In this document: positions 1 through 64,000 of the stretch, in pieces
Layout: each line of letters opens with the position of its first letter
Position numbering within the stretch: position 1 is the stretch's first letter
IMG/VR virus record: IMGVR_UViG_3300021181_000006
Coordinates: 1 to 64,000 of that record
Origin: a virus
DNA length: 64,000 nucleotides
Reading direction: 5' to 3' (one strand)
Notes under the pieces: generated by a model
Told to the model about the DNA's origin: nothing
The model's input: only the letters and a program-made list of their open reading frames with translations
Databases searched by the model: none
Program-made: the position numbers and the translations under genes

Positions 1-61
1 AAAATCTCAGTATCTGTTAATTTTATGATGAGGTGGTAATTTTCCACCATGTCAACTTGGC

Positions 62-175
62 CAAATAAAAAAAAAAAAATGATGCCCAAGGAATTCTAAA
101 AAGGGTTGTGACCCTGAGTCATGGGCAAAGTGCCAGGAATTTTTTCCTAAAAATAATTTTTTTTTTTTTTATTTG
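62..175. repeat. Inverted repeat with homopolymer arms (CAAAT-A13-T / A-T14-ATTTG)
   Basis: 62-80 is the reverse complement of 156-175 except for one base in run length (13 A vs 14 T); encloses smaller inverted repeats. Confidence 0.6.
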
Positions 176-389
176 AAAATCTGTCCTGTATTGACAAGCA
201 CTTACAACATATCACCTTTAATCTCACTCGGACCCATGTTAAGAAAAACCACTACAGGTAGTATGCCATGTATCCGGGAATCAACATATTGCATTTAATG
301 TAATTTAAATTATACAGTACTTAGGTACTATAGCATTTTATGTTAAACGTTAAATAAGTAGTTTAATCTATTCATTGAACGTTAAACAC

Positions 390-471
390 TTAAATATACA
401 TATATAATAATATATAATAATAATAATAATAAATAATAAATAATGTAATATATGTATATATATAAATATAA
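390..471. repeat. AT-only low-complexity (TAA/TA) tract, possible unwinding element
   Basis: About 80 nt with only three G/C, inside an ORF-free region. Confidence 0.55.
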
Positions 472-560
472 CTGAAAGTGTGCTATGGGGAAAAATAATT
501 TGGTGGTCTAATTCCTGCCTTGTCCTATACGTGAGGCTTTTCTGAAGAATTTTTTCATGT

Positions 561-599
561 GATAATGAGAATCATTCTCAATAAGAATTACGGTATAAT
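561..599 (+). promoter_or_regulatory. Fur-family box overlapping the -35 position of a TATAAT promoter
   Basis: GATAATGAGAATCATTCTC (561-579) matches the GATAATGATAATCATTATC Fur consensus at 17/19; perfect TGAGAAT-C-ATTCTCA palindrome; TATAAT at 594-599. Confidence 0.55.
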
Positions 600-876
600 A
601 ATCATACAGAAACCATTACTATGATGTGTCATCACCACTACAATTTTCTATCCATTCTAGATAGAAATCAGGTTCATGAGCAATGGTGTTTTAGCGATCC
701 TTGAGGGCGCTATTAAATTCCTACTTGGTATCAAGTAGACTACTTTCTTTCACGATCTCCCTTTTCTTGACTGGACTAGTAGGGTGTACCTATGGGTCTT
801 CCTTGTTGGTGGAGGGAGGTCGTGACTTTATTCGTATAATATCTTCATCACTTGGAGTGATGAAGATATTACAACT

Positions 877-1389
877 ATGGACAATGATTTACATCAAAAG
901 CCGAAAGGCAAGTACATGAATCCAGCACGTGCCCGTTCTCGTCTAGAGAAACTCAAGAAAATCTATGATCCGATCCAGGAATCGATGAAGAAGAACCGCG
1001 ATGAAGCGGCTGCTCTCCATGTCCTCAATGACAAGGAATCAGCTTCTCTCTCATCTGTCTCAGAAGACGATGCCGCTATCCGTGAATCTCTCCAAAACGA
1101 GATCGTGGAGCGCTCATCCCGCATCCTCATCTTGGATACGGCCTTCCATGATACCATGACGCAGAATGCCGAACTGATTCGTCGTTTCCATGTGGCAGAA
1201 GTCACGCTTCGTCGCAAGATCTTGGAATATCCCGCCAAACTGCGCAAGCATTTGAACCGTGGTCTCAAAACCGAGACTCGTGGTCCGAAGGACATGTTCA
1301 ATGCCAAGGAAGAGCGTCGTGTTCTGCTCGCTGCAGAAGCAGAAAAGACGCCACAACAGCAGTTAGCAGCTGCTTTGTCAGGGACCTAA
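877..1389 (+). CDS. Hypothetical helical protein (170 aa)
   Basis: Long ORF, charged helical composition, coherent codon usage. Confidence 0.7.
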   Translation: MDNDLHQKPKGKYMNPARARSRLEKLKKIYDPIQESMKKNRDEAAALHVLNDKESASLSSVSEDDAAIRESLQNEIVERSSRILILDTAFHDTMTQNAELIRRFHVAEVTLRRKILEYPAKLRKHLNRGLKTETRGPKDMFNAKEERRVLLAAEAEKTPQQQLAAALSGT

Positions 1390-1393
1390 GTTT

Positions 1394-1594
1394 CCTATGC
1401 AAGCGGACAACCCGAATGCATAGTAGCCTCTCCATCTGATCCGTGTGGAGTTGTAGCATGCTGCTGAATCCCGTGGTATGATTAGGACTTGCAATCCGTC
1501 ATATTCGGACCTATTCGGCAGAAACGGACACGTTTTCAGGTGACCACTATAGCGCTTCACCACTTGTTTACTCAAGTTCTTGGCGTTATAGTGG
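1394..1594 (+). ncRNA. Unidentified structured RNA with 3' pseudoknot, directly upstream of tmRNA
   Basis: Helices 1395-1401/1417-1423, 1430-1434/1446-1450, 1461-1469/1513-1521, 1477-1481/1499-1503, 1522-1526/1531-1535, 1539-1543/1557-1561; loop 1544-1554 pairs with 1584-1594 (11 bp). Confidence 0.55.
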
Positions 1595-1609
1595 TTATCG
1601 TTCTTTCAT

Positions 1610-1985
1610 GGGCCTGATTAGCTTCGACGGGAATTGTGAAATAAGAGTGAGCCGTGTCGTAGAGCTTGTGGCTACGTAAAAAACAAGCAAAAAATGTAAA
1701 TGACGATTCCGTCACTTACGCATCTGCCCGTCTCGCTGCCTAACCGCAGCCTGGCTCACAGGTGTCCAATCTGCAACATACGGGTGCTTCTACCGTTGCA
1801 GATCATCAGAAGATCGTCGGCCTAGGAACTGGAAAACCTAGGGACTAAATTCCATCTCGGTCCAGCACAATGGGTACCGTAAACTCGAAATGCTAGGTGA
1901 TCATTCCAAATAATGATATATACACGGTAGAGCACACTATAGATCGATTCTCGGACCTGGGTTGCGAAACCCAGCAGGTCCACCA
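1610..1985 (+). ncRNA. ssrA: tmRNA (transfer-messenger RNA)
   Basis: 5' GGGCCTG pairs with 3' CAGGTCC-ACCA including G3-U wobble; GATTAGCTTCGACGGG D-like region; T-arm CTGGG/CCCAG; internal tag frame ending LAA-stop. Confidence 0.95.
1696..1743 (+). other. tmRNA tag reading frame VNDDSVTYASARLAA* (resume codon could instead be GCA at 1687)
   Basis: Translation of 1696-1743; ND start and LAA end typical of proteolysis tags. Confidence 0.8.
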
Positions 1986-2027
1986 TTTGTAATTTCAGTG
2001 GCACGTGTGTACCTACTAGCAATAGTA

Positions 2028-2164
2028 GGAGTTCCTCTGATGAGTCTGCTTAAACTCCAGACGAAACCGATCAGTGAAGACGAGTGTTCTCTTCACATAG
2101 GTGGGCGTACTATTACAGAATTAACACACTCTGTACCTGTAACCTGCCTGATTGGTAAGGAAAT
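2028..2164 (+). ncRNA. Type I hammerhead ribozyme with 73-nt insertion in stem III; predicted cleavage after A2157
   Basis: CTGATGA 2037-2043; stem II GTCTG/CAGAC; GAAA 2063-2066; stem III ACCGATCAG 2066-2074 / CTGATTGGT 2148-2156; GUA triplet; stem I TTCCT 2032-2036 / AGGAA 2158-2162. Confidence 0.85.
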
Positions 2165-3250
2165 GCTTGGATCAGACATCGGAAGTCGGTGCCAGGCCTA
2201 GACCACGTGCTTACCGTGTGTTCTAGTAGTCTATTGTCAGTCCAACCATAGGGAGCACTAGCGGTGACAGATGATTCCTGTTCGTTGCTGCTCTCAGCCC
2301 TCATAGACGGCAAATAAGTTTTTAATGACCAGAACTGAATGGTCAGAGCGAACTAACGGTAAGACGTATTTTTGAAGGTATTTTGGAGGACCACGGAGCC
2401 ATCCAAAGGCCCTCCTAGAGAGGTAGCCTAACTCTGTGGTGAAGACCACGACTCGGGGTGCAAAGCCAGGGATACCTTCTTTCTTTCAAACCATCAACCA
2501 AAGGAAGACCATGTTCAGAAAAGGACTCTACGACATAGAATTCGTTTTTGGTCTTGTGAAAGCTCCAGAAGAGAGAGTATTGGTTGATGGAGATATCATG
2601 AATACCAAATCGTTACGCATGCGTACTTTTGCTTATAAAGGCATTCATTGCGTGAATTGTGAAAGGTATGGCAGGGGTTTCGTTAAAGAGAAACATCACG
2701 CTTCGGATCAGACGTATCATTTTGCCCTCTATCACTGGTATAACGATGATAGAGAGCCTATGATACTGATGACAAAAGATCATATACTACCCATTTCAAA
2801 AGGTGGTCGTGATTTTCTTGGTAACATGCAACCCATGTGTGCGGTGTGTAATTTTACCAAAGCAGGAGATCCTCTTCCTGTTGGTGTGAAGTTCACTCCC
2901 AATGAACTATTTCTTCGTATTCCGCTATCCAGTCCCACTATGACCTCTTAGGTGAGCTGCGTTCATGCTCTTTGCAGCATGAAGCCAGTAGCGAGATCCT
3001 AAGTGCGTCGGGATGATAGACGTGAAGAATGGATAGACAGACACTCAGGTAAGTCCAAGCGCGCTCTTGCTAAGGGTGAAATGCTGAGCTGAATGGGGTG
3101 CGAGTCGCAATGCCCGACACTGTTCGGGGATAGGAGCACGCGCCATGCAAAGATTCCTGCATCGTTAGCCGGACTTAGAGCCGGCCACTCTGATTGACTT
3201 CAGATATACATGAAGCAATCTATAGAGCAATAATATACACGAAAGAGTCC
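2158..3250 (+). ncRNA. Candidate large structured ncRNA (about 650 nt excluding the HNH ORF)
   Basis: ORF-poor and helix-dense flanks at 2158-2510 and 2952-3250; pseudoknot 2210-2217/2356-2363; long-range helices 2414-2424/2943-2952 and 3050-3056/3171-3177. Confidence 0.55.
2511..2951 (+). CDS. HNH endonuclease (McrA-like, Zn-binding), 146 aa from ATG 2511
   Basis: CVNC...TKDHILPISKGG...NMQPMCAVCNFTK motif; AAGGAAG RBS at 2501-2507. Confidence 0.88.
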   Translation: MFRKGLYDIEFVFGLVKAPEERVLVDGDIMNTKSLRMRTFAYKGIHCVNCERYGRGFVKEKHHASDQTYHFALYHWYNDDREPMILMTKDHILPISKGGRDFLGNMQPMCAVCNFTKAGDPLPVGVKFTPNELFLRIPLSSPTMTS

Positions 3251-3287
3251 ATGCAGTATCCTACGAAAGTAGGGTACTGCATTTTTT
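3251..3287 (+). terminator. Rho-independent terminator
   Basis: ATGCAGTATCCTAC-GAAA-GTAGGGTACTGCAT followed by a T run. Confidence 0.85.
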
Positions 3288-3299
3288 AGATACCACACC

Positions 3300-3482
3300 A
3301 TGACTGATAAACATACAGTAACCCTCGAATATCAAGTGCAGCAAGCTCGTCTTGTTAAACAATTACGCGCAGAAAACTCTCGATTACGAAACCGACTGAA
3401 AGAGCTATTAGAATATGAACGACAAAGAGATGCCGAAATCGCAGCCAGCGACACAAGTAGTGACCACATCATGCCCTATTGA
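3300..3482 (+). CDS. Small coiled-coil hypothetical protein
   Basis: 60-aa ORF with heptad-like pattern. Confidence 0.5.
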   Translation: MTDKHTVTLEYQVQQARLVKQLRAENSRLRNRLKELLEYERQRDAEIAASDTSSDHIMPY

Positions 3483-3633
3483 GCATGGTGAGTTTAAGGT
3501 CAGTGTCAGTGAAGCTGAAGCATATTTCGAGAAATATGGCTTATATATGATTAATGGAGGTTTGAAGAAAACCACGCCATCAGAATCGGATCATCAATCT
3601 GATGCAGACGATACGCCTGATATAAGTGTATAA
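3415..3633 (+). CDS. Small hypothetical protein
   Basis: 72-aa ORF overlapping the previous one. Confidence 0.4.
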   Translation: MNDKEMPKSQPATQVVTTSCPIEHGEFKVSVSEAEAYFEKYGLYMINGGLKKTTPSESDHQSDADDTPDISV

Positions 3634-5566
3634 AGTGTTCCGCTGGCGTATCGTGTGACTTTTCTGGATGTATGACACCAGCTTTAGAGAGAGTTTCCAT
3701 TTCATGGAAGCTCTCTCTAAAAATGGGATAGAGTAACTCACCTTCACGGTGCAAAATAACATCTCTAGGATCCTCTTCGTCTTGAGGATCAATAAATAAG
3801 ATATTTTTCTCTACTTTGGATTCCATATTCCCGGGTAATGGAGTAAAAATAATCTTATCAAAGATGGTTTTTTTACCTATGCCTCGTAACCATGGGATAA
3901 ATTCTATAGGAGCATTCTCAAACTTACCGACTGAAACGCTGACTGGCATATCACGGTGTTTAGGCCGATAAGCACCTAATCCAAAGTGTGGTACAAAGGT
4001 TCCACGACAATTACTTGACAGGATACCTTCAGCCCAATACGATGATGTCATCGTATGGAGATCATACACATGCCCAGTATAATCGAATCTTTCGATACCA
4101 ATAATTTTCAACGGGACTATCTCGCCGGAATATCCATCCAACAGCTCGCTAATAATTTTGGAATCGGAAAGACAACTGTTCATCGTAAGCTGAGACAGCT
4201 CGGCCTCAAAAAAAGAGGTCTTATCGACAAAAATTCCGTTATCAGCAGATATATTGCTGGCGAGTCTGCTCTTGAGATAGCTCTGTCCATTCGTGTCAAT
4301 AAAATTACTATTTATAAAATCCTTCGTGAGCATGGTGTCCCAAGACGGTCCACTGCTCATGCTAATACTTTGAGAATGCAGAAGTTGAGCAAGGAAGATC
4401 GCCTTCTGCTCACGAATGCTGCCCACGCCGCCGTCAAAGGACAGTCCAGAACGAAAGAGGAACTTATCCAGAGAGCTAAAACGCGACAGGAGCGAAGTGT
4501 CATTGAATCCAAGGGCGAAAGGATTATGCTCGACTGGCTCAGAGAAGCCGGATTGCATTGTACTCCACAACTCGCTATTGGACCGTATAATATCGATGTC
4601 GCCGTTCATGAAAATGCCATCGCCGTGGAAATCTTTGGAGGAAACTTCCATACGGCTGGCGCTCATGCTGCTTTGTTTCGAGAAAGAACTGATTTTCTCC
4701 TGAATTCTGGTTGGTTGGTTATTATTGTCTGGGATATTAATAGATCTTGTCCATTGTCCAGGGCTGCATCCGATTACATCACTGCCCTCACGAAGATCAC
4801 CCGCTCTCATATACCCATGTGGTGTCAAGAGCATGTGATTAACGGTAACGGACAGCCTTCTTCCATCGGCAAGAATCAACTTAACTACAGGGCCTTTGTA
4901 GGAGGCGACAAATCCTTCGACGATATTATGATCACATCCAGCTGATACAATGGTGTCTGGCAAGACACAGTTTGGGTGTGAATCATGGGTGAGTGGGAAG
5001 GTATAAGACAATAGCTTACGAATATCGTGAATAGTCCCATTAAGAACCCGACAAATTGGACTCGTTCTATCATCATGGACCTCCATACGACGGCAAAGTG
5101 TGAGTCCGTCTTCTAAGAATTCTGACAGGGCTGCTTTCGCATAAATATTCATCGCAGCAGTACGAGCTACAGTGCGGTTATGTCCAAGAACCTGTTTTAC
5201 CGACTGGCCAGTGCGAAGACGGTCTTTAATGTAATCAGATTCTCTAGGACGCGCATTTAACTCCTGGAGCATACCATCGAGATCTTTCTCGTAATCGTAT
5301 GAACCAATACGTAGTTCTGAGGTCTTTATGAGACCTAAGAATCCCTGTGCCCAGTGTCTTCCAGCCATGGCTGCAGCACGCACCAGAGGCAGCACTGAGC
5401 TACGCTTCAACTCCCCGCCTGCCTCAGCAATACCCTTGGAAGCCGCCAGGATCGATTTGATCTCTGCAGGGTGTACTCCACTGGTCAGTGTACGAGTAAG
5501 TGCGTCCACGGGCTTCCTAGAATCCCAGGATCGGAGTCTTGAAGTCTTCGGTATCAGGCGCTTCAC
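3551..5566 (-). CDS. MuF/SPP1 gp7-like head morphogenesis protein containing an intein
   Basis: DDRTSPICRVLNG...HPN|CRGTF motif reconstituted after intein removal (351 aa spliced). Confidence 0.85.
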   Translation of the reverse strand: MKRLIPKTSRLRSWDSRKPVDALTRTLTSGVHPAEIKSILAASKGIAEAGGELKRSSVLPLVRAAAMAGRHWAQGFLGLIKTSELRIGSYDYEKDLDGMLQELNARPRESDYIKDRLRTGQSVKQVLGHNRTVARTAAMNIYAKAALSEFLEDGLTLCRRMEVHDDRTSPICRVLNGTIHDIRKLLSYTFPLTHDSHPNCVLPDTIVSAGCDHNIVEGFVASYKGPVVKLILADGRRLSVTVNHMLLTPHGYMRAGDLREGSDVIGCSPGQWTRSINIPDNNNQPTRIQEKISSFSKQSSMSASRMEVSSKDFHGDGIFMNGDIDIIRSNSELWSTMQSGFSEPVEHNPFALGFNDTSLLSRFSSLDKFLFRSGLSFDGGVGSIREQKAIFLAQLLHSQSISMSSGPSWDTMLTKDFINSNFIDTNGQSYLKSRLASNISADNGIFVDKTSFFEAELSQLTMNSCLSDSKIISELLDGYSGEIVPLKIIGIERFDYTGHVYDLHTMTSSYWAEGILSSNCRGTFVPHFGLGAYRPKHRDMPVSVSVGKFENAPIEFIPWLRGIGKKTIFDKIIFTPLPGNMESKVEKNILFIDPQDEEDPRDVILHREGELLYPIFRESFHEMETLSKAGVIHPEKSHDTPAEHFIHLYQAYRLHQIDDPILMAWFSSNLH
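4015..4060 (+). promoter_or_regulatory. Sigma70-type promoter, palindromic operator and RBS for the antisense endonuclease
   Basis: TTGACA 4015-4020, 17-nt spacer, TACGAT 4038-4043; ATACGATGA-TG-TCATCGTAT 4037-4056; GGAG 4057-4060, 9 nt before ATG 4070. Confidence 0.75.
4070..4945 (+). CDS. HTH-repeat + Vsr/DUF559-like endonuclease nested antisense within the intein (291 aa)
   Basis: Two HTH motifs (ISIQQLANNFGIGKTTVHRKL; SALEIALSIRVNKITIYKIL); PYNIDVA...AVEIFGGNFH...LLNSGWLVIIVWD nuclease motif. Confidence 0.88.
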   Translation: MPSIIESFDTNNFQRDYLAGISIQQLANNFGIGKTTVHRKLRQLGLKKRGLIDKNSVISRYIAGESALEIALSIRVNKITIYKILREHGVPRRSTAHANTLRMQKLSKEDRLLLTNAAHAAVKGQSRTKEELIQRAKTRQERSVIESKGERIMLDWLREAGLHCTPQLAIGPYNIDVAVHENAIAVEIFGGNFHTAGAHAALFRERTDFLLNSGWLVIIVWDINRSCPLSRAASDYITALTKITRSHIPMWCQEHVINGNGQPSSIGKNQLNYRAFVGGDKSFDDIMITSS

Positions 5567-5738
5567 AAGGCTCTGTATACTTCAGTACGATCAGCTTTTC
5601 GTTGGCTTTGGTGATATGGGTCTCGTTAGCGACACCCTCTACACCTTGAGCCGATAGGATCTCGCCATAACGGTCTCGATCCGTACTGACGTCCAGATCG
5701 AGAACTTCAACCTTATGATTTCTCTGTGTATTCATCAT
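5517..5738 (-). CDS. Small hypothetical protein upstream of MuF gene
   Basis: GAGGTGG RBS before ATG 5738; overlaps the MuF start. Confidence 0.55.
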   Translation of the reverse strand: MMNTQRNHKVEVLDLDVSTDRDRYGEILSAQGVEGVANETHITKANEKLIVLKYTEPCEAPDTEDFKTPILGF

Positions 5739-5789
5739 AACCACCTCTCTACGAGTATATCGTAGATTTACAAACAAGGAAGACTCATT

Positions 5790-6278
5790 ATGTTACGCAA
5801 CGCTACGCTTATGAAAGAACTGACTATCCGCTTCTCTGGCCCAGTCAGAATTATCAAGGATCCAAAGGCGATCACACCGTCTATCAGCGGTATCTCTTAT
5901 CTAAAGCCTCATGAGTACGAGATTGAGAATCGTTTCTTGATTAAGAAGCTCGGTTTACATCGCCAAGTCTATGGCAAAGCCATGCACCGAATCGCCATCA
6001 AGAATAATCTGCAGGCTGGAACCGGTGTTCGGATCTGGTTTTCTCAGTCGAAGACGCGTCATGGAATCGACATGATCAATGATAATGGTACGCTCCTGTT
6101 CATGTACAACAACGAGTTGTTTAAGAGCATCCGCGCCATCATCTACTTCATCACCGGTCAGTATCCCGCAAGCCTTGGAGATACGTTCCATGCCTGTGTC
6201 GATGGTAAGGGTAGGGATCTCAGCTACTACCTCACCATGATCAGTCTCTATCATTACAAGAACAAGAAAGTGGCGTAA
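5790..6278 (+). CDS. Hypothetical protein
   Basis: 162-aa ORF with AAGGAAG RBS. Confidence 0.65.
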   Translation: MLRNATLMKELTIRFSGPVRIIKDPKAITPSISGISYLKPHEYEIENRFLIKKLGLHRQVYGKAMHRIAIKNNLQAGTGVRIWFSQSKTRHGIDMINDNGTLLFMYNNELFKSIRAIIYFITGQYPASLGDTFHACVDGKGRDLSYYLTMISLYHYKNKKVA

Positions 6279-6368
6279 CTTGGTATAAGTTCAATGATGG
6301 TCCTTCGGGACTGTCATTTTTTACTATTTATAAATACTACAATTATTAACCCAGGTTAAGGTTAATGA

Positions 6369-7118
6369 ATGATTTCTCTGTCTTATAAAGCATCTTCGAA
6401 TGCTCCGTACCATATCACACATGTCGATAAAAACGCTCATGTGCAAACTCATAGTAAACTCAGGGAATCTTTTATTTCCGGTGAGTTAAATGTTTCTACT
6501 ATGCGAATGGAAACTATTATGACTCCACTTAAAAATGGAGTTAGTGATGTCAGGGTCTATCGTACTTATGGTCAACGCAGAAATATGCCATGGCCGAAAC
6601 GTATGCCTGTAGAACCTAAACTCTTCATACAGACTCCTGGTCCTATTTGGCAAGTAAAAATCGGTTGTAATATCGATGGTTATGTACGTTATCTGAGTCG
6701 TGATCGTTCTAGCGAAAGTAAAGATACATTAGCCTTTAGTCATATCAACGATCTGCTCAACCACTTCTCTCTGCATTGGAAATCTTCTGAAACCAAGAGT
6801 GTCTATGATCAGGCAGAAATCATAGATAATGGTACATTAATGACTCTGAGAGAATTTCTCGGATTCCGTGGTAACAGATGCTCTTATGAACGTGTATTTG
6901 TACCAAAGAAGAATTTCTATGCATTACATAGCGATGTCTTCCATCATCCTGATGATGCGTCAGAGAAGGTATCAGTCAATATAGCTTATGGATATACTAA
7001 CCCTGAAATTATTACGGTAAATGATCGTTCTGGTAAGGAATGGATTGCTATCGATCCATTCCTAGAATTTGTCCATAATGTCAGCCGTCGTCCTTTATCA
7101 GAGTATGTCAAGACTTGA
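6369..7118 (+). CDS. Hypothetical protein (AT-rich island)
   Basis: 249-aa ORF. Confidence 0.65.
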   Translation: MISLSYKASSNAPYHITHVDKNAHVQTHSKLRESFISGELNVSTMRMETIMTPLKNGVSDVRVYRTYGQRRNMPWPKRMPVEPKLFIQTPGPIWQVKIGCNIDGYVRYLSRDRSSESKDTLAFSHINDLLNHFSLHWKSSETKSVYDQAEIIDNGTLMTLREFLGFRGNRCSYERVFVPKKNFYALHSDVFHHPDDASEKVSVNIAYGYTNPEIITVNDRSGKEWIAIDPFLEFVHNVSRRPLSEYVKT

Positions 7119-7830
7119 AGTCCTCATCAGAGCACAGAATAAACTCCTGTGCTCTGAGTTTGAAAAATCAGAAGAATTATCGATTTTACGGTGGTTATGG
7201 ACACTATCAGATAGTGTAGATTTGAACGATAAAGTAGAAGTAAAAGTAGCATACTTTATTGAATACGATAACGAATCAACCGAAGGACTATCGTATAAAA
7301 CTCCTTTTAGAGAGTTTAAAGACTTAGTTGGTTTTATTGCTGAATACCTAAAAAATAGGAAAGTTATCCAACCTATTAAAATAGAGCAAATAACCGCAAC
7401 ACATACAGTGATAGATCCTTCATCCTCGATAACAGAAGTATATGAAGATGAAGTTTCTGATGATGAAAGAGCATTATTGGTAAAACAGCCTGTCCATGAG
7501 GCTGAATATGAACCATATATGCGGGCTATTAGCCAATTTTTTTCTGATCAAAATATTCGGTATCAACCGAGTACAGGACGAGGTTTAGGTATAGTTCATT
7601 TATCTGATAATAGGACTATTAGATTAATACGTACTGTATCTGTAGGTTACTCTTTTGGTATCACGACGCCTGCCTATTATCAACAAACGGTATTTTGCGC
7701 CATTAAATATAAAGATACTATTTATATTTATCCGACATCGGTATTTATTGGTCTTAGTAAAATGACTATATGCTCTACATTTCTTTGTACTAAGAAAGAT
7801 GCATGCATAGCTCGGGTAGCTGTAACATAA
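7069..7830 (+). CDS. Hypothetical protein (AT-rich island)
   Basis: 253-aa ORF; start uncertain. Confidence 0.65.
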   Translation: MSIMSAVVLYQSMSRLEVLIRAQNKLLCSEFEKSEELSILRWLWTLSDSVDLNDKVEVKVAYFIEYDNESTEGLSYKTPFREFKDLVGFIAEYLKNRKVIQPIKIEQITATHTVIDPSSSITEVYEDEVSDDERALLVKQPVHEAEYEPYMRAISQFFSDQNIRYQPSTGRGLGIVHLSDNRTIRLIRTVSVGYSFGITTPAYYQQTVFCAIKYKDTIYIYPTSVFIGLSKMTICSTFLCTKKDACIARVAVT

Positions 7831-7864
7831 AAGAACCCTCCATACATTTCTGTATGGAGGGTTC
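7828..7864 (-). terminator. Terminator between convergent units
   Basis: 13-bp stem GAACCCTCCATAC/GTATGGAGGGTTC with A run on the left. Confidence 0.8.
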
Positions 7865-7885
7865 GCTTATCTATTTTCTTAGATA

Positions 7886-8257
7886 TTACTTCAAAGGACC
7901 AGCAGTAGGTGCCGAAGTTGCAGTAGGTGCGGCGGGAGCATCTGATTCAACCACATCACCATACTTGGCTTCAGTGGCCTTCACCCATGACTTACCGATG
8001 ATGGCAGTAATGTGAGTTAACCCATTAATAATCATATATACGATAGCTGCATCAAAGATGAGGTTCTGATGTAACTCACTGAGGACACCCTTGGTGAGCC
8101 ACAGAAGTCCAACTGCAATAGCGACGAGGACATAGACGTTGATATTGCTCAGCTGAGCGTTCTCAACATCAGTTACTGCGCTTTTGACAGCAGACGAGTC
8201 TTCGACTTTGGTGAAGAGATTTTTAACTGCGGTACCGATATCTGATAAGAATGACAT
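7886..8257 (-). CDS. Holin-like membrane protein
   Basis: Two hydrophobic segments; located at the end of the late operon. Confidence 0.55.
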   Translation of the reverse strand: MSFLSDIGTAVKNLFTKVEDSSAVKSAVTDVENAQLSNINVYVLVAIAVGLLWLTKGVLSELHQNLIFDAAIVYMIINGLTHITAIIGKSWVKATEAKYGDVVESDAPAAPTATSAPTAGPLK

Positions 8258-8296
8258 AGTTTTTCCTTAAATAGGGAAGTATATTACTTCCAGTTG

Positions 8297-8848
8297 TTAG
8301 TGATGCGTTGTAAGAGATAAACCGATAGCATAGCCAGGACTTCTTCCACTATAAGGGAAGAGATATCCAGCGGTGAGCCCTGTTTGGCTGAAGACGGATG
8401 GGAGGTAACCTTCTGGTGGGTAGAAACTGATACCGACACCGGCTGCCCATTGAGAGGCATAGATTCCTGGCGCAAGAGTGCCATAAGCGACTCGACATGG
8501 GGAATATACAACCCCTGATTGCCAGTGATGAGGATCGGCTTTGGTGTAGGCGGTCCATACACCCCAGTCGTTGGTGGTTTCACCGAGGTAGTGATCGTTG
8601 ACTGTGGAAACTTCGAGTGTTGAGCCCGATAGTGTGTCCGGTGTGGCGTACAGCCGCTCAGAATCAAGACTGCCAAACCACAGAGTATCACCAGATTTCT
8701 TGTCTTTAATAGTAATGGTAGCATCGGTATTTTGACCTTTTTTCCAAGTAGCATGAAAAGCTGGTTTCGCTTTTACTTCATTCTGCCCATTAATAGACGT
8801 AGCAGGTTGGTTAAACCAAATAGTATGCCGATAATGCCTGCCAAGCAT
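8297..8848 (-). CDS. Beta-rich envelope/lysis-associated protein, 5' end possibly frameshifted
   Basis: 183-aa ORF with alternating aromatic/Gly C-terminal strands; no clear RBS; an upstream TM peptide lies in another frame. Confidence 0.5.
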   Translation of the reverse strand: MLGRHYRHTIWFNQPATSINGQNEVKAKPAFHATWKKGQNTDATITIKDKKSGDTLWFGSLDSERLYATPDTLSGSTLEVSTVNDHYLGETTNDWGVWTAYTKADPHHWQSGVVYSPCRVAYGTLAPGIYASQWAAGVGISFYPPEGYLPSVFSQTGLTAGYLFPYSGRSPGYAIGLSLTTHH

Positions 8849-8911
8849 ATAATAGGAATGACATTACTCATGACGAAATACTATCAAGCCTCCGTAAGTT
8901 GCAACAACTTA

Positions 8912-10537
8912 CTAGAGTGATAGCCATCCCAATGACATACTATACAATTTTAGTCGCATAGCCTGTGAATTCACACTGAGCGTAGCTCCACTCACTCCAT
9001 CAATATTAAGCGTACTGGCTATAGTAACATTATTCGTTCCAGCACTGGCAGTAATGTCTTTGATGATAATTTCATCATTAAGAGTCGGGCTTACAGGTAA
9101 TGTAATAGTAAATATTCCACCACTAGAATCAGTCGTTATAATTTGTTTATGAACGGCTGGGCTCGGCAGTGGAGTAGTGCCGGTAGTTGCAGTGGTACGA
9201 TAAAATAAATGGTTATAAGTAATACTGACAATAAACGTATGCGTATCTAATTGATACCCAATAGAATATTCAGCAGGATTTGTAGAGTAATATCCAGCGC
9301 TTACCGCAGAGAAATCATACCAAAACTGAGTCGTAGGCGGTGCGCTGGTATTAATAGGCGATAATCCAGTGGTAGTAATAGCTCCAGAAATGGTTGCCTG
9401 CCCATTTTGAGCATACCCATTAGCTCCAATAGTCGCTTGAGTCTCAGTTGCTACAGCAGGAGTTACTGTTGCTACGTTGGAAGCAATACCAGTGATTCTG
9501 AAGAGTCCTAAGTTTAATGATGTTCCAGAAGTAATGAGGATGGCATCGCCAATAGCTCTACCGAGTAGCGAGTCAGAAGTAATGGACGATGCACCGTTGT
9601 TAAAGATCCAGCCAGATCCAGGTGAAGCAGTTAATGTTACCTGGGTAGATGGCTGACTGACCACTGCTAATGGTATATCAGTGGCTAAAGTAGCCGCTAT
9701 CCAGCATTGATTACTATATAATAATGGCTCTAAATAATACTGAGGTAATACCACAGCGTTATTAACGGTAGTATGAGGAATAGCTCCCAAAGCACTCGTG
9801 GTAATAAAAACATTACTACCACTTGGACTAGCAGCACCAGAAATAGCAGCGGCTTGCGTCGCATTCACTCGTCCATCTAAGACTGATTGTGTGACATAAG
9901 CATTTCCACTACCGGGAGATACCGCTGCATCAAGCGCAGCTTTTTCATTCGCTGTAGGTAACGACGTAATAGGATCTGATCCAGTCGTCTCATGGGTTGC
10001 GTGATGTGGTGTGGTTGGCGACGCCGAAAGGATAAACTTCGAAGTACCTGCATCATATTTAATAACAAACTGGTCAGTAATGCCAGCTGAGTTCACCACA
10101 ACACCGTTAATAGATCCGGCATTTTGCGGATCAGCCAATGTACCACTCAGTCCACCAACATTCAGGACATCAGATCCTGATAATTGGTGAGTGGCAACGT
10201 GAGCTGCAGGTGTACCGCCTGAGGTACCAGTCGCATCAGTAGTAATAACAAAATTCGTACCGTTATACTTTAATATAGCATTAGAAACTAAAGATCCTGT
10301 AATAGCATGAGCTAAAATATGATCTGCATTCTGCGCTGTAGTTAAAATACCAGTTAACCCGGTGAGATCTAATTGATCTGCACCACCATTTTGATGGCGA
10401 GCATGGTGATCTAACAGTAATGCCGTATCAGTGGTATGAGCCGCTTCCAACTGTGTAATAGCATCCTGTACATTATCTGCAGTGATAATGCCAGCATCAG
10501 TGATGAAACGGATGACTTGCGCGAGAGGATTAGACAT
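8912..10537 (-). CDS. Tail fibre-associated virion protein with HxxxHxxxGxD repeats
   Basis: HHARHQNGGADQL, HVATHQLSGSDVL, HHATHETTGSDPI; T/S/A-rich. Confidence 0.6.
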   Translation of the reverse strand: MSNPLAQVIRFITDAGIITADNVQDAITQLEAAHTTDTALLLDHHARHQNGGADQLDLTGLTGILTTAQNADHILAHAITGSLVSNAILKYNGTNFVITTDATGTSGGTPAAHVATHQLSGSDVLNVGGLSGTLADPQNAGSINGVVVNSAGITDQFVIKYDAGTSKFILSASPTTPHHATHETTGSDPITSLPTANEKAALDAAVSPGSGNAYVTQSVLDGRVNATQAAAISGAASPSGSNVFITTSALGAIPHTTVNNAVVLPQYYLEPLLYSNQCWIAATLATDIPLAVVSQPSTQVTLTASPGSGWIFNNGASSITSDSLLGRAIGDAILITSGTSLNLGLFRITGIASNVATVTPAVATETQATIGANGYAQNGQATISGAITTTGLSPINTSAPPTTQFWYDFSAVSAGYYSTNPAEYSIGYQLDTHTFIVSITYNHLFYRTTATTGTTPLPSPAVHKQIITTDSSGGIFTITLPVSPTLNDEIIIKDITASAGTNNVTIASTLNIDGVSGATLSVNSQAMRLKLYSMSLGWLSL

Positions 10538-10539
10538 AA

Positions 10540-13236
10540 TTAGTACCTAAATACCGTAATACGGTATACTTGTGCATCACGGGTAGAATTTGCAATAACG
10601 TTTACTGATGCGCATTTAAAACCATTGACGGTATATACCGAAGCATCTCCAGTAATAGTCGCTACGGTAGTCGCTATATTGTCATCCGATGCCTGCATGG
10701 CGACTGTGTAGTTTACATCTGGTTGTGCAGAAGCGAAGGTAACTTGGTATTGTCCGGTACCTACATAGGTGACACCAGAAATAATACCAGATGTGGATAA
10801 TCCAACAATCGCACCAGAGGATGGATTAAATGCAGCAGTACCAATCACTCCAGGTAATACCCATGCTCCACCAGCTCCAAGAACCTTACCAAGTGCCGCA
10901 TCTCCCAGAGATGGAGCGGGTACTGCACCTGGAGTCAGTCCACCAAAGCTATTAAAGCCTTCAGTGAAAAGCTGGAGTTTCTCGCCACTCGTCAGAGCCC
11001 TACTATAGAACTGCATCTCAGCAAGATCACCAACATAATTCTGTGCAGAGAAATCAGTGCCATAGGATAATGTATAATTATTAATAGCGAAATCAGTAAT
11101 AGATACGGTGTTACTCACTGATCCATCTATCTCAATAGTCAGATTCGTTGGCGTTTTTTCACAAATGACAAAGTGCCAAAGACCATCATTCACTGTACTA
11201 GTTGATTGGAATGAGCCTACTCCTGAACCAGTAGCCCATCCACCAATAAAGGCATTAAATCCTATAGCGCCTGCAGTCGCAGCACTGATGAATACATACA
11301 CCTGACTGGGTGTAGTAGTGCCAAAATTCTGACCAGAAGCCATGATACACTGAATGCTTGATGATGTGGTCTTCATCCAGAAAGCTACAGTCCAACTACC
11401 ACCAGTCCCAACTGCAGGAACAGCATTTCCAGTTGATATCAATGTGCTACTACCACTGAAACCAAGAGCATTATTAAATGGACCTGGTACAGATGACAAC
11501 GACGTACCAGTGAACGTACCACCAGTCCCATAATCATTTGGATTAGTAGTGCTATCATTGCCAGGAATAAATACTGCGCAATCGGTGAAAAGAACAGTCT
11601 CTCCATCACCAATGAAATCTGGAATATCAGTACCAACCAATGTGACTGCGCCTGTACGAGTATTTACGCTAGAAGCACTGGTGACCCACGTGCTACCTGC
11701 ACCTAATACTTTATGGTTACCTGCATCGCCAAGGGCTGGAGCAGGAACGGTTCCAACGGCAGGAACGGTTGTACCAGCTACGAGATTAAATTGGTTCAGC
11801 TTTATTTGTACGGCTGTTACAGGAGCTGGATCAACATCAGTAAATCTCAAGCGCCAATATCTATATGCAGTGCTTGCTGCACTGAGATCGTAGACATTTC
11901 CTGGAGTATTATTAACGGAGGTAGTTCCTGCAATATTTTGCGAGGTCTGAGTATCAACTGTATTCCATGTAGCATCATCGTTAGAACCTTCCAAGATCCA
12001 GCCATACAGGTTATTGGCGGTTCCAGCGAAGCTTAATCCAACGATATAACTTACTAATGATAAGGCAGTTCCAAGGTCATAGGCCACGGCAATCATATTA
12101 CTGGTGCTTAAGCCACCATTTGCAGCCTGAAGACCAATAATGCCAATGTTACTACCTGGAGTAAACACTCCAGCATTATTTAACATAGCCGATAAAGAGC
12201 CATAACCACTAAAGCCAGTACTATAAGATACAGCTACTACATTTGGAGTTGGTCTGGTATTCGTACTCGTATTAATATCAAAACTGCCAACCGTGGAGAA
12301 TACTTCAGTTGGCCAATTGGTATTAGGTAATGGATTAAACGATGTATCGCCAATAAATACAGGAAGGTCTGTTCCTATGAGAGTTACAGCCCCTGCTCGT
12401 GTATTGACAGTAGAAACACCGGATCCACCTCCAGGAGCATCAATGGTAATATTCGATCCAGAAGGTGTAATAGTCACACCTGATCCAGCTACTAATGTTA
12501 ATCCACCAGTCAGCGAATTCAGCGAAGAGACGCCTCCACCGCCACCACCAGTACCGAAAGGTCCAACGGTAGAGCCATTAATACGAGCAAAAAAACCTGC
12601 GGTAGTTGTCCATACATCACCATTTGCTGGTGATGTTGGCGCCGTACCATGTGGTACATTGAGTCCAGCATCATTCGTGGCAGAGGCTAAAGTAACTAAT
12701 GGCGTACCAAGAGTAAGATTATTAGTGCCTGCAGCGCCAGGAGTATAGGTCATAGCAATAATACTATGTACTACATCATTAAAAGTATAATTAGTACTTG
12801 ATGCAACCATCGTATACAGACTGGTATTATTCACCTGCATGGTGATGAGAGATGTATGGCCAGCATCGCCATCGAGTAATAGACCAGCGTTAAAAGAAGC
12901 GCCAACGAGGTTCAGAGATAACGTATGACCATCGAAGGTAAAATGGCTAGTTCCACCAACTGTATTGGTACCAATACCTACGGCGATCTGTGTAGCAGCA
13001 ATACTACCGGCTATTCCGCTACTTCCTGCAGCAGTAATAGTGATATTATTACCTGATGGTGTGAGAGTAATATTAGTACCAGCTACGAAAACAACATCTC
13101 CAACCAATGTATTGACTGAACTCACAACCGATCCAGCATCAGCATATGAATCAATCAAATCGCCAAAGTTCGTCTGAGTTGGTCTAGCGCCAGTGACGAA
13201 TACGGCTTTATTAAATGATTTTGAGCGAGCTGTCAT
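10540..13236 (-). CDS. Tail fibre / receptor-binding protein with discoidin-like and LamG-like domains
   Basis: VNTRxGAVTL repeats; WILEGSNDDATW...YRYWRL (F5/8C-like); WTVAFWMK...DGLWHF...EIDG...GDLAEMQFYSRALT (LamG-like). Confidence 0.75.
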   Translation of the reverse strand: MTARSKSFNKAVFVTGARPTQTNFGDLIDSYADAGSVVSSVNTLVGDVVFVAGTNITLTPSGNNITITAAGSSGIAGSIAATQIAVGIGTNTVGGTSHFTFDGHTLSLNLVGASFNAGLLLDGDAGHTSLITMQVNNTSLYTMVASSTNYTFNDVVHSIIAMTYTPGAAGTNNLTLGTPLVTLASATNDAGLNVPHGTAPTSPANGDVWTTTAGFFARINGSTVGPFGTGGGGGGVSSLNSLTGGLTLVAGSGVTITPSGSNITIDAPGGGSGVSTVNTRAGAVTLIGTDLPVFIGDTSFNPLPNTNWPTEVFSTVGSFDINTSTNTRPTPNVVAVSYSTGFSGYGSLSAMLNNAGVFTPGSNIGIIGLQAANGGLSTSNMIAVAYDLGTALSLVSYIVGLSFAGTANNLYGWILEGSNDDATWNTVDTQTSQNIAGTTSVNNTPGNVYDLSAASTAYRYWRLRFTDVDPAPVTAVQIKLNQFNLVAGTTVPAVGTVPAPALGDAGNHKVLGAGSTWVTSASSVNTRTGAVTLVGTDIPDFIGDGETVLFTDCAVFIPGNDSTTNPNDYGTGGTFTGTSLSSVPGPFNNALGFSGSSTLISTGNAVPAVGTGGSWTVAFWMKTTSSSIQCIMASGQNFGTTTPSQVYVFISAATAGAIGFNAFIGGWATGSGVGSFQSTSTVNDGLWHFVICEKTPTNLTIEIDGSVSNTVSITDFAINNYTLSYGTDFSAQNYVGDLAEMQFYSRALTSGEKLQLFTEGFNSFGGLTPGAVPAPSLGDAALGKVLGAGGAWVLPGVIGTAAFNPSSGAIVGLSTSGIISGVTYVGTGQYQVTFASAQPDVNYTVAMQASDDNIATTVATITGDASVYTVNGFKCASVNVIANSTRDAQVYRITVFRY

Positions 13237-13251
13237 AGGGTACCTAGAGTG

Positions 13252-13554
13252 TTATTGAACCGTAAAAACTGGAGAAGGTGATGTAATAAAATCAAATCCT
13301 ATACCGTCACCAGGTGGCACAAACGAGCAGATGAGTGCGATTTTTCTATATCGGCTAGGACCAGTATACGGCTTGGTGAGTACCGTGCCAGTTGGCAAGG
13401 ATATTTTATTCACCCAATCTGGGAGCCAACGATAGGATTCGATAGCTTGCTGTCCGGTTTTATTACTACGATTCGGATTCTGGATACACCCAGCATCGAT
13501 AAAGCAATCAAACTCAGCTCCAGTGATATCTACAGTAGATGGAGGTACAGACAT
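13252..13554 (-). CDS. Small virion-associated hypothetical protein
   Basis: 100-aa ORF in the fibre cluster. Confidence 0.55.
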   Translation of the reverse strand: MSVPPSTVDITGAEFDCFIDAGCIQNPNRSNKTGQQAIESYRWLPDWVNKISLPTGTVLTKPYTGPSRYRKIALICSFVPPGDGIGFDFITSPSPVFTVQ

Positions 13555-13570
13555 ACCTCAGTATAGAATA

Positions 13571-14293
13571 TTACGGTAGGTTTGCCATGACTTGCGGTGG
13601 AATGGGTATACCACGACGAATACATGCGTTCTTACGTGCTAAATTAGCATACTTCAGATGTAAATCTGGATAATCATTCATAATCGATGAATAATTATCA
13701 TTCCAGTTGTATTGGTAGAGAATCTTCTTGAGATGGAATATTCTCCCAACTTCACTCATTTTTAGGTAGAGATCATAGTTGGCGCAGTAACGGAATGTCA
13801 GACTCAATCCATTAACAGCTGTATATAAAGTACGCTTATATACAGCTAGGTGCTGAATACAGTTATTAACGAGCATATTCTCTTTTGAATACGGTATACT
13901 TCCAGCTGGACTGATCATATTCGGTTTACCATCAACAAACCATTGTTGATCGGTATAAACGAGATCATAGTCATTAAAAACTGCTATCACATCATTAAAT
14001 GCGGTTGGATTGAGGATATCATCACTATCTAAAAAACAAATATACTCTGATGTCCCTTTACTCACGCCAAGTTTCTTAGCATAGGTTACCGAACCATTGT
14101 GAGTAGTTTTCTTCACCACAGTAATGCGTGCATCATGTCTTGCAGCATTCTGAGCAACTGCCAGAGTATGATCAGTAGAACAATCATCTACGATGATCAG
14201 TTTCCATTGGCGATAAGACTGTCCTAAAACAGAGTTAATCGCTCTCTGAAGCATCTCAGGACGATTATAGACAGCAATAATGCAATCAATCAT
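13571..14293 (-). CDS. Glycosyltransferase family 2
   Basis: IIAVYN...RAINSVLGQSY...IVDDCSTD; FLDSDD DxD motif. Confidence 0.92.
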   Translation of the reverse strand: MIDCIIAVYNRPEMLQRAINSVLGQSYRQWKLIIVDDCSTDHTLAVAQNAARHDARITVVKKTTHNGSVTYAKKLGVSKGTSEYICFLDSDDILNPTAFNDVIAVFNDYDLVYTDQQWFVDGKPNMISPAGSIPYSKENMLVNNCIQHLAVYKRTLYTAVNGLSLTFRYCANYDLYLKMSEVGRIFHLKKILYQYNWNDNYSSIMNDYPDLHLKYANLARKNACIRRGIPIPPQVMANLP

Positions 14294-16977
14294 TCGCCAC
14301 CTGAGACCATGGTAATCACGAGAGTTTCAGTATCTGTACCACCCGCATTAGTTGCCGAGATAGAGACGCTATATTCCATGCCATTCGTTTCACCACTGGA
14401 TACCGTACCTGAGATTACACCAGTTGATGTATTAACACTTAGGTAGCCAGGTAATCCAGTAGCATTATAACTCGTAGGAGTATTGGTAGCGACAATATCG
14501 TAAGTAAACGCTGAGTTAATCGTACCAGTAGCAGTCAGGCTACTTGTAATAACTGGCGCAGGAGACGGTGGATTAGGAGATGCAAGAGCCTGCCCGTAGA
14601 TACGTTTAGAAATCGCGTCATACGGCAGAATATTCACCGAAGCCAGATTCATATCCCATGTATACAGATCTTTAAAGATATTCCGATAGGTATCACTACG
14701 ACTTTGTAGCTCGTATCCAAGACCCTGCATATCAGCAACAGTAGCTTCTCCAGGGATGATATCGATATCGCCATCGATCATGTAGACGTTGCTTTGGAAC
14801 ATAGATCCTTCAGACAGCGTTCCTTGATAGACGGTACAACCTACTGTACCTGCTGATGCCGCAATGATATTACCAGACGATACCAGTACCGTTGGATTAT
14901 TAAGATTAATCATCACGGTAAATGGATCAGTCTGTGCAGCAGCATCCCACCAAACAGTATTGTTCTGGAATAAGAGATTACCATTATTGAGCGCAGTGGA
15001 ATCAATGACAGTGGAATTAGCTGTAGCTCCCACATCTAAAAATGCATTTCCAATGATGGAAACATTTTGTGCAACCACCTGAATAGCCATTGGGCTACTA
15101 ATAGTGGGATCGTAATTACCTCTAAAAATATTATTCAGGATCAGAACGGTATTTGTAGCACCTGAATCCTCATTGAGAGCTACTCCTACTTGTTGGTAGG
15201 AACCTAAGAAAATATTATTCGCAATGGTGAGATGAGCTGTATCCGTTGGTGTCACTAACAGACAATTCTTAGCAAGCTGTCCATTACTTTCCATGTAGTT
15301 GTATTGGAAGACGAAATTAGTGCCGATGTCACTCAATACAAAGAAGTACGGTGTCACAGTACCGACTTGTACAATTGAGTTCCCTTGGATCTGAACATCA
15401 TTATTAGCAGATTGTAAGAGAAGAGCGCCATTAGATACATTAAATCTGCAATTAAGCATTAAAAAGCCATTGAAATATGTAAAAGTCTCATCTCCACCAG
15501 ATTTTGTTAGACTAATAATATATCCGCCTAAAGAACCACCATAGAGATCAAAATCGATATCGACGATGCTTAAATTTGGTAATCCGATTCCGCCAGCCAC
15601 TGCATAATGCAGGAACGTTCCTTGTGACGGAGTCTCATAGACCTTACCATTGTTACGGACAATTGAACTATCGCTAGCATGGATATAAATAAGTCCTGAG
15701 CTATTGTCATAATACGCTGATCCAGGATTGCTCGCACAATCAGATTCATCAGTAGCATTTAAGAGTAAGACACCATCTTCAAAAATATCTGGCGTATTAT
15801 TGAAGTTCAGGCACTGAATGGCATTGGATGTCCAGACCAATAACGCACCATCATCTGGAGTCCATTTATTAAAGGTATTATTAGGAATAATACCTCCACC
15901 TGAAAACTTCACACGCTGCGTACTATCGATATTGGTCAGAGTGATACCGAAGCTACCAACATTGGTTGGGAAGTAAGCGGTATTAAGATCAATAAAGTCT
16001 CTATATGCTCCACGTGGATCCGAGTCAGTAGGAGCGCCAAAGAAGAGTTGGCTTGCTGAAAATGCCTGTCCATGCATGAATGCATTCATACGACTGAACG
16101 CTTCATTAAATGAAACCCATTCTTGACCAGGGCCAAACGTCCAGTTGTCTCCATGGGTTGTAAATACTCTAGTAAAGACTGGCGATGTCTCTAATGGTGT
16201 AGATGCAGGGCACGAAGAACCTTTATTCCATATGAATCGTAAATATCCACCATTAAACGATTTATTATCGTTAGTATAATTCCAGACGAAGACGGAGTTT
16301 ACTCCACTAGTGAGCGGCGAATGGCTAAATAATCCATCACCAGTGACAGCAGTACAGGTATGCCATACCGCATTATCAGTACTCCACTGAAATTGGTTTA
16401 AACAGACCTGTGATCCGTCAAATGTAGTAACATTATAACCAATATACATATTACCATTATGAGGATAGGTATATTGAATGAATGAAATATCTATACCAGT
16501 ACTGATGGTAAATATATTACTAATACCTTCTAAATCATCATTATTTTTTGCTGCAATGGCAACTTTTGCTCCATTGAGAGACTGACCATCACAAAGATCT
16601 GCACCAGAATTCCAAACAAAAAACTGATTGGTTGTTCCATTCGCTACCAGTGGATCTGGGCTACGCGTCACCTGAGTCATAGGTTTATACGTAGCGCCGC
16701 CATCAAGAGAGAATGCACAATCAGGGGCGTATAAGAGAACGGGTGTTAATACGTCAAAAACCGTAAAGTTAATAGTGACCTGATTGGTACCAATATCAAC
16801 ACTGGTAATAGTAATCGCAGGAGGCGGTGTAAACGTCACATGGAATGAGCCACTGAGCCCAGATTGCTTCGTCTTCTGAACGCCAATAGCAATGAGAGTA
16901 CCAGACAAGCCAGACTGACGAGAGCCCAGTTGCTTATTAACAAAATGGCTACCTGATAGGCCGCTCAAACCGGTCAT
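14290..16977 (-). CDS. Tailspike-like protein with beta-helix repeats and C-terminal Ig-like (He_PIG-type) domain
   Basis: Repeated (I/L)xNNxF motifs; PVITSSLTATG...FTYDIVATNTPTSYNATGLPGYLSVNTSTGVISG. Confidence 0.65.
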   Translation of the reverse strand: MTGLSGLSGSHFVNKQLGSRQSGLSGTLIAIGVQKTKQSGLSGSFHVTFTPPPAITITSVDIGTNQVTINFTVFDVLTPVLLYAPDCAFSLDGGATYKPMTQVTRSPDPLVANGTTNQFFVWNSGADLCDGQSLNGAKVAIAAKNNDDLEGISNIFTISTGIDISFIQYTYPHNGNMYIGYNVTTFDGSQVCLNQFQWSTDNAVWHTCTAVTGDGLFSHSPLTSGVNSVFVWNYTNDNKSFNGGYLRFIWNKGSSCPASTPLETSPVFTRVFTTHGDNWTFGPGQEWVSFNEAFSRMNAFMHGQAFSASQLFFGAPTDSDPRGAYRDFIDLNTAYFPTNVGSFGITLTNIDSTQRVKFSGGGIIPNNTFNKWTPDDGALLVWTSNAIQCLNFNNTPDIFEDGVLLLNATDESDCASNPGSAYYDNSSGLIYIHASDSSIVRNNGKVYETPSQGTFLHYAVAGGIGLPNLSIVDIDFDLYGGSLGGYIISLTKSGGDETFTYFNGFLMLNCRFNVSNGALLLQSANNDVQIQGNSIVQVGTVTPYFFVLSDIGTNFVFQYNYMESNGQLAKNCLLVTPTDTAHLTIANNIFLGSYQQVGVALNEDSGATNTVLILNNIFRGNYDPTISSPMAIQVVAQNVSIIGNAFLDVGATANSTVIDSTALNNGNLLFQNNTVWWDAAAQTDPFTVMINLNNPTVLVSSGNIIAASAGTVGCTVYQGTLSEGSMFQSNVYMIDGDIDIIPGEATVADMQGLGYELQSRSDTYRNIFKDLYTWDMNLASVNILPYDAISKRIYGQALASPNPPSPAPVITSSLTATGTINSAFTYDIVATNTPTSYNATGLPGYLSVNTSTGVISGTVSSGETNGMEYSVSISATNAGGTDTETLVITMVSGGE

Positions 16978-18728
16978 GGAACAATTTGCACCTTATAGTC
17001 GATAGGACCAGAGAATGATGGTTGGTCCGTAGCTATATTATGAACAAAGGTATGACTGACGCCAGAAGGAGATGTCGTAAGACCAGTAATACCATCTCCT
17101 CCACCAGCGGTAGCAGTTGTTAAACCTGAGCCATTATCGTATTTCACAGATAAGTTCACAGTATGTGAATCATTGCTATAGAGTTTATAGGTAATGGTTA
17201 CTAATGTACCTAAGCTATTCTGAGTCGTACTCAGTACTAAGACATCTCCATCATTGGTATCCCAGGCACCAATATGACCAGTTTGAACACCTGGTAAATA
17301 ATTCGTAGTAGCCTGAGAGCTAATGACACCATAGTCAGTTGATGATAAGGTATTCGTATTATATCCAGCATGATGGATATTATTCGCAGTAGTATCGTAC
17401 CATGCTAAATGAACAATACCGCTAGTTTCATCAAGATAACCGCTTAATTGCGTAATTGATGGAGATACTCCACCAACCACCAACAGCAACACATTAACGG
17501 TAGTACCATCATAGGTAATAACGATACAAGGAGGTGTAGTCGCTCCTGTATTACGGAAACCAACAAACATATAAAACACATTATTGACAGTAGTACAGAA
17601 CGTACTGCAATACATACCAACAGTATTAATATAAGAAATAAATGACCATGATGTTAGGAATTCTTGACTACTGCCAGGAGTGACCATCAGAGCGGATGTT
17701 GTTTCATCATAACAGCCAATATCTAATGTTGAGTTACTATTACCTAATGTAGTAATAACATGACCAGATAATCCGTTGGTTCCACCAATACCAGTCAGTT
17801 TATTCCCATAATTATACTTCTGGATAGCAGTACCAGACCCAGCAATCTGATTATTAGATCCTGGAGTAAAGGTAATATTACCAACTTGGAAATTAGCAAA
17901 GTCTCTGATATCAGCTATCTGAATACGGTTACCACCATCTTCTGTCAGATGATACAGTACGCCAGTAGTAGATAAAACGATCATCTTGCCATTATAAGAT
18001 CCAGCACTGATATAGGTCTGTTCAGCAGTATTTTTTAACTGTGTTACATCGGCAGTACTCGCTGGAGTAGCTTGTACCGAGATATCAGCAAAAAAATCTG
18101 GAGCTAAAGAAGGAACAAAAGTAATATTCGTACCTGCACCACCAGAATTAAAATCTAACTCATAAATAAGATTATGAGTGAGTACACCAGATTGTGGATT
18201 ATTAGCTACAATCGTAGGGAAAGTCATTAAGATTCTATCTCGATGCTGATAGAGTATCGGAACATATGATTGTTGGTCAGTAGCCGTGGCAGAATCTGTT
18301 GTTCCTGGAATACCAACTACAGCTGTGTATTTAATGAGTCCATTGGTTGGATCAAAACGATATACCGACCATTGCGTATACGATCCACTGCCAACACCCT
18401 TCTCGACCCAGTAGATAAACCCTCGATAATTGACTGGATTACTCCATTTCCAGCTAGATACTGGATTGCTAATAGCAAGAGCATTGGTTGCTGTCATCGT
18501 ACTGGTGCCATCGAATATATTGACACATACGTTCCATTGAGAATTCGTACCAATAAATGCACAATAGAGATTACCTTCACAACTAAAAAGAACCCAGCTT
18601 TGACCTTCAGTTTGGCTAGCCCATGTGAGTCCATCAAGATCAAGTGCACATACTGTGGTCCACGATACACCAGAGAATGCCATCAGGTTATGATTAATCG
18701 CATCGATAGAATACAGTGTCTTAGCCAT
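16974..18728 (-). CDS. Beta-rich virion protein
   Basis: 584 aa, coupled to neighbours, T/S/G-rich. Confidence 0.55.
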   Translation of the reverse strand: MAKTLYSIDAINHNLMAFSGVSWTTVCALDLDGLTWASQTEGQSWVLFSCEGNLYCAFIGTNSQWNVCVNIFDGTSTMTATNALAISNPVSSWKWSNPVNYRGFIYWVEKGVGSGSYTQWSVYRFDPTNGLIKYTAVVGIPGTTDSATATDQQSYVPILYQHRDRILMTFPTIVANNPQSGVLTHNLIYELDFNSGGAGTNITFVPSLAPDFFADISVQATPASTADVTQLKNTAEQTYISAGSYNGKMIVLSTTGVLYHLTEDGGNRIQIADIRDFANFQVGNITFTPGSNNQIAGSGTAIQKYNYGNKLTGIGGTNGLSGHVITTLGNSNSTLDIGCYDETTSALMVTPGSSQEFLTSWSFISYINTVGMYCSTFCTTVNNVFYMFVGFRNTGATTPPCIVITYDGTTVNVLLLVVGGVSPSITQLSGYLDETSGIVHLAWYDTTANNIHHAGYNTNTLSSTDYGVISSQATTNYLPGVQTGHIGAWDTNDGDVLVLSTTQNSLGTLVTITYKLYSNDSHTVNLSVKYDNGSGLTTATAGGGDGITGLTTSPSGVSHTFVHNIATDQPSFSGPIDYKVQIVP

Positions 18729-20122
18729 TAGATGTTATTCCCGAGTGCTTCAGCCTGCAGAGTGAACGTGTAATTAAATACCGTAGTCGTGAGATTAGTA
18801 ATGACAACGGTCATTACAGGTACTGGTACATCTTCTTGATTACTGAAGTGCCAAAGACCATAGTCAGTGAAGATACCAGATGACAGATCGATAAAGTCAG
18901 CCTCATATTGAAGTTGCGTGATATCTGAACGTCCATAAATCTGAATACTAACATTATCCGGTTTAGCGGTGCTCGTGGCCGTGAGCTGCGTGCTATAAAC
19001 GATAGCACGAGTTCTGCCGACATTCAAGCTAAACGTAGCAGAGCCCATAGAAGAAATAGTACCGCTATGGGACGGATTCTCGTAATCCGCCAAGAGAGCG
19101 ACTGGGCTCGTATAGGTTACAGACACTGAATTATTCTGTACAGAATAATCGATACGTATTTGCTGTAAGCTTAATGGAGCGTTTAAGAATACGATACCTT
19201 CAGCTATGCCAGCAGTATCAGTAATAATAGGTACCGCAATAAAATCACCAATAGGATTACTAATGCTATTGACATCATAAATACTGGTAACACCAACCGC
19301 AGCACTCGGTTGGTCTGAACCAAAGATAATCTCAGTCACGCGAATTTGTGTATCAGATAAAATACCATCGATGATATAGCCACCATCATTATTTGGAGTG
19401 CCCTGTAATACGATGATATCTCCAGCGCTCAGGCCATCACTTAAGAAAGTAGTACTGTTACAGGTAATAATACCTTTACCACCACCATTATTCACTTGAA
19501 TGGCAGATAAATTTGCATTGGTAATGAGAGCAACAGCTGTACTACGATCCTGATTGATGCCATCAAGATAGACTTCTGGTCCATAATTCGCCGTAATAAC
19601 AAAACTCTCAGGAGCGATAAAGAGACGAGCATTACTTGCGCCACCATTGTAGCCAGTACGTGTTGGTGTAGATCTATCATTCTTTAATGGAACTACATTA
19701 GTACGACTGTCAATTGAGTTAAATAATGCATCTAATCTTGTTGCAACGTCTGGAAACGAACCCTGAGGATTTATCCCCAGAGTTTGCTGCATGGTCATAA
19801 CCGTATTGACCATGCGATTATGATGAGCGGCGATCCAACGAAGTTCAGCCGTAGCGCCTGCTGTATGCGTGGCAGGAATAGTACCATCAAATCCACGAAC
19901 AAGATTTAAGAAACTTGTTGAATTCAGAGCTAAATAATAAATAACTTCGTCATCAATCGAGATAACGCCTTGTGTCGGCCAGCCAGCTGTTGAAGAAACT
20001 CTGATAGAGTTTGTATTGCCGATATTGAGAGTTGCCGCTAAAGCAACATCCAGGTTATTGACCGCAGGCAGAAAGAAGGTCTGTGGGTCTAAGGCATTCG
20101 GATATACGCTGGTGTCGGTCAT
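18728..20122 (-). CDS. Virion structural protein
   Basis: IDDEVIYY...VRGFDGTIPATHTAGA motif common in phage tail/structural proteins. Confidence 0.55.
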   Translation of the reverse strand: MTDTSVYPNALDPQTFFLPAVNNLDVALAATLNIGNTNSIRVSSTAGWPTQGVISIDDEVIYYLALNSTSFLNLVRGFDGTIPATHTAGATAELRWIAAHHNRMVNTVMTMQQTLGINPQGSFPDVATRLDALFNSIDSRTNVVPLKNDRSTPTRTGYNGGASNARLFIAPESFVITANYGPEVYLDGINQDRSTAVALITNANLSAIQVNNGGGKGIITCNSTTFLSDGLSAGDIIVLQGTPNNDGGYIIDGILSDTQIRVTEIIFGSDQPSAAVGVTSIYDVNSISNPIGDFIAVPIITDTAGIAEGIVFLNAPLSLQQIRIDYSVQNNSVSVTYTSPVALLADYENPSHSGTISSMGSATFSLNVGRTRAIVYSTQLTATSTAKPDNVSIQIYGRSDITQLQYEADFIDLSSGIFTDYGLWHFSNQEDVPVPVMTVVITNLTTTVFNYTFTLQAEALGNNI

Positions 20123-20135
20123 AATCTTACTTTAT

Positions 20136-20184
20136 TGTGACTATACTGTCTGGGTAACTGCGTTACCAAGATAGTATAGTCACA
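20136..20184. repeat. Long near-perfect hairpin between portal and fibre cluster
   Basis: TGTGACTATACT-GTCT-G-GGTAAC tgc GTTACC-A-AGAT-AGTATAGTCACA. Confidence 0.75.
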
Positions 20185-20207
20185 GCTCTAGAAAGTTACA
20201 GCAGCGA

Positions 20208-22178
20208 CTATACCGGGCTATTAGTCCGACGAGGAGGCTTCTGGGTTGGCAACGGTCTCATATCGCTACCTGAAGCCTGTTGACCCTGTCCTGGAGAGAT
20301 CTGGATTTTGCCACCAATGGGGGCTAATCCAGCCTGAGGAGATGGCTGAGTACTGGCTCCTGGTTTATCTTTCTCGCCTGGTTTCCTTTTGCCTTTATCG
20401 TCGGCTTTCTTCGCTTGAGATGGTTTTTTACCATCTTTATCGCCAGTCCCACTAGCCTGAGACTGCATCTCTTGGATCGCTTGGATCACCAGTTCATATA
20501 ACGTAGGCATATCAGATTTCATCTTTTCCAGAATCCCTTGAGCTGATTCAGGAGGTAAAGAAAGAATCTGAGCGGCATACTTATGGGCAACATCCATGGC
20601 AGCGATCTGTGTATCTACCGTACCATCGCCAGTTTCATTCAGTTCTGAAGCCAATTCTTGTTGCATCTTCTGTGCTTCAAACTGTGCCATAGCCTGACCA
20701 CGAGCTGTAATAGCCCCAACCAGCGACTGCACCTCCGCCTGAGAAATCAGATCATCACGCTGAATAGCCGAAAGCTCAGCATGCTCTTTCTTCTGTTGAG
20801 CATACTCTTCATGCGAGTTAATATCCCATTGATCCAGAACGCGCTTACGCGATACAAAGCCATTCTGCATGAGATTGACCATGATCTGCTGGAATTGCAC
20901 GTCATCAGCCATTTTGAAGGTCTTGAGTGCAATATCTATCTTAGGAAGCTTAAAGTACTTACTGATTCTTGGAATCAGAAAGTTATTAATGAATTCCAGA
21001 TCTTCTTCACGTTGTTTAATGAAGGTATTCTCAAGAATACGTAACGATACTGAACTACCTGAGTAATTAAGACCACCCTGAATAAACTCGATAGGTACGC
21101 CTAATGAAGCAGCAATACCCTTCGCTACGAAGTCCATCTCTTGTGTGACCATCATATTCCGTGCATCACCACCAATAAGCTCTTGGCCAATTGGTAATGG
21201 CATCACGGGAATGTAATTTGGATCTCTACGCCAATGCAGTAACTCATCCTCAACTCGACGTTTCCAGTCCTGTAAATTTACTGACTTAAACGGAGTTATA
21301 TCAGCATTCTGTTGAGGAAATAGAATCATCAACGGAACGATACGCTGTAGAGCTAATGCCTCATTCGCCTTACGAAGCACACTGAAGTAATGAATATCCT
21401 TCAGAACCGGAACAAGTGCAGGCGTTCCCCACCCGGGCCATAAATTCGCAATGGTTGGTCTTTCGAAATGGAAGAAGTGGTTATCATCAAGCTGAATCTG
21501 CTTATTTTGAGCAATGGCATCAAAGATAATACTGGGAGTGGTGTCGAGGTAGACTTTGGTACTCGCAAGGATTTTCTTCTTATCTTCTAATGGAACGTTG
21601 TAATAGTAATATTTATCACCAGTAAAGGTGTTATACTGAATATCCATGAACTCAGGACTGATCTTACTGAGTTTGAACATGGATTTATTAGCAACATACA
21701 GATCCTGAACCTTAAATTGTACTTCTTGCTTCAGTTCTGGATCGATTCCGTAGAACGACCATTTCTTCTGCTCAATCTTCATTTTATAATCGAGATCTTC
21801 TGCTTTATAACGCTTCCCCGATGGGGATATCAGATAACGTATAAAGGGATAATGCATCAACACGAAAGCATTACCATAGACAAAAACATCTTGGTGTACG
21901 CTGATTAAGAACGATTTAAGATCAATCGTTTCCTCTAGAACATGCTTCCATGACTTCTCTAGAGTATCAGAAACATTATTATAAATGAATCCCGTAACCG
22001 GGTATTCAGACATCTTGGTGACGATAGGATAGATAATAGACGAGGATACGAAATGATACTTCGTAAACTTGAAGAGTTCCTTGATATGCTTGGGCACGTA
22101 GCGGGAAGCAACATCAAACCAAGGCGATGGATACGCAATAGATTTTCTGGTTGTGGAAACCGGCAATTCGTTACTCAA
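20208..22178 (-). CDS. Portal protein with Q/P/K-rich C-terminal extension
   Basis: Size, helical pattern, IAASLGVPIEFI motif, context. Confidence 0.7.
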   Translation of the reverse strand: MSNELPVSTTRKSIAYPSPWFDVASRYVPKHIKELFKFTKYHFVSSSIIYPIVTKMSEYPVTGFIYNNVSDTLEKSWKHVLEETIDLKSFLISVHQDVFVYGNAFVLMHYPFIRYLISPSGKRYKAEDLDYKMKIEQKKWSFYGIDPELKQEVQFKVQDLYVANKSMFKLSKISPEFMDIQYNTFTGDKYYYYNVPLEDKKKILASTKVYLDTTPSIIFDAIAQNKQIQLDDNHFFHFERPTIANLWPGWGTPALVPVLKDIHYFSVLRKANEALALQRIVPLMILFPQQNADITPFKSVNLQDWKRRVEDELLHWRRDPNYIPVMPLPIGQELIGGDARNMMVTQEMDFVAKGIAASLGVPIEFIQGGLNYSGSSVSLRILENTFIKQREEDLEFINNFLIPRISKYFKLPKIDIALKTFKMADDVQFQQIMVNLMQNGFVSRKRVLDQWDINSHEEYAQQKKEHAELSAIQRDDLISQAEVQSLVGAITARGQAMAQFEAQKMQQELASELNETGDGTVDTQIAAMDVAHKYAAQILSLPPESAQGILEKMKSDMPTLYELVIQAIQEMQSQASGTGDKDGKKPSQAKKADDKGKRKPGEKDKPGASTQPSPQAGLAPIGGKIQISPGQGQQASGSDMRPLPTQKPPRRTNSPV

Positions 22179-22195
22179 TGTAATTTAAGCGCTGA

Positions 22196-22978
22196 TTACT
22201 CAGCGCCCCCTTCCTGAGTTAGAAACTTAAAAGTATAACGACCACCAACAACTTTCGCTCTACCGTGAAGAGCATTGCTAATACTTTTGTGCGATATCTC
22301 TAAATCATCGCCACATTTTCTTACATTGATCCATGTGCCTACGACTTCATCATCTTCAATATCGTATACTTCAAATAATTTTCCACCACGATCAATAGAC
22401 ATCTTATCGTCAAATTTCTTTAGAAATCTTGACTTACAGTCCTCAACTCTGGTAGCCAATAGATTAGGATCTGCTTCAAGGTCTGAAACCTTAATAAATG
22501 TATACCCCTTATGGATTCGCATAGTACCACTGAGTATAGTGCGAACTGAGCGACTTGCTAATCCTAACTCTGTAGCGCACTGACTAGCATTATCCCAAGT
22601 TCCGACTTCCTGACCATCTAAAGTAAATCCTTTAAATGGAACTGTCCCATGTGACCTAGCACTTTGACTACGCCATACAGGATCTCTTGGCCGTAAATCT
22701 CCACCAGCACATACATTATAACCTTGTTCGGTCTCCGCTAAACAACCAAATTTTTCGATCCAATAAATCTCTTTTTTATTTAATTCTTCTAATGAGGTGG
22801 CTGTATCAATAATTTCCCATACAAAAGAATCGAACCCATATTTATTTAATGCATTATGAAAAGGTTTATTAGACCGTTTCATATCACAACGATGTTGGTT
22901 TTGACGAATATTTAATGAATACGTTGTAATCCCAATATATTTCTTCCCCGAAGGGCTAGTAGCGCAATAGACTATCAT
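22196..22978 (-). CDS. Free-standing GIY-YIG homing endonuclease with NUMOD1-like repeats
   Basis: IVYCATSPSGKKYIG...R..H...ALNKYG...E..WI...GYN; two xGTWxNxxxCxxxL repeats. Confidence 0.9.
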   Translation of the reverse strand: MIVYCATSPSGKKYIGITTYSLNIRQNQHRCDMKRSNKPFHNALNKYGFDSFVWEIIDTATSLEELNKKEIYWIEKFGCLAETEQGYNVCAGGDLRPRDPVWRSQSARSHGTVPFKGFTLDGQEVGTWDNASQCATELGLASRSVRTILSGTMRIHKGYTFIKVSDLEADPNLLATRVEDCKSRFLKKFDDKMSIDRGGKLFEVYDIEDDEVVGTWINVRKCGDDLEISHKSISNALHGRAKVVGGRYTFKFLTQEGGAE

Positions 22979-22987
22979 AGGGTTCTT

Positions 22988-23743
22988 CTACCCCATCATG
23001 ATGGCTACGTATGCAGAAATATCAATCAATTTCTGCATTTGTACACCAATTACCGTATCAGCTTCATCAAAATCCATCAACCCTTCAATAGGCAGCCCTG
23101 ACAGACTATTCCAAGCCTGTTCTACTGCACCTGTATACTCTGAAGCGATTTTCACATCGATATCGCCCATAGGGAAGAATAAAAGTCCTTCTTCTTGCAT
23201 CAGAGCCTGAATATAAGCATACACATCATCCCATAACTCAATATCAGGATTAATGGCCTTCATCACCATATATCCGTAACGAATGACTTTGAGTGATGGC
23301 AACTCCCAGATACTAAACTCTGGCACCATATTATTAAAGACGATACAGAGTTTCTCAAACATATCAGCATCGAAGCCAATATTACCGCATACAGATGGGT
23401 CACGGCAAATCTGTATAGCGCGTATTTTATCATTTAAAAGACTCGATGGTCCTTCAATAGGCGCATGTTCGCCTAATGTTTGGAGTACCGTATCAGGCTC
23501 CCATGTATGCCACTGCTCATGAATGGTATTCAGGAACCGATTCAGCATCACAGGACATAGTGTGTCTGATCCAATATGTATAGACGATGTCTTATCCATT
23601 CCCTTCGTGAGAAGAGCCTGGGCGATCATACGTAACGGCGTCTCACTATTAATACGACCAGCAGGAAGTTTTAATGCTAAATTAATAGCTTTCTTCTGCT
23701 TATCTTCTTTAGTGAGTTCGTGCTTAACAGCTGAATCGCTCAT
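22988..23743 (-). CDS. Hypothetical head-module protein
   Basis: 251-aa ORF overlapping the upstream gene. Confidence 0.6.
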   Translation of the reverse strand: MSDSAVKHELTKEDKQKKAINLALKLPAGRINSETPLRMIAQALLTKGMDKTSSIHIGSDTLCPVMLNRFLNTIHEQWHTWEPDTVLQTLGEHAPIEGPSSLLNDKIRAIQICRDPSVCGNIGFDADMFEKLCIVFNNMVPEFSIWELPSLKVIRYGYMVMKAINPDIELWDDVYAYIQALMQEEGLLFFPMGDIDVKIASEYTGAVEQAWNSLSGLPIEGLMDFDEADTVIGVQMQKLIDISAYVAIMMG

Positions 23744-24638
23744 CGATTAACTCACGATCCGGTGTAGGTAAGCTGGCATATACTGCAGCAGGATCTTTAT
23801 CCCACTCAACCGCAAACTCTTCACCGAATACATCCTTCAGCTGTGATCCAGAGATATGACTCACTTTCGATGCAGAACTCTTCTCTAATGTTCCATACAC
23901 CGATGCATAAGGATCTGGGATTCGCTTATGACTGACAGATGCAGTCTTATCCCACTCCCCAAGGTATGCAATAGCATCTTTGGCATCAGTAGGTACATAT
24001 GCCTTGAGCGCAGCAATCTTCACGGAATCAGCACATTCGATAGTTCGTTGCTGAACTCCATGGTGCCAAGCAGTCTTAGATAACTCTGTTCCAGAATAGT
24101 CTAGGATCGTATTACCAATATCTACTTTGAGCACCGATGCCTGTTTCATGATATTCTGAGCATATTCATAGCGCTCTGATGGACGCAGTGTATCGCATGA
24201 CATACGGAAGCTCTCAGAGGCTGCCTTCACTAATTCAGGAGTTTCGATGGGAAAGTATCCTTTACCAGCGATAGTAATGCCAAATACTGAAGCTACTTTA
24301 ACAGGAGTCTCGTGAGATAGATCAATAACCACAGGTCTGGCTGACGCATCAGCTAAACCAGAACGTGCTGCATCTGCAACCTCAGTAGGCAAGGTAGATG
24401 CAACTTTATCGAAATAAAACTTTGATATCTCATGCGCATCACGTGTATGGCATGGATACTTCCGACGAGATTCACCAGAAGCTGTCTTGATGATCACAGC
24501 AAAGGCTGTGTCAGGAAGCTTAGCGACTTCTTCATGCGAATGGAGACGATAAGACGCAATCTTCTCACCATGCTCAGACAACAGGGAGTAGTGGGCATCG
24601 TCATAAATATCAACGATAGTACTTGAGTCTAAAGGCAT
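23724..24638 (-). CDS. Head-associated protein rich in KxAS motifs
   Basis: Seven K-x-A-S in 304 aa; GGAG RBS. Confidence 0.65.
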   Translation of the reverse strand: MPLDSSTIVDIYDDAHYSLLSEHGEKIASYRLHSHEEVAKLPDTAFAVIIKTASGESRRKYPCHTRDAHEISKFYFDKVASTLPTEVADAARSGLADASARPVVIDLSHETPVKVASVFGITIAGKGYFPIETPELVKAASESFRMSCDTLRPSERYEYAQNIMKQASVLKVDIGNTILDYSGTELSKTAWHHGVQQRTIECADSVKIAALKAYVPTDAKDAIAYLGEWDKTASVSHKRIPDPYASVYGTLEKSSASKVSHISGSQLKDVFGEEFAVEWDKDPAAVYASLPTPDRELIDERFSC

Positions 24639-24706
24639 ATACAGTCTCCGTATCTATGATACGCTGACTGCATGAAAAATCTATACGTTTATGGTATGAG
24701 ACTTAT

Positions 24707-25027
24707 ATGAATGAAACATTAGCCAAGCGGCAGCGCAAGCAGCCTCAACCACGTAATTTTAAAGAGTTTGCTATTATCTTCTCCGATGGTACGATCATCA
24801 AAGCTGATCCTACTGATATCGTCGAGAAGACGCAGCAGGCTCAAGCCGAACTTCTCAAGCCAGAGAATGCTGGCAAGTTAACCTTAGAAATCCGAGGCCT
24901 GAGCCGTAAGATAACTAGTATTCACCAGAAATCATCGCGTACTAAGAACGTCCAACTCGATGGAGAAGGCGTACATACCGATGACAACCGTGATGACGGT
25001 GCTATCGTCATTACCTACCAGGACTAA
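24707..25027 (+). CDS. Hypothetical protein
   Basis: 106-aa ORF. Confidence 0.6.
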   Translation: MNETLAKRQRKQPQPRNFKEFAIIFSDGTIIKADPTDIVEKTQQAQAELLKPENAGKLTLEIRGLSRKITSIHQKSSRTKNVQLDGEGVHTDDNRDDGAIVITYQD

Positions 25028-25033
25028 CGATTT

Positions 25034-25900
25034 ATGATTTCTGACCGCGCATTGCCAAATGAAGATGAAAAGCGTGAGAATATGGAGAAAGCTATCCGCA
25101 CTCTCAAAAAGAGCGGACAGTTCACTCCTAAGGAGCACGTAAAAAATAAAATTGAAGAAATGATCTCTCATCCGCCAGTGATGCACCACATTGATGATCC
25201 TGTTGCATGTGCGGGCAGAGAATGTCTCCATTGTACTGGTTGCCCTTCATTTCTTGCGTTTATGTCTGAATTGCGTGAAATCAATCAGTTGGATGCCGAT
25301 GAAGTCGAAAACGACAAGGCTCCAGATGCACCTCCTCTTGCTGCTGCAAAAGAAGCAAATAACGAGGAGTTAAAGAAAGCACACGCGTTCCATAACGAAC
25401 TCAAGAAGTCATCAGTTAAATACTCGCAATGGGATATGATCAAGTTCATGCAAAGAGCGGTGCTCTTCATCATGAAGATTGATCTCTTTGCCATCAAAAA
25501 GAAGATGGCGAAGTTCCAAAAAGAAATCAAAGAAGAAGATCGTGTCGATATCAATCAAGAAGACTGGAATATCATTCGGAATTTCTTTATTCTGAATGAG
25601 ATGCAGTGGTGGCTCGATAATATGAAAGCGGTAGGAACCAAGACTGATCCGAGTAAGTTCACCTTACTCCTCGTTGAAAAACAGAAACATCTCTACCTAC
25701 CTGGTAAGATGCTGTTCGTCCAAGCATTGGGCACAACCGAGAAATTCAGTACTGGGGAAACACAGACTAACGTTGGTGCTGCCGACCTCATAGAATCTTT
25801 CGATCCAAAAGTGGCTAAAAAGCTCAAAGAGCTTCAAGTCAATTTATCAGATCAAATGAAGTCACTGGCTCTTTGGACTGTCCATTTTGATAAATCATAA
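25034..25900 (+). CDS. Hypothetical protein with Cys cluster (CAGRECLHCTGC)
   Basis: 288-aa ORF. Confidence 0.65.
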   Translation: MISDRALPNEDEKRENMEKAIRTLKKSGQFTPKEHVKNKIEEMISHPPVMHHIDDPVACAGRECLHCTGCPSFLAFMSELREINQLDADEVENDKAPDAPPLAAAKEANNEELKKAHAFHNELKKSSVKYSQWDMIKFMQRAVLFIMKIDLFAIKKKMAKFQKEIKEEDRVDINQEDWNIIRNFFILNEMQWWLDNMKAVGTKTDPSKFTLLLVEKQKHLYLPGKMLFVQALGTTEKFSTGETQTNVGAADLIESFDPKVAKKLKELQVNLSDQMKSLALWTVHFDKS

Positions 25901-25946
25901 ACATATCTTTAAGATATGTTTGTTGTTTATCGCCTATTTATATAAA

Positions 25947-25986
25947 ATAAAAAAAAGACACATCGTTGCTGATGTGTCTTTTTTTT
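25947..25986. terminator. Bidirectional terminator
   Basis: AAAAAAGACACATC-GTTGCT-GATGTGTCTTTTTT. Confidence 0.85.
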
Positions 25987-25988
25987 AG

Positions 25989-26558
25989 CTAGTATTTATC
26001 GTTCTTACTAAGATTATCTAGAGCCCAAAGAGGCTGCATGTTGCTATAATGGAAACATTGCTCTTGTTGTCTTGTATCAGTAAGATCGAATGAAGAGCAT
26101 GGTCTCATATGATCTAGATGAATCTCGGATATACGTTCCCAAGACATCCCATCAGTAAATTTACTTTCTATATATACTTTAAATTCTTGTAATGAACATC
26201 CGAGCAGTTCTAATGAACTCTTAGACTTCAGCGTACCATTTAAAACTTTCCAGATACGTGTTCTTAAGCGGCAAGCTATCTTAAACTGAGGATCTTTTTG
26301 TAATCTTTCTCTGCGATCTTGATTAATACGATCACGATTATTAATACGATCTTTTCTTTTACTCTCTTTAACTTTTTCAGGATTATTTTTCTTATACACT
26401 CTAGCATATTCATTAAGTTTTTCTTTATTTACTTCTCTATAAGCTCTTTGAGCTGCTTGAGCTTTTTCAATATTATTATGATAATAATTGTTAGATTTAG
26501 CTTTGATTTTTTCTTTATTAGCTAAATAATATTCTTTACCGTATTCTGATTTAGTCAT
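25989..26558 (-). CDS. HNH-type homing endonuclease with N-terminal charged repeats
   Basis: LGCSLQEFKVYIE...IHLDHMRPCSSF...CFHYSNMQPLWALDNLSK. Confidence 0.85.
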   Translation of the reverse strand: MTKSEYGKEYYLANKEKIKAKSNNYYHNNIEKAQAAQRAYREVNKEKLNEYARVYKKNNPEKVKESKRKDRINNRDRINQDRRERLQKDPQFKIACRLRTRIWKVLNGTLKSKSSLELLGCSLQEFKVYIESKFTDGMSWERISEIHLDHMRPCSSFDLTDTRQQEQCFHYSNMQPLWALDNLSKNDKY

Positions 26559-26749
26559 ACATGATCGGCGTGATTCTCAAATAACTCAGTTAACATTTGA
26601 TGGAACACGTAGCCTTTATTATTTGGAGGCAGTCTACACCGCATCCACGCCATGTAAATAGAATTTAAAGTGGCTTCAGGGTTTCTAAAAGTAATTTTAC
26701 GAGTTCGTTTACTCGGTAGCGCTATTGGTGGTCTTTTAATATTAGGCAT
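26555..26749 (-). CDS. Small basic protein, possibly DNA-binding
   Basis: 64 aa, overlaps both neighbours. Confidence 0.45.
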   Translation of the reverse strand: MPNIKRPPIALPSKRTRKITFRNPEATLNSIYMAWMRCRLPPNNKGYVFHQMLTELFENHADHV

Positions 26750-28508
26750 TTTTATGTTTAAAGTATTCGATCTGCCCTAAGCGCTTAGCAGCTTCTGCCT
26801 TGCTCGCGTAACCTCTCGATAACTTCTTCCCTTTTTCAGAATGAACAAAATACTGACCGTTCTCTTCTTTAATAAATGCAGTCTTGGTCATGCCCTGCTT
26901 TTTCTTACGTTTAAACTTATGACGGTGATCCCAAGCATAGCCACCGATATCAGAGGCTGTTTCTAGAAGATCATCATGCATAGAACGACGTGAAGCAGTC
27001 TTGGTGATGGTTCTCTTAATAGCATTTTTTATTTTGCTTATATGTCCCATGGCTTGATCAGCGAGCATCTTACCGCCAATCTTATAAGCGTTTAATGCTT
27101 CCTTACCTGTCATAGTATCTGGTAAGGCGCTTGCAGTTTGACCAAGAACGTGGAGAACACTAGCAGTCTTAACACCTGAGTAATCTTCATGTAAAGCCAA
27201 GAACGAAGGCGCTCTGAGGCTTCGTGATGTATGTTCGCCCATAGATCTCACTCTAGCAATTCTATTAATATAGGAATCTGGATTCTCTAACATATCTTTA
27301 CGTATTTCGTCAGAGAATCCAGTCCCGACTTTACCGACTATTGTATCTGAACCAACATGGGCATATTCAAACCCTCCTGCGTGTGAACCTGTATATTTAC
27401 CTTCACCTGAGAATATCCTCTTAATTACTACATCCGTTTCGGGTAACACCTTAACTTTCGACGGTCTACCTCCGCCCAATTCATTCTTGGGCCAAGCTAT
27501 AATGCCTTCATGAGTCAATGGATTAGTCTGATCGACGATACTATTCCATAAACGGTGGGCATTGTCACTTGTTCCTGCACTGAGTGGCAAGACGAAATTC
27601 TTTGGAAGATACTTGATCACTTTACTGAGCTGTTCTGGATCATGAACTCCATTAACAGCAAAAATTGCATTTTTAAGTTTTATACCTCGGTCAGTTTGTG
27701 TTTTAAGAGATTTTTCAACAGAAGAGTTTAGTAATCCACCTAATTCGTGTGGTGGTATAGCCTTGCCATCTTTCACGCCGAATGTCTCACCCTGCAAGAT
27801 AGTACCAACCAACTCAGGAGGTAAAGTGTCTAGCGGCTTTACACCTGTCAGCCCTATTCTCTGAGTATGGATTATTGGTCCACCAGACGCAGACTCACGA
27901 TGCGAGATAGCCTCTATTTTATCTTTATAGAGCTTAAATAACTGGTAAGCACCATCGATTTTTTCCTGCACATCATGTGTTCCTGATAACAAAGTTTCTA
28001 CTTTGTTAGCAGGAACACTGACCATCTTGATCTTATCTGGCTTTTTCTGTCCCAAGAACTTATCGGTATCCTTGGGAGTCGTATTAATCATGAGCCAGTT
28101 CTTATCACCAGTAGGAACCATGGTGAAGTATTCTGGATTCTTCTTGTGCGTGATGACGAAATTGATCTTTTCATCACTGACATGAGTCAGTAGAACAGAT
28201 CCTTTATCTTTGGTCTTTACGGTTCCTGCGCCATAACCCGTAGGGATAGTGCCTTGGAAATCTGCATACTCAGAAGTATGGAGTGGCTGACGCACTGCTA
28301 AACGTTTCTCACCAGGAGCTGGAACGCCTTTACGGCTAGCCCAGGAGTAAAGACCTAATTCTGGATTGCCGAAGCGTATGTCACTATGTAAACCAGCTTT
28401 ATTCGCTTGATGGTCTTGAACTACGTACTGAAGAAGTTTACCTACAGGTAACTTCTTCAGATCACCTACATTATCTTTATCTGGTAATCCTGGCGCAAAT
28501 TCACTCAT
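26742..28508 (-). CDS. LigD-type 3'-phosphoesterase fused to ATP-dependent DNA ligase, with KTA-motif C-terminal tail
   Basis: VVQDH...HSDIRF...SRKG...KRLAV...HTSEY (PE); EKIDG motif I; HEGII motif IV; KVGTGFSD...RAPSF OB-fold. Confidence 0.85.
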   Translation of the reverse strand: MSEFAPGLPDKDNVGDLKKLPVGKLLQYVVQDHQANKAGLHSDIRFGNPELGLYSWASRKGVPAPGEKRLAVRQPLHTSEYADFQGTIPTGYGAGTVKTKDKGSVLLTHVSDEKINFVITHKKNPEYFTMVPTGDKNWLMINTTPKDTDKFLGQKKPDKIKMVSVPANKVETLLSGTHDVQEKIDGAYQLFKLYKDKIEAISHRESASGGPIIHTQRIGLTGVKPLDTLPPELVGTILQGETFGVKDGKAIPPHELGGLLNSSVEKSLKTQTDRGIKLKNAIFAVNGVHDPEQLSKVIKYLPKNFVLPLSAGTSDNAHRLWNSIVDQTNPLTHEGIIAWPKNELGGGRPSKVKVLPETDVVIKRIFSGEGKYTGSHAGGFEYAHVGSDTIVGKVGTGFSDEIRKDMLENPDSYINRIARVRSMGEHTSRSLRAPSFLALHEDYSGVKTASVLHVLGQTASALPDTMTGKEALNAYKIGGKMLADQAMGHISKIKNAIKRTITKTASRRSMHDDLLETASDIGGYAWDHRHKFKRKKKQGMTKTAFIKEENGQYFVHSEKGKKLSRGYASKAEAAKRLGQIEYFKHKNA

Positions 28509-28523
28509 GACAATCTCATTATA

Positions 28524-28949
28524 GTGGGATGGTATAAGGAAGATAAGGAGTCAGATGCTGTGGAGATTACGGGCAAAATCAACATCATACCTATTCAGAG
28601 TATCCTGGTGCAGGACACTCTGAAAGAAAAATATACATCTCAGTTTGTTTTCAATACAACGGCATATATGGGGAATGGCGAATACTCATATGACGAGATT
28701 GTCATAGATTCGCCGGAAGAAGCCGTTGAACTTCTGACTTTACTGGCTGATGCCTTAAAGTTTGATTCGAAGGCGACCTATAGCCAGCAACCGACTCTGA
28801 AACACTGGCAGAAGTATCTTGCAGCATTTCCATGCATAAACTCACCTAGTGATTATGCGCCTCTCGTTTATGCTGAAGCCTTCTATTATGATAAATTCTC
28901 AAGAAAACGTGATATTTCTATCATTTACAAGGATCCATCCCATGCGTAG
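28524..28949 (+). CDS. Hypothetical protein
   Basis: 141-aa ORF, start uncertain. Confidence 0.45.
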   Translation: MGWYKEDKESDAVEITGKINIIPIQSILVQDTLKEKYTSQFVFNTTAYMGNGEYSYDEIVIDSPEEAVELLTLLADALKFDSKATYSQQPTLKHWQKYLAAFPCINSPSDYAPLVYAEAFYYDKFSRKRDISIIYKDPSHA

Positions 28950-29112
28950 TTTCCTAGCAGACCTTGTAAAAGAGGTCTCTTCAAAAGTCACCAAAGCATC
29001 CATTAAACCAGTCGTTCAGCGAGATACACGCGCTGAACTCACCAAACAAGGAAAGAAACCCCATGCCATCAAAGCAAAAACCAATCGTTCTCGAACTCCA
29101 AATACCGAATGA
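28942..29112 (+). CDS. Small basic protein (56 aa)
   Basis: AAGGA RBS before ATG 28942. Confidence 0.35.
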   Translation: MRSFLADLVKEVSSKVTKASIKPVVQRDTRAELTKQGKKPHAIKAKTNRSRTPNTE

Positions 29113-29755
29113 TGGATCTGTCTCTGACCAGGAAGCTGGTCACATGCTCAAGATTCTCATTCATGATATCGAGGAGCAAGCACATACTCTGCGTGATACA
29201 GCTAAAGCTCTTCTGAAGAATGCCGAGGAAGAAGCATGCTCATATTATCAGGAGTGGTTACACCTGGTGATAGAAGAGGTCAAGACTCGCGTAGGCTTAC
29301 ATCATATATTAGCAGTTGCTGGTTTTGAGTTAGAAGATCAGCATATAGAGGTTAGGATTAGTGATAGAGATGATGATATGCATAGTTACATGTCGCTTGT
29401 TATGGGAATGCCAATAAAGACAAGAAGCCAAAAAGATAGAAGTGACCATATACCATACGTGGTATTTATTAATCATCGTGGGCGTGAAGATGATAAACGA
29501 GATCCTGATCGAGCTATTAGCATGTCCTTAAAAGGATATTTACTGGTCACTGCCTTATCTCCAGATATGAGACTCAGCCATGATACCTATACACAGCTGC
29601 TGAAGAATCGTGAAGAAGCTAAAAAATCAGTAAGGACTGCCGAGAAGCAAGTAGACGATCTCCCTCGTGCCATTCGCAAAGCTGAAGCCAAGTTCGCTGA
29701 ACATCTCCTCAAGAAGACAAAATCAGGACAAGACCTCCTATCCTTAAAAGGATAA
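29063..29755 (+). CDS. Hypothetical protein with coiled-coil ends
   Basis: 230-aa ORF, AAGGA RBS. Confidence 0.65.
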   Translation: MPSKQKPIVLELQIPNDGSVSDQEAGHMLKILIHDIEEQAHTLRDTAKALLKNAEEEACSYYQEWLHLVIEEVKTRVGLHHILAVAGFELEDQHIEVRISDRDDDMHSYMSLVMGMPIKTRSQKDRSDHIPYVVFINHRGREDDKRDPDRAISMSLKGYLLVTALSPDMRLSHDTYTQLLKNREEAKKSVRTAEKQVDDLPRAIRKAEAKFAEHLLKKTKSGQDLLSLKG

Positions 29756-29761
29756 CTCATT

Positions 29762-29893
29762 ATGGGTAAGTATCAAAACACGTACTCTAACCGCAATCTG
29801 CGTGTTAATCCTCAGCGATTACACCTGATGCATTATCGAGAGTCGAGACAAAAATCTCGTACTCAGCCGATGAAGAAAGCTGCGTCAAAATAA
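29762..29893 (+). CDS. Small basic protein (43 aa, not in ORF track)
   Basis: MGKYQNTYSNRNLRVNPQRLHLMHYRESRQKSRTQPMKKAASK; AAGGA upstream. Confidence 0.35.
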   Translation: MGKYQNTYSNRNLRVNPQRLHLMHYRESRQKSRTQPMKKAASK

Positions 29894-29896
29894 AAT

Positions 29897-29926
29897 AAAT
29901 AGAGACACTTAATTGTGTCTCTATTT
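29897..29926. terminator. Hairpin/terminator
   Basis: AAATAGAGACAC/GTGTCTCTATTT 12-bp stem. Confidence 0.65.
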
Positions 29927-29952
29927 AGGTATAAGTTATTTATAGGAGAGTT

Positions 29953-30444
29953 ATGCGTGTACATACTACAGAGGATGACTTTAATCCTCAAATACAATTT
30001 TTAGAAATAACTCATAAAGGTGCCGTCGCTGCAGGATCTATAATAAGATCAGGTAAAAATGGCGATTATATTTCTGCTGCTGATGCAGTAGAGCAGTCTG
30101 TATATGAAATGGCTCATGATGTATCACATAGATATCAACTACGAAAAATATCTATTTTAGAACAGTTAGTAGTTCCAGAACAGTTACGTGGGCAAGGTAT
30201 AGGCACAAGACTAGTTAAGCATTTCATAGCGATACAAAGAATACAGAAGGTACAGATTATTCTATTACGGGCCAACCCACCAGATAAACAAGATTTTGAT
30301 CGTTTAATTAAATTTTATAAGTCATTAGGGTTTACAGTGCCAGATGATACTAAACCTGCACAAATGGAACAAATCTTACAGAAAAAAATAATCATTCAAA
30401 AAAAAGACTACATAAATGATATAGAGGCTCTTTACACTGTATGA
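29953..30444 (+). CDS. GNAT-family acetyltransferase
   Basis: LVVPEQLRGQGIGTRLV motif A; LIKFYKSLGF. Confidence 0.85.
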   Translation: MRVHTTEDDFNPQIQFLEITHKGAVAAGSIIRSGKNGDYISAADAVEQSVYEMAHDVSHRYQLRKISILEQLVVPEQLRGQGIGTRLVKHFIAIQRIQKVQIILLRANPPDKQDFDRLIKFYKSLGFTVPDDTKPAQMEQILQKKIIIQKKDYINDIEALYTV

Positions 30445-30447
30445 AAA

Positions 30448-30480
30448 TAAAAGAAAACGCAATATATGCGTTTTCTTTTA
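30448..30480. terminator. Bidirectional terminator
   Basis: TAAAAGAAAACGCA-ATATA-TGCGTTTTCTTTTA. Confidence 0.85.
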
Positions 30481-30484
30481 GATA

Positions 30485-30661
30485 TTAAGCATTTACACCA
30501 AGTTTTTGTAACCGATGTACACGATTTTCAGCCTCTTGCTGAGTAAAGTATCCACGAGATACTGGCTTATTGTCAGTATCGCTATAAACAAAGAAGCGAC
30601 CTTTTTGCTCTTTAATATGAGCAACTTTCTCGATAGCTTTACTGATCTGATCGAGGCGCAT
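30485..30661 (-). CDS. 58-aa protein (not in ORF track) homologous to the ligase C-terminal domain
   Basis: MRLDQISKAIEKVAHIKEQKGRFFVYSDTDNKPVSRGYFTQQEAENRVHRLQKLGVNA. Confidence 0.7.
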   Translation of the reverse strand: MRLDQISKAIEKVAHIKEQKGRFFVYSDTDNKPVSRGYFTQQEAENRVHRLQKLGVNA

Positions 30662-31322
30662 TTTTAGGTCCTAAGAAATACTGTTGTACGGTTGATTCTA
30701 AACGCATTCCATCGATAGGATTACCGAAAGAATCCTTACGGATGATATTGGGATAGTCGTAACTAGCAAGATCGATAAAATTCACGACACGAAGTTTAGG
30801 AGAAGTAAACGTCTTTACTTCATGATTATTACGTATGAGCTGATAGACCTGACCTGGCATAGTATTCACACGCCAGTGTCCAAAAGCATCCGTTAACTCA
30901 ATGACTGAACTTATAAGACGACTCTTAATAATGAAGTCGTCATACTGGAGTAACTGAATTTCTTGTCCATTAAGTGGCATACCAACGCCATCAGTAATCC
31001 GACCATAGATGAGACAGAAATTATCATTGGTATTAACCAATTGATCTTTCCATACAAAATCATGCCGCTTTACTTGCTCAACATTACCAATAGGGAAATA
31101 GGTCCAGAAGATCGAATACGTATCACCAGGAATAAGTTGATTCATCTCAAATTCAACGAAATACCGTCCACGAGATGCACGAACTGGATCTCCTTGTAAG
31201 AAAACAGACCCAGCTTCATCACGTAGTACGACCTGAATAGACATAGGATCAATGAGATTATTTGTCTCTTGATTGCCGATCCATTCAATCCGCCAGAACT
31301 CTTGTGAGAATCTAAAAATCAT
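30639..31322 (-). CDS. Hypothetical virion-module protein
   Basis: 227 aa, beta-sandwich-like. Confidence 0.6.
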   Translation of the reverse strand: MIFRFSQEFWRIEWIGNQETNNLIDPMSIQVVLRDEAGSVFLQGDPVRASRGRYFVEFEMNQLIPGDTYSIFWTYFPIGNVEQVKRHDFVWKDQLVNTNDNFCLIYGRITDGVGMPLNGQEIQLLQYDDFIIKSRLISSVIELTDAFGHWRVNTMPGQVYQLIRNNHEVKTFTSPKLRVVNFIDLASYDYPNIIRKDSFGNPIDGMRLESTVQQYFLGPKNAPRSDQ

Positions 31323-31546
31323 TTCTTCATAGCTTTCAGGTATTCAGGAAGCATCTCGGAATAGGAATTATATCCTTCACCGACTGGTTTGTAATGTCCT
31401 TTATAGACGTAATACTTACCATTATGCTTACGGAAGGTATGACTATGAAACGAATTATCATCATGATCCACCATGGGAGTCATGGCTGGTTCAGCAGTAG
31501 TATTCGTAGCCAATGCGTCGGCAATTTTCTCTAAATTGGACTTCAT
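31319..31546 (-). CDS. Small EKIA-motif protein
   Basis: MKSNLEKIADA...FRKHNGKYYVY...GEGYNSY. Confidence 0.6.
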   Translation of the reverse strand: MKSNLEKIADALATNTTAEPAMTPMVDHDDNSFHSHTFRKHNGKYYVYKGHYKPVGEGYNSYSEMLPEYLKAMKK

Positions 31547-32070
31547 GGCTCAGGTCTCCGTGGAATGTAATAACCATACTTGGTGAGGTCCTTATAGTCC
31601 ACTGCGCTCATATTCGGCACTTGGAACCATAGGACTTTATCGTCTGGCTCAATCCACAGCTTTGGCTTACAGCCTGGCTGAAGATAGAAGAAGAAGTTCC
31701 CGAGGCTCGTAGCAGCCTTGCTGATAGTATTTTCACCAACTTCAACAGTAATAGTAGCTAGTATACGCGCAGAACCATCAAACTGCTTCACGCAGCCGCC
31801 AACACGGCAGAGTCCACTCGTAGGACGAATTACAAGATCCATATCCTCGTAAGAGCAGATAACCGTATTGGCCTTATCAACACCAAATACACGATAACGG
31901 TCAGTCAGCTGACCATCGATTTCACCGATACCACCTGGGCAGTCGAGACTTTGAGCCCCAGTAGTCAGGTTATAGAGACGCCACGTCCATACTGGTCCTG
32001 GACCTACGAAGCCAAGTTGCTGCTCTTCGAGGTTGTTATGATATGGCCATTCTACAATGTTCTGTGGCAT
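31543..32070 (-). CDS. Hypothetical virion-module protein
   Basis: 175 aa, coupled. Confidence 0.55.
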   Translation of the reverse strand: MPQNIVEWPYHNNLEEQQLGFVGPGPVWTWRLYNLTTGAQSLDCPGGIGEIDGQLTDRYRVFGVDKANTVICSYEDMDLVIRPTSGLCRVGGCVKQFDGSARILATITVEVGENTISKAATSLGNFFFYLQPGCKPKLWIEPDDKVLWFQVPNMSAVDYKDLTKYGYYIPRRPEP

Positions 32071-32075
32071 GTCGA

Positions 32076-32435
32076 TTAGGTCGTTGTGGTCTTCACGGTG
32101 CTATAGGTATCGCTATTCTCACGTACAGTGGTCATAGCGGTAGCTAAGCTCGTATTAATTCCAGCAGCATAGGCAATCGCTTTAGTCTCTGCCTGAGAAT
32201 CGACATTACCATCAAATAACTGCGTCCAACCTGTTCCAGCACGTAATCCACGGAAGTTGTTTGGCAGCGTAAACAAGAGACTCGGAGACATGCCAATGGT
32301 ATAAATCGCTCCACCATAGTTTACCTCAGGATCACCGTACTTGTTCAGTAACAGGTTATCTGCATCGGTAAACGTTAAATCAAATCTCACGGAATAAACA
32401 TTGTTCGTGATAACTTGTGTAGTCTTGACATCCAT
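32076..32435 (-). CDS. Hypothetical virion-module protein
   Basis: 119 aa, GAGG RBS. Confidence 0.6.
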   Translation of the reverse strand: MDVKTTQVITNNVYSVRFDLTFTDADNLLLNKYGDPEVNYGGAIYTIGMSPSLLFTLPNNFRGLRAGTGWTQLFDGNVDSQAETKAIAYAAGINTSLATAMTTVRENSDTYSTVKTTTT

Positions 32436-32460
32436 GGTTCAGTTCCTCGAATCAGTATAA

Positions 32461-34998
32461 TTATCGGCCAACAATAGTTAAGAGAGCGTATCCATTACCA
32501 CCATTACCGCCCTGATCTCCTCCACCACCACCGGAACCTTTAGTTCCAGGTACCGCTGGCGTTGGACCTGTTGAATTCGATCCACGGCCACCCATAGCAA
32601 GAGCAGATGCGCCACCAAAGTTTGACGCATGTACGGTATTCGTACCTGCGAATCCATTAGTGCCTGTAATCCCAGCGGGGAAATCGGATTGTACAGTGGA
32701 AGTACCGTCAAAGGAGGTATAGGTAACATTGCCACCTACGCCGAAGAACGATCCTGTATTTATAGCGCCAGTACCACCATTCAGTGTTAGGCTTAAATTT
32801 TCTGACCCAGCAGAAGTAATCACTACAGTAGTTGCAGTACCATTAGTACCATTAGCGCTACTGCCACCAAGACCACCATTACCCATAGTGATAGCGATGG
32901 AATCACCATTTGCTAAAGCGATAGGCAGATTCACTATCGCACCGCCACCGCCACCGGAGCCACCATGATGGTCATCAGATGCACCACCGCCACCAGCGCC
33001 AACTGCGGTGAGCATAACTAATACATTACTAGTAGCGTTATATGTATTCGAAGCGTTATACTCTATCACTTCCGTGAGCGCTGATTGTACAAAGGCAGTT
33101 GTTGCTACCTGAGTTGTATTAGTGCCTGGAGCTGCTGTTGGAGCTGTAGGAGTACCAGTGAGAGCTGGACTGGCTAAAGGTGCTAAAGTAGGCAATGTAC
33201 TATTAATAGTAGCAACAGCTGTAGTGAGCGTGCTATCAGCACTCGCTCTAGCAGCAGCTTCTGCGTTTAATTCAGTAACACGTACCGCATTAGTTCCAGA
33301 CACTGGAACCGAAGTAATATCAACTGCAGTGGGAGTTATTGTAACCGTATGCGTACTATCTGTCAGTACAGCATGAACATTGGTAATATTGGTGCTATTA
33401 GAACCAGCAGTTAATGATACTAAATTGGCATGAGATGTATTAGTATTCGTTCCATCCGTAGTCACTGTACCCGTAGGTGTAGTAACCGTGGAATTACTTC
33501 CAGCATCTACCGCAGTAATGGCTGTACTGGTTACTGAGATGGACGCTCCAGCAGGAACGCTATTTCTTACAGAATCATTCGATGAGTACGTATGAGTACC
33601 TGTGATAACGTCAGTGCCACGTGATGTATATTTATTACGTAATTGCTCAATAGCATCAAGGAACGTGAGATTAGTACCAGACCAATCCGATCCTGATGGA
33701 TTTGTGAGAGAGAATACCTGCAGCGTCACTGTCGAGGCATTAATATCCTGCCGCATCGAGTGGCTACTGATATAGGTAAAGCCTAAACGAGAACTAATAA
33801 AAGCAATGGCTTGGTCTAAGATTGAAAGCGCTTTGTTATGCGAATCTCCAGTATTACTGGAGTTGACATAAAATACATTGCCATTCTGAATGACGAAGTC
33901 AGACCCATTATACGCCACTGGATTACCAGACTGTCCAAGAGCGACAATGTCAGCAACTTCAGTGAGTGTCTGGTTATAAGCAACTAAGCTGGATTCGCCA
34001 ATACGATCCACGATCAAACGTAAGAAAGTGTCTAAGCGTTGGAATGACTCACGCAGAGGTCTTCCATCTCGTAAAAAGGATGTGAAGCGGTAATTCGAGT
34101 AGTTGGTATCTGTAGTCTCAAAGGTTCCATAGATTGGATGGACTGACGGAGTACCAGCTTGCCCAGAACTGAAAGCAGGATGTGTATTTAGCCCAAAAGT
34201 TTGATCCGTAGGCGTCATAGTATACGTGACGTTTGTAGGACTATTGTTATCGTTTTCAATCAATGGCTCAAAGATATTGACGCCCATCAGGTCGTTCATA
34301 TTCTCGAAAAGATTCTTATAACGATAGACATCAACACCAGTCGAAGGATTACCAGATCCATCGCTTAAGAATGGAGGTAATGCAGCGGTACTTACTCCAT
34401 ATACTTCTTGGATACGAATCTTAAGAATAGGTGTAATATTATTTAAGACAGAGTTTGCATTCTGCCAAGCCTGCTTCGTAGGACCTGATACCGTGCCATC
34501 TCCACCTGGATTTTGCTCATATAACTCGTTATATGCTTGACGATCAGGATCAGGAAGTAACACACCAGTGCCAACTGGCTGCAGCGTGAGCATATCTAAC
34601 TCTAAGAGATAGTATGCTGGAGTCTGATCTTGCTGAGATACACGAACTTCAATAGCGACTAACTTAGGAGCAATAGTCGTAGTCGAAGCGATATAATTGT
34701 GTTGGATACCAATAATGATGTTCTTAGGATATGGAAAATCACTCACTGGCATCTTTCCGCCAGGATTGATACCATTAATCGTAAAGCTTACTGGATCATT
34801 AAAGAACAGTTTGACGCCATCTTGCGTGACAATAGCACCAGGTCCCAGATTAATCTGGTTACGATTAGTCGTAGGAAAACTATAGTCGAAGCCAAATACG
34901 ACGTGACCACGCTGCCAACCAGCATCGTCCTTTACCAACTCATTGAGAAGTAGCGTAGAGCGCTGATCTCGATAGGAAAATGTGGCCTGGTCAACCAT
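32461..34998 (-). CDS. Tail fibre protein with Gly-rich C-terminal domain
   Basis: LASPALTGTPTAPTAAPGTNTTQVATTAFVQ fibre motif; AVGAGGGG...GGSGGGGG...GGNGYALL. Confidence 0.75.
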   Translation of the reverse strand: MVDQATFSYRDQRSTLLLNELVKDDAGWQRGHVVFGFDYSFPTTNRNQINLGPGAIVTQDGVKLFFNDPVSFTINGINPGGKMPVSDFPYPKNIIIGIQHNYIASTTTIAPKLVAIEVRVSQQDQTPAYYLLELDMLTLQPVGTGVLLPDPDRQAYNELYEQNPGGDGTVSGPTKQAWQNANSVLNNITPILKIRIQEVYGVSTAALPPFLSDGSGNPSTGVDVYRYKNLFENMNDLMGVNIFEPLIENDNNSPTNVTYTMTPTDQTFGLNTHPAFSSGQAGTPSVHPIYGTFETTDTNYSNYRFTSFLRDGRPLRESFQRLDTFLRLIVDRIGESSLVAYNQTLTEVADIVALGQSGNPVAYNGSDFVIQNGNVFYVNSSNTGDSHNKALSILDQAIAFISSRLGFTYISSHSMRQDINASTVTLQVFSLTNPSGSDWSGTNLTFLDAIEQLRNKYTSRGTDVITGTHTYSSNDSVRNSVPAGASISVTSTAITAVDAGSNSTVTTPTGTVTTDGTNTNTSHANLVSLTAGSNSTNITNVHAVLTDSTHTVTITPTAVDITSVPVSGTNAVRVTELNAEAAARASADSTLTTAVATINSTLPTLAPLASPALTGTPTAPTAAPGTNTTQVATTAFVQSALTEVIEYNASNTYNATSNVLVMLTAVGAGGGGASDDHHGGSGGGGGAIVNLPIALANGDSIAITMGNGGLGGSSANGTNGTATTVVITSAGSENLSLTLNGGTGAINTGSFFGVGGNVTYTSFDGTSTVQSDFPAGITGTNGFAGTNTVHASNFGGASALAMGGRGSNSTGPTPAVPGTKGSGGGGGDQGGNGGNGYALLTIVGR

Positions 34999-35249
34999 TA
35001 GTGCAGTCCTTTGAACCCATTACGCATATAAGGTACTGCGAGGGCTCCTAATCCGCCGACTTCTAAGCCATCCTTGGCTTTATCATTCATATCTTTACCG
35101 GTAGTCAGTTTATAAGCTGAAGGCGCAGCGAGTGCTCCTAAAGCCCCTACTTCACGAATATTAGATGCCTTACCACCCATGGAAAAGGCATCTCCGATGA
35201 TACCAGATGTCTTTTCGATAGCTGATGCGATTTTTTCGATATTGTTCAC
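34998..35249 (-). CDS. Small EKIA-motif protein
   Basis: MNNIEKIASAIEKTS; internal EVGALGALAAP/EVGGLGALAVP repeat. Confidence 0.6.
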   Translation of the reverse strand: MNNIEKIASAIEKTSGIIGDAFSMGGKASNIREVGALGALAAPSAYKLTTGKDMNDKAKDGLEVGGLGALAVPYMRNGFKGLH

Positions 35250-35486
35250 TTATTCGCCTTTTCTTTTACTGCGTAATGCACCTACTGCACCAATTAATCC
35301 AGCACCGATTAACGCTCCATGTAGACTAGTTTTACTTGGGAATTTAGTTTTCCCATGAGTAACTAACTCAGAGGCATGATTAGCCACTGCACCAGCTATA
35401 GAGCCTATGCCAGCACCAATCGCCGTATTTTTAGCACGTCTCTTCACTTCTGAAGTGGCTTTAGCGATTTTTTCGATATTGTTCAT
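35250..35486 (-). CDS. Small EKIA-motif protein with Gly-zipper segments
   Basis: MNNIEKIAKA; AIGAGIGSIAGA and ALIGAGLIGAVGA. Confidence 0.6.
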   Translation of the reverse strand: MNNIEKIAKATSEVKRRAKNTAIGAGIGSIAGAVANHASELVTHGKTKFPSKTSLHGALIGAGLIGAVGALRSKRKGE

Positions 35487-35548
35487 GCGTTACCTGACAA
35501 TGGCTTCAGGTAGTGTAACTAAAAATAAAGCCCGGACAATCGGTCTCT

Positions 35549-36022
35549 TTAGAAGGAGATTTCCCACCGAATAGAAAGTGTCGTACCAGCAGGCTTCTGA
35601 ATGGCACCAAACGTAGCCCGTGACCAGAGATAGCCGCCTTGACTGAATAGACCAGCTTCGTCAAAAGTGATAGCAGTAGCGATAGGAATAATACCTGTCC
35701 ATACCACTACGCTACCAAATGCACTTAAATCTGATGCATCTTGCACGTAAGGGCGCGGATCAATACTTGGACCAATAGCAATAGAAAGTAATGGATTAAC
35801 TAACCCAGTTTGAGTTACTAATACGGTCTGAGGAGTAGCATCACCAGTGAATCCGATATTCATAGATGCTAAGAAGTCCGAGCTAGGACCACCAATGAGC
35901 GATGCTGCCTTGATAGTTCTTGAAGAGTTTACGATCTCATTGTGAGTAGATACCACAATCTTGCCATCCAGAATAATCTGTATAGCTCCATGCTCACGAC
36001 GATCCTGATCAAATAATTTCAT
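35549..36022 (-). CDS. Baseplate/tail-fibre attachment protein
   Basis: TFDEAGLFSQGGYLWSRATFGAIQKPAG...IRWEISF motif. Confidence 0.65.
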   Translation of the reverse strand: MKLFDQDRREHGAIQIILDGKIVVSTHNEIVNSSRTIKAASLIGGPSSDFLASMNIGFTGDATPQTVLVTQTGLVNPLLSIAIGPSIDPRPYVQDASDLSAFGSVVVWTGIIPIATAITFDEAGLFSQGGYLWSRATFGAIQKPAGTTLSIRWEISF

Positions 36023-39000
36023 TGAGTAACCCTATTACGTAGAATTCAGATGTTAATGTGATATTTGGATTTGTAAAGGGCTGTACGAAGTTGAGCGTAA
36101 AATTATCTACAACATTGCTAACAGTGTATACGCCAACGTTTTCTCCATCAAGAATTACCACTTGATTACCAACTTGAATACTCGCTGATAACTGATCATT
36201 GCTTTGCCAGTTCACTCCATTGATCTGTCCTGTTGAGACATAGCGTTGGAACTGAGCCGTTACAGGTGAACTAAAGACAGTAAAAGCCATGTCCATAGTT
36301 AATGAGTTACCTGAAATAGCAGTAACCGTCAGATATTGTGTACTGGTAGGCTGCCCTGCTAAGAACACCACATCATTAACCTGTACACCAGGATCTGCTC
36401 CTGAGTAGGTCAGATGAATACCATCAGCCCCAGTCACTGCGAGGCTGTACGGTAAGAAGTTCAGATGCGTAGAGACGAAAGCCTTCTCAGTAGAAGCGAT
36501 GGTATCGCTATCTGATAGAGCGCTATTTATGTCAATGAACCAGTGACTAGAGCTTGGAATAATATTATCAAGGAACGTCGTAATATTCGACAGATCTGGA
36601 TTCGCAATAAACGAATTCGCATCTAACTCAATGATGGTCGTGTGTGGTTTTATTTGGTTGTAGAGGCTAGTGGCATTATTAGTAATATCTAACGTATTGT
36701 TTAATGTGCTCACATTCTCGATAGCCGCATAAAACACTTCACGAAGCGTATTAGATGAAAACGCCCATACTAACGAAATCTGTTGCCCAGTCGTCAATGA
36801 CTGTGCGAGTTGAAATTGGTTCTCTTCATTCCAAGAACGAATACACTGTCTAATCGTATTACCAACTATTTCTTTATAGAGAATCAATTCAGTAAAATGA
36901 CCTTTAATGACACGTAATACTCCCTGAGGAGGTAATTGTGACGCATCATTCACGATAAGAATATTAGCTGATGCCGTTGCATCAGATGTTAAAGTCACGG
37001 TCACTGGAGCAGCTACGGATACACGTTGTGTATTTGGAATCTCTATACTCTTCACCGTATGAGAAACGCTATATCTAATCGGATTAGGATCTACAACAAC
37101 GTTTTGCTTCAGTATCAATGTATGAGTAGATACGATACGCACTGTATATGGAAGTGTAGCAGCATTTAATCCACTCATGATAAAGAGCTGATCACCAACA
37201 CTGACGGTACCGATGAAGTTCGTCGCAGAGTCTGTGAATGAGAAGCCATTGGCAGATACTGCACCGGTATTGCTATTCACCACAATGATCTGCTGGTCTT
37301 GAACTTCTGTATTAGCTACAGCAAAAGCTGCATTATTAGAAAACAACCAATTAGGACGATCATGATCGTCATAGACAGCTACTTGAGCGCTGAGAGGTTG
37401 ATATTGTGTAACGACATCACCTTGCTTCACTGCAGGAGGTAATGCTGGAGGCAGACTATAGGTATTGCCATCTTGAGTAAGAATTTCGGTATTAAAGATC
37501 TGATTGATAGCTGTGACAGTTCCGAACTTCGTCACAAGAGGTAATGCATCTGTACGAAGGATAGATATCTGCGCAGGATTCCAAATAACGAAACTGAGCC
37601 CGTTTAAGCCACTCACAGCTATATTTAATGTGAGTGTTGCACCGGATATGGATGCGACTGTAAACAGGCCTTTGGTCGAAATAAAGATCTGGGAACCAAC
37701 TTCGATATTACTAGCGAACTTGGGCCATGATATAGTGCGTGTGATGATGTTGCTTAAGACGGTGGCGTCAAACACGGCTGACTGGATTAAACCAATAGAA
37801 CCGGTGAGTGGCGTAGAGATGGTCAGCAACCCATCAGAAATATTGGAGATGGAATACCCTCCTTCGGCATTAAAGCCTACTATGGACAGTAAATCTCCAA
37901 TTTGTGCCTGTGTAGGCAGGATAGCATCTGAGATAGAAGTCTGGCCAAAGACACCAACGGTGTTTTGCCCAGCTACCGTAGAAAATCTTGGTTTAAATAA
38001 CGCTGATTGGCCTGGAAATACAATATCACCGACTTGTAGTTGTGTGGAGAGGCCATCATCAAGAGTGATAGTCTCACTACTCGTTATCAAGTTTGTTTGA
38101 GATAATACCTGTGTTACAGCACTTACTGTACTATTGGTATTAAAGAACGGAATACCCAGGAACATAGATACCGTTTCTTCGATATCTAATATATTAGGTC
38201 CGCTCCAATAACCTCTCCATAGGGCCTGTAACGCAGCCTTATACTGAGGAGTGGATCCGACTTGTGGGAAGTTCACCACAACACCGAAATTCTTAGCTAA
38301 GGTATTTTCATCAATTTCAACTACTGGACACCAGACTTTATCTGGTAATGGATGATCAGATAAGATCGCTCCATCAACGATGTCGTAGTCAGTTTCATTA
38401 AAGTACGTGAAAGTTGATCCATCAATGCGGTCTTGTAACTGCGGTATGGATGCGAGAGCAACATCCTGGCTAGCAAGAGTATATGCTTCTAATGCAGTCA
38501 GCGTCTGCCCAAGAGCATTAACAGAATACTGATTTATCAGTTTAATGTCTTCATTATAGAAGAGCAGCATATTCGTTTGCTGCAGTTGCTGCGTGGTCAA
38601 ACCAGAAAGGTCTGTTAATCCATATACATATTGTCGAGAGATTCTCTCGTACTCAATACGAATAGTTCCACCAGCAATGTTAAAGTTAAACAGTAACTGG
38701 GTGCCATCACTGGATAAAGCAAAGTTATAGTTAATGAGCTGGAGCACGCCATTAAAGAATACGCGTAAATCATCAGCTTCTGCGATCAAGAAGCCAGCAG
38801 TTACGACGTTCTGCTGATCCGTAGTATCGAATGTGCCACCATCATCGAAACGTCCACCATCATCAAAGAACGATATATTAGCAGGAACCGTAACGTTAGA
38901 CTGCTGATTCGTCAGATGGAAATGCTGTGGATAGTTACTAATGAACTGGATATTAGTCCATTCCACAATCACAGGTACAAACGTATCACTCGTCCATGAA

Positions 39001-40040
39001 TATGGGTTTACAAACTGAATCGAGGATGTAACAACATTATAAGTATACATGTTGTCTGGAATGAGTTTGCCACCAATCCAAATCCTGAGTTCTGACTCAG
39101 GACCATTGATACGCACAGTAGGAGGACATGTAATGCCATCCGTAATAGGAAGCGTGCTAAATTGTCCCGCAGTCCCGGTACCAGAGAAAGCTGCATTATT
39201 AAAGAGGTACTGTTGTCTCTGATGAACATGACGCTCCGTAAAGGTAAAGCTATCAGCGTGTGTAAACCATACGAATTCAACGAGTCCTGTCTCAGGAAGG
39301 TTAGCAATAATCGTATTACCAGATGACTGGCTATACTCTGATTGGTCTAAATAGAGTCCATTAACGAACATCATAATGTTGCCAGTCTCATAGACTGCTG
39401 GCAAGATGAAGGTACGTTGATTAGTAGCTTGGAAACTAGTTCTGAAGAAGTTAGCCTGTGGACTTAATCCTGTTAAGTCCACGCCGATGTATCCCTGTAC
39501 CACGGTGGTATTGGGAATCGATGGGTCTAAGATCAGCTGGTTACCATGAATGGTGTACTGAGAGCCATACATCAGCTCTGTGCCGTTTTGCAGAATCCCG
39601 TCAAAAAGTCGGTAGAGTTCTACGAGATTGGCTTCTAAAGCAAAAGGCAGAGTAATCGTACTACGGAATGTACGAGGTATGATCTTAAAATGTTTATGAA
39701 TTATATTGTTTTCAGTAGCAAAAGCCTGGTTAATACTACTAGTGAAAGTCGTAGTCGTCAGGTTATTCGTATTACGAATATTAGCGCCAGCAGATGCGAT
39801 ATTTGCTAGATTGGAAGCGCTCAGATCCAGTAACAACCAGCGATATTTAATAAATACCGGACACGTTGCAAGAGCTTTAGACTGATCCCGTTGATAGAGG
39901 AGAGCATAATCAGCATCCAGAACTCGCATATATGCGGTCCAGAGTCCTTCTATGAACTCACGTTGCTCTTGAGGCAGTCTATCCCAGAAATTGGGAAGAT
40001 AGCGCCAGATAAGATCTGTATTAGGACTCTGTGCTTCCAT
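36009..40040 (-). CDS. Large baseplate wedge-like protein
   Basis: 1343 aa; IWRYLPNFW N-terminus; follows the J-like gene. Confidence 0.6.
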   Translation of the reverse strand: MEAQSPNTDLIWRYLPNFWDRLPQEQREFIEGLWTAYMRVLDADYALLYQRDQSKALATCPVFIKYRWLLLDLSASNLANIASAGANIRNTNNLTTTTFTSSINQAFATENNIIHKHFKIIPRTFRSTITLPFALEANLVELYRLFDGILQNGTELMYGSQYTIHGNQLILDPSIPNTTVVQGYIGVDLTGLSPQANFFRTSFQATNQRTFILPAVYETGNIMMFVNGLYLDQSEYSQSSGNTIIANLPETGLVEFVWFTHADSFTFTERHVHQRQQYLFNNAAFSGTGTAGQFSTLPITDGITCPPTVRINGPESELRIWIGGKLIPDNMYTYNVVTSSIQFVNPYSWTSDTFVPVIVEWTNIQFISNYPQHFHLTNQQSNVTVPANISFFDDGGRFDDGGTFDTTDQQNVVTAGFLIAEADDLRVFFNGVLQLINYNFALSSDGTQLLFNFNIAGGTIRIEYERISRQYVYGLTDLSGLTTQQLQQTNMLLFYNEDIKLINQYSVNALGQTLTALEAYTLASQDVALASIPQLQDRIDGSTFTYFNETDYDIVDGAILSDHPLPDKVWCPVVEIDENTLAKNFGVVVNFPQVGSTPQYKAALQALWRGYWSGPNILDIEETVSMFLGIPFFNTNSTVSAVTQVLSQTNLITSSETITLDDGLSTQLQVGDIVFPGQSALFKPRFSTVAGQNTVGVFGQTSISDAILPTQAQIGDLLSIVGFNAEGGYSISNISDGLLTISTPLTGSIGLIQSAVFDATVLSNIITRTISWPKFASNIEVGSQIFISTKGLFTVASISGATLTLNIAVSGLNGLSFVIWNPAQISILRTDALPLVTKFGTVTAINQIFNTEILTQDGNTYSLPPALPPAVKQGDVVTQYQPLSAQVAVYDDHDRPNWLFSNNAAFAVANTEVQDQQIIVVNSNTGAVSANGFSFTDSATNFIGTVSVGDQLFIMSGLNAATLPYTVRIVSTHTLILKQNVVVDPNPIRYSVSHTVKSIEIPNTQRVSVAAPVTVTLTSDATASANILIVNDASQLPPQGVLRVIKGHFTELILYKEIVGNTIRQCIRSWNEENQFQLAQSLTTGQQISLVWAFSSNTLREVFYAAIENVSTLNNTLDITNNATSLYNQIKPHTTIIELDANSFIANPDLSNITTFLDNIIPSSSHWFIDINSALSDSDTIASTEKAFVSTHLNFLPYSLAVTGADGIHLTYSGADPGVQVNDVVFLAGQPTSTQYLTVTAISGNSLTMDMAFTVFSSPVTAQFQRYVSTGQINGVNWQSNDQLSASIQVGNQVVILDGENVGVYTVSNVVDNFTLNFVQPFTNPNITLTSEFYVIGLLNEII

Positions 40041-40043
40041 GAA

Positions 40044-43000
40044 TTACGAACTCGAAATATTCACAGTGATCACAGATGGGATATACGTACTGGTCTCCGA
40101 ACTCGTAACACTCGTAGGAGATGTTGTTGTAGTCATGGTACCATCAGACTGTAGGTATACTGCCGTCAGAAGCAAGCTAGATGTATCTACGTAGGTAACG
40201 CCATTCGCATACAGTAACTGAATAATATCAGACGCCTGAATCGGATTCACTGACTCTTGAGTCGTTATATAACTATTAATAACATCTTGGGCAGTAGTCA
40301 GCGTAATGGTACCAGTCACATTGACAGTGACTGATACAAAGGTCGATTCAAATCTCTTAATAAGCAAGTTATTACACGTCACTTTATTACCACGAGTATT
40401 ACAGAACGAATTCACAGTAGCAACATTCGGATCACTAAAGTAAGAAATCTGTAACGCTGATCCAATCAATGCTGAGTTCGTGAATACGAGATTCACTTGT
40501 TCTTGAGCGCTATAGCGTGTACCAATATTGACCACTTCGAGAGTATAATCTGATCCCTGCACCAATGGCGATGATGATACATCACCCGTGGTTGGATCAA
40601 TGGTAAAGATATTCTGGATACCTAAGATCGGTAAATTAAAGAACGTATTACCGTAGTAATCATAGTTTTCATTAATCGTATAGGTGATATTAGACTTAAT
40701 AGGAACTTGCTTACTGATATACCATTGTTCACTATTCGCAGGGCTTGTAGAATTAATAAATCCACTGCTGTTAAAATTGGCGTCATATGCAGTCGTACCT
40801 GTGTTAATAGCAATCTGCGTTGCCGATAACTGACTCTGTATGATATATGGGGCGACGCGAGCATGTGTTCCAGAGATAATAAACAGGTTATATCCCACGG
40901 GATCAATACCAGTAAAGGCATCGTCGAAATTAATATCCAGGGATTCAAATACATTCGTAGCATTAGCAGCTCCACCAGCCAGTCCTTCAGCAGGACGGTT
41001 ATTGAGCACGGGAACAGAATCTACTTCCCATGGTTGCTGTAAGCTCGTGATAATAAATGGATTCACATTATCACGGACAATAGTGTAGGTTTCTGATCCA
41101 GGAATTACTGAATCCACTAATGGCTGACTCAAAGTCAGCGCCGACGAGGTTGTGCTGGCAATATAATAATAACTGAGCGTTCCGCCGCTATTAATAATCA
41201 GCGTATCACCAGCCAATACACTAGCATATGGTGTGCCAGGCTCAGTAATAACTGTAGATCCAGCAACATGGGCAGCGTTAAACGTTGTGTTAGCAGGTAA
41301 GATTGACTCACCACTGGTTACTAATGTTCCATTAATTTGTACTTCATTCGCTGAAGTAAACTGAATCACTTCATATACACCTTGATTCGGTCCATTAATG
41401 ATATTAACGAAGTATGGAAAATTCGTTGTTGGAAATCCTGAGGCGATAGCGGAGAAATCATTTCCGTTAAACGTTGGGCAATACAACGTTGATCCCCACG
41501 CTGATCCAGCAAAGTCGAGAGCACCACCGATGGAGTTCACCACAGACCACTGATCTCCAACGGCGACAGCACCAAGTAACCCAGTGCTCAATGTGAGAGC
41601 CCCTGTAGCCATCGTGGTGGCATTATCTATCGTATAGGTACCAGCGGCTGTTCCGGTATGGATAATCAGTATGAAGCCAGGCCAGGCACCTCTGCCGAGA
41701 TCGGAATCCGTAAGGACCGTCGCGCTTGCCGCCTGTGTGGTCTGGAAGGAGCCGGTATTAATAAAGCGGTTGAGTTTGATATTCGATGTACTGAATACAT
41801 TGGCAGGATAGCGGCCAATCGTGAGATTGGTAGAAATTCCTGATCCAGTGTATTGTTTATCGAACTGTGCTCTGAGATTCGTGCCATTGTCGTATACATC
41901 CACCAGCGTATAAGTAACGCTACTATCAGTAAAGACATCACCGCGCTTAATATTAGCGCCAGTAGCGAATGTAGCAAAACGAGCATTAGTTACGATAGTT
42001 GCTGATAATGCAACCGTTACCGATGTACTTTTCGTAGGAACTACAAAGATCTCAAAGAGATCTCCCACATTCACATTTTGTGTAGGCACTAATGGCGAGA
42101 TCCAAACAGTATGCGCACCAGTAATGCTATGATTCGTTGTAGTCGTAGTCGTACTAGCAATCTGGAATGCTGTCGCAGCAGGATTTCCGCCTAATGAAGA
42201 CTGAATGACAATATACTGACCGATTAACGACGGATCCACGGCAGAAATAACATTCGTTCCACCAAAGGTGATCGATTGAGTAATAGGAGTTTGAGCCACC
42301 CAGATCTCGTCGTCACTAACGACGTTAAGGACGGTATATTGACCCCAGGCACTCCCTGTTGTAATAAAAAGTATGTCGCCTGTTTGAGTCTGTGTTGGAC
42401 CAGCAGTGCCACCAATACCGGGATAGTTGAAATCAGCTGAGGTTCCATTAAATGAGATAGCGGCATTAAATACTCCTGATTGACGGGAGATATTTGATGG
42501 CGTCAATTCAATGAGATTCGGCGTCACGTAATCTATTGAGTGATAACCGAAGAGATTGCTCACGAAGTAATCACCAACTGCAATACCATCATCAACAATG
42601 AAGTTTCCAGAACTAAAATCAGTAAAGAAGTTACTGTTCGGGAAGTAGATACCATCTAATGAATTTAATTTCTCACCAGATGAGATACGCAGCGTATTAT
42701 CAGCGGATGACTGCTTAATGGTATAGGTCGTGGTGACTACCTCGCCAAATTCAGTCTCGGTAGTATTTAAGAGGTTACCGCTAATAATCTGGGCTACACC
42801 ATTGATGTAGAATGCCTGATTTGGATCATAAAAAATATTACCCTGGATAACACCAGTATCGCCAGAGAAGATCGTCGTTGATGTTGCGCTAGGAATAGCC
42901 TGTACCACCAGATTTTCTGGTAACGCATTAATATTCAGCTGATACGATGTAATACCAGTCGTATCGATATAGACGTCTACATAGCCGCCGATGTGGATTT

Positions 43001-43766
43001 GGTAGCTTGGGCTAGAGTTAATGGTTAACAAATCACGGACCATAGCAGGATCACCTGCACCAGCCACGTAAATATCACGAATAAAACCAAATTGATTAAA
43101 TAATACAGTCTGAATCGACGTATCATTCACCAGATTACGTACTGCTATTGCTCGTCTTACTTTGTCGTAGAGGACAGCATTGCTCTCAGTTTGCACAGCA
43201 GGACTAAAAGCAGCGAGATTGGTGACTGATGCGATCTGTGATGGCTGATTTTGTACTAAAGTAATATCTCCAGCCTGTACTGAATACTGTGGTCCTGGTA
43301 GAGCTGCCTGAGCCAATACATCTAGGTAGTATGTCCCATCAGTGTTTCGATTAGCTAACAGCTGACTGACTGAAGTAGTCACTGGTGCCATCGAGAAGAA
43401 CTGCAACCCCATAGTGTCCATAAACACGAGGGTGTTAAGGAAATAATCCCCAGGAGTAGTGAAGTACACGCGCACTGTACCAGTAGCGTTGGTTCCCAAG
43501 GCGCGTTGTACTAAGAAATTGCCTACAAGAGCGTTAATGTCATCTGATGACATGTTATCAAAATTTAATATGCTCTGCGATATCTTTAATTGATTGATTT
43601 CATGTCGATATGGCTGCTGTAAAGCAGCCATGACATTACCGAATAAATCATTAAAAGCAGTTCCTTGACGAAAATCAATATTAGCAAAGTTGTCTGCGAC
43701 AAATTGCTCGATAAATGCACGTACTGGCAGATTAACGGCAGGAGTAACTGAAATAGGTGTGGCCAT
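40044..43766 (-). CDS. Baseplate J-like wedge protein with large internal insertion
   Basis: ATGTVRVYF...G.QFFS...VLAQAALPG..Y.V.AG.I...VTNLAAF...ESNAVL; real ATG at 43766. Confidence 0.8.
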   Translation of the reverse strand: MATPISVTPAVNLPVRAFIEQFVADNFANIDFRQGTAFNDLFGNVMAALQQPYRHEINQLKISQSILNFDNMSSDDINALVGNFLVQRALGTNATGTVRVYFTTPGDYFLNTLVFMDTMGLQFFSMAPVTTSVSQLLANRNTDGTYYLDVLAQAALPGPQYSVQAGDITLVQNQPSQIASVTNLAAFSPAVQTESNAVLYDKVRRAIAVRNLVNDTSIQTVLFNQFGFIRDIYVAGAGDPAMVRDLLTINSSPSYQIHIGGYVDVYIDTTGITSYQLNINALPENLVVQAIPSATSTTIFSGDTGVIQGNIFYDPNQAFYINGVAQIISGNLLNTTETEFGEVVTTTYTIKQSSADNTLRISSGEKLNSLDGIYFPNSNFFTDFSSGNFIVDDGIAVGDYFVSNLFGYHSIDYVTPNLIELTPSNISRQSGVFNAAISFNGTSADFNYPGIGGTAGPTQTQTGDILFITTGSAWGQYTVLNVVSDDEIWVAQTPITQSITFGGTNVISAVDPSLIGQYIVIQSSLGGNPAATAFQIASTTTTTTNHSITGAHTVWISPLVPTQNVNVGDLFEIFVVPTKSTSVTVALSATIVTNARFATFATGANIKRGDVFTDSSVTYTLVDVYDNGTNLRAQFDKQYTGSGISTNLTIGRYPANVFSTSNIKLNRFINTGSFQTTQAASATVLTDSDLGRGAWPGFILIIHTGTAAGTYTIDNATTMATGALTLSTGLLGAVAVGDQWSVVNSIGGALDFAGSAWGSTLYCPTFNGNDFSAIASGFPTTNFPYFVNIINGPNQGVYEVIQFTSANEVQINGTLVTSGESILPANTTFNAAHVAGSTVITEPGTPYASVLAGDTLIINSGGTLSYYYIASTTSSALTLSQPLVDSVIPGSETYTIVRDNVNPFIITSLQQPWEVDSVPVLNNRPAEGLAGGAANATNVFESLDINFDDAFTGIDPVGYNLFIISGTHARVAPYIIQSQLSATQIAINTGTTAYDANFNSSGFINSTSPANSEQWYISKQVPIKSNITYTINENYDYYGNTFFNLPILGIQNIFTIDPTTGDVSSSPLVQGSDYTLEVVNIGTRYSAQEQVNLVFTNSALIGSALQISYFSDPNVATVNSFCNTRGNKVTCNNLLIKRFESTFVSVTVNVTGTITLTTAQDVINSYITTQESVNPIQASDIIQLLYANGVTYVDTSSLLLTAVYLQSDGTMTTTTSPTSVTSSETSTYIPSVITVNISSS

Positions 43767-43800
43767 AATTATTCTTTGTCTCAAGTATAACGATTACAGA

Positions 43801-44232
43801 TCATACCGCAACCTGCGCTGTGTTGACCAGGCCAGCCTGTGACGTGATGGAGATCGATACTAACCATGCTGTTTGACTCACAGAGAACGTACATGAGATT
43901 AATGTTAATGCCTTCAGTAATTCTGTCGGATCTGAATTTTCGCCAGATTGCGATGCTAAAATAAGAGCCTCACATTTACCTACCGCTACCGCTACATCAT
44001 TCTGTACGGCTTGATTTCCATTAGGATCAGCTGCACCAACATCTGGCAACGCATTCACTAATCCAGAACCCCATGTTGGATTAAAGATATCACTACCAGG
44101 AGTAGTCAGCAAACATTTTAGAACATACTGTAGAAGTTTTCCGCTACCATCAATGGCAGGAGCTGGATTAGGAATACCAAGCTTTACGAATAAACCTTTC
44201 TGAGTAAAAACCTGCAGATCAACTGTACTCAT
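43801..44232 (-). CDS. Baseplate gp25/W-like subunit
   Basis: LKCLLTTPGSDIFNPTWGSGL motif; size and position. Confidence 0.7.
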   Translation of the reverse strand: MSTVDLQVFTQKGLFVKLGIPNPAPAIDGSGKLLQYVLKCLLTTPGSDIFNPTWGSGLVNALPDVGAADPNGNQAVQNDVAVAVGKCEALILASQSGENSDPTELLKALTLISCTFSVSQTAWLVSISITSQAGLVNTAQVAV

Positions 44233-46436
44233 ATTAATCCTTCAGCCTGGCTTACAGTTGTAATGATACTATTGGAACTAGCAAGACCATTGTTATATGA
44301 AGGATTCGTTGAGCAGTAAATAGACGCATAGGTCAATGGACTACCATTACTAGTAGCCTTTTGCGTATTATCGGTAGGCAATGTCAATTGAGTTAATCCA
44401 GCAGTATATGTACCGATACTCTGAAGAGTACCTAAAAGCTGCTGAATAATATTGAGATTATTATTACCTTTAAACTTATTTGAAAGTTTAGCCTCTGAAG
44501 CCATGTGAGTATAGTCTACATTGACGGTATCATCCGCTTGTTTTGATGTATTCAAGTTCGTCATGAGCGTATTAACATAATTTACCACACCTGGATTATC
44601 GGTATTATTCAGTACGCAACTCAGCGACTGTAATAATGACTCATTAATCGATGACGCACCACCTGCAGTAAATAAAGAATCAAAGTCTAGGCTCGTAAAA
44701 GCTAAAACAGTGGCAGGATTCATACCTTGCATCAGTTGGCTTACGATTGCTGGACTAATGCCTAATGAAGACATAATTTCAAGTATTTGGCTATTACCTG
44801 TATTTAAAGCATTACCAGTACAGGTCAACCATTGTTCTTGAGCTACAATCGATGTCAGTAACTGCCTGCCAATAGTCGCTACCTGTTGAGGAGAAACCGA
44901 TCCACCAGCCATACTGGCGTTCAATGCATCAGCATATTTACCAAGATTACAGAGCACGTCAGTACCTTTAAACGCTGTACATGGTGCTGTGCTAAAACGG
45001 CTAATAACCGATTGTATCTGCTTAAAGAACTGATTTGGATTAAGGCTATTTTGTAAGTTTAATAGACTTTGTACCTGTTTAAAGGATTGACAAATAGTCT
45101 GAGCGATCATCACTAATGATGTCACTTGTACTAAGGCCTGTACCTGCGCTGAAACTGCATTGGCCATAGCAATAGGAGCACCAGCAGCGACATTACCAAG
45201 ATTTTGAGCAGCTTGACCCAATCCAGTAATTTGGCTATTGAGCTGCTCGATCTGTAACTGTAATGACGCTACCTGAGCTGCAGATCCTGATGGAGTGACT
45301 ATTCCACCTGACAAACTGGCTGTTTGTGCCTGTAGAGCTGCAGTGAGTGCATCTCGCTGTGTACTTAATGTCGCAATATTACCAGTAGGATCCTGCATCG
45401 CAGTCTTAAGTAACGACTGAATCGTCTGAATCTGAGTAATAAGGAAACCAATGATCTGAGCCATAAAGGCTTCAAGACCAAAATCTATCTGAAAACTTGG
45501 TATCAACGTGCTGATATTCGTGGTGAGATTATACAAGGTACTATTAGTCTGACCGATAGGAGCAGCTAAGACTAAAATAGCTTCTTTCTGTAAAAATACT
45601 TGATAATTAGGAAGCCATTGCGTGGCAGCTAAGGCCTGCGCTTGAGCGGCCACAACGTTAAAGTTCGACTTCGCAGCCTGTTCAAAAAAAGATACTGTGT
45701 TCTTTCCATTTACGAGTATCTTACTGACATTAAGCAGATGCCCAGCACCTGATGAACAATGACCAGCATCAAAGCTACTCTCGTTAGTGAGTTTACTTTG
45801 CACGGTATCCAGATCATTCGTAGCTAGACAGAGTTCATTCAGCGCTTCAGTAAATGGATTCACTGGAGTTGGCTGGGTTGGTACAGAACCTTTTAATACC
45901 ATACTATTGGTGCTCTGTACTAAACGTTTTAACGTCTGGAGAGAACCTTGTTGCATGATAACCGCTGTTTCTCCATACTGCATGGCGTACATCATCATGC
46001 CAACAATGCTAGCGGGATTAAAGAGACGTAATGAGTTAAAAAGATTCTGCACAGCAGCGAAAATACTACCGCTTGGAGAAGCTCCAGTCTCTATTAATTG
46101 ACTAAATGATCCTTCTAGTGTCTGTAACAAAGGTCCAAGATTCAGTGGATTATCCTGTACCTGACCCAGCATATTCTGGAGATTATTCGTCATGAAACTA
46201 TTGACGACGTTAGTTAACTCATCGTCATCTATTGATGCTGATGAGTTCACAACATCTTGTAGACTATTGAGAATATCTAAAAATGGTGACGCAGCCATCG
46301 TGGATACGACAGCATCATTCATCGAACTCTGAGCTTGATTATAGGTGCTCAGTAACCCTAAATTTGCAGCTAAGTCACTCAGACACGTCTGGAGATCAGG
46401 ACCTGAAGTAACTGGTGGAGCAGCAAGGGTGACCAC
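44229..46436 (-). CDS. Helical hypothetical baseplate-module protein
   Basis: 735 aa, Q/L/S/N-rich. Confidence 0.6.
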   Translation of the reverse strand: MVTLAAPPVTSGPDLQTCLSDLAANLGLLSTYNQAQSSMNDAVVSTMAASPFLDILNSLQDVVNSSASIDDDELTNVVNSFMTNNLQNMLGQVQDNPLNLGPLLQTLEGSFSQLIETGASPSGSIFAAVQNLFNSLRLFNPASIVGMMMYAMQYGETAVIMQQGSLQTLKRLVQSTNSMVLKGSVPTQPTPVNPFTEALNELCLATNDLDTVQSKLTNESSFDAGHCSSGAGHLLNVSKILVNGKNTVSFFEQAAKSNFNVVAAQAQALAATQWLPNYQVFLQKEAILVLAAPIGQTNSTLYNLTTNISTLIPSFQIDFGLEAFMAQIIGFLITQIQTIQSLLKTAMQDPTGNIATLSTQRDALTAALQAQTASLSGGIVTPSGSAAQVASLQLQIEQLNSQITGLGQAAQNLGNVAAGAPIAMANAVSAQVQALVQVTSLVMIAQTICQSFKQVQSLLNLQNSLNPNQFFKQIQSVISRFSTAPCTAFKGTDVLCNLGKYADALNASMAGGSVSPQQVATIGRQLLTSIVAQEQWLTCTGNALNTGNSQILEIMSSLGISPAIVSQLMQGMNPATVLAFTSLDFDSLFTAGGASSINESLLQSLSCVLNNTDNPGVVNYVNTLMTNLNTSKQADDTVNVDYTHMASEAKLSNKFKGNNNLNIIQQLLGTLQSIGTYTAGLTQLTLPTDNTQKATSNGSPLTYASIYCSTNPSYNNGLASSNSIITTVSQAEGLI

Positions 46437-46437
46437 G

Positions 46438-47148
46438 TTAGGTATTCTCTAAATATACCTGTAACTTAGTAGAAACAGAGTTTCTGAGCTTAGATACCTT
46501 AGAAGGTGACATTTTCATAATCTTAGCAATCTGCCCAGGATTTGATTTCACTTTACCATGCTGTCCCAAGGTGTAATCGTAAATCAGTTGTTCTTCTGGA
46601 GTTAAAGAATAATATCCCATCGCTAATATTTCTAAGCGAGGATTATGCTGGTCAAAATGCTCATCGCCCTGCCAGGCAGTAGATGCAATGTCCTGTCTCA
46701 GTGAATTATCCACTTGAGCCACGTGTTTCTGACTCCACTTCAGATGGTCAGCTAACTCAATATGGGTAGGAGGTCTTCCGAACTTCTCTTGTAACTCACT
46801 TTGAGCAGATTTATACGCATTAATCTTCAGGGCCACGTGCTCTGGGATACGCGCAAAGTTCTGATGCTGCGTTGTATACCGATACATCTTCTGTAGCCAG
46901 TTTGTAACGTGAGTAGAGAGCTTTACGCCACGGTTTGGATCATACGTCTCGAAAGCTTTATACGCCCACTTTTTAGCTTCTCCTTCGAGAGCTGAACGAG
47001 GTACTGGAGCAGCCGAGAAGATATTGACCTTCTTCTGGATGAGATTTTCCATTTGCTTAAATAATGCCGATAAGTCCTGTGAGGAGCGTGACTTATTCCA
47101 ACGCTTCCAGACTTCTGTATCGGGATCAATTGCGATATTAGCGTCCAT
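46438..47148 (-). CDS. Sigma70-family (group 3-like) RNA polymerase sigma factor
   Basis: KAFETYDPNRGVKLSTHVTNWL (region 2), FGRPPTHIELADHL (region 3), LTPEEQ...QIAKIMKMSPSKVSKL (region 4). Confidence 0.9.
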   Translation of the reverse strand: MDANIAIDPDTEVWKRWNKSRSSQDLSALFKQMENLIQKKVNIFSAAPVPRSALEGEAKKWAYKAFETYDPNRGVKLSTHVTNWLQKMYRYTTQHQNFARIPEHVALKINAYKSAQSELQEKFGRPPTHIELADHLKWSQKHVAQVDNSLRQDIASTAWQGDEHFDQHNPRLEILAMGYYSLTPEEQLIYDYTLGQHGKVKSNPGQIAKIMKMSPSKVSKLRNSVSTKLQVYLENT

Positions 47149-49036
47149 CTCTACCTACTGCTGAGTTGATATCATTCTGTAATGCTAACGCAGCATCGTA
47201 TTTATGAGTATCAGTTCCCGAGATAGTGTAGCTAGATTGAGCGTTCAAGCTATAGCCAGTTGGGACATTAAAGATCAATGATGACTTACCTAAGTTTTTA
47301 GGTGGCTCAGTCGTTTCATCGGCTAATGTAACTTTAATATTTAGGTAGTTAAAATAGTCTTTTGCTGTAATGATATTACGATAAGTATATTTATATTCGA
47401 ATGCTCTCGGATTAGCTACGTTTTGTGTATAGAGCGGAGTAGCTTGAGCCGTACCACTATTGGTAGCTATTGGATATACCGTAGAAGCAATATCTGCAAT
47501 ACTATACTGTTGGTTATTTGCTAACTTATAGCTCACAGAAGAACGTTTAGCACTCGCAATATTCGGACCGCCTAAAGCTGCATGCTTGGTTTTATCGTCA
47601 ATAATATTAGCGCCAAACATCGCTGCATAGGTCGCATCAGAACCCTCAGGGCGATAATTTTGAGACATCCAAGTCGGTAGTGGAGGATAGGTTAATCCTG
47701 ATGGGTCGTTTCTATCAGCCGGATACACATGCGTAAAGTTGATGATAGACGATGCAGAGCCTTCAGCACTGAGTGTATGCGTAACAGAATCGACCATCCC
47801 GAATAGAGATTGATGTGGGTCAAAAATAGCGCCAGGATATCCAACGATACAATATGGATGAAAAATACCATTAAGAGAACAGCGGCGTAAGGCGAACTTA
47901 GCTTCAACAAACTGATAATATGCATACGCTTGATAGGTACTCTGTAATGCGAGCAATGATGGGTCTGTAGCTGCAGCAATAGCTTGGTTAGCTCTCTCAT
48001 AGTTTAAGTTTAACTCCAAAGGCAAGATACCACCATCTATTTCTTCTGGAGATAAGAAATCTTTGATAATAGCAGCATTTCCTACAGTGGTATTCAATGC
48101 TAAACCACTTCGAGAATCATTAAAGAAGAACATAGAGCGATAACCACCAGCAACTGGTACATTTTCCGTAGTCATCAACATACGGGTTGGCTCAGTGAAG
48201 TGGTCTACGCCATAGCCACTCATAGATGAATACATTCCTGGAAAGAATGTATTAAAAACTGGTGGAGTGCTAAAGTGATTCTTCGGCTTAAAAATAGATA
48301 ATGTAGGTATTCCACCGTAATTCGTAGGTCCAACGACTGGCACACGAATATAGGCAGCAATATCCATAAAATAAGCAAGAACAGCCTCTAGTGAGGTATT
48401 ACCAGTAAACTTATTCGCAATGACATTCCGAATGAAATCATTAGCAATATTATTCGTCAGAATAGCTTTGAGATTGTTATCAGGCAGAGATATAAAGCGA
48501 GGTACTACCTTGTTTCTCGTATTAGCATCCTGGAAATAAGGAACGTTGTTCCAACAGGTCTGGATCAGTTGCGTTAAGATAGACCCGAAATCAGCTGGGC
48601 TCGCCTTTGATACTATGGCAGTGATCAGGTTCGCAAAAGTACCACTTCCCAGTGGCTGGAGATTAATCTCTTGTCCAGTATGGAATATAGCTTTTACAGG
48701 AGCACTCAGCGCATCACCAAAATTCTCAAATATAGCGCGAGTCATATAGGACAGCGCGTTGGAGTGATCAGCTCCTAAAATCTGCATCTGTAACGATCCA
48801 GATGACTTCGACATACCCCATCCACGGAACTCACCATCCCAAAGTACTTTCCAAACCCGACCTTCTTGGAAGAGTACGAGCATATTGCTACGTGCTACAA
48901 TATTCTTCACGTATTCAGATGGGATTACATCAATGACGCAAGTAGATGCTTGGTTTACTGCACTCGTAATCGATACCGTAGTGAATGGAATCTCACAGCC
49001 CTCGATATAGAGCTTTGCATTAATACGTTGGGCCAT
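47138..49036 (-). CDS. Probable baseplate hub protein
   Basis: KLYIEGCEIPFTTVSI...VLWDGEFRG beta pattern; closing GIFHPYCIVGYPG motif; position after the tube-initiator-like gene. Confidence 0.55.
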   Translation of the reverse strand: MAQRINAKLYIEGCEIPFTTVSITSAVNQASTCVIDVIPSEYVKNIVARSNMLVLFQEGRVWKVLWDGEFRGWGMSKSSGSLQMQILGADHSNALSYMTRAIFENFGDALSAPVKAIFHTGQEINLQPLGSGTFANLITAIVSKASPADFGSILTQLIQTCWNNVPYFQDANTRNKVVPRFISLPDNNLKAILTNNIANDFIRNVIANKFTGNTSLEAVLAYFMDIAAYIRVPVVGPTNYGGIPTLSIFKPKNHFSTPPVFNTFFPGMYSSMSGYGVDHFTEPTRMLMTTENVPVAGGYRSMFFFNDSRSGLALNTTVGNAAIIKDFLSPEEIDGGILPLELNLNYERANQAIAAATDPSLLALQSTYQAYAYYQFVEAKFALRRCSLNGIFHPYCIVGYPGAIFDPHQSLFGMVDSVTHTLSAEGSASSIINFTHVYPADRNDPSGLTYPPLPTWMSQNYRPEGSDATYAAMFGANIIDDKTKHAALGGPNIASAKRSSVSYKLANNQQYSIADIASTVYPIATNSGTAQATPLYTQNVANPRAFEYKYTYRNIITAKDYFNYLNIKVTLADETTEPPKNLGKSSLIFNVPTGYSLNAQSSYTISGTDTHKYDAALALQNDINSAVGRDGR

Positions 49037-52026
49037 TAGATGGTTTCCGTTACACTCGTGCCTTGGGTCGTGCCCACGATAGCAAAGTTATAGACGAATG
49101 TCAAACCACTAAATGTCTGATCAGTTAATGATATTTTATTGAGATTATTAGATGGACTACCAGTAATATTTGATAAACTAATCACTAATGCTGCTAATTG
49201 AGCAGTATATTGCATGGGCGGAACGACAGTATTATTCATGAGAATTACTACTGAATTAGCTGCTACTTCAGACCCTGTCACATCGCCAGCCTGAGCGAGA
49301 GTGATCCCACCAATGGTAAATTGTATTTTACAAGTTTGCGGTGTCTGCGTACCATTTTTGGTTACTTGGATATTTGCTAGTGCATTCAGTACTGACTCAG
49401 CAATAGTCGAACCAGATGGAGGCGCATACATCACTGGAGCAGATGTTGTGCCAGCAGTAATCGTCACACTTAAATTAGCCGCTAAGAAATTAACATCAGG
49501 TGGCGAAGAAAACTGCAATAAACATCGTCTAATAAGCAATGCTCCTGGAGCACCAGTAGTACTGATAAACGATCCTGTATAGAATGATGGATCCAGTCCG
49601 GTCATATCACGAGCTGATATCAGAGTGCTCGTCCCAGCAGATTTTGGTGGTATGACCGTAATATTAAAATCAATCAGATTTCCAGCAAAGGAATATCCAA
49701 CTAATTTATAAATCATTGGATTACCAACGACTAATGGTATATTCCCATTATAGTTAATAACGCAATTAAGTGTAAATACAGCGATAGTCGGATCGCTGCC
49801 AGCGGAAGGTTGGATAGTAAGTACACAATTAGCGATATCCTGGGAAGGCTGCGTACTGTTCGTAGCAGTAATATTATTTTGGTTAAACTGAATAGAGTTA
49901 ACAAAAACGTCAGATGAAAATGGTATATTCGTGTTGGTACTACCATTTTGTTGAGTTACTTGAGCCGTTGCAGTAAAGGTACGAGAATTTAAGCTCGTAG
50001 TAGTAGCAGTGGCTGAGGTCAGATCCATAGTAGCGTTAAACAGATAATCACTACTCGATACCAGTGATGGGCTTTGTATACCGCCAGTCAATCCTTCTGG
50101 AGAGCCTTCAGGATTCAGCGTAACCGTTATCCCAGATAGAATCACCATGCCATTGAGCTGAAGATTATTCTTCGCTGTAGCTCCAACTCCACTAAAAGAC
50201 ATCTGAACCCTAAGCGTCGCTGATCCCAACTGAGACATGAGCGTCGTGATAGAGCTAGGAATGAGTGCTGGTTGTAAGATGAGCGCATACTGCTGACCAG
50301 CTGCACCGCCAGTAGAATAGGTAGTACCTGCTGCATTTTGCTGAGCCACGCCAGTGCTCGATGTGGTCGCCAAGGATAACGCCTGAGATAAATCACCAAA
50401 CAGTACTTGATCATTAGGGTTATCTGTACTTGATATGGTATATTTAACCTGAAATTCAGTGATACCATTACTTGATTGTGCTTGAGGATCAGTAGTTGGT
50501 AATGGAGTCAGCGTATCCTTCTGAAAGAATACTGGTTTAATAGTAAAAGCGTCTGACTGCAATATTGGATTAGACCCACCACTCGTTATAGTTTTAGTGA
50601 GATTCGATGTTCCTACTGATAAGTTATTTGATGAACCTGTTAATATTGCCAAGCCTATGTCAGTGTCATCAAGATTAGCTTTTACAGCAGATGCCTGTGC
50701 AGTGGTCAGTTCATCCGACTCCAATAGGAGTTCAGTAGCTACTGCAGTAATATCAGGATCATTCTGCTGAGTTTCATTTTCAACGAACATCGATATGGAC
50801 ACTGTAGCCATATTATCATTGTCAGATGATTCATTAAACTGCGCAGCTAACACATAACCACGACGTGTGTTATTTTCGAAAGTAATAACAACTTTCGTGT
50901 TATTTACTACGCATGCAGTGCCACGTAATAAAAGATCATAAGCATATTTGAAACGATCTTTCCACGGATTATTTCTTGTATTCTCTAAAACAAAGCTGTA
51001 GTTATAGACTCGTGCTCTACGATTAAAGAAATAAATCATAGGGCTTGAGAAGGTCTCAATGATCTGATACTTTTCAGTATCGGCTTCAGAAATACTTTGG
51101 AGCCAGAAGGTCTCTAAGGTAAATATATTATAATCGCTAATATCAGTACTATTAGGGCTCTCAGAATAAATAGCGAGTGTCGCTTTTTTATTGAGTTTAC
51201 TTAAAAATGGCTTTCTGAATGCGAAAACATCATTCACATCCTGATTTGTATCTGGAAAAATAATATTTGTAACAGGTATAGTACTTATTTCAAATGCAAC
51301 AGATGCTGCTTCAGGCGCTGTGCTTGCAGCTGAGCTATCACGAGATATAAGTGCTGCGCGGCGAGTAGCAGTAGAAAGAGTATAGTCACTGAGATCTCCA
51401 ACGGCGTTTTTTACCGTAGCGGCAGCAGCAATATACGCCACGGCTGCTGGTCCACTCAAGCCTTCAGCCGCTGCGCTTGCAGCTACTGCGTTATAATTTT
51501 GCTGTTGATTAGACTGTTGATCCAAGACAGATTGTGCTGTAATACCAGCTGCTGCTGTGACTTGGCTTGTGAGATAGGCTGCACTCGCAGCAGTAATATC
51601 AGCTAAGATATCGCTGGCGAAATAAGCTACCTGATTAATGATAAGTGGTACCAACAATGTCTGAGCAGCCGTTAACTGTGATGCTGTCTTACCAGTCGAG
51701 GTTACCACGATTGACGAGGTATTACCGTAGATATCAGATACAGCTAATTGTGAATTAATCGTAGGAAAATCAGAAATAAAGAATGTGGGTCCAGACACTG
51801 TTCCTAATGCCTGAAAGCTCATAGCTGCAGTAAAATACGTATTAATATCTAAAACTGTGGCTGTAGCTGTCTGTAAATCTGCAGTAGGATCCTGTACGAG
51901 CTGCACCTGGGGTGCGGTATATCCAGCGCTCTGACCAGTCGATGTGGCTGGAATCACTGTTACTGGAGGTACAGTTGTCTGAGACTCCATCGCTGAAGCG
52001 GCATAAGTCGATACGGGAGGTGACAT
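49036..52026 (-). CDS. Tail/baseplate protein with tube-initiator-like central domain
   Basis: FWLQSISEADTEKYQIIETF...YNYSFVL...RGYVL segment; context. Confidence 0.5.
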   Translation of the reverse strand: MSPPVSTYAASAMESQTTVPPVTVIPATSTGQSAGYTAPQVQLVQDPTADLQTATATVLDINTYFTAAMSFQALGTVSGPTFFISDFPTINSQLAVSDIYGNTSSIVVTSTGKTASQLTAAQTLLVPLIINQVAYFASDILADITAASAAYLTSQVTAAAGITAQSVLDQQSNQQQNYNAVAASAAAEGLSGPAAVAYIAAAATVKNAVGDLSDYTLSTATRRAALISRDSSAASTAPEAASVAFEISTIPVTNIIFPDTNQDVNDVFAFRKPFLSKLNKKATLAIYSESPNSTDISDYNIFTLETFWLQSISEADTEKYQIIETFSSPMIYFFNRRARVYNYSFVLENTRNNPWKDRFKYAYDLLLRGTACVVNNTKVVITFENNTRRGYVLAAQFNESSDNDNMATVSISMFVENETQQNDPDITAVATELLLESDELTTAQASAVKANLDDTDIGLAILTGSSNNLSVGTSNLTKTITSGGSNPILQSDAFTIKPVFFQKDTLTPLPTTDPQAQSSNGITEFQVKYTISSTDNPNDQVLFGDLSQALSLATTSSTGVAQQNAAGTTYSTGGAAGQQYALILQPALIPSSITTLMSQLGSATLRVQMSFSGVGATAKNNLQLNGMVILSGITVTLNPEGSPEGLTGGIQSPSLVSSSDYLFNATMDLTSATATTTSLNSRTFTATAQVTQQNGSTNTNIPFSSDVFVNSIQFNQNNITATNSTQPSQDIANCVLTIQPSAGSDPTIAVFTLNCVINYNGNIPLVVGNPMIYKLVGYSFAGNLIDFNITVIPPKSAGTSTLISARDMTGLDPSFYTGSFISTTGAPGALLIRRCLLQFSSPPDVNFLAANLSVTITAGTTSAPVMYAPPSGSTIAESVLNALANIQVTKNGTQTPQTCKIQFTIGGITLAQAGDVTGSEVAANSVVILMNNTVVPPMQYTAQLAALVISLSNITGSPSNNLNKISLTDQTFSGLTFVYNFAIVGTTQGTSVTETI

Positions 52027-52028
52027 AG

Positions 52029-52733
52029 TTACGTCTTCTGTAAGCAGGCTGCCTGCAATGGAGTCATGTTATTCTGAGTATTGGATGGAGTGCTGAGGGT
52101 TGGATCTATCATACCAGCTACAGGGGTATCGCCAGTTTCATCAATACCAGCTCGCAGTAACCACGCCTGTGCGGATGCGGCAGCTGAAGATGGAGTAAGT
52201 TCTTGGACAAACTGTCCTTGGGTGAGAGCATTGGGCAACGGTTGTGAAAAGCTAGCAATAAATGTGTTGGTACTTTTTGGACCATAGAGTACCCCGAATT
52301 GAGCATTATACAGATTCGTAAGGTCGGCACCTGGATTAGTGGCTGAACGTACCGCAGCATTCTGTGGGCTATTAATAGCATTTTGAATATAAGCGCCAGA
52401 CGGATCATAGAAGTTCTGTAACTTCGCCTGCATATAACGAGACATTTTCTCAACGCAGTAGTACAGTCCTGAATAGACTTTCTTCTGTAAAGTGGTCGGT
52501 GTAATGACTGGTTGAGGTGCATTGGCCTGCAACTCAGCTGGAGATCCAGACAGTGTACTCTGAACGATCAGGCCAGTAAGAATATTCGTTCCTGATGGAC
52601 GGACATTCTTAGCCTCACTCTGAGCCTGTAACTGAGCAGGAGTCGCTATTTGAGTAGCGTTCTTGCCAGATGGAGGAGCGAAGAAGTTATTAATCGTTCC
52701 TGAATTAATCTGCTGTGTATTAAGATCGGTCAT
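52029..52733 (-). CDS. Hypothetical tail protein
   Basis: 234-aa ORF after the tape measure gene. Confidence 0.55.
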   Translation of the reverse strand: MTDLNTQQINSGTINNFFAPPSGKNATQIATPAQLQAQSEAKNVRPSGTNILTGLIVQSTLSGSPAELQANAPQPVITPTTLQKKVYSGLYYCVEKMSRYMQAKLQNFYDPSGAYIQNAINSPQNAAVRSATNPGADLTNLYNAQFGVLYGPKSTNTFIASFSQPLPNALTQGQFVQELTPSSAAASAQAWLLRAGIDETGDTPVAGMIDPTLSTPSNTQNNMTPLQAACLQKT

Positions 52734-52816
52734 TTTTGTTTCAACTTCTTAATGATACGGGCTAATTCTAGGAGTTGCTTAGCAAACTCAGCTAATTGTT
52801 GCGGATTAGGCTTCAT
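52730..52816 (-). CDS. 28-aa peptide resembling the tape measure C-terminus (not in ORF track)
   Basis: MKPNPQQLAEFAKQLLELARIIKKLKQK; ATGA overlaps at both ends. Confidence 0.6.
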   Translation of the reverse strand: MKPNPQQLAEFAKQLLELARIIKKLKQK

Positions 52817-55800
52817 TTGTTCTTCATTTCTTTAACGACATTAGCTAACTCAACAGCACTGTGTCCAAAATCCGCCAGAGATTTCGCCTCTGAAGCGCCA
52901 GCAGGACCAGCGTGTGCTCCACCAATTTCATTAGCAATAAGATCTTTCTTGAGCGCATCAGCACCTTCAGTGGTGAAAGTTTTCTTTAACGCCTGTAGCT
53001 GACTATCATCTACATTCACCCCAAATTTATCACCAAAAGCCTTCGTGCTAGAGAAATCAGCGTTTGAGATATTAGACTCAAAGGTACTCACTACTCTCTT
53101 CAATGTTGGGTCAGCACGTACTGCATCTCGGAAGGATTGCTCTTTGAGATCTCCCATCAGCATACCGATCTTGCCATTAAAGCTTCCGCCATCTGATCCC
53201 AGAGCATATAATTTCTTATACGTAGAAGAATCTCCACGGTAGTCTTCGGCCATACCAGAGAACTTTTCAGCAAGATCCTGATTAAATTTCTTACCGGTAC
53301 TAGATTGACGTAAATGATCTACGGCTGCTTTCAGACCACCGATATTACCACTTGGCAATTTACCAGTCTTACCGAAATCCTTAATAGCATCAGTAATCTC
53401 ACTATCTAATCCCATACCCTTGGTGAGTTCCAAGAAATTACCAACTGAAGTCTGACGTGCACCAGCGTCACCACTGGATCCAGCATCTAAGACATCTGAA
53501 AGCGCTGATAAAGCATCTGTATTATCAGTCAGTTGATCAAGCCCTTTATCTACAGAACGATGGAATGGATTCCAGCTTCCCTGATCGAAGAAGCTCGTCA
53601 ATTGTTTAGCAACTGCCGTACCCTCATCTGGATTACCTTTAACATAAGTATTATAGACAGCGAGATCAGCGCCCTCTAAGAGATTGCCCTTCATCATACC
53701 TTCATTTTGCATGAAGTTTGATACCATGTCAGTACTATAGCCTGTATTCTGAGAGATCTGTTTCACTGCTGCTGCAATTTTAATCGTATTATCAGCAGTT
53801 ACACTGTACTGTCCTAACACACCAGCACTTGACATGGCAGAGAACATTTTCTTTTTAAAGGCAGGATCCTGCATTGTTGCGGACTCAGCCTTCGAAAAAT
53901 TCTTTCCGATGTTCCATGAGGTTACAGCATTATCGTAGGCTTGGCCCATATTCTTGCCAAGAATTGATTGCTCATTATTAGTAGATAAAGATTTAATTAA
54001 TCCATATGATCCACCAATAGCTGCACCTGTTCCTACGGCTGCTAATCCTCCACTAATACTGCCAGCCCAAAATCCACGAAGAGCGCCCCAACCAGCGCCA
54101 GCTAAAGCACCAACAGCCATTCCTACTGGTCCTCCTTCAATGCCCTCTATAGCACCAGTAAGAGCTCCTGATCCAATACTAGCTAACATGACACCACTGG
54201 TGTATCCACTAAAACCAGCACCAGCACCAACCCATGTTCCCGCTGCTGTCATAGCTCCAGTATGATTTGGAGTGCTGAGCTGAAGTGCTGGATCTGAGTT
54301 AAATGAGTTCTTATAATCACCATTTAATAAGAAACGCTGTTCGTCTCCAGAACTAATTGAACCATATCCACCTTGTCCTAAGGCACGTTCTTTAGCACGG
54401 TTCGCTATAATATCCTCGGGACTAGAGCCATATGCCCAATCTGAAATTCTTTCCTGAATAGCGGCTCTTGGATTATTATAAAGAGTATTCTCCATACGGG
54501 TTACAAAACCGCCAAAGCTATTCTCTTGATAATCCAAATCTAATGCTCGTTTACGTTGAGACATCTTCATTGCGCCTGCTGCAGCTCGACGAGTATTAGC
54601 CATGGATCTCTGGCCATCTTCAGTGAAGTTACTCTGAACGAAAGCATTAGCAGTATTAGAATCTCCACCGAACATAGTCTCAGAAGCCAACATCTTCATC
54701 ATGTTGACGTCTTCTTGGCTGCCCTGATTAAAATCACGGCTATTCACTGACTTAAAGACTTGTTCTAATGATGCACGTTGCATGGCTAGGGTATTTGTCG
54801 TTCCAGCTTGAGCGAGGATATCCTGTTTATTAGCCTGAAAATTAGCATAGCTTTGTATCGAATTAATATTCGATGAGGCCATCATACCCACATTACCGAA
54901 TCCACCCTGCAGCGCTTGATTGAACTTACCCTGATTAAACTGTCCACCCTGCATACCAGCCATCAAGTACATCTGGCCTTGATTTGTAGCATAATTAATA
55001 GTACTAGCAGTTAATCCTGCAGCTAAGTTCTCAACACCGCCAGCTTGCTGAATGATATTCTCGTTCAGAATACCGCTAGTATATAGGTTATTTGTAGAAG
55101 CTAAGTTATTACGTCCCAGGATACCACCCATAGCGACGTTATAGCCAGTGCCACGAGCCAAGTTAGATCCGATAAGAGCCCCGCCAAGAAGTTCAGTTGT
55201 ATTCAGTCCACTTGCTAATCCAAGAGCCGCTGTGCTTTGGAGGAACTGACTCTGAGCACCGATACTAGTAACGCCCATCGACTGACGTAACTGCCCCATA
55301 GTCTGAGCAGCTTCCTGAATGGTCATTCCAGTAGCCTTAGCTACGTTCTGAGTCTCTCTGAGTATATCGGCAACTCTACTCAGCATTTCTGCAGAATTAT
55401 TTGATCCAATGAACTGACCAGTCTCAGCAGCAATACCAGTCACAGCACGGGCTTGTTCATAGTTAATGCCGAGATCATTAAGGGCCAGATTATAAATACC
55501 ATGAGCAGCGCTCATGGATTCCTGACGGCTTAAACCAGAGCCAGCGATAGCACTCGAAGCGCCAAACTTAATAAATCTACGTGAATATGATTCAATATCT
55601 GAAGCCATGGCTTCATCACGAGCCACATCAATTCCAGCTAGATTTAATGGAGATAATCCACTTCCTAAAACACGTGCTCGTAAATTATTACTAGCCTCAG
55701 CCTGGAAATCACTCTGGTACATATTCTGTGGAGCACGTGTCAGCCCTACAGATGCACCAATATCCTTCATGAAGGTAGAGCGGTAGCTCGTCTCGTACAT

Positions 55801-56193
55801 GGGATCAACGCCCCAGAACGATTGTGCGCGTTGCTGGAATGGACGATTTAACTCAGAGATGAATGGCTGTGACATAGCATAGCTGGTTGCTCCTCCAGCA
55901 GTGTCCACTACTGGTGCCCCAACGCGTTGTGCAATGCTATTGACAGATTGTGTCAGTTTGGTGATATCTGACTCAAAACGAGAATAACCTAAAGCGCTCA
56001 CTTGCTGTACAGAAGGTAAGTTTCCTACAGTAGAAGCTACTGCATTACCCTGAAAGAACTGATTGGTGCTGAGGTTCGTAGCCTGGACTGACTCCAGAGA
56101 TACGAGCTTCTGCATCGATTCATTAATGCTCTGAAGCTGGTCTAATTGCCCAGCTTCATTTGCTTTTGAGTTAAAGTCATCAATTTCAGGCAT
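52813..56193 (-). CDS. Tape measure protein
   Basis: 1126 aa, A/G/S-rich helical, Gly-rich hydrophobic segment, follows the chaperone pair. Confidence 0.78.
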   Translation of the reverse strand: MPEIDDFNSKANEAGQLDQLQSINESMQKLVSLESVQATNLSTNQFFQGNAVASTVGNLPSVQQVSALGYSRFESDITKLTQSVNSIAQRVGAPVVDTAGGATSYAMSQPFISELNRPFQQRAQSFWGVDPMYETSYRSTFMKDIGASVGLTRAPQNMYQSDFQAEASNNLRARVLGSGLSPLNLAGIDVARDEAMASDIESYSRRFIKFGASSAIAGSGLSRQESMSAAHGIYNLALNDLGINYEQARAVTGIAAETGQFIGSNNSAEMLSRVADILRETQNVAKATGMTIQEAAQTMGQLRQSMGVTSIGAQSQFLQSTAALGLASGLNTTELLGGALIGSNLARGTGYNVAMGGILGRNNLASTNNLYTSGILNENIIQQAGGVENLAAGLTASTINYATNQGQMYLMAGMQGGQFNQGKFNQALQGGFGNVGMMASSNINSIQSYANFQANKQDILAQAGTTNTLAMQRASLEQVFKSVNSRDFNQGSQEDVNMMKMLASETMFGGDSNTANAFVQSNFTEDGQRSMANTRRAAAGAMKMSQRKRALDLDYQENSFGGFVTRMENTLYNNPRAAIQERISDWAYGSSPEDIIANRAKERALGQGGYGSISSGDEQRFLLNGDYKNSFNSDPALQLSTPNHTGAMTAAGTWVGAGAGFSGYTSGVMLASIGSGALTGAIEGIEGGPVGMAVGALAGAGWGALRGFWAGSISGGLAAVGTGAAIGGSYGLIKSLSTNNEQSILGKNMGQAYDNAVTSWNIGKNFSKAESATMQDPAFKKKMFSAMSSAGVLGQYSVTADNTIKIAAAVKQISQNTGYSTDMVSNFMQNEGMMKGNLLEGADLAVYNTYVKGNPDEGTAVAKQLTSFFDQGSWNPFHRSVDKGLDQLTDNTDALSALSDVLDAGSSGDAGARQTSVGNFLELTKGMGLDSEITDAIKDFGKTGKLPSGNIGGLKAAVDHLRQSSTGKKFNQDLAEKFSGMAEDYRGDSSTYKKLYALGSDGGSFNGKIGMLMGDLKEQSFRDAVRADPTLKRVVSTFESNISNADFSSTKAFGDKFGVNVDDSQLQALKKTFTTEGADALKKDLIANEIGGAHAGPAGASEAKSLADFGHSAVELANVVKEMKNK

Positions 56194-57057
56194 TACCAGG
56201 CACTCGCTTAATACGTATGATACCGTCTTTGTACTCAGCAGTGAAGGTAGTATCTTTCTCCTTGGCCATGGATGCTTGTTTTTTCAAGATATCTTCGTAA
56301 ACAGCCTCTGGATCCTTCGGTAAGACAAGATCTTCCAGCATTTTCAGAGATTTTGTTATATCTTTACCTGGACTACACGATGCATGTGCTAAAATCTGCA
56401 TCTGCATGAACTCATGCTGTTTACGTTGAATATAACAAAGATAGGTAGCTCTACCATGAGGGCTATTATCAAGGGGATCGACCCCATCAATCTGGGCGTT
56501 CAGGGCAAACCAGACTGAAGGAGTCCTTAAGAGTTTTTTAGTGAAAATCTCAATCCACAGTTAATCCAGCGAGTGAACTGTGTATATTCTTTCCATAATT
56601 CAGCGAAAATAACTTCATTAATCTGCTGCACAGCGGCAACAGCCTGTACAAAGTCCTTTGGCACTGGAACGGTCTTGTCAGGGACTCCAAATCGACGGAT
56701 AGCCTTAGCTAAGATCAATACCAGTGAGATATTCTGGATATACATCCCAGTCTCATCACGATAATTCTTAAGAGCCTTATCTACCTCTAATGAGTCACCT
56801 TTGCTTAAATTAGCGATCTCTACTTCAAAAAGCTTGGTCTTCACACGAACAGATACGTTGCCAACCACAACTAGATCAGCTAAATCAACATCTTTGTACT
56901 TCTCACGATTATTCTCAAAGAATGTTCTATCAACCTCTTCTCCTGCCAACTGGACTTTACCATTTAAGGTTTCTACTTCATTTTGAAGGATTTCCAGCTG
57001 CTTCTCTAGCGCTGTACGCTTGTCTTCGAGTTCAACTTGTTTAGCGGGCTTTGTCAT
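56186..57057 (-). CDS. Tail assembly chaperone GT-type frameshift product (about 290 aa)
   Basis: -1 frame after the slippery site is open from 56533 to 56189 and contains the 73-aa track ORF. Confidence 0.8.
56527..57057 (-). CDS. Tail assembly chaperone G-type (176 aa)
   Basis: Directly upstream of the tape measure gene; ends ...CTA AAA AAC TCT TAA. Confidence 0.8.
   Translation of the reverse strand: MTKPAKQVELEDKRTALEKQLEILQNEVETLNGKVQLAGEEVDRTFFENNREKYKDVDLADLVVVGNVSVRVKTKLFEVEIANLSKGDSLEVDKALKNYRDETGMYIQNISLVLILAKAIRRFGVPDKTVPVPKDFVQAVAAVQQINEVIFAELWKEYTQFTRWINCGLRFSLKNS
56533..56539 (-). promoter_or_regulatory. -1 ribosomal slippery heptamer A_AAA_AAC
   Basis: In-frame X_XXY_YYZ followed by a downstream hairpin (AGTCTGG...CCAGATT). 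Confidence 0.8.
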
Positions 57058-57099
57058 TGTAATCCTTTTTGGTATGCTTAGAGTACCGAGTAATATCCA

Positions 57100-57558
57100 A
57101 TGTCAAACCCTTTCGCATTGAATCCCTTTCATAAAGGGAAGTCCTACATACCTCTCAAGTTGAGCCCAGCTCCTCAAGAGATAGAGAAAAAGAAATACTA
57201 TGAAGAATGCACCGCCTGTGGCTCCGATGTCTCCCGTGGAACCAGAATCGTCTGCACTGAGTGTGGAAAGCCCTACTGTGGCGATCACGCCGACATCGAA
57301 TCCGGTATCTGCAATCGATGCGCTAAAGACGCAGCTGGAAGGGCTCAGCGCAAGATACGATCAACTGAAAGACGTCTCCGAGAAGGAGAAAGACTCGACC
57401 TTGAAAGCATTGCTCGGGATGAGCCTGGCCTACGCAGACCAGCAGATCAATTCGACGGTAGCCTTAATGGTGGATCAGTATCTCCAAAGCCAAAATTTCG
57501 TACCATCGAAGACTATCGAGCCGAGCAAGCCGATAAAGCGGCAAAGAGGAAGCGTTAA
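57100..57558 (+). CDS. Zinc-finger protein
   Basis: CxxC-x11-CxxC-x4-CxxH-x7-CxxC pattern. Confidence 0.55.
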   Translation: MSNPFALNPFHKGKSYIPLKLSPAPQEIEKKKYYEECTACGSDVSRGTRIVCTECGKPYCGDHADIESGICNRCAKDAAGRAQRKIRSTERRLREGERLDLESIARDEPGLRRPADQFDGSLNGGSVSPKPKFRTIEDYRAEQADKAAKRKR

Positions 57559-57568
57559 CGGGACTCCC

Positions 57569-57596
57569 TTGACACCATAAAGTGCCGCGCTATCTT
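57569..57596 (+). promoter_or_regulatory. Sigma70-like promoter for the replication module
   Basis: TTGACA 57569-57574, 16 nt, TATCTT. Confidence 0.45.
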
Positions 57597-57799
57597 ATTC
57601 CCAGCACCAAGTCTGACATGCGAGTCAGCTTGATGTGGCCGTCCCACCAGAGGCCACTGTCCTAGCAAACCTGGTTCAATCTATAGGGTTTAATACCTAT
57701 GATGGACTATTGTCGATATCTAAGAAGCCACGGTTTTGTGGTAACATATTCTTACGGTATTTGATTATTTATTGTCCATTTCTATTTTAGGACACGACT

Positions 57800-58552
57800 A
57801 TGAAGCGAATGTTTACAAGTGATTCTGAATCAGATCATATTAATGCTCTGATCTACGGAGAGGCCGGAACAGGCAAAACCCGTAGCGCTATTACTCTGCC
57901 TGGTAAGACCGTTATTATATCTGCCGAATCTGGATTGAAGACCTTACGTGGTTATGAAATCGAAGTTTGGAAGGTAGAGTCTTGGGTCGATTTTGATACT
58001 GCTATCAACACTCTCATTGAAGGCAAAGGGACCGAGGAATATGCTTACGACAATGTCTTTGTCGATTCACTGACTGAAGTGACGAAGATATGTGGTGATT
58101 ATATTCTGAATGAGCGTAAAGATATTTACGCTGCTCGTAAGACGAATACTAAGACCATGTTTCACGATCAGCGCTCAATCGAAGATTGGGGTGTGATCAA
58201 GGGACGCATGGATCGTATGTGTCGTGCATTCCGAGATCTTCCTTATAATGTGTTCTTCACTGCGTTAAAGCATGATATCAAAGATGAAAAGACTGGTATA
58301 ACCAAATCAGTTCCTCTCGTATCACCTGGTTCTCTTGCTGAAGACCTTCCTGGTATTTTTGATCATGTCATCTTGGCAAAAGCTGATATGGATCCATCAA
58401 CCAAGAAACCAGTCTTCTGGTGGGAACATGCTCAGACTGAAAAACAGATGGGCAAAGATCGCTCTAATAACTTAGAGTGGAAGACTGAGCCAAACTGGCA
58501 ATTAATATTTGATGCGTATAAATTAAAAGTAACTCCTAAGGAGAAAAAATAA
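57800..58552 (+). CDS. AAA_24/Sak4-like ATPase
   Basis: LIYGEAGTGKT Walker A; VFVDSLTE Walker B; FTAL..D. Confidence 0.85.
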   Translation: MKRMFTSDSESDHINALIYGEAGTGKTRSAITLPGKTVIISAESGLKTLRGYEIEVWKVESWVDFDTAINTLIEGKGTEEYAYDNVFVDSLTEVTKICGDYILNERKDIYAARKTNTKTMFHDQRSIEDWGVIKGRMDRMCRAFRDLPYNVFFTALKHDIKDEKTGITKSVPLVSPGSLAEDLPGIFDHVILAKADMDPSTKKPVFWWEHAQTEKQMGKDRSNNLEWKTEPNWQLIFDAYKLKVTPKEKK

Positions 58553-59115
58553 TGCCTCTTAATCTCGAAGGCGTGGAACCTATCGCTAATGAAGGTTTCC
58601 AGCCGATCCCTGATGGTGTGTATGCATTTCGTATCACTAAGGCATCTGAACAAGATGCCGTTGGTGAGAAGAATGGCCAACACAAATTCCAGCTGACTGT
58701 TCAGCATGGACCTTATGAGCGTAGAATCGTATTCTGCGATTTTGCTCTCACTGAGAAGATGGCTGGATATATCCGCCATTTCTATAATATCATTGGAGCA
58801 ACTAGCTTCAAAGAACTTAATCCATTGGATTATATCGGCAAGCCTCTTCGTGCAGAGGTCCATACCGATGAGTACAATGGTAAGAAGAACAACAAGGTTC
58901 GCCTTGGATGTTACTACCCATGGGATGGTAAGGAAGAGACAGCCGAAGGCGGATCTTCTGTAGCCTCCAAGACATCAGCAGCAAAAACTGAAGTGAAGGC
59001 AACGAAGTCTTCTCCTTTCAGTAATGCGGCGCCCAAGGCAGCAGCTGCCAAGAGTGCGGGGAAGCAGTCAACACTGTTACCACCGGCTGATGATGGGGGA
59101 GAACCACCGTTTTAG
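58552..59115 (+). CDS. DUF669-like single-stranded DNA-binding protein
   Basis: FQPIPDGVY...IGKPLRAEV..DEYNGKKNNKV; acidic ...EPPF tail. Confidence 0.75.
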   Translation: MPLNLEGVEPIANEGFQPIPDGVYAFRITKASEQDAVGEKNGQHKFQLTVQHGPYERRIVFCDFALTEKMAGYIRHFYNIIGATSFKELNPLDYIGKPLRAEVHTDEYNGKKNNKVRLGCYYPWDGKEETAEGGSSVASKTSAAKTEVKATKSSPFSNAAPKAAAAKSAGKQSTLLPPADDGGEPPF

Positions 59116-59118
59116 TAG

Positions 59119-59658
59119 ATGAACGAACTGGCACTCATACGAGTGAGTGCCAGTTTTTTAGGTAATAAAATGAAGTTAACTCAAATAGAACTGTTCGATC
59201 TCATCGAACTATGGAAGACAGGTACATGGTATGAACGCCTGGCTTACTATTTAATAAGTAAAAATAAGTTTAAATGTATTTATGACAGTGCTCCAGAAAA
59301 AAATGTGTATTTAGTGCGTATGTATATATTCGGAACTAGTAAAAGTGCGTTCTCACTCTGGCTACACTTCTTCCCTCGTGGCGATGAAGATAGAGCTTTA
59401 CATTCGCATCCATTCCCATTTTTATCATATGTTGTGGCTGGTTCCTACATAGAAGAACTCTTACGCGGATGGAAGATACGTAAAAAACATTCTGTGGTAT
59501 TTAGATCAACTGATCATCTTCATCGTGTACATACCAACTATGCATGGACACTCATTTTACGTGGGCCTAAAGTCAAAGACTGGGGATTCCTCGTTTGTGG
59601 TAAAATGATTCCATGGAGGAAGTTCTTAGGACTTCCAGAGACCGTAGAGGATATCTAA
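59119..59658 (+). CDS. Cupin-fold protein
   Basis: LHSHPF...VAGSYIEE...HLHRV...WTL..RG...WGF. Confidence 0.65.
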   Translation: MNELALIRVSASFLGNKMKLTQIELFDLIELWKTGTWYERLAYYLISKNKFKCIYDSAPEKNVYLVRMYIFGTSKSAFSLWLHFFPRGDEDRALHSHPFPFLSYVVAGSYIEELLRGWKIRKKHSVVFRSTDHLHRVHTNYAWTLILRGPKVKDWGFLVCGKMIPWRKFLGLPETVEDI

Positions 59659-60692
59659 TGCCTATCGATTTGTCATATCTCGATGCAAAACCGCCAGTTG
59701 AAGTCGTTACCGAAGGTAATCTCACCAAGATACTCTTAACGAATTCAAACATGTCGATGTTCCAGGAGTGCCATTGGAAGTATTGGGTCAGACAGCTGAA
59801 ATACTTAGTGCCTCTTAAGAAGGGTGCTGCGCTCAATTTTGGATCTGCCTACCATGATGGCATTGAACATTATTATAAAGGTCTACAGGCAAAAGCATTG
59901 CCGATGAACGTCTTAGATGACGATGTATTAGCCGATACTCAGCAATTTATTGATCTTGGGCTCGCTACTGGCAAGTTTGAGGAAGATGATGCTATCCCCA
60001 CCAAAGTGAAAGCAATGGTAAAGGGGTTCATTCGTTACTTCAGAGGGTCAGTGTATCGTATCGATGAGTTAGAGACTCCTTTTCTCGTAAAGATGGATGA
60101 AGCTCCTGACTTTGAGATTGATGGTCATCGGTATGAGTTTTGGCTCTCAGGCCAGATGGATGCACTCATGCATCATACTGGTACGAATTTACCATATATT
60201 GGTGAATGGAAGACCTGCACTCAATTCGCTGACTTTATTTCAAAGGCGAAGGTCGATAATCAGCCGTGGCATTATATGCTATGTCGTTATCTGGTGACTG
60301 GTAAAAATCCTAATGGAGTAATATATCGCATTGCCCGTAAGACATTGATTCGTCAGAAGAAAGATGAAACTGCTGGTGATTATTATTCTCGTATTGTGGA
60401 ACAGTACAGCACTTTAGAGAAAGACCATTACCATGAAGAGATTATTTATTGGGAACCTCGTCGTATAGATCGTCATATTGAGTATCTCAATATGATGGCA
60501 CTTGAGATTAGGAATGCATTCGTTCAGGAATTATGGCATAGGAATAAAGGATCATGCTTTAAATACAATAATGCATGTTCCTATATGTCTCTCTGTAATA
60601 CCTATAGCGCTGGAGACTTCCAGGCACTTGCTGATATTAATTTCGCTGTTGAGAAACCAAACAGTGAGATTGTGGAACCAGTAGATGAATGA
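59658..60692 (+). CDS. Cas4-like PD-(D/E)XK exonuclease
   Basis: SMFQECHWKY...GSAYH...SGQMD...GEWKT...QPWHY...CFKYNNACSYMSLC. Confidence 0.85.
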   Translation: MPIDLSYLDAKPPVEVVTEGNLTKILLTNSNMSMFQECHWKYWVRQLKYLVPLKKGAALNFGSAYHDGIEHYYKGLQAKALPMNVLDDDVLADTQQFIDLGLATGKFEEDDAIPTKVKAMVKGFIRYFRGSVYRIDELETPFLVKMDEAPDFEIDGHRYEFWLSGQMDALMHHTGTNLPYIGEWKTCTQFADFISKAKVDNQPWHYMLCRYLVTGKNPNGVIYRIARKTLIRQKKDETAGDYYSRIVEQYSTLEKDHYHEEIIYWEPRRIDRHIEYLNMMALEIRNAFVQELWHRNKGSCFKYNNACSYMSLCNTYSAGDFQALADINFAVEKPNSEIVEPVDE

Positions 60693-60933
60693 TCTCCGTA
60701 AACTCCCACAGGCTTCAGATTTGAAACATCAGATTCACTATATCTACGATATGCATAAATTAAATCGGTGGGAGTGGGGAGAAACTATGATGGGCCATTC
60801 ATCAAGTGTTGTGACATTAAGAAATAAGTATATTTATATCACGCTAGACGGCGTAAAAGCTGCTCTATACATGCCATTCTGGCACGCTTATTTACTATTT
60901 GTAAAGAATAAACTAAGAATACCATTGGAGTAA
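60685..60933 (+). CDS. Small hypothetical protein
   Basis: 82 aa, coupled. Confidence 0.5.
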   Translation: MNDLRKLPQASDLKHQIHYIYDMHKLNRWEWGETMMGHSSSVVTLRNKYIYITLDGVKAALYMPFWHAYLLFVKNKLRIPLE

Positions 60934-60935
60934 TT

Positions 60936-63900
60936 ATGGACTTTCAAGAGCTATTTCGTCAGATTCCTGATACATCTCGTTTTATCGAACAATTGTTAGG
61001 TGAAGCAGGATGTGGTCAGATCAAGCATAAGGGCGATGAAATATCTGCGACGTGTCCCAGTGGTACGCATGCAGATCAGCACCCAAGCTTTAGTGTGAAT
61101 GTACGAGAACCAAACTCGTTATTTAATTGCTTTGCATGCGATTTTACCGGTAATCTTATTACTCTGGTGCAGCATATTCGTCATTGTGATGGTAAGACAG
61201 CCGTATCGCTTATCTGTAAAGAGTTCGATATCGTTGATGATACCAACCGTCATGGCGTCGCTAAGCCAGTCCAGACCATTCGACAAGATGAAGTCGATAT
61301 GTTTTATCGTACTCTTCGTTCATCAAAGTGCGCACATATCAGAAAGCGTATTGAAGAGGAATGGGGTATCGAAGACCAGAATGTTCTTGATGATCTTGAG
61401 ATCGGCTACAGTGATAAGAGAGAACGTCTCTCTATTCCTGTACGCGATGCTGATAGCGCAATCAAGAACATCCGATTCTATAGTTTCGATAACAAAGACG
61501 CTAAGATGATTAGCTATTTCACTGGCAGTGGTGAGAATAGATTATTTCCTTACAAGAATCTGACGCATGAGGAAATCTGGCTCTGCGAAGGTGAGAAAGA
61601 CGCTATTGTAGGTATCTCTCATGGCCTGAACTGTGTGACTATGACCGCTGGGGCCATGTCATGGAATCCAAGCTTTAACGAGTTATTTACTAAGAAAATA
61701 GTCAATATTGTATTCGATGTAGACCGTGCTGGCCAAGAAGGTGCTACGATTATTCTCAACGAACTGAAAGAGTTCGCTGCTGAAGTGCGTATTATTAGCT
61801 TGCCAGTCACTAAGCCTAAGAAGGACTTGACTGACTTCTTTGTGTATTCTGGTGGTTCTTCGGAACAGCTGAAGAAGCTCCGAGACACCACCCCTATTCA
61901 TACGACAGAAACTCAAGAGACACCTGTTGAGATTGATTCATCGAAGATCACGAAGGTGAGCTTAGCGGCATCATCAAATGCTGAGTATTTCCATCAAATG
62001 CTTGAAACCAAAGCAGTAGTTATTGGTAAGTTAGAGTCACCATATCAAGCCTCTAAGGAAGTCAGTTGTAAATGCCAGATGACTACGGCCATTCCAGCAT
62101 GTAAAAACTGTCCACTCAAGAGTCCTGGTGGATCATACCAATATACCTTTGATACTAAGCATCCAGACATGCTGAACTTTGTAGACTCGAATGAGGTATC
62201 GAGACATCGATTTATTCGAAATAAGATTAAATATCCAGAGAAGTGTCGTGTCGATATCGAGGATGTCTCAATCCAGAACATCGTTGAACTGTTTCTTGCC
62301 CCAGATATCGATACAATGACCGCATCTGCAGATAATCAGAAGTTTTCGAATGCTAAGCGTACTGGATATCTCATTGGTGATGATATTGAAGCGAATCAGT
62401 CCTATGTGATTCGTGGATATGCAACACCTATGCCGAGCAATGGTTCATCAGTATTCGTCATCTTGGAGCATGAACCTATCCAAGATGATATTAATGCATT
62501 CCGTATGTCATCCACCATCATGAAAGATTTATCGATCTTTCAGGCTGATGGCGATGAGAATAATCTTCAGGCTATCTCAAATAAGCTCAATGATATCTAC
62601 GCAGACTTTTCTGACAATGTCACTCATATGATTGGCAGACAAGAAATGCATTTCGCGGCTGATCTCTGCTACCATAGTGCGATTAACTTCTCGCTCAGTG
62701 GTATATCTCTGAAAAAGGGATGGGTAGAGATTATGATGCTTGGCGATACCCGCACCGGTAAAAATGATGTAGTAGAGGGATTAAGAAATCACTACCGTGC
62801 TGGTGAGATGGTCAACGCTGAGAACTGCTCACAAGCTGGTCTTATCGGTGGTCTGGCAACCGCTGGTAATGGTCGTCAGTTCGTGAACTGGGGACGACTT
62901 CCTGTGAATGATCGACGCTTATTAGTGCTTGATGAAGCTTCAGGTATGAGTGTCGATGTGATTTCAAAGTTGTCTCGTGTTCGTTCTGCTGGTATTGCTG
63001 AAGTGACCAAGATCAATGGTAATCAGTCTGCTATGGCACGCACACGCATGATCTGGATGGCTAATCCCAAAGATGGGAGAGTTCTGAAGGATCGTGAGTT
63101 CCCAGTAGAAGCGATTATGGGTATCATGGGTGCGACTGAAGACGTAGCTCGATTTGAGTTCGTCTGCTTTATCTCTCAAGATGATATCCCTAAGAATATC
63201 AATGTACTCTCCAAGAGACAGCGTGTACCACATAAGTATGTGAGCGAAAAATGCTCAAAACTTGTGTATTGGGCATGGTCACGTCAGCCAGAGCAGATTG
63301 AGTTTACTGATGCTGCTGAAAAGATGATTTATAAGGTAGCTGCTGATCTGACCAATCGATACGTAGAAGACGTACCGCTCATTCAGAAAGCAAACTTCCG
63401 TATTAAGTTAGCGCGTATGTCAGTAGCATTAGCTGCTCGTCTATTTAGCACTGATGCCAGCGGTGAAAAGCTCATTGTGCAAGCTCGTCATGTAGCCTAC
63501 GTTGCAGACTTTATTAATATCCATTATTCCAGTGAGGCATGTCAGTATGGTGCCTTCTCGAAACAGAAACGTGATGAGAGACAGATTAATAATGAGCAGG
63601 AGTTAAAGGATTTCTTCAATAAGCTTGAAGAGTTTGGACTACTAGAACGTTTCTGTGCTCAAATGCAGAATAGTAATGCGACAGCTTTTACTGCTGAACA
63701 GATTGGCGGTTTAACTGGAGCTGCTGATGGTAAATTTAATAAGACTGATAAACAGATTGTAGCATTCTTAGTCAGCTGTAATGCTTTAGAATCCTACTAT
63801 GGTAAATATAAGAAAACGAATGTATTTGTGTCATGGGTCAAGAAGAATGGTCCAAAGAAAGTTGGATTCAGTGCTTCAAGCCTCATGGCGAACTTAACAG

Positions 63901-63971
63901 AAGCAGAGCCTCTTACTGATGAAGAAATCAGAGCAGCAGAAGGAAAAGATGAAGATCTACGAAATAGATAA
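60936..63971 (+). CDS. DnaG-type primase (CHC2 + TOPRIM) fused to MCM-like AAA+ helicase
   Basis: CPSGTH...CFAC; LCEGEKDA...FDVD; GDTRTGK Walker A, GLIGG, VLDEA Walker B, MANP, ARFE arginine finger. Confidence 0.88.
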   Translation: MDFQELFRQIPDTSRFIEQLLGEAGCGQIKHKGDEISATCPSGTHADQHPSFSVNVREPNSLFNCFACDFTGNLITLVQHIRHCDGKTAVSLICKEFDIVDDTNRHGVAKPVQTIRQDEVDMFYRTLRSSKCAHIRKRIEEEWGIEDQNVLDDLEIGYSDKRERLSIPVRDADSAIKNIRFYSFDNKDAKMISYFTGSGENRLFPYKNLTHEEIWLCEGEKDAIVGISHGLNCVTMTAGAMSWNPSFNELFTKKIVNIVFDVDRAGQEGATIILNELKEFAAEVRIISLPVTKPKKDLTDFFVYSGGSSEQLKKLRDTTPIHTTETQETPVEIDSSKITKVSLAASSNAEYFHQMLETKAVVIGKLESPYQASKEVSCKCQMTTAIPACKNCPLKSPGGSYQYTFDTKHPDMLNFVDSNEVSRHRFIRNKIKYPEKCRVDIEDVSIQNIVELFLAPDIDTMTASADNQKFSNAKRTGYLIGDDIEANQSYVIRGYATPMPSNGSSVFVILEHEPIQDDINAFRMSSTIMKDLSIFQADGDENNLQAISNKLNDIYADFSDNVTHMIGRQEMHFAADLCYHSAINFSLSGISLKKGWVEIMMLGDTRTGKNDVVEGLRNHYRAGEMVNAENCSQAGLIGGLATAGNGRQFVNWGRLPVNDRRLLVLDEASGMSVDVISKLSRVRSAGIAEVTKINGNQSAMARTRMIWMANPKDGRVLKDREFPVEAIMGIMGATEDVARFEFVCFISQDDIPKNINVLSKRQRVPHKYVSEKCSKLVYWAWSRQPEQIEFTDAAEKMIYKVAADLTNRYVEDVPLIQKANFRIKLARMSVALAARLFSTDASGEKLIVQARHVAYVADFINIHYSSEACQYGAFSKQKRDERQINNEQELKDFFNKLEEFGLLERFCAQMQNSNATAFTAEQIGGLTGAADGKFNKTDKQIVAFLVSCNALESYYGKYKKTNVFVSWVKKNGPKKVGFSASSLMANLTEAEPLTDEEIRAAEGKDEDLRNR

Positions 63972-64000
63972 TTTCACGTTTTGTTGGTACAATGACACTA

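Follow-up and report, generated by a model that had tools for sequence, protein, structure and literature searches.

A probable type I hammerhead ribozyme with an enlarged stem III between the tmRNA and HNH endonuclease genes of a soil phage

The locus described here belongs to a 184,466-bp IMG/VR virus record from soil, with an estimated completeness of 94%, and the window that we analysed is the first 64 kb of that record. The RNA polymerase of this phage is a beta-beta' fusion of 2028 aa, from a family that is widespread on phage contigs of 100-200 kb. As summarized in Table 1, a tmRNA gene, a hammerhead motif, a gene for an HNH endonuclease and a strong intrinsic terminator all lie on the same strand.

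Table 1. Coordinates of the features at the tmRNA-hammerhead-HNH locus, in window positions
Feature	Position	Strand	Description and evidence
Phage tmRNA gene	1610-1985	+	RF00023, 101.4 bits against a 47-bit cut-off, full-length model match
Hairpin in tmRNA trailer	2012-2029	+	7 bp, CCUACUA/UAGUAGG, loop GCAA; directly 5' of stem I; sequence and folds
Complete type I hammerhead motif	2032-2162	+	
Stem I, 5' strand	2032-2036	+	UUCCU; pairs with 2158-2162, 5 bp, open
Core, C3-A9	2037-2043	+	CUGAUGA; sequence, also matched by partial Rfam Hammerhead_3/_1 matches and by models R1 and R2
Stem II	2044-2048/2058-2062	+	GUCUG/CAGAC, 5 bp, G-C closed, 9-nt loop CUUAAACUC
Core, G12 A13 A14	2063-2065	+	GAA; sequence
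Stem III, 5' strand	2066-2074	+	ACCGAUCAG, from A15.1; pairs with 2148-2156, 9 bp, one G-U
Insert in stem III loop	2075-2147	+	73 nt; folds
Stem III, 3' strand, and H17	2148-2157	+	CUGAUUGGU; U16.1 = 2156, then H17 = A2157
Stem I, 3' strand	2158-2162	+	AGGAA; predicted first bases of the 5'-OH product
Structured untranslated RNA	2158-2510	+	HNH leader or separate RNA of ~200 nt; fold of 1986-2515, z = -2.36; RNA contig 2173-2363 in one run
HNH endonuclease gene	2511-2951	+	146 aa, ATG 2511, ribosome-binding site AGGA 5 nt upstream; Pfam HNH/HNH_5, PHROG HNH endonuclease
Strong intrinsic terminator	3251-3287	+	14-bp stem, then UUUUU; terminator scan; RNA contigs stop at 3158-3265

The tmRNA that an earlier, sequence-only reading of this DNA had named as the neighbor of the ribozyme is real. 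The match to RF00023 takes in the tRNA-like domain, the pseudoknots and the tag reading frame, and from the sequence itself we read an acceptor stem GGGCCUG/CAGGUCC with a G3-U70 pair, an encoded CCACCA 3' end and a tag frame that ends in ...ARLAA-stop. ARAGORN did not detect the tmRNA at 1610-1985. The spacing of about 50 nt given in that reading is borne out as well, since stem I of the hammerhead begins 46 nt, and its core 51 nt, after the end of the gene. In strain L099, which is ~1% diverged and is also present in RNA run X5, 7 of the 8 tmRNA changes with respect to the window fall in 1728-1781, a stretch of 54 nt in the tag/pseudoknot region, and they include a 3-base substitution and a 1-base insertion at 1755-1758. 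Another sequence, L097:214-800 (Ga0184615_10164343), has a tmRNA 3' end whose unusual T-loop, GGGUUGCGAAACCC, is that of the tmRNA in the window; there, ~540 nt of GC-rich, hairpin-dense non-coding sequence, dissimilar to the window, separate the tmRNA 3' end from the next ORF.

A terminator scan found none between 1985 and 2032, and the hairpin in the trailer has no U-tract and is therefore no intrinsic terminator. The first terminator after the tmRNA is the one at 3251-3287, which is likely to be the end of the transcription unit. With no terminator between tmRNA and ribozyme, and the first strong one only beyond the HNH gene, we infer that transcription most likely continues through the ribozyme, the leader and the HNH gene. 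RNA from four soil metatranscriptomes was available as assembled contigs only, whose depths cannot rank genes and whose gaps and ends are uninformative on cleavage. Contigs cover positions 1628-1948 of the tmRNA in three runs, and further contigs span 2173-2363, 2507-3158 and about 2877-3265. Both flanks of the hammerhead are thus present in soil RNA libraries. The interval 1949-2172 has no contig and one contig starts at 2173, 15 nt past the predicted cut; as assembled contigs do not show RNA ends, neither observation speaks for or against cleavage.

The homologues of the HNH endonuclease that we found (44-45% identity) are free-standing genes in tightly packed gene rows and have no RNA flanks. 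A group I intron carrying the HNH gene was considered and rejected: nothing interrupts the tmRNA before its CCA end, and Intron_gpI gave no match even with E values of up to 10 allowed. A further structured stretch, 2923-3240, separates the HNH stop codon from the terminator. It is represented in RNA contigs of all four metatranscriptomes and has no Rfam family match; it may be a stable 3' RNA.

The motif at 2032-2162 has the topology of a type I hammerhead, with stem I open, stem II a hairpin and stem III closed by the folded 73-nt insert. All core nucleotides are present, as had been claimed: C3 U4 G5 A6 N7 G8 A9 (C2037-A2043), G12 A13 A14 (G2063-A2065), the pair A15.1-U16.1 (A2066-U2156) and H17 (A2157). 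Stems I, II and III comprise 5, 5 and 9 bp, and there is no mispair at 10.1-11.1, 1.1-2.1 or 15.1-16.1, the core-adjacent pairs G2044-C2062, A2158-U2036 and A2066-U2156 all being Watson-Crick. The separation of the stem III strands is exactly the 73 nt that the sequence-only reading had given. The cleavage site is GUA, and the predicted scissile bond, 2157/2158, follows from hammerhead rules. Perreault et al. 2011 accept candidates that show full core identity and no core-adjacent mispair (PMC3088659), and the 2032-2162 candidate passes under those rules. Every sequence and structure criterion that could be tested agrees with its identification as a hammerhead. We also considered a type III reading, prompted by a weak Rfam match and with the hairpin at 2012-2029 as stem I; it was rejected, as it leaves seven bases between the hairpin and C3 with no upstream partner.

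The proposed tertiary contact is less secure than the core. CUC at 2055-2057 in loop II is indeed complementary to GAG at 2029-2031, but three pairs are not significant and G2029 also takes part in the hairpin 2012-2029. An alternative loop II contact would pair GAGUU with AACUC and cost 2 bp of stem I. Beyond the 3-bp pairing, nothing is evident in the way of a contact between stem I and loop II for fast cleavage.

Standard searches miss this element, as the sequence-only reading had anticipated for short-pattern searches. With RF00163 it scores 12.6 bits against a cut-off of 34 bits, and with RF00008 17.6 bits against 48.5 bits, both below the gathering threshold, which is a database criterion and not a defining property of the ribozyme class; RF02276 gave no match. 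Since the partial Rfam alignments stop at 2072-2078, the insert is the cause of the missed detection. Hammerheads with long folded inserts thus escape Rfam, and published counts must therefore miss some such examples.

We then compared the candidate with phage hammerheads that share part of its sequence. A pattern search of IMG/VR, in which core and stem II were fixed as in the candidate and the loop was left free, returned 27 viral contigs, where ~0.1 would be expected by chance, and 25 of the 27 are complete type I hammerheads with a stem I of 4-6 bp, a stem III of 3-14 bp and loops of 2-37 nt. Many of them lie in gene leaders just 5' of the ribosome-binding site, some directly behind promoter-like sequence. 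From these sequences, which are phage type I hammerheads independent of the candidate, we built a covariance model, R2, leaving the candidate out. With filters off, all of its 60 positions (1-60) align to 2032-2162, with 85 nt of stem III passed over and no non-canonical pair, and the alignment gives 30.8 bits, a score that is partly circular because the members were chosen for sharing the candidate's stem II; the columns for stem I, stem III and the cleavage site are independent of that selection. The next-best match in the window reaches 15.3 bits. Under default filters R2 returned 25.3 bits for the candidate, with a wrong, compact 3' end. The hammerhead motif is real, and most likely it is a functional ribozyme of type I whose stem III domain is unusually large; its class is well known, and the element is not of a new kind. 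A second model, R1, found second hammerheads on several small viral contigs that share this stem II, at L234:3307-3367 (-), L217:5091-5151 (+) and L231:2455-2519 (+); these pairs have the clustered arrangement described for prophages.

Relatives of the arrangement were sought from several directions. BLAST of 1986-2500 against GenBank phages found no homologue, nor did searches of IMG/VR with the exact core pattern and with the tmRNA T-arm pattern; in JGI metagenomes the T-arm pattern gave 3 matches, none of them related downstream. With the 170-aa ORF as anchor, no relatives turned up beyond the phage's own strain. Among 50 records of primase-helicase relatives, 2 have tmRNA genes, neither with a hammerhead in its 1.5-kb flanks. 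Relatives of the fused beta-beta' RNA polymerase (49 IMG/VR records) include 11 with a tmRNA over the cut-off; none of the 11 has an Rfam ribozyme or a match to our hammerhead descriptor within 1.5 kb, and in these phages the tmRNA is followed by terminators, tRNAs or genes. The closest polymerase relatives (58-64% identity) have neither tmRNA nor hammerhead at the syntenic site, a site really tested by locus L103 alone, because the upstream flank of the other three of the four syntenic loci is only 289-712 nt long. Related loci totalling 2.7 Mb were also searched by nhmmer, with the tmRNA leader, the trailer and the two untranslated regions as queries, and gave no match. The IMG/VR pattern "TCCACCA, 25-55 nt, hammerhead core" had 20 matches, most of them chance, with 0 after a tmRNA and 1 after a tRNA.

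Strain L099 differs from the window at a single position in 1986-2435, C2081U, which falls in the predicted bulge of the first insert hairpin, and core and stems are unchanged between the two strains. With no homologue and one uninformative strain difference, the candidate, unlike published hammerhead families, is therefore left with no known relatives and no conservation or covariation support. The tmRNA-hammerhead-HNH block looks lineage-specific, because relatives that have the tmRNA, the RNA polymerase or HNH homologues do not have it, and a full-text literature search found no paper with a hammerhead after a phage tmRNA. Confined to one lineage and with no comparative support, the candidate is of limited general importance.

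The minimum-energy fold of the insert has two hairpins, 2075-2095 and 2101-2147, much as described before: the helix of the first is 2075-2080/2090-2095, and that of the second, at 2114-2119/2130-2135, is slightly longer than had been noted and is enclosed by 2101-2105/2143-2147. The stability of this fold is not above that of shuffled sequences (z = -0.67), an Rfam search of the insert yielded no aptamer or riboswitch match, and the insert has no relatives; the suggestion that it is a regulatory domain thus finds no support and is conjecture. For the ribozyme as a whole, stems II and III are recovered in the minimum-energy fold of 2020-2175, and seven pairs of stem III have a pair probability of 0.98. 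A competing hairpin, 2032-2065, buries the core by means of helices 2036-2039/2058-2061 (UCUG/CAGA), 2042-2045/2054-2057 (GAGU/ACUC) and 2032-2034/2063-2065 (UUC/GAA). In terms of secondary structure without tertiary contacts, the minimum-energy fold is at -48.8 kcal/mol and the enforced hammerhead fold at -43.6 kcal/mol, a gap of 5.2 kcal/mol; the ensemble pair probabilities, computed in the same way, are 0.12-0.21 for stem I and 0.33 for stem II.

These folds bear on the possibility that the element is a relic or a crippled hammerhead, once compact and possibly acquired with the HNH cassette, which the 73-nt insertion disrupted or the alternative hairpin keeps trapped and which would cleave poorly or not at all and have no role. 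The more stable alternative fold speaks for such a remnant, as do an insert that folds no better than shuffles, the occurrence in a single lineage, and the fact that the largest stem III loop among the 25 comparable phage hammerheads is 37 nt. We nonetheless think it unlikely. Core and three helices are intact, the 9-bp stem III should hold the junction, and core and stems are identical in both strains. Furthermore, the insert forms hairpins, the condition on which hammerhead surveys accept long insertions (PMC10085705).

To estimate how often a motif of this kind arises by chance, we used a descriptor that allows stem III loops of up to 120 nt. Applied to both strands of the 184-kb genome, it matched at 2032-2162 and nowhere else. 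Across 300 Markov-2 random genomes of the same size it matched once when stems of 4/4/4 bp or more were required and never at 5/7/5 bp. Both strands of 5.4 Mb of real phage sequence, taken without selection, contain CUGAUGA followed by a stem II of 5 bp or more and GAAA a single time, at the candidate site itself. For random anchors in the same 5.4 Mb, the probability that stem III reaches 9 bp or more, with U16.1 and H17 in place, and that stem I reaches 5 bp or more is 8.7e-5. The chance expectation per genome is about 10^-5 to 10^-6, or ~6e-6 by the real-sequence calibration. Over the ~250,000 windows screened, a match of such quality is expected ~0.3 times, so that the statistics alone are insufficient and context counts. 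Perreault et al. warn that consensus matches occur by chance in large databases (PMC3088659), and that warning, the number expected over the whole screen and the lack of conservation evidence are the points in favor of a chance resemblance within an untranslated spacer. Such an origin is nevertheless improbable in our judgement, and more so than a relic: the expectation for this one genome is minute, 25 of the 27 viral contigs with this core and stem II pattern have complete hammerheads, and the context fits, in that the motif is in the non-coding DNA of a phage, precedes a gene and shares its strand with a transcribed RNA gene. Another descriptor match, in L163 (stems 4/6/4), lies inside Clp-like coding sequence, has no Rfam support and was treated as chance.

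The enlarged stem III domain and the core-burying hairpin 2032-2065 could in principle form a natural switch. Cleavage would then depend on a factor from phage or host, or on timing during transcription, and the tmRNA precursor would accordingly stay joined to the homing-endonuclease RNA or be cut from it. We consider this very doubtful; if true, it would be a naturally regulated hammerhead linked to phage take-over of ribosome rescue. ACUC in loop II could pair instead with GAG or GAGU of the 5' flank, and in the modeled structures these pairing choices may amount to a bistable arrangement. That the stretch encodes a 53-aa protein (ATG 2040-TAG 2201, AGGAG 8 nt upstream), with the RNA motif incidental, is scarcely credible: the frame is open, was called by the gene caller of one assembly and has C2081T as a synonymous change (GAC to GAT), but its product is an orphan that forms a single-member cluster and matches nothing in Pfam, in PHROG or, by tblastn, in phages. 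Its codon usage scores 0.054, less than the 5th percentile of 0.16 for 53-codon windows in the genome's own genes, its ATG is supplied by the CUGAUGA core, chance often leaves a frame of 53 codons open, and the gene caller of another assembly made no call.

Our preferred reading, which we hold to be probable, is that 2032-2162 is a genuine type I hammerhead, with stem III enlarged to a three-way junction by the two-hairpin insert, and that it cuts a tmRNA read-through transcript and gives the downstream RNA a defined 5'-OH end. The transcript would run from the tmRNA through the ribozyme and the structured leader into the HNH gene. Once stems I, II and III had formed, the 2'-OH of A2157 would attack the 2157/2158 phosphodiester. 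The upstream product would be a tmRNA precursor with a 2',3'-cyclic phosphate end and a trailer of 172 nt, which would be retained because the type I topology keeps nearly the whole ribozyme on the 5' product. Because this trailer remains, the cut would not form the tmRNA 3' end. The earlier statement that cleavage releases pre-tmRNA therefore holds only loosely: the predicted cut lies 172 nt past the CCA end, and the mature 3' end is neither made nor approached. Host nucleases would still have to make the CCA end.

The companion claim, that the cut creates the 5'-OH end of the next RNA, fits the predicted chemistry well, since the 3' product of cleavage at 2157/2158 would carry it. This product would start at A2158 and consist of a 353-nt structured leader followed by the HNH message. 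The benefit of the genuine hammerhead, as we envisage it, would be that an abundant tmRNA processed by RNases is uncoupled from the RNA that follows it, and that the latter gains a defined 5' end. The candidate is placed between RNAs of very different fate, an abundant tmRNA matured by RNases and the message of a homing endonuclease, and it may bear on the question of why phages put ribozymes in clusters of RNA genes.

Hammerheads are common in phages and, to our knowledge, their roles are mostly unknown. The type I hammerheads of phages and prophages (PMC3088659; RF00163, clan CL00010) have in common with the candidate an identical core, the G10.1-C11.1 closure, C15.2-G16.2 and a GUH site. 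Like it, they have an open 5-bp stem I and a 5-bp hairpin as stem II and are intergenic, upstream of a gene; the GUCUG/CAGAC stem II of the candidate is that of the 27 IMG/VR contigs. What sets the candidate apart is the two-hairpin insert of 73 nt in stem III, where comparable examples have loops of 2-37 nt, its sub-threshold score in Rfam and its position behind a tmRNA gene.

Two other groups of ribozymes resemble the candidate in placement or in architecture. Theta (HDV-like) ribozymes adjoin phage tRNA genes, and Kienbeck et al. 2024 (PMC10879173) propose that they free RNA processing from its dependence on host RNases; they are postulated to process tRNA 3' trailers (PMC10879173). They are self-cleaving phage ribozymes placed, like the candidate, directly after a gene for a tRNA-type RNA, and they are the published analogue of a phage that provides an RNA-processing cut of its own. 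In contrast, the candidate is of another class, and its predicted cut, 172 nt downstream, would define where the next RNA begins and not where the tmRNA ends. Discontinuous hammerheads with long inserts, such as those of the rodent Clec2 3'UTR, have inserts of hundreds of nucleotides and reside in eukaryotic mRNAs. As is predicted for the candidate, a functional core is assembled from strands separated by a long intervening sequence. The Clec2 inserts are in another stem; the candidate, a phage RNA, has its insert in stem III, as a compact and structured domain.

A parallel in placement comes from another phage record, IMGVR_UViG_3300040801_000310, in which a compact type I hammerhead (L260:3815-4080, minus strand) lies 54 nt after tRNA-Ala in an array of 19 tRNAs. 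Its predicted cut, after A3907, is exactly at the ARAGORN 5' end (3906) of tRNA-Tyr, and the 3' strand of its stem I is the start of the acceptor stem of that tRNA. Judged from this arrangement, the ribozyme would need no RNase P to generate the 5' end of the mature tRNA, which would be a 5'-OH. Both elements are type I hammerheads a few tens of nucleotides past a CCA-encoding tRNA-type gene, and both would fix the start of the RNA that comes next. They differ in that stem III of the tRNA-associated ribozyme is compact (4 bp with a 3-nt loop) and its cut coincides with a mature tRNA 5' end, whereas no tRNA or known RNA starts at 2158. A different setting is seen in a family of ~17 IMG/VR contigs of 4-10 kb, all with an identical 49-nt type I hammerhead (e.g. 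L218:2783-2880, minus strand). This hammerhead stands immediately behind a promoter-like site, TTGACA-17-TATACT, and before a ribosome-binding site, and its predicted cut would trim only the first ~45 nt of the transcript and leave an mRNA with a 5'-OH end.

Follow-up and report, generated by a model that had tools for sequence, protein, structure and literature searches.

A putative hammerhead ribozyme with a long stem insert between the tmRNA gene and an HNH endonuclease gene of an uncultured phage

Organization of the locus

The phage is uncultured and represented by an IMG/VR record of 184,466 nt, which is estimated to be 94% complete; the window analysed here comprises the first 64 kb of this record. 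The opposite end of the contig carries the gene of a 2028-aa fused beta-beta' RNA polymerase, which is oriented away from the start of the window. The region of interest consists, in this order on the plus strand, of an orphan gene (orf170), a folded stretch, a tmRNA gene, a hammerhead motif, a leader, an HNH endonuclease gene, a 3' domain, and a terminator (Table 1). The same phage is rich in mobile elements, among them an intein (3551-5566) in which a nuclease is nested.

Table 1. Position of the genes, RNA elements, and signals in the region around the tmRNA and HNH genes.
Feature	Position	Strand	Evidence or properties
170-aa orphan gene (orf170)	877-1389	+	GC 0.50
Strongly folded 220-nt stretch	1390-1609	+	between orf170 and tmRNA gene
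Phage tmRNA gene, tag ...NDDSVTYASARLAA, CCA end 1983-1985	1610-1985	+	RF00023, 101.4 bits, E 1.8e-38
Putative type I hammerhead with 73-nt structured insert (2075-2147) in stem III	2032-2162	+	descriptor scan, sequence reading
Predicted self-cleavage site (GUA↓A)	2157-2158	+	motif geometry
353-nt non-coding leader (5' flank)	2158-2510	+	GC 0.49; no credible ORF; no Rfam match
Shine-Dalgarno-like AAGGAAG	2501-2507	+	ahead of ATG at 2511; read from sequence
Free-standing HNH endonuclease gene, 146 aa	2511-2951	+	Pfam, PHROG; GC 0.41; single copy
299-nt non-coding 3' domain (3' flank)	2952-3250	+	GC 0.505; no ORF; no Rfam match
Intrinsic terminator	3251-3287	+	14-bp stem, GAAA loop, T6; terminator and inverted-repeat scans

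The tmRNA gene is complete and uninterrupted. It was identified by its match to the covariance model RF00023, has a GC content of 0.49, and encodes a tag that closes with LAA and is followed by a stop codon. ARAGORN detects it only when run with -ps. Both differences that distinguish the tag region from that of the only close relative (locus L005; positions 1728 and 1731) are synonymous. Lowering the thresholds of ARAGORN in search of degenerate remnants of tRNA or tmRNA genes in the region produced only spurious calls.

The terminator scan found two plus-strand terminators between 600 and 3700, located at 721 and 3251, and no further terminator-like site on this strand from 738 to 3251. The second of these is the terminator that an earlier note on this DNA had placed at 3251-3287, and its 14-bp stem is indeed followed by a run of T. 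Because no plus-strand terminator lies between the tmRNA gene and 3251, it is plausible that the entire interval is one processed transcription unit. A promoter-like motif (ATATACA) was checked for enrichment and showed none.

A hammerhead motif downstream of the tmRNA gene

The interval between the tmRNA gene and the leader contains all core nucleotides and the three helices of a type I hammerhead in the correct register. Stem I is open and consists of 5 bp (UUCCU 2032-2036 / AGGAA 2158-2162). The core elements CUGAUGA (2037-2043) and GAA (2063-2065) enclose a stem II of 5 bp (GUCUG/CAGAC, 2044-2048/2058-2062), and stem III comprises 9 bp (ACCGAUCAG 2066-2074 / CUGAUUGGU 2148-2156) that start from the closing pair A2066-U2156. 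The nucleotide at H17, immediately upstream of the predicted cleavage site, is a non-G (A2157). A descriptor of this architecture matched only once in the 184-kb genome (both strands) and never in 40 shuffled genomes.

The only hit to a hammerhead family in Rfam was weak (RF00008; 17.6 bits versus a cut-off of 48.5; E 2.5) and consisted of a permuted alignment of type III. The low score is explained by the 73-nt insert in stem III, which breaks the model. Judged from its sequence, the motif is a credible, genuine-looking hammerhead. It agrees with the cut that the earlier note had predicted at 2158, in that the complete and genome-wide unique motif would direct cleavage between 2157 and 2158. 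Hammerhead cleavage leaves a 2',3'-cyclic phosphate at the end of the upstream product, and the downstream RNA, here starting with A2158, would begin with a 5'-OH.

The structural peculiarity of the element has a parallel in the discontinuous hammerheads in the 3' UTRs of rodent Clec2, which carry a long insert between their strands. In both cases, one of the stems bears a long insert that interrupts the core; the insert in the phage motif comprises 73 nt and is located in stem III. It illustrates why such ribozymes are overlooked by model-based searches.

Ten distant relatives of the phage were found to lack a hammerhead. IMG/VR contains 27 contigs of viruses in which type I hammerheads with the same stem II are located directly upstream of assorted phage ORFs. 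Hammerheads that cut polycistronic prophage RNAs between genes have been described by Perreault et al. (2011; PMC3088659). The motif shares with these type I hammerheads of phage and prophage operons (RF00163/RF00008 clan; PMC3088659) the core, the three helices, and the open stem I, and it likewise lies between genes of what would be a single transcript, where cleavage would separate the products. It differs from them by the 73-nt insert in stem III, which takes it below the cut-offs of the models, by its position between a tmRNA gene and the gene of a homing-type nuclease, and by the distance between the cut and the start codon, which is 353 nt here and about 40 nt in the known cases. The most solid, and a mildly novel, element of the locus is this motif with its long insert, flanked by a tmRNA gene on one side and a nuclease gene on the other.

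Origin of the HNH gene

The product of the gene downstream of the leader matches the Pfam families HNH (PF01844; E 1.7e-6; 28.5 bits versus a cut-off of 21.4) and HNH_5 (PF14279; E 1.2e-6; 28.8 versus 27.5 bits) and HNH families of PHROG (best E 5e-14). The genome encodes no paralogue of this protein. Its relatives form 5018 clusters at E <= 1e-3, and the best match outside its own cluster has an identity of about 50%. The five nearest homologues whose surroundings were examined are set flush between protein genes, with abutting or overlapping start and stop codons, and none of the five is accompanied by flanks like those in Table 1, which, as far as could be sampled, counts against the model of the earlier note. 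This tight packing implies that the flanks do not belong to the HNH gene family. Because the family is huge and the nearest homologues lack these flanks, the HNH gene looks, from its sequence relationships, like an intruder, in agreement with one of two suggestions made in the earlier note, namely that a homing HNH gene had invaded the region.

The second suggestion, an HNH-RNA complex, found no support. In such a complex, the flanks might serve as scaffold or guide RNA in the manner of HEARO and IscB. IscB-type proteins combine RuvC and HNH and comprise about 400 aa or more, and their genes are located beside a HEARO RNA. The protein encoded here has 146 aa and an HNH domain only, without RuvC or PLMP parts, and is thus not IscB-like. 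There is also no match to the HEARO model, and no RNA adjoins the genes of the closest homologues, so that an RNA-guided or RNA-bound nuclease, for which only the physical adjacency of the HNH gene and a folded RNA can be adduced, is the least probable of all explanations and hardly credible.

The Shine-Dalgarno-like site upstream of the HNH gene is bracketed by a perfect helix of 11 bp (2491-2501/2580-2590), which was detected in the inverted-repeat scan. A sequestration of the ribosome-binding site by such helices was considered and dismissed, as local folding lacks significance (z -0.7). Also rejected was a tract of co-conversion by homing: the interval 2082-3457 has a low diversity (2 differences from L005), but the background rate is too uneven for such a claim (2 differences in the 513 nt of orf170).

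Folding of the non-coding flanks

The earlier note had described both flanks of the HNH gene as dense in helices. This is true of the 3' flank, whose minimum free energy (MFE) fold has a z score of -2.8 to -2.9 and is equalled by only 1 of 200 shuffled sequences, but the 5' flank folds no more than marginally well (z between -1.6 and -2.3), with a core at 2200-2372 that reaches a z score of -3.4. The 3' flank is closed by a helix (2967-2973/3242-3248) that encompasses five inner arms. Its ensemble diversity amounts to 0.082 per nt, compared with 0.247 in shuffled sequences, and is lower than that of all 40 shuffles. In thermodynamic terms, the definition of its fold equals or exceeds that of the tmRNA; the HNH ORF and orf170 show nothing comparable. 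Fold energy alone proves little, however, because some coding windows of the genome also reach z scores of -5.

The MFE structure of the 5' flank comprises a hairpin (2165-2197) and a multi-branched domain (2205-2368). The latter is closed by the helix 2210-2217/2356-2363, which had been taken for a pseudoknot and is instead an ordinary nested helix. A 7-mer common to both flanks (GGGGTGC) is of the kind that is expected by chance, given that simple arithmetic yields about six shared 7-mers for sequences of 353 and 299 nt.

The GC content of the flanks (0.49-0.50) exceeds that of the genome (0.42) and of the HNH ORF (0.41) and places them among the top 5% of windows. It resembles that of the adjacent RNA genes, and orf170 has likewise a GC content of 0.50. 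A search for small ORFs in the flanks found no credible candidates. According to the folding models, the flanks are independent folding units, each of which closes on its own and does not need the other as a pairing partner.

Pairing across the HNH gene

The central claim of the earlier note was a single ornate RNA with a size of about 650 nt. Its halves would pair across the ORF, and the HNH gene would be looped out of the hairpin 2414-2424/2943-2952. Such an arrangement has a model in group I introns, where ORFs sit in peripheral loops. The bulged 10-bp helix that would enclose the ORF indeed exists and abuts the stop codon of the HNH gene, and all five helices that had been listed are complementary as described. 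They are, however, no more than what chance yields. In a count that permitted G-U pairs and a single bulge, bulged helices of 10 bp or more occurred in each of 40 dinucleotide-shuffled pairs of flanks. On average, a shuffled pair contained 19 of them, versus 28 in the native pair, a number that is reached by 7.5% of the shuffles.

Energetic considerations point in the same direction. Joining the flanks brings a gain of -6.9 kcal/mol, which is less than the average for shuffled flanks (-9.8 +/- 4.3 kcal/mol) and is equalled or surpassed by 74 of 100 shuffles. Forcing the individual helices into the structure costs, relative to the MFE, 12.8 kcal/mol for the second cross-flank helix (2164-2173/2995-3005), 12.9 kcal/mol for 3050-3056/3171-3177, and 10.8 kcal/mol for 3059-3069/3131-3143, and their pair probabilities are all approximately 0. 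Forcing all five together costs 27 kcal/mol. Moreover, the second cross-flank helix is broken in L005 by a G>A substitution at 3003, the single substitution in the flanks. The ORF-enclosing helix is not part of the MFE structure of the native full-length RNA of 1.13 kb; it attains a pair probability of 0.83 when the ORF is deleted in silico, but removing the ORF right at the ends of the helix makes a local hairpin of it and thus favors it by construction.

The claimed pairing between the flanks is therefore at or below the level of chance. The total size and the proximity to a tmRNA gene do recall the setting of GOLLD (RF01998) and ROOL (RF03087), two families of large RNAs that would be of the same size class if the flanks formed one RNA. 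The location near tRNA-like genes and the presence of nearby HNH genes are also features of GOLLD clusters (PMC6582537). Unlike for GOLLD and ROOL, however, no match to a covariance model, no homologues, no covariation, and no pairing between the flanks were found here. A single giant RNA is consequently an unlikely explanation of the interval. A new RNA of this kind would matter more than the other elements of the locus, but the comparisons made here lend it no support.

Comparison with known RNA families

When the whole window was searched against Rfam 15 at the gathering cut-off and the interval 1300-3400 at E <= 10, only the tmRNA and the weak hammerhead were recovered. Each flank (less than 400 nt) was searched also on its own at E <= 10 with partial matches allowed, so that truncated members of a family could surface, and neither had a match. 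Within the reach of the models, these results rule out GOLLD, ROOL, HEARO, and group I and group II introns, and also RNase P, 6S, Y RNA, and other ribozymes. The kinship with GOLLD, ROOL, HEARO, or an intron that the earlier note had considered thus found no backing at E <= 10, be it with the whole region or with single flanks. The sequences GGUAAGUCC and AAGGGUGAAA of the 3' flank were also considered as elements of an RNase P-like RNA, an idea that was abandoned because no RNase P model matched at E <= 10. In short, the landmarks of the region are real, whereas its proposed long-range architecture is without support and there is no match to a family.

An HNH ORF within approximately 650 nt of folded RNA, in a phage that is rich in mobile elements, might also represent a group I or group II intron, or the remnant of one, with its homing endonuclease. 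This interpretation is close to refuted: neither the region nor the single flanks match Intron_gpI (RF00028), group II, or any other intron model at E <= 10, the tmRNA is complete, removal of the stretch restores neither an ORF nor an RNA gene, and there is no reverse transcriptase.

Distribution of the locus among related phages

A gene homologous to orf170 was found in one relative only (99% identity), and the corresponding locus (L005) shares 98.9% identity with the window. It is also the only relative of the flanks, and with 2 differences in the 1133 nt that correspond to 2158-3287, it provides no covariation signal. The sampled relatives thus contribute no covariation across the flanks that would speak for their mutual pairing. 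The HNH gene is present in both known alleles, and no allele lacking the ORF was found; distant relatives differ in gene order.

The N terminus of the RNA polymerase retrieved 20 distant phages with identities of 30-36%. Six of the ten whole records that were searched contain a tmRNA gene; its downstream neighbours are a terminator, tRNAs, RtcB, or other protein genes and, in one of the relatives (L035), a stem-closed RNA of 172 nt immediately behind the tmRNA. Remnants of RtcB were sought across the genome of the present phage without result. None of these distant relatives carries a sequence like the flanks. Searches of the region with blastn, nhmmer, and tblastx yielded no matches among the INPHARED phages, the 20 relatives defined by their RNA polymerase, the whole records G001-G005, or the tmRNA loci of six relatives, and when 283 kb of sequence from relatives were searched with a covariance model of 2975-3145, no hit had an E value below 0.26. 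Searches for exact patterns in IMG/VR, JGI metagenomes, and GTDB genomes returned only chance matches. One of the pattern matches from a metagenome is a true RNase P RNA.

A non-coding RNA that may predate the HNH gene

Because the nearest homologues of the HNH gene lack long flanks, the approximately 650 nt of non-coding RNA around it are probably older than the insertion of the HNH gene. This raises the alternative that the interval derives from one or more stable RNA genes that are specific to the lineage and headed by the hammerhead, that the HNH gene inserted later, and that the function of the flanks is unrelated to the nuclease. The flanks would then represent one or two separately folded RNAs, with the 5' domain at 2205-2368 and the 3' domain at 2967-3248. 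Such an origin is in agreement with the GC content of the flanks, which departs from that of the genome, the z scores of the 3' flank (-2.9) and of the core of the 5' flank (-3.4), the low ensemble diversity of the former, the absence of such flanks from the nearest HNH homologues, and the position of tRNAs or of the 172-nt RNA of L035 right behind the tmRNA in other phages. It is weakened by the lack of homologues of the flanks in the phage, viral, metagenome, and genome collections and of an Rfam family, the marginal fold of the 5' flank, the similar or even lower z scores of coding windows in the same genome, and a sole relative that is too similar (2 differences) to reveal covariation. Weighing both sides, pre-existing RNA genes are a possible explanation of lower probability than that given below.

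A more specific version can be put forward tentatively. The stretch from the cut to the terminator may originally have been a hammerhead-headed RNA gene of an undescribed family that was cotranscribed with the tmRNA, freed by the ribozyme, and invaded by the HNH gene, with at least the compact 3' domain (2967-3248) still serving as a stable RNA of separate function. If this were true, the 3' domain might have a role in RNA repair or translation rescue, a setting that it would share with the tmRNA.

Proposed processing of a tmRNA-HNH transcription unit

The explanation that is preferred here, with a probability of roughly one half, is that the interval represents the downstream product of a self-processing tmRNA unit and is mainly an HNH messenger with structured flanks rather than a giant RNA. 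The self-processing RNA operon envisaged in the earlier note is supported in part: the uninterrupted path from the tmRNA gene to 3251 and the credible hammerhead make a single unit plausible; the large RNA that had been one of its components found no support.

Transcription would read through the tmRNA gene and, as judged from the scan, meet no terminator before 3251. The transcript would fold into the type I hammerhead with its 73-nt insert and presumably cut itself after A2157. The upstream piece would be a tmRNA precursor with a trailer of 172 nt and a cyclic phosphate end, which 3' exonucleases of the host could trim. The downstream piece of 1.13 kb would start with a 5'-OH and comprise the 353-nt leader, the ribosome-binding site, the ORF of the 146-aa HNH protein, the compact 3' domain, and the terminator. 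An ordinary homing-type HNH gene has most likely lodged in a non-coding stretch behind a conserved and strongly transcribed RNA gene. By uncoupling the two products, the ribozyme would keep the insertion from becoming a burden on the maturation of the tmRNA, and the 5'-OH end, the 3' structure, and the terminator would stabilize the messenger of the nuclease.

Several observations sit less comfortably with a messenger. Approximately 650 nt of transcribed non-coding sequence is much for a small gene, and the flanks may be functional in their own right. The fold of the 3' flank shows the same degree of definition as that of the tmRNA, and the score of the hammerhead is far below the Rfam cut-off. 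The hammerhead is absent from the 10 distant relatives, and the HNH gene is present in both known alleles.

A ribozyme that shapes the messenger of a homing endonuclease is known from twin-ribozyme introns, where the lariat-capping ribozyme GIR1 is located upstream of the ORF of I-DirI. In both cases, a ribozyme cut, which is predicted in the phage, generates the 5' end of the messenger of a homing endonuclease. The class and the chemistry of the ribozymes differ, and GIR1 is located within a group I intron of an rRNA gene, whereas there is no intron here. If the hammerhead is active, the locus would be a natural case of a ribozyme that uncouples a housekeeping RNA (the phage tmRNA) from a selfish nuclease gene, and its role would be analogous to that of splicing in the case of intron-borne endonucleases.

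The placement of the HNH gene has precedents. The endonuclease genes in the tRNA region of phage T4 are free-standing homing endonucleases in a phage cluster of stable RNAs. As in such clusters, a small HNH gene of a large family is located here beside a conserved RNA gene; the locus differs in that unusually long non-coding flanks and a putative ribozyme bracket the gene. Likewise, tRNA clusters that move horizontally can contain HNH genes, in some cases next to GOLLD (PMC6582537). The genome of the present phage contains further HNH-type ORFs at 110.2 and 112.3 kb, which are located in a tRNA-rich region with dispersed tRNA genes.

tmRNA and neighboring RNAs

Of the 64 differences between the window and L005, the locus of its only close relative (a near-identical phage), 8 fall in the tmRNA (1610-1985). 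Both differences in the tag reading frame (1728 and 1731) are synonymous, which suggests that the tag is translated. The tmRNA of the window was not detected by ARAGORN at default settings. In locus L036 (5797-5988, minus strand), the permuted-tmRNA model of Rfam (RF04321) gave a match of 54 bits (cut-off 47), which overlaps an ordinary one-piece tmRNA scoring 127 bits and looks like a cross-hit of the model rather than a two-piece tmRNA.

The strongest fold of the locus (z -5.85) lies directly upstream of the tmRNA, in the 220-nt gap that separates it from the orphan gene orf170 (1390-1609). The ensemble diversity of this stretch is 0.054 per nt versus 0.223, lower than in all 40 of 40 shuffles, and its comparison with Rfam yielded no family except a weak, overlapping permuted-tmRNA match (26.5 bits).

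A second RNA accompanies the tmRNA of G005, a distant relative found via its RNA polymerase (Table). Its ends are paired in a 14-bp terminal stem, and none of 200 shuffles was equally stable (z -2.73). This placement next to RtcB is reminiscent of Y RNA loci in bacteria; in another distant relative, G002, RtcB is likewise located downstream of the tmRNA.

The end of the non-coding 3' flank of the HNH gene (3204-3250; ATATACATGAAGCAATCTATAGAGCAAT, then ATATACACGAAAGAG) resembles a segment of the tmRNA (Table). This likeness could reflect what is left of a duplicated 3' part of the tmRNA, or else chance.

Table. Coordinates of features in the window, the phage contig, and a distant relative
Feature	Location	Remarks
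tmRNA segment ATATACACGGTAGAGCACACTATAGATCGAT	window 1918-1948	immediately precedes tmRNA T arm
172-nt RNA	L035 (tmRNA locus of G005) 1878-2056	directly after tmRNA, ahead of RtcB ligase gene
HNH-type ORF	G000:C1 (whole phage contig) 110184-110303	Pfam HNH / HNH_3
HNH-type ORF	G000:C1 112263-112379	Pfam HNH / HNH_3
HNH-type ORF	G000:C1 169686-169820	Pfam HNH / HNH_3
Fused RNA polymerase ORF, 2028 aa	L006 (far end of contig) 3703-9789 = G000:C1 about 178.2-184.3 kb	minus strand

HNH genes

The HNH gene has its ribosome-binding site and start codon bracketed by a perfect 11-bp helix (2491-2501 / 2580-2590), and the ribosome-binding site has its complement in a UCUUCCU motif towards the 3' end of the ORF (2502-2508 / 2873-2879). 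Such pairings could gate HNH translation; the local fold around the site is not significant (z -0.7). The phage contig encodes three additional HNH-type ORFs, two of them inside a region (96-119 kb) across which 13 tRNA genes are dispersed with gaps of 0.7-3.7 kb.

Distribution among other viruses

In IMG/VR, 27 viral contigs (L051-L077), many of them 4-10 kb long, harbor type I hammerheads whose stem II (GUCUG/CAGAC) is identical to that in the window. The cleavage site is typically located 40-100 nt 5' of a ribosome-binding site and ORF, and about 17 of the 27 hammerheads are near-identical copies of one ribozyme.

The RNA polymerase gene of the phage joins beta-like and beta'-like domains in a single ORF (Table). 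A search with the N-terminal 500 aa of this ORF returned 20 distant phages at 30-36% identity, most of which have genomes of 110-195 kb.

Follow-up and report, generated by a model that had tools for sequence, protein, structure and literature searches.

The DNA analysed here (the window, 64,000 nucleotides, positions 1 to 64,000 of IMG/VR virus record IMGVR_UViG_3300021181_000006) very probably carries a two-strand mobile intein, belonging to the MuF-like minor-capsid inteins that have a Vsr-like homing-endonuclease gene in their -1 antisense frame. Inteins are usually described as a single polypeptide doing both splicing and homing. Here one DNA segment encodes splicing on one strand and, as we infer, homing on the other. 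This kind of element has already been published, and the window thus adds a member and further detail, not a new principle. A preliminary description of the locus had implied a novelty that proved overstated, since antisense LAGLIDADG inteins have been known since 1998 and the same Vsr-like type is described in a recent preprint (bioRxiv 10.1101/2025.01.02.630785).

The intein and its MuF-like host gene

The minus strand carries the following features (positions in the window).

3551-5566, minus strand: MuF-like head-morphogenesis precursor ORF, 671 aa from GTG 5566
4970-5566, minus strand: N-extein, aa 1-199, ending ...THDSHPN
4010-4969, minus strand: class-1 intein, 320 aa, with C1, T42-x-x-H45 (block B), GHVYDL 299-304 (block F), S319-N320 and C+1
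4754-4969, minus strand: Hint N-lobe, confidently modelled part, intein residues 1-72
4574-4720, minus strand: Hint N-lobe, part modelled with moderate confidence, intein residues 84-132
4124-4573, minus strand: intein middle, residues 133-282, rich in Ser, Leu and Phe, predicted disordered
4010-4123, minus strand: Hint C-lobe, intein residues 283-320, blocks F and G, pLDDT 72-94
3551-4009, minus strand: C-extein, 152 aa plus stop, starting CRGTFVP and aligning with the C-exteins of relatives P0019 and P0020

Reading across the intein ends (...HPN/CVLPDT...ILSSN/CRG..., where a slash marks an intein boundary) reveals an insert of exactly 320 aa at HPN/CRG. Block B of this insert reads T42-V-N-H45 and block G ends in ...EGILSSN, which, together with C1, the N320/C+1 junction and block F, are the sequence hallmarks of a class-1 intein; C1, T42, H45, N320 and the +1 Cys are kept in all six aligned inteins. 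The intact minus-strand intein frame of the preliminary description was thereby recovered, with the qualification that the penultimate residue is Ser and not the usual His, which is atypical. The C-extein opens with CRG here, not with CRC. The structural model shows a Hint fold, the pLDDT of the N-terminal part being 84, 59, 90, 93, 83, 80, 82, 41, 66, 78, 69, 59 and 72 in successive 10-residue blocks. The Pfam family Intein_splicing (PF14890) is matched below its gathering score (29.0 vs 35.8 bits, E 1e-6), as the long non-homologous middle splits the match. As for the host protein, the N-extein gives weak Phage_Mu_F and phrog_115 matches, and the intein-less relative P0020 passes Pfam Phage_Mu_F (30.3 vs 29.6 bits, profile positions 35-111 of 112), the domain stopping at the insertion site. 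The precursor may actually start some 22 codons later, at the start position of relatives P0018 and P0019.

The lengths of 20 MuF relatives are bimodal, at about 324-387 aa without and about 632-675 aa with the intein. Comparison of intein-less P0020 (...SHFN/CRCTF...) with intein-bearing P0019 shows exteins that are 80-81% identical and an insertion placed exactly between N and C; without insert, the sequence reads straight through the site as HFNCRC in P0020, HPACRG in P0021 and HPRCRG in P0024. Presence/absence polymorphism of the intein therefore exists. A blastn search of 3000-6500 against GenBank phages gave no match, and no near relative has been sequenced.

A nuclease gene on the opposite strand

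The plus strand of the same DNA carries a second set of features.

4070-4945, plus strand: nuclease ORF, 291 aa, stop TGA 4943-4945; 296 aa from an alternative ATG at 4055
4076-4336, plus strand: two predicted resolvase/Hin-type helix-turn-helix (HTH) domains, about aa 3-49 and 49-89
4499-4897, plus strand: predicted Vsr/EDxHD-type nuclease domain, aa 144-276, with family-invariant E150, D176, E187, H194 and R206
4057-4072, plus strand: putative translation-initiation region within block-F codons, GGAG 4057-4060, 9-nt spacer, ATG 4070
4015-4043, plus strand: candidate sigma-70-like promoter TTGACA-17-TACGAT within block-G codons, 10/12 in a consensus scan
4037-4056, plus strand: 9-bp perfect inverted repeat within 4015-4056, block-G codons

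The nuclease ORF lies wholly within the intein, and its codons are in register with those of the minus strand (frame -1). Because residue k of the plus product stands opposite intein residue 301-k, the ORF covers intein residues 10-300, including block B and the start of block F (G299-H300-V-Y-D-L). It runs through the former and starts in the latter, and hence the two coding functions physically overlap; the overlap with both Hint halves claimed in the preliminary description is real. The N-terminus (MPS...) aligns with the MPR, MPA and MT of homologues, which fits a start at ATG 4070, the reverse complement of the His300 codon; the alternative ATG is without a Shine-Dalgarno (SD) sequence.

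The AlphaFold2 model of the product (mean pLDDT 81.7, residues 10-260 folded, tail 267-291 disordered) predicts a pair of HTH domains, followed by a helical linker and a nuclease of the Vsr/EDxHD type. The profile matches agree with the description as an HTH-HTH-Vsr/DUF559-like protein that had been given for this in-register frame: HTH_7 scores above its own cut-off (E 7.4e-8), while MTES_1575 (E 1.4e-7, 31.9 bits against a gathering score of 38.2) and DUF559 (E 0.008, 16.5 against 20.6 bits) fall below theirs. Foldseek with the whole model returned nothing at E <= 1e-3, since a multi-domain model dilutes the score; VIA re-alignment of the model gave clear Vsr matches, and the predicted nuclease fold is of the Vsr type. 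Seventeen protein homologues were found, and E150, D176, E187 and H194, as well as R206, are invariant among 18 homologues at 31-61% identity (alignment A1). Compared within this alignment, the invariant acidic and His residues are consistent with Vsr-like/EDxHD active-site residues. I-Bth0305I, an EDxHD-family enzyme (PDB 3r3p) whose gene lies in a group I intron, and E. coli Vsr, a repair enzyme (PDB 1cw0 and 1vsr), differ in being without the tandem HTH N-terminus, and neither is antisense to an intein. Both the Hint domain on the minus strand and the HTH-HTH-Vsr-like nuclease on the plus strand look functional.

Codon choice carries the imprint of both frames. The nuclease ORF was said to use no TTA, CTA or TCA codon, and indeed none is found among its 26 Leu and 22 Ser codons, where 14.1 would be expected from genome codon usage (P ~5e-8). 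Over intein residues 10-300, the minus frame is equally free of them (none among 25 Leu and 44 Ser codons, 19.0 expected, P ~2e-10). The whole intein holds three TCA codons, at residue 9, which is the stop of the plus ORF, and at residues 309 and 318, two positions upstream of its start. That the plus ORF is open antisense to the intein by chance alone, its domain matches being spurious, is hardly conceivable to us and was rejected: it is true that in-register antisense frames are those most often open by chance, and that the GC-rich relatives from Gordonia and Pseudomonas phages have many long spurious ORFs, but the codon avoidance just described, the confidently predicted Vsr fold, the protein homologues and 331 IMG/VR loci, and the plus-frame selection described below all speak against it, as does the longest in-register antisense open run elsewhere in the 184-kb genome, which reaches 180 codons among 124 other genes.

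Substitutions between relatives distinguish the parts of the element. In the intein ends outside the plus ORF every difference is at a minus-strand third position, the counts being 25:0 for Gordonia and 18:0 for enterobacterial phages, and the minus amino-acid identity is 1.00; the last 20 intein residues in the relatives likewise change at minus-strand third positions alone, again with a minus identity of 1.00. The intein middle behaves differently: substitutions are concentrated on minus-strand first positions, plus-strand third positions being favoured at 129:47 (p 5e-10), 136:81 (p 2e-4) and 92:66 (p 0.05), and amino-acid identity is higher for the plus than for the minus reading, e.g., 0.83 vs 0.54. 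As judged from these counts, purifying selection on the plus frame is shown in three lineages by the bias towards plus-strand third positions, and selection acts on both frames, with the dominant strand switching along the element. Within the population sampled by soil run X2 the picture is the same as between relatives, all eight minus-frame SNPs outside the overlap being synonymous. The overlap holds SNPs at about three times the density of the flanks, which could mean that constraint is relaxed there and not that it has had a history of its own.

A degenerate in-frame endonuclease was considered for the intein middle and rejected, as this segment has no Pfam or PHROG family match, a pLDDT of 24-38 throughout, a Ser/Leu/Phe-rich composition and the minus-strand first-position substitutions described above. 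The same low pLDDT (<50), missing family match and substitution pattern support the view, already expressed in the preliminary description, that the middle acts as an antisense shadow of the nuclease gene. The minus reading itself might be no working intein at all, with MuF disrupted, a pseudogene or made otherwise, the open frame a relic and the locus just a nuclease gene. The Intein_splicing score below gathering, the missing penultimate His and the weak Phage_Mu_F match of the N-extein alone would fit such a reading. We hold it to be very improbable, given that the minus frame has no stop-generating codon where 19 were expected, that intein ends and exteins are under strict minus-frame purifying selection, and that the same arrangement occurs in the MuF genes of viable cultured phages.

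Regarding expression, the SD/ATG layout of the nuclease gene is common to the related loci L002, L003, L016, L006 and L005. Of 80 IMG/VR loci, 43 have a first ATG that is reverse-complementary to the His codon in the motif xH[VILMA][YFHW][DN][LIFVM], mostly GHVYDLQ, and in 53 an SD-like motif precedes the first ATG. L018 has AGG at the canonical ATG codon and L004 is N-terminally divergent. The nuclease gene thus seems to be decaying in some lineages, and the same could be true of the present copy. Promoter-like hexamers are found at the same place in L002 (TTGACA-17-TATAAT), L018 (TTGATA-17-TATGAT) and L014 (TTGCAA-17-TATGAT). Two soil metatranscriptome libraries contain contigs over 4440-5264 and 5547-5724, one of which bridges the N-extein/intein junction; these contigs are unstranded and may stem from DNA carry-over, and thus give no evidence of expression of either strand.

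Distribution and closest known systems

The antisense-nuclease architecture was present in all 80 IMG/VR loci checked, out of 331 relatives, the antisense frame being open over the whole match (the 331 were found by an alignment-based search, a pattern search with a single protein having found none). Where recognisable, the junctions read HPN before the intein in 44 of 54 cases and CRC after it in 31 of 47. Among cultured phages, 120 GenBank records had a match, and all 12 loci read frame by frame, from phages of Salmonella, Escherichia, Pantoea, Pseudomonas, Klebsiella, Vibrio and Gordonia, show the same architecture. Across these 12 and seven metagenomic places, each homologous intein locus for which DNA was available has the nuclease antisense in a MuF intein. 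Some Jerseyvirus copies are covered by tblastn to just 48%; a truncated nuclease in these viruses was considered and dropped, the one such copy that was read (UPWr_S5) having an intact ORF.

These data also bear on whether the plus ORF is a decayed or domesticated remnant in an intein now inherited vertically, or does another job, e.g., as a DNA-binding regulator or an exclusion nuclease. The vertical-looking inheritance of several VSR-type MuF inteins (bioRxiv 10.1101/2025.01.02.630785), the loss of the canonical start codon in L018 and L004 and the altered GG-x-H motif of the Klebsiella version would agree with this. The soil DNA runs over the region likewise show no intein-less form and no joint skipping 4010-4969; neither the lack of such a joint nor the parts without cover are informative. 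We nevertheless consider a remnant or a different job unlikely: the plus-strand third-position bias points to purifying selection on the plus frame in three lineages, the catalytic residues are invariant among the 18 homologues, the plus frame is open in 80 of 80 loci, and among closely related exteins some have the intein and some do not. Moreover, an idle plus gene would gain stops fast, since it would be protected by minus-frame Leu/Ser codon choice only.

The closest systems known are the 'VSR -1 ORF' inteins in MuF proteins of Gordonia phages such as Vivi2, Angelicage, Affeca, Fosterous, Malisha, Sampson and others (Gosselin, Arsenault and Gogarten, bioRxiv 10.1101/2025.01.02.630785). In that work the cluster-60 insertion site reads ...VIN/CRC, and two Gordonia clusters have a distribution like that expected of horizontal transfer. 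A tblastn search with our nuclease matched Fosterous, Affeca, Angelicage and Vivi2 (E 3e-28 to 3e-30, 32-33% identity, 89-90% coverage), on the opposite strand and under annotated MuF genes. The Gordonia elements and ours share the MuF extein, the N/CR(C) site, the class-1 type of intein, a homologous -1 antisense nuclease and an unstructured middle. They differ in that the present element, about 33% identical, resides in a 184-kb soil phage of 42% GC that is not an actinophage; in contrast to what the preprint describes, the ORF here and in the relatives examined also goes through block B and begins in block F.

The two-strand logic itself, i.e., a separate endonuclease gene opposite an intein that must stay open, is shared with the antisense LAGLIDADG inteins of Synechocystis DnaX and a Chloroflexus SpoVR-like protein (Gorbalenya, 1998; Gogarten et al., 2002; both as cited in the preprint text, bioRxiv 10.1101/2025.01.02.630785), and antisense LAGLIDADG genes also occur in Gordonia phage minor-capsid inteins (same preprint); the nuclease family differs, being LAGLIDADG there and Vsr/EDxHD-like with HTH domains here. 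In fractured genes, a free-standing Vsr-like or GIY-YIG endonuclease lies between the halves of a split intein, and the parts retain the parent gene's orientation as well as its locus, according to Dassa et al. (2009, PMC2677866). The likeness consists in a Vsr-like putative homing endonuclease that is a separate gene in phage-like DNA and overlaps a neighbouring intein part, whereas there host gene and intein are split and splice in trans, and here the intein is contiguous and the nuclease antisense. A distant, free-standing homologue (25% identity, E 1e-12) is located at the MuF gene of Acinetobacter phage P1068 (OQ689089). The MuF gene is uninterrupted there, and the homologue lies convergent to it and overlaps its 3' end; there is no intein.

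Proposed mode of action and its implications

We propose that the head-morphogenesis gene on the minus strand would be translated into the 671-aa precursor, in which a class-1 Hint domain would assemble from intein residues 1 to about 72-132 plus 283-320, excise the 320-aa intein and join HPN to CRG, yielding a MuF product about 351 aa long. The 150-residue intein middle would be a disordered tether, with the absence of stop codons as its sole requirement. From the plus strand, the 291-aa protein would be translated from its own SD and ATG within block-F codons, and a promoter of its own in block-G codons may provide independent transcription. In a mixed infection, the nuclease would recognise and cut an intein-less MuF gene at or near the sequence coding for HPN/CR(C or G), and recombinational repair from the intein-bearing genome would copy the whole element.

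Whether the family goes beyond this, as an obligately co-adapted two-strand unit rather than a nuclease gene sitting in a linker that could be spared, appears to us an evenly balanced matter, together with its origin and spread. Under co-adaptation, block-F Asp-Leu-Gln codons would supply the SD sequence and block-G codons the promoter-like hexamers, about 30-100 codons would encode parts of both the Hint N-lobe and the Vsr core, each a folded domain, and the strand dominating selection would switch at about intein residue 70-100. Such an element would have spread through phages of Actinobacteria, of many Proteobacteria, and of soil and other metagenomes (the 331 IMG/VR loci), and its probable source is a free-standing nuclease gene lying convergent to MuF, of the kind still found in phage P1068. 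All these points are absent from the 2025 preprint, which deals with actinophages only.

The locus is a natural case of long (291-codon) antisense dual coding, in which selection can be measured on both frames, and it bears on how inteins gain endonucleases, namely by a free-standing gene invading a splicing element. With this arrangement, the timing of homing may be freed from that of a late structural gene. It also offers a genetic handle, as a switch to TTA, CTA or TCA at any Leu or Ser codon of the intein should stop the nuclease while leaving the intein protein unchanged, and the reverse should work too. Annotation pipelines miss such nuclease genes, and the intein middle can be misread as a 'decaying endonuclease domain': the intein-embedded nuclease is annotated in none of the 12 cultured-phage records read, including that of phage Snoke, whose intein is annotated. 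The free-standing copy of phage P1068 is the sole annotated one, as a hypothetical protein.

Two reading frames in one intein

The MuF-like head gene of the window is interrupted by a class-1 intein, and the DNA encoding this intein also carries a long open reading frame on the opposite strand, as the preliminary description had proposed:

5566 to 3551, minus strand: MuF-like precursor ORF, 671 aa (ORF listing)
4010-4969, minus strand: intein, 320 aa, with junctions ...HPN|CVLPDT... and ...ILSSN|CRG...
4055 to 4945, plus strand: ORF of 296 aa (ORF listing)

The ORFs, the junctions and the shared codon boundaries bear out this pairing of a 320-aa intein with an in-register nuclease gene. Since codon boundaries are common to both frames, the plus ORF occupies the -1 frame of the intein, and plus residue k (counted from the ATG at 4070) faces intein residue 301-k. 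With the frames paired in this way, each TTA, CTA or TCA codon reads as a stop on the opposite strand. The 26 Leu and 22 Ser codons of the plus ORF include none of these (14.1 expected from genome codon usage; P ~5e-8), which confirms their reported absence from the 291-codon nuclease, and the minus frame has none among the 25 Leu and 44 Ser codons of intein residues 10-300 (19.0 expected; P ~2e-10). The intein has just three TCA codons: the one at residue 9 corresponds to the plus ORF stop, and those at residues 309 and 318 precede the plus ORF start on the upstream side. Elsewhere in the genome the longest in-register antisense open run is 180 codons. The two-strand arrangement is real and lies far beyond chance.

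In this register the third position of the plus strand is the first position of the minus strand, and vice versa, and substitutions were compared in three independent sets (the window with a relative's locus, L013; three Gordonia phages; three enterobacterial phages). At both intein ends, beyond the limits of the plus ORF, differences occur only at minus-strand third positions (25:0 and 18:0) and the intein sequence is 100% conserved. The intein middle, counted from residue 71 up to 50 residues short of the end, favours plus-strand third-position differences (129:47, 136:81 and 92:66; binomial p 5e-10, 2e-4 and 0.05), and here the nuclease sequence is more conserved than the intein sequence (e.g., 0.83 vs 0.54). 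These strand-specific patterns therefore identify the intein middle as a shadow of the nuclease gene, as had been suggested from the sequence. Hint residues 9-70, opposite the last 60-80 nuclease residues, show a mixed or intein-frame-dominated pattern; the nuclease tail is largely a shadow of the Hint N-lobe. Between these zones both products are predicted to be structured, over residues 41-72 at least and possibly 84-132.

A strain variant co-occurring in a soil metagenome run (X2) repeats this pattern at the level of a population. None of the eight minus-frame SNPs outside the overlap changes an amino acid; within the overlap, SNPs opposite Hint residues 62-82 are mostly intein-synonymous and those further in mostly nuclease-synonymous. 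Over positions 3300-5800, 18 of its differences from the window fall in the 876-nt overlap and only 10 in the other 1625 nt. SNP density is thus roughly three-fold higher inside the element; either relaxed constraint or an independent history of the intein may account for this.

Predicted products and candidate expression signals

The structural reading of the preliminary description, a splicing domain opposite an HTH- and Vsr-like nuclease, is supported by family matches, fold predictions and conserved residues. The plus product matches HTH_7 above its cut-off, and MTES_1575 and DUF559 significantly, below theirs. Its AlphaFold model (18-sequence alignment; mean pLDDT 81.7) is folded from residue 10 to ~260, with a disordered tail at 267-291, and residues E150, D176, E187, H194 and R206 do not vary among homologues of 31-61% identity. 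In the intein model, residues 1-72 and 283-320 are predicted confidently, 84-132 moderately so and 133-282 very poorly (pLDDT 24-38); C1, T42, H45, N320 and the +1 Cys are conserved among relatives. The N-extein matches Phage_Mu_F weakly because the intein interrupts the domain. Splicing of the precursor, cleavage by the nuclease and expression are putative, and the proposed uncoupling of homing from late expression is plausible.

Several candidate signals, recognized by consensus match at 4015-4072, fall within the codons of splicing blocks F and G:

4015-4043, plus strand: promoter-like TTGACA-17-TACGAT
4037-4056, plus strand: 9-bp perfect inverted repeat
4057-4060, plus strand: GGAG (Shine-Dalgarno)
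4070, plus strand: nuclease start ATG

The GGAG(G) Shine-Dalgarno sequence is written by the Asp-Leu-Gln codons of block F, and in 43 of 80 IMG/VR loci the His codon of the block-F motif GHVYDLQ, read on the opposite strand, supplies the nuclease ATG. Relatives' hexamers are comparable to or better than those of the window, with a perfect TTGACA-17-TATAAT consensus match at the same spot in one relative (L002). Two other relatives have the block-F His replaced (GPVYDL in L018, 795-1751; VSVYDF in L004, 4511-5347), so that their nucleases have no canonical ATG; they possibly use alternative GTG or TTG starts, or the gene may be starting to decay.

Distribution, mobility and relation to published inteins

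MuF inteins that carry an antisense Vsr-like gene are also widely distributed in phages other than actinophages. Among 17 metagenomic protein homologues of the nuclease (31-61% identity), all those with readable DNA lie antisense within an intein that interrupts a MuF-like gene at HP(N/Q)|C(R/E)C, and scaffold and capsid genes usually follow directly downstream of this gene. A tblastn search of GenBank phages matched 120 records, and almost all of the matches listed lie under annotated MuF, head-morphogenesis, minor-capsid or unnamed genes. Salmonella phages (Jerseyvirus) account for 62 records, and phages of Gordonia and of Pseudomonas for 15 each; Klebsiella, Escherichia, Vibrio, Pantoea and other hosts are also represented. 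The enterobacterial nucleases have a single HTH and ~225 aa. In all 12 cultured-phage loci read frame by frame both frames are open, with the nuclease match opposite the strand of the annotated gene, and in none of these records is the intein-embedded nuclease gene annotated (in Escherichia phage Snoke only the intein is). In IMG/VR, 331 loci encode a nuclease relative; in none of the 80 retrieved does a stop interrupt the in-register antisense frame anywhere along the match, and recognisable junctions read HPN| in 44 of 54 cases and |CRC in 31 of 47.

Relatives of the N-extein fall into two length classes, ~324-387 aa and ~632-675 aa. The exteins of an intein-containing relative (P0019, 646 aa) and an intein-less one (P0020, 324 aa, ...SHFN|CRCTF...) are 80-81% identical, and the P0019 insert sits precisely between Asn and Cys of the P0020 site. 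P0020 clears the Pfam Phage_Mu_F threshold, and its domain ends at the insertion point. This presence/absence pattern is as would be expected of a homing element, with precise loss as the alternative. A distant free-standing homologue (25% identity, E 1e-12) is found in Acinetobacter phage P1068 (OQ689089), where the MuF is uninterrupted (Pfam Phage_Mu_F E 7.6e-12) and lacks an intein:

1306-2199, plus strand, and 2193-2969, minus strand: convergent pair formed by MuF and the nuclease homologue, which overlaps the 3′ end of MuF

This copy is annotated as a hypothetical protein, the only one annotated among the records read. The convergent arrangement may plausibly represent the ancestral or progenitor state of the antisense-in-intein family.

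Gosselin, Arsenault and Gogarten (bioRxiv 10.1101/2025.01.02.630785) recently listed class-1 inteins with a 'VSR -1 ORF' for the MuF-like minor capsid proteins of Gordonia phages. In that preprint, the structure of the antisense product matches Vsr over residues 144-267, the in-frame intein middle is noted as unstructured, and it is proposed that a free-standing endonuclease gene invaded an intein; by its account, Gorbalenya had noted antisense LAGLIDADG genes in inteins in 1998. Vsr-like endonuclease genes also occur between split-intein halves (Dassa et al., 2009; PMC2677866). The Gordonia phages are among the tblastn matches of the window nuclease (3e-30, 33% identity, 90% coverage), and the window element is homologous to theirs, divergent in sequence, and shares their insertion site. 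It is thus not new in kind, being a divergent addition to a recently described type. However, the preprint places such ORFs typically outside the splicing domain, whereas the window ORF physically overlaps the splicing blocks, as the described overlap with both Hint halves implied. Our literature search found no description of five features, which the present analysis adds: wide distribution of MuF antisense-nuclease inteins outside actinophages, strand-switching selection, nuclease translation signals embedded in block F, the overlap of ORF and splicing blocks, and a free-standing nuclease relative at MuF.

Source genome and neighbouring genes

The window comprises the first 64 kb of an IMG/VR virus record. 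This record (184,466 bp, 42% GC; CheckV completeness 94%) derives from a large phage, assigned to soil because near-identical DNA is present in several soil metagenome runs. The neighbouring features are:

877-1389: 170-aa ORF directly upstream of the tmRNA gene, no Pfam match
1610-1985, plus strand: full-length tmRNA gene (Rfam RF00023, 101 bits, E 1.8e-38)
2436-2951, plus strand: HNH endonuclease ORF (Pfam HNH and HNH_5)
5517-5777, minus strand: 86-aa ORF overlapping the MuF ORF start on the same strand, no Pfam match

The phage thus encodes its own tmRNA. The HNH ORF, between the tmRNA and MuF genes, adds another putative mobile nuclease less than 1.5 kb from the intein. A gene of 66-89 aa directly upstream, overlapping the MuF start, is also found in two relatives' loci (L018, L019) and in the contigs of P0019 and P0020. 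The MuF start codon of the window is uncertain, since MuF of the relatives starts ~22 codons further in.

Follow-up and report, generated by a model that had tools for sequence, protein, structure and literature searches.

An intein and an antisense nuclease gene in a phage head gene

The DNA that we analysed, a 64,000-nt stretch of a 184-kb phage genome (hereafter the window), carries a head morphogenesis gene interrupted by an intein, and within the intein lies a nuclease gene on the opposite strand. The signals that could drive this nuclease overlap the last 20 codons of the intein.

3551-5566, minus strand: host gene, an open reading frame for a diverged MuF-like head morphogenesis protein (671-aa precursor including the intein)
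4010-4969, minus strand: intein of 320 aa, from Cys1 (CVLPDT...) to the terminal Asn (...GILSSN), followed by Cys +1
4010-4072, minus strand: block F/G codons (HVYDLHTMTSSYWAEGILSSN) bearing antisense expression signals
4015-4020, plus strand: -35 hexamer TTGACA, a 6/6 consensus match, antisense of the Leu-Ser-Ser codons CTG TCA AGT
4037-4056, either strand: perfect inverted repeat of 9+9 bp with a 2-nt centre (TG), lineage-specific
4038-4043, plus strand: -10 hexamer TACGAT, a weaker counterpart of the TATAAT that the family consensus has at this position
4050-4051, plus strand: predicted transcription start, 7-8 nt past the -10, placed by sigma-70 geometry
4057-4060, plus strand: Shine-Dalgarno sequence GGAG, antisense of Leu CTC and the first base of the next codon (VYDL-H)
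4070-4945, plus strand: antisense homing nuclease gene, encoding two helix-turn-helix (HTH) domains and a Vsr/DUF559-like PD-(D/E)XK domain

The MuF identity of the host gene was assigned by transitive similarity, because the two exteins of the window have no match in Pfam or PHROGs but are 33-37% identical to the host proteins of three related loci (L089, L137 and L004), whose N-exteins match the Pfam family Phage_Mu_F. The intein is recognized by the Pfam model Intein_splicing with an E-value of 1.5e-7, which is under the curated cut-off. Cys1, block F (HVYDL), the terminal Asn and Cys +1 are all found in the host frame, and splicing is predicted. The penultimate intein residue is Ser instead of His, as it is in 70 of 99 relatives.

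The nuclease open reading frame is complete and lies wholly within the intein. Domain searches place HTH_7 over its cut-off and MTES_1575 and DUF559 under theirs, and in the family alignment the protein retains all 14 of the family-invariant residues, including D181, E192 and H199. No conserved terminator hairpin was found downstream of the nuclease stop codon, and an Rfam scan of positions 3200-5800 returned nothing meaningful.

Candidate expression signals within the splicing blocks

Every signal in the list is antisense to intein codons for GHVYDL...GILSSN, where the minus strand reads GHVYDLHTMTSSYWAEGILSSN and then Cys +1. The two hexamers are separated by 17 nt (4021-4037), both by script and by direct reading, and the -10 hexamer keeps T1, A2, A5 and T6 of the consensus (4/6). 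The candidate promoter of the window thus totals 10/12, its -35 being perfect and its spacer 17 nt long, and the Shine-Dalgarno sequence and ATG are intact. GGAG stands 9 nt ahead of the ATG (4070-4072), which lies opposite the block F His codon CAT. The arms of the inverted repeat, ATACGATGA (4037-4045) and TCATCGTAT (4048-4056), are exact reverse complements, and the repeat overlaps both the -10 and the predicted transcription start. The original prediction had described TTGACA, 17 nt, TACGAT, a 9-bp repeat, GGAG and an ATG at 4070, and each of these is present as described, again by script and by reading.

Taken alone, the hexamer pair of the window (10/12) is at chance level in this phage. 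Promoter-like sites number 35 in 12 kb versus 28.4 +/- 5 in shuffled sequence, and 10/12 sites number 65 genome-wide versus about 105 expected, such that sigma-70-like sites are not enriched across the genome and are, if anything, depleted. The intergenic regions of the phage are instead enriched in a different motif, GGTATAA; the motif AGGTATAA is not enriched within the window. In a scan for consensus promoters, the embedded promoter is the sole plus-strand site scoring at least 9/12 between a terminator at 3251-3282 and the ATG at 4070. By sequence comparison, the combined signal of the window is highly significant only through its positional homology with the consensus of the family.

Conservation among related loci

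A megablast search of positions 3400-5700 against phage records gave no match, and a scan of viral contigs with the single protein gave no relatives. Relatives of the nuclease were recovered from viral contigs by an alignment-based scan. The arrangement was seen in 331 IMG/VR and 361 metagenome hits and also in phages of Salmonella, E. coli, Pseudomonas, Vibrio, Klebsiella and Pantoea, and the window nuclease directly matches the Gordonia phages Fosterous, Affeca, Angelicage and Vivi2 by tblastn. In 80 of 80 IMG/VR relatives the nuclease open reading frame is antisense, in register and within a reading frame of 290-1060 codons (338-1060 where the end of the locus does not shorten it). The nearest protein relative (P0003, 62% identity) is on a contig of only 908 nt, and the nearest loci with upstream DNA are L004 and L088 (56% nuclease identity) and L089 (49%). 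Comparisons were made over 99 distinct related loci, which are kin to each other, so that binomial p-values are nominal.

The consensus of the 60 nt in this family reads TTGACA, 17 nt, TATAAT, GGAGG and ATG at fixed spacing, in the same columns as the signals of the window. When each locus was scored out of 12 against TTGACA-N16-18-TATAAT at the homologous position, 29 of the 99 loci scored 12/12, 50 scored at least 11 and 64 scored at least 10. None of 1780 control windows reached 12/12, and 0.28% of them reached at least 10/12. Moreover, every family site with a score of at least 10/12 is at one position, with the end of the -10 hexamer 26 nt ahead of the start codon (29 nt where there is an extra codon). 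TATAAT occupies the -10 position in 46/99 loci, whereas the TACGAT of the window is unique. A Shine-Dalgarno core is found in 81/99 loci, and ATG serves as the anchor start codon in 62 loci, GTG in 9. The promoter result stands in 55 of 84 clusters formed at 70% nuclease identity and over contigs of 40-62% GC; the promoter is uncommon in contigs above 62% GC (26%), and Gordonia phage Fosterous shows no clear sign of it.

A second sub-family, represented by E. coli phage Snoke, Salmonella phage Jersey and Pantoea phage AH01 (72 phage records), carries TGcTATAAT on block G instead, and Vibrio phage H2 has TTGACT-18-TATTAT. These comparisons lend support to the prediction that a host-sigma-type antisense promoter is written in the block F/G codons, and likewise to the prediction that a ribosome binding site and start codon are written there and carried along with the intein. 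Conservation in homologous inteins had been proposed as a check; the promoter, Shine-Dalgarno sequence and start codon were kept, and the palindrome was not.

Synonymous sites and the intein C-terminus

Codon usage of the family was compared with that of the extein background. A Ser at codon 2 is spelled TCA in 29/29 cases (extein background 0.16), Leu10 is TTA in 29/33 (background 0.08), Ser11 is TCA in 22/22, Leu16 is CTC in 35/37 loci (background 0.23) and His20 is CAT in 27/32. The control codons Asn0, Gly5 and Asp17 are used as in the background. Third-codon positions within the hexamers and the Shine-Dalgarno sequence carry 0.66-1.42 bits, with the four most conserved at 1.13-1.42 and the flanks weaker, versus 0.07-0.4 bits outside these elements. 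Synonymous codons are frozen precisely where they spell the signals and are free elsewhere. Furthermore, the -35 hexamer is present in 49 of 70 loci with a penultimate Ser, versus none of 14 with the canonical penultimate His.

A proposed portable expression cassette and its alternatives

We propose, with a probability of roughly 0.7, that the promoter, Shine-Dalgarno sequence and start codon form a cassette, conserved and portable, from which the antisense Vsr-like homing nuclease is expressed. The plus strand of the last 60 nt of the intein would be a self-contained unit in which a sigma-70-type promoter is followed by a ~20-nt leader, containing the Shine-Dalgarno sequence, and by a start codon. 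The -35 would be overprinted on I-L-S-S-N of block G, the -10 on S-L-Y of block F, the Shine-Dalgarno sequence on D-L-Q and the ATG on the block F His. Since the cassette is within the intein boundaries, it would be copied with the intein at each homing event, and since its promoter matches a near-universal bacterial consensus, it should function in many hosts. Selection on these signals at the DNA level would set codon choice, and it probably also dictates the unusual Ser-Ser-Asn C-terminus that replaces the canonical His-Asn. Transcription would start near position 4050, and the host holoenzyme would presumably read the promoter early, a timing suggested only by the kind of promoter. If the promoter fires, an antisense RNA to the MuF mRNA, which had also been predicted, follows from the geometry.

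On this reading the window holds a weakened copy of the cassette, in which a Leu-to-Ser change has turned the -10 from TATAAT into TACGAT. The same change completes the 9-bp palindrome, which is most likely a lineage-specific accident or a local regulatory addition and not a feature of the family. Somewhat more likely than not, in our estimate, is a fuller picture in which a family of MuF inteins carries a host-independent cassette antisense on blocks F and G, 60 nt are under splicing, promoter and translation-start constraint at once, the DNA signals and not the protein fix Ser-Ser-Asn, and this phage has gained a private operator or hairpin.

A less likely reading, although the one that we take most seriously among the alternatives, is that the cassette in this phage is a decaying relic whose -10 no longer fires, such that the nuclease is silent or is expressed otherwise. 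The -10 of the window matches at 4/6 and is unique within the family, sigma-70-like sites are not enriched in the genome, and the phage has an intergenic motif of its own. However, the nuclease open reading frame is intact with its full set of invariant residues, the promoter still has a perfect -35 and spacer along with T1, A2 and T6 in its -10, and neither the Shine-Dalgarno sequence nor the ATG is damaged.

Two other readings concern the palindrome. Inverted repeats with 9-bp arms occur in 0.17% of 66-nt control windows, and among the relatives arms of at least 8 bp are found in 2/99 loci versus about 1 expected. It is improbable, in our estimate, that the repeat controls translation as an RNA hairpin, in which case read-through transcripts would pair half of the Shine-Dalgarno sequence and transcripts from the embedded promoter, lacking the 5' arm, would be translated. 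Positions 4025-4066 are predicted to fold into a 7-bp stem with three pairs beyond a one-base bulge (-11.6 kcal/mol, z -2.3), two of the three being C-G pairs that involve the GG of GGAG, and an RNA beginning at 4050 would be without such structure. There are also precedents for I-TevI, mobE and Vsr-like nuclease genes in fractured genes (PMC2988022 and PMC2677866), and one relative (L074) has an 8-bp repeat of the same geometry that is otherwise unrelated to that of the window. Nevertheless, only two of the four Shine-Dalgarno bases (G4057 and G4058) are paired in the predicted fold, and the near-chance count of such arms shows that the repeat is not conserved. A source of read-through is also not evident among consensus promoters, since no upstream plus-strand site reaches 9/12 and the plus-strand terminator at 3251-3282 is strong, although phage-specific promoters may exist.

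The original prediction had read the palindrome as an operator through which the HTH domains of the nuclease repress its own promoter; such autorepression would resemble that of I-TevI. The geometry would suit this arrangement: the 20-bp repeat has 9-bp arms with centres 11 bp apart and lies over the -10 and predicted start, the nuclease carries HTH_7-type domains, such a repeat is rare by chance, and the palindrome is completed by precisely the two bases through which the -10 is weakened. I-TevI itself offers a precedent (PMC2988022). However, the palindrome is missing in 97/99 relatives, including the closest (L004 and L089), and neither further copies nor half-site pairs are found in the 184-kb genome beyond chance. 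Against the homing site, reconstructed as the intein-less allele, the palindrome matches at 10/20 at best, equal to the median of 2000 shuffles, versus 15/20 for I-TevI. A nuclease with two tandem HTH domains would moreover be expected to read an asymmetric site. With no conservation, no second copy in the genome and a chance-level match to the homing site, the autorepression claim did not find support, and we regard an operator of this kind as improbable.

It is very improbable that the conserved bases serve the sense strand, through rare codons pacing MuF/intein translation or through mRNA structure, with a merely coincidental resemblance to a promoter: although TCA and TTA are indeed rare in exteins, the frozen bases give both consensus hexamers, the optimal 17-nt spacer, and GGAGG and ATG at canonical distances, they are oriented correctly for an open reading frame that begins exactly there, perfect promoters occur in 29/99 loci versus 0/1780 controls, and the second sub-family has a different, equally canonical extended -10. 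Codon pacing as the cause of the frozen codons was rejected on this spelling of promoter, Shine-Dalgarno sequence and ATG. Co-conversion during homing was rejected as the cause of conservation because it would not pick out signal positions, and these are singled out among lineages that are only 31-61% identical to the window nuclease.

Relation to known systems

Antisense VSR-like homing endonucleases have been described in minor-capsid inteins of actinobacteriophages (Gosselin, Arsenault and Gogarten, bioRxiv 10.1101/2025.01.02.630785). As in that report, the window has an intact MuF/minor capsid intein, and a Vsr-like (probably EDxHD) nuclease open reading frame runs antisense through its central part. 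That study is confined to actinophages, and the words promoter, ribosome and express or expression are absent from its text, whereas here the host range is wider and the expression signals are located within blocks F and G. Antisense LAGLIDADG nucleases in inteins, such as that of Synechocystis DnaX and others (Gorbalenya 1998 and Gogarten 2002, as relayed in the same preprint), are likewise described there as residing on the strand opposite the intein, but in these cases the nuclease family and the host genes differ.

The td intron of T4 provides a second comparison, in which an I-TevI operator lies over the late promoter inside the intron and is identical to the homing site at 15 of 20 positions (PMC2988022). 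In both systems a mobile element contains a homing nuclease gene together with a promoter for it, and a candidate protein-binding site lies over that promoter. Unlike I-TevI, the present case involves an intein, a host-type promoter, an antisense gene and a palindrome that is not conserved and matches the homing site at the chance level. Hairpins that sequester a ribosome binding site and have an embedded promoter are known for Aeh1 mobE and T4 I-TevI (PMC2988022), and hairpins also occur upstream of VSR-like homing endonuclease genes in fractured genes (PMC2677866). Similarly, the repeat in the window holds the -10 and abuts the Shine-Dalgarno sequence, and promoter-proximal transcripts would lose the 5' arm. 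It differs in that half of the Shine-Dalgarno sequence is paired, a source of read-through was not seen, and a repeat of this kind is found in only 2/99 loci.

Inteins with antisense nucleases are thus already known; how such a nuclease is expressed from within a late structural gene is not addressed in the papers that were searched. If the proposal of a conserved cassette in the splicing blocks is correct, it would explain the self-sufficiency of these elements, which would need nothing from the genome that they invade, as well as their movement among phages of very different hosts and the unusual C-terminal sequence of this intein family. The arrangement would also be a clean natural case of regulatory DNA overprinted on catalytically constrained coding sequence, with a synonymous-site signature strong enough to be detected by comparison alone. 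Because the element is carried by cultivable phages of Salmonella, E. coli and Vibrio, the proposal is open to direct test.

Host gene, intein and antisense nuclease

The window covers the initial 64 kb of one contig of 184,466 bp (42% GC); the relevant features are as follows.

3551-5566, - strand: ORF of the MuF-type host gene (671-aa product)
4010-4969, - strand: intein of 320 aa in the middle of the 671-aa protein, beginning CVLPDT after ...SHPN and ending ...GILSSN before CRGTF
4015-4020, + strand: -35 hexamer TTGACA (direct reading and script)
4037-4056: perfect inverted repeat ATACGATGA / TG / TCATCGTAT, 9-bp arms
4038-4043, + strand: -10 hexamer TACGAT, 17-nt spacer after TTGACA
4057-4060, + strand: Shine-Dalgarno (SD) GGAG
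4070, + strand: nuclease start codon ATG
4070-4945, + strand: nuclease ORF, with HTH_7-type helix-turn-helix domains and a Vsr/DUF559/MTES_1575-like nuclease domain

The hexamers, spacer, repeat, GGAG and ATG of the original prediction are each present at these positions, all antisense to the codons for HVYDLHTMTSSYWAEGILSSN. The nuclease ORF lies wholly within the intein, codon-aligned with its frame, and keeps all family-invariant residues. The intein matches Intein_splicing (Pfam) with an E-value of 1.5e-7, under the curated cut-off. No match to the exteins was found in Pfam or PHROGs. They share 33-37% identity with the host proteins of three related loci (L089, L137 and L004) whose N-exteins match Phage_Mu_F, a match that is above threshold in more distant relatives, and so, judged by similarity, the host gene is a diverged MuF-type head morphogenesis gene. 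It is a solitary - strand gene with + strand blocks on both sides: a tmRNA/HNH region upstream, up to a strong terminator (3251-3282), and three + strand ORFs downstream (5790-7830) with a bidirectional terminator at their end (7833-7864). These flanks isolate it from the structural genes that follow on the - strand (8912-10537 onward).

All 116 phage records matched by the nuclease in tblastn carry it under MuF or head-morphogenesis genes, and the ORF is antisense to such a gene in E. coli phage Snoke, Gordonia phage Fosterous and Vibrio phage H2. An alignment-based scan found 331 relatives in IMG/VR and 361 in metagenomes. In 80/80 examined IMG/VR loci, the nuclease ORF is antisense, in register and inside a reading frame of 290-1060 codons (338-1060 when only frames not ended by the locus edge count). 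The nuclease ORF terminates opposite a Leu or Ser codon close to the intein N-terminus, both in the window (4943-4945, stop codon antisense to intein Ser9) and in L011, L018, L046 and other related loci; in several loci the stop lies four codons into the N-extein (PPLHPN), such that the ORF extends past the intein boundary.

A probable expression cassette conserved within the splicing blocks

The promoter hexamers by themselves are unremarkable. A consensus scan gives 35 sites per 12 kb versus 28.4 +/- 5 in shuffles, and sigma-70-like sites genome-wide are depleted at 10/12 (65, ~105 expected) and number 6 at 11/12 (6.4 expected). TTGACA-17-TACGAT is the sole + strand site of at least 9/12 from terminator 3251-3282 to the nuclease ATG. 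Support for the proposal that a promoter, ribosome-binding site (RBS) and start codon travel with the intein comes from a cassette conserved in position among 99 distinct related loci.

Each locus was aligned on its block F motif and terminal Asn. In most of them 60 nt separate the intein end from the start of the nuclease, and the + strand consensus, aTTGCTTGAcAnnAtnCCATTGgCgATGTATAATGanGtnannGTTTGGAGGTCATAaACATG, has the layout TTGACA, 17 nt, TATAAT, ~13 nt, GGAGG, 8 nt, ATG. The hexamer pair matches at 12/12 in 29/99 distinct loci, at >=11/12 in 50/99 and at >=10/12 in 64/99; of 1780 random 100-nt windows from the same loci, none has 12/12 and 0.28% reach 10/12. The -10 end always precedes the start codon by 26 nt (29 nt with one inserted codon) across the 99 distinct loci, an SD core is found in 81/99, and the anchor codon is ATG in 62/99 and GTG in 9/99. 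The promoter pattern persists in 55/84 clusters (70% nuclease identity) and across 40% to 62% GC. The reading as promoter, RBS and start codon is thereby supported by strong comparative evidence.

A second sub-family, ending GIIAHN, includes Snoke, Salmonella Jersey and Pantoea AH01, and its segment is shared by 72 phage records. An extended -10 located ~45 nt before the nuclease ATG replaces the -35/-10 pair of most loci here, and because two different solutions meet the same need, the promoter reading is strengthened. This extended -10, TGcTATAAT, is written on block G codons G-I-I-A-H-N (L001, 2399-2470; L085; L086). Vibrio H2 has TTGACT-18-TATTAT. The L004/L088 pair, the closest relatives with upstream DNA, has TTGTCA-17-TATAGT; Pro replaces the block F His there, the antisense ATG is gone, and the nuclease apparently starts two codons downstream.

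Probable selection on synonymous sites

Third-codon positions of the intein frame within the -35, -10 and SD carry 0.66-1.42 bits (1.13-1.42 for the four most conserved), versus 0.07-0.4 bits outside the signals. Codon choice was compared with usage in exteins of the same loci.

Codon use at signal positions (codons counted back from the terminal Asn, codon 0; p-values for this test are nominal, as loci share kinship)
Ser, codon 2: TCA, 29/29; extein background 0.16
Leu, codon 10: TTA, 29/33; extein background 0.08
Ser, codon 11: TCA, 22/22; extein background 0.16
Leu of VYDL, codon 16: CTC, 35/37; extein background 0.23
His of block F, codon 20: CAT, 27/32; extein background 0.46

Asn0, Gly5 and Asp17, which are conserved but lie outside the signals, show no bias, with codons at background frequencies. 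Common descent does not explain the codon freezing, because adjacent codons are synonymously saturated. Penultimate Ser occurs in 70/99 loci, 49/70 of which have a -35 of >=5/6, and the canonical penultimate His occurs in 14, with such a -35 in 0/14. As the -35 goes with penultimate Ser and never with penultimate His, this pattern suggests that the -35 constrains the C-terminal residues of the intein.

The window's copy and its palindrome

By position, the window's TTGACA-17-TACGAT corresponds exactly to the family promoter, with perfect -35 and spacer. Its -10 deviates because Ser (TCG) stands where the family has Leu (TTA); it retains T1, A2 and T6, and TACGAT occurs in no other of the 99 loci. 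The window cassette is probably functional yet weakened. That it has decayed is a real possibility, because the intergenic regions of this phage prefer a different motif, GGTATAA. Genome-wide, upstream intergenic regions hold 18 occurrences of GGTATA and 16 of GTATAA versus ~4 expected, and these may represent a promoter motif of the phage's own, different from the host-type cassette. An additional in-frame ATG at 4055-4057, five codons 5' of the conserved start, lies within the palindrome and ahead of the SD. ORF callers start the nuclease there; the family alignment favours ATG 4070.

Conservation in homologous inteins, which holds for promoter, SD and start codon, does not extend to the palindrome. 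Such a repeat occurs in 0.17% of control 66-nt windows, a local figure for a feature originally chosen from 64 kb. Arms of >=8 bp occur in this segment only in the window (9 bp) and in L074, an IMG/VR locus (8 bp); in the remaining 97 they are no longer than 6 bp, like controls. The L074 repeat (~32-56 nt past the intein end, 8-nt loop) has the same geometry and an unrelated sequence; it begins in the -10 and spans the position of the family GGAGG, which L074 has lost.

It is possible that the palindrome forms a hairpin masking the RBS in read-through transcripts, which has precedent: promoter-containing hairpins do so for mobE and I-TevI (PMC2988022), and similar hairpins lie 5' of Vsr-like nuclease genes, the same nuclease family, in fractured genes (PMC2677866). 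A stem of -11.6 kcal/mol (z -2.3) is predicted and would vanish in RNA starting at 4050. However, it pairs only the GG of GGAG, and no source of read-through is visible. The two bases degrading the window -10 are exactly those completing the palindrome, an overlap that is suggestive and no more. Autorepression through an operator bound by the nuclease HTH domains, as originally proposed, is unsupported, because the palindrome is missing in the closest relatives with upstream DNA (L004, 56% nuclease identity; L089, 49%), does not recur elsewhere in the genome when up to 4 mismatches are allowed (half-sites are at chance frequency), and matches the reconstructed intein-less allele at best 10/20, the shuffle median, whereas the operator of I-TevI agrees with its own homing site at 15/20 (PMC2988022).

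Relation to known inteins

The antisense-nuclease intein architecture is already known. For LAGLIDADG nucleases it has been on record since 1998 (as cited in bioRxiv 10.1101/2025.01.02.630785), and antisense Vsr-like nucleases are described in minor-capsid inteins of actinophages (bioRxiv 10.1101/2025.01.02.630785), including Gordonia phages that are direct matches of the window nuclease. The words promoter, ribosome and express are absent from the text of that report. The literature searched gave no account of expression signals written into splicing blocks. Three points therefore appear to be new: the overprinted cassette with its conservation, its occurrence outside actinophages, and its influence on the sequence of the intein.
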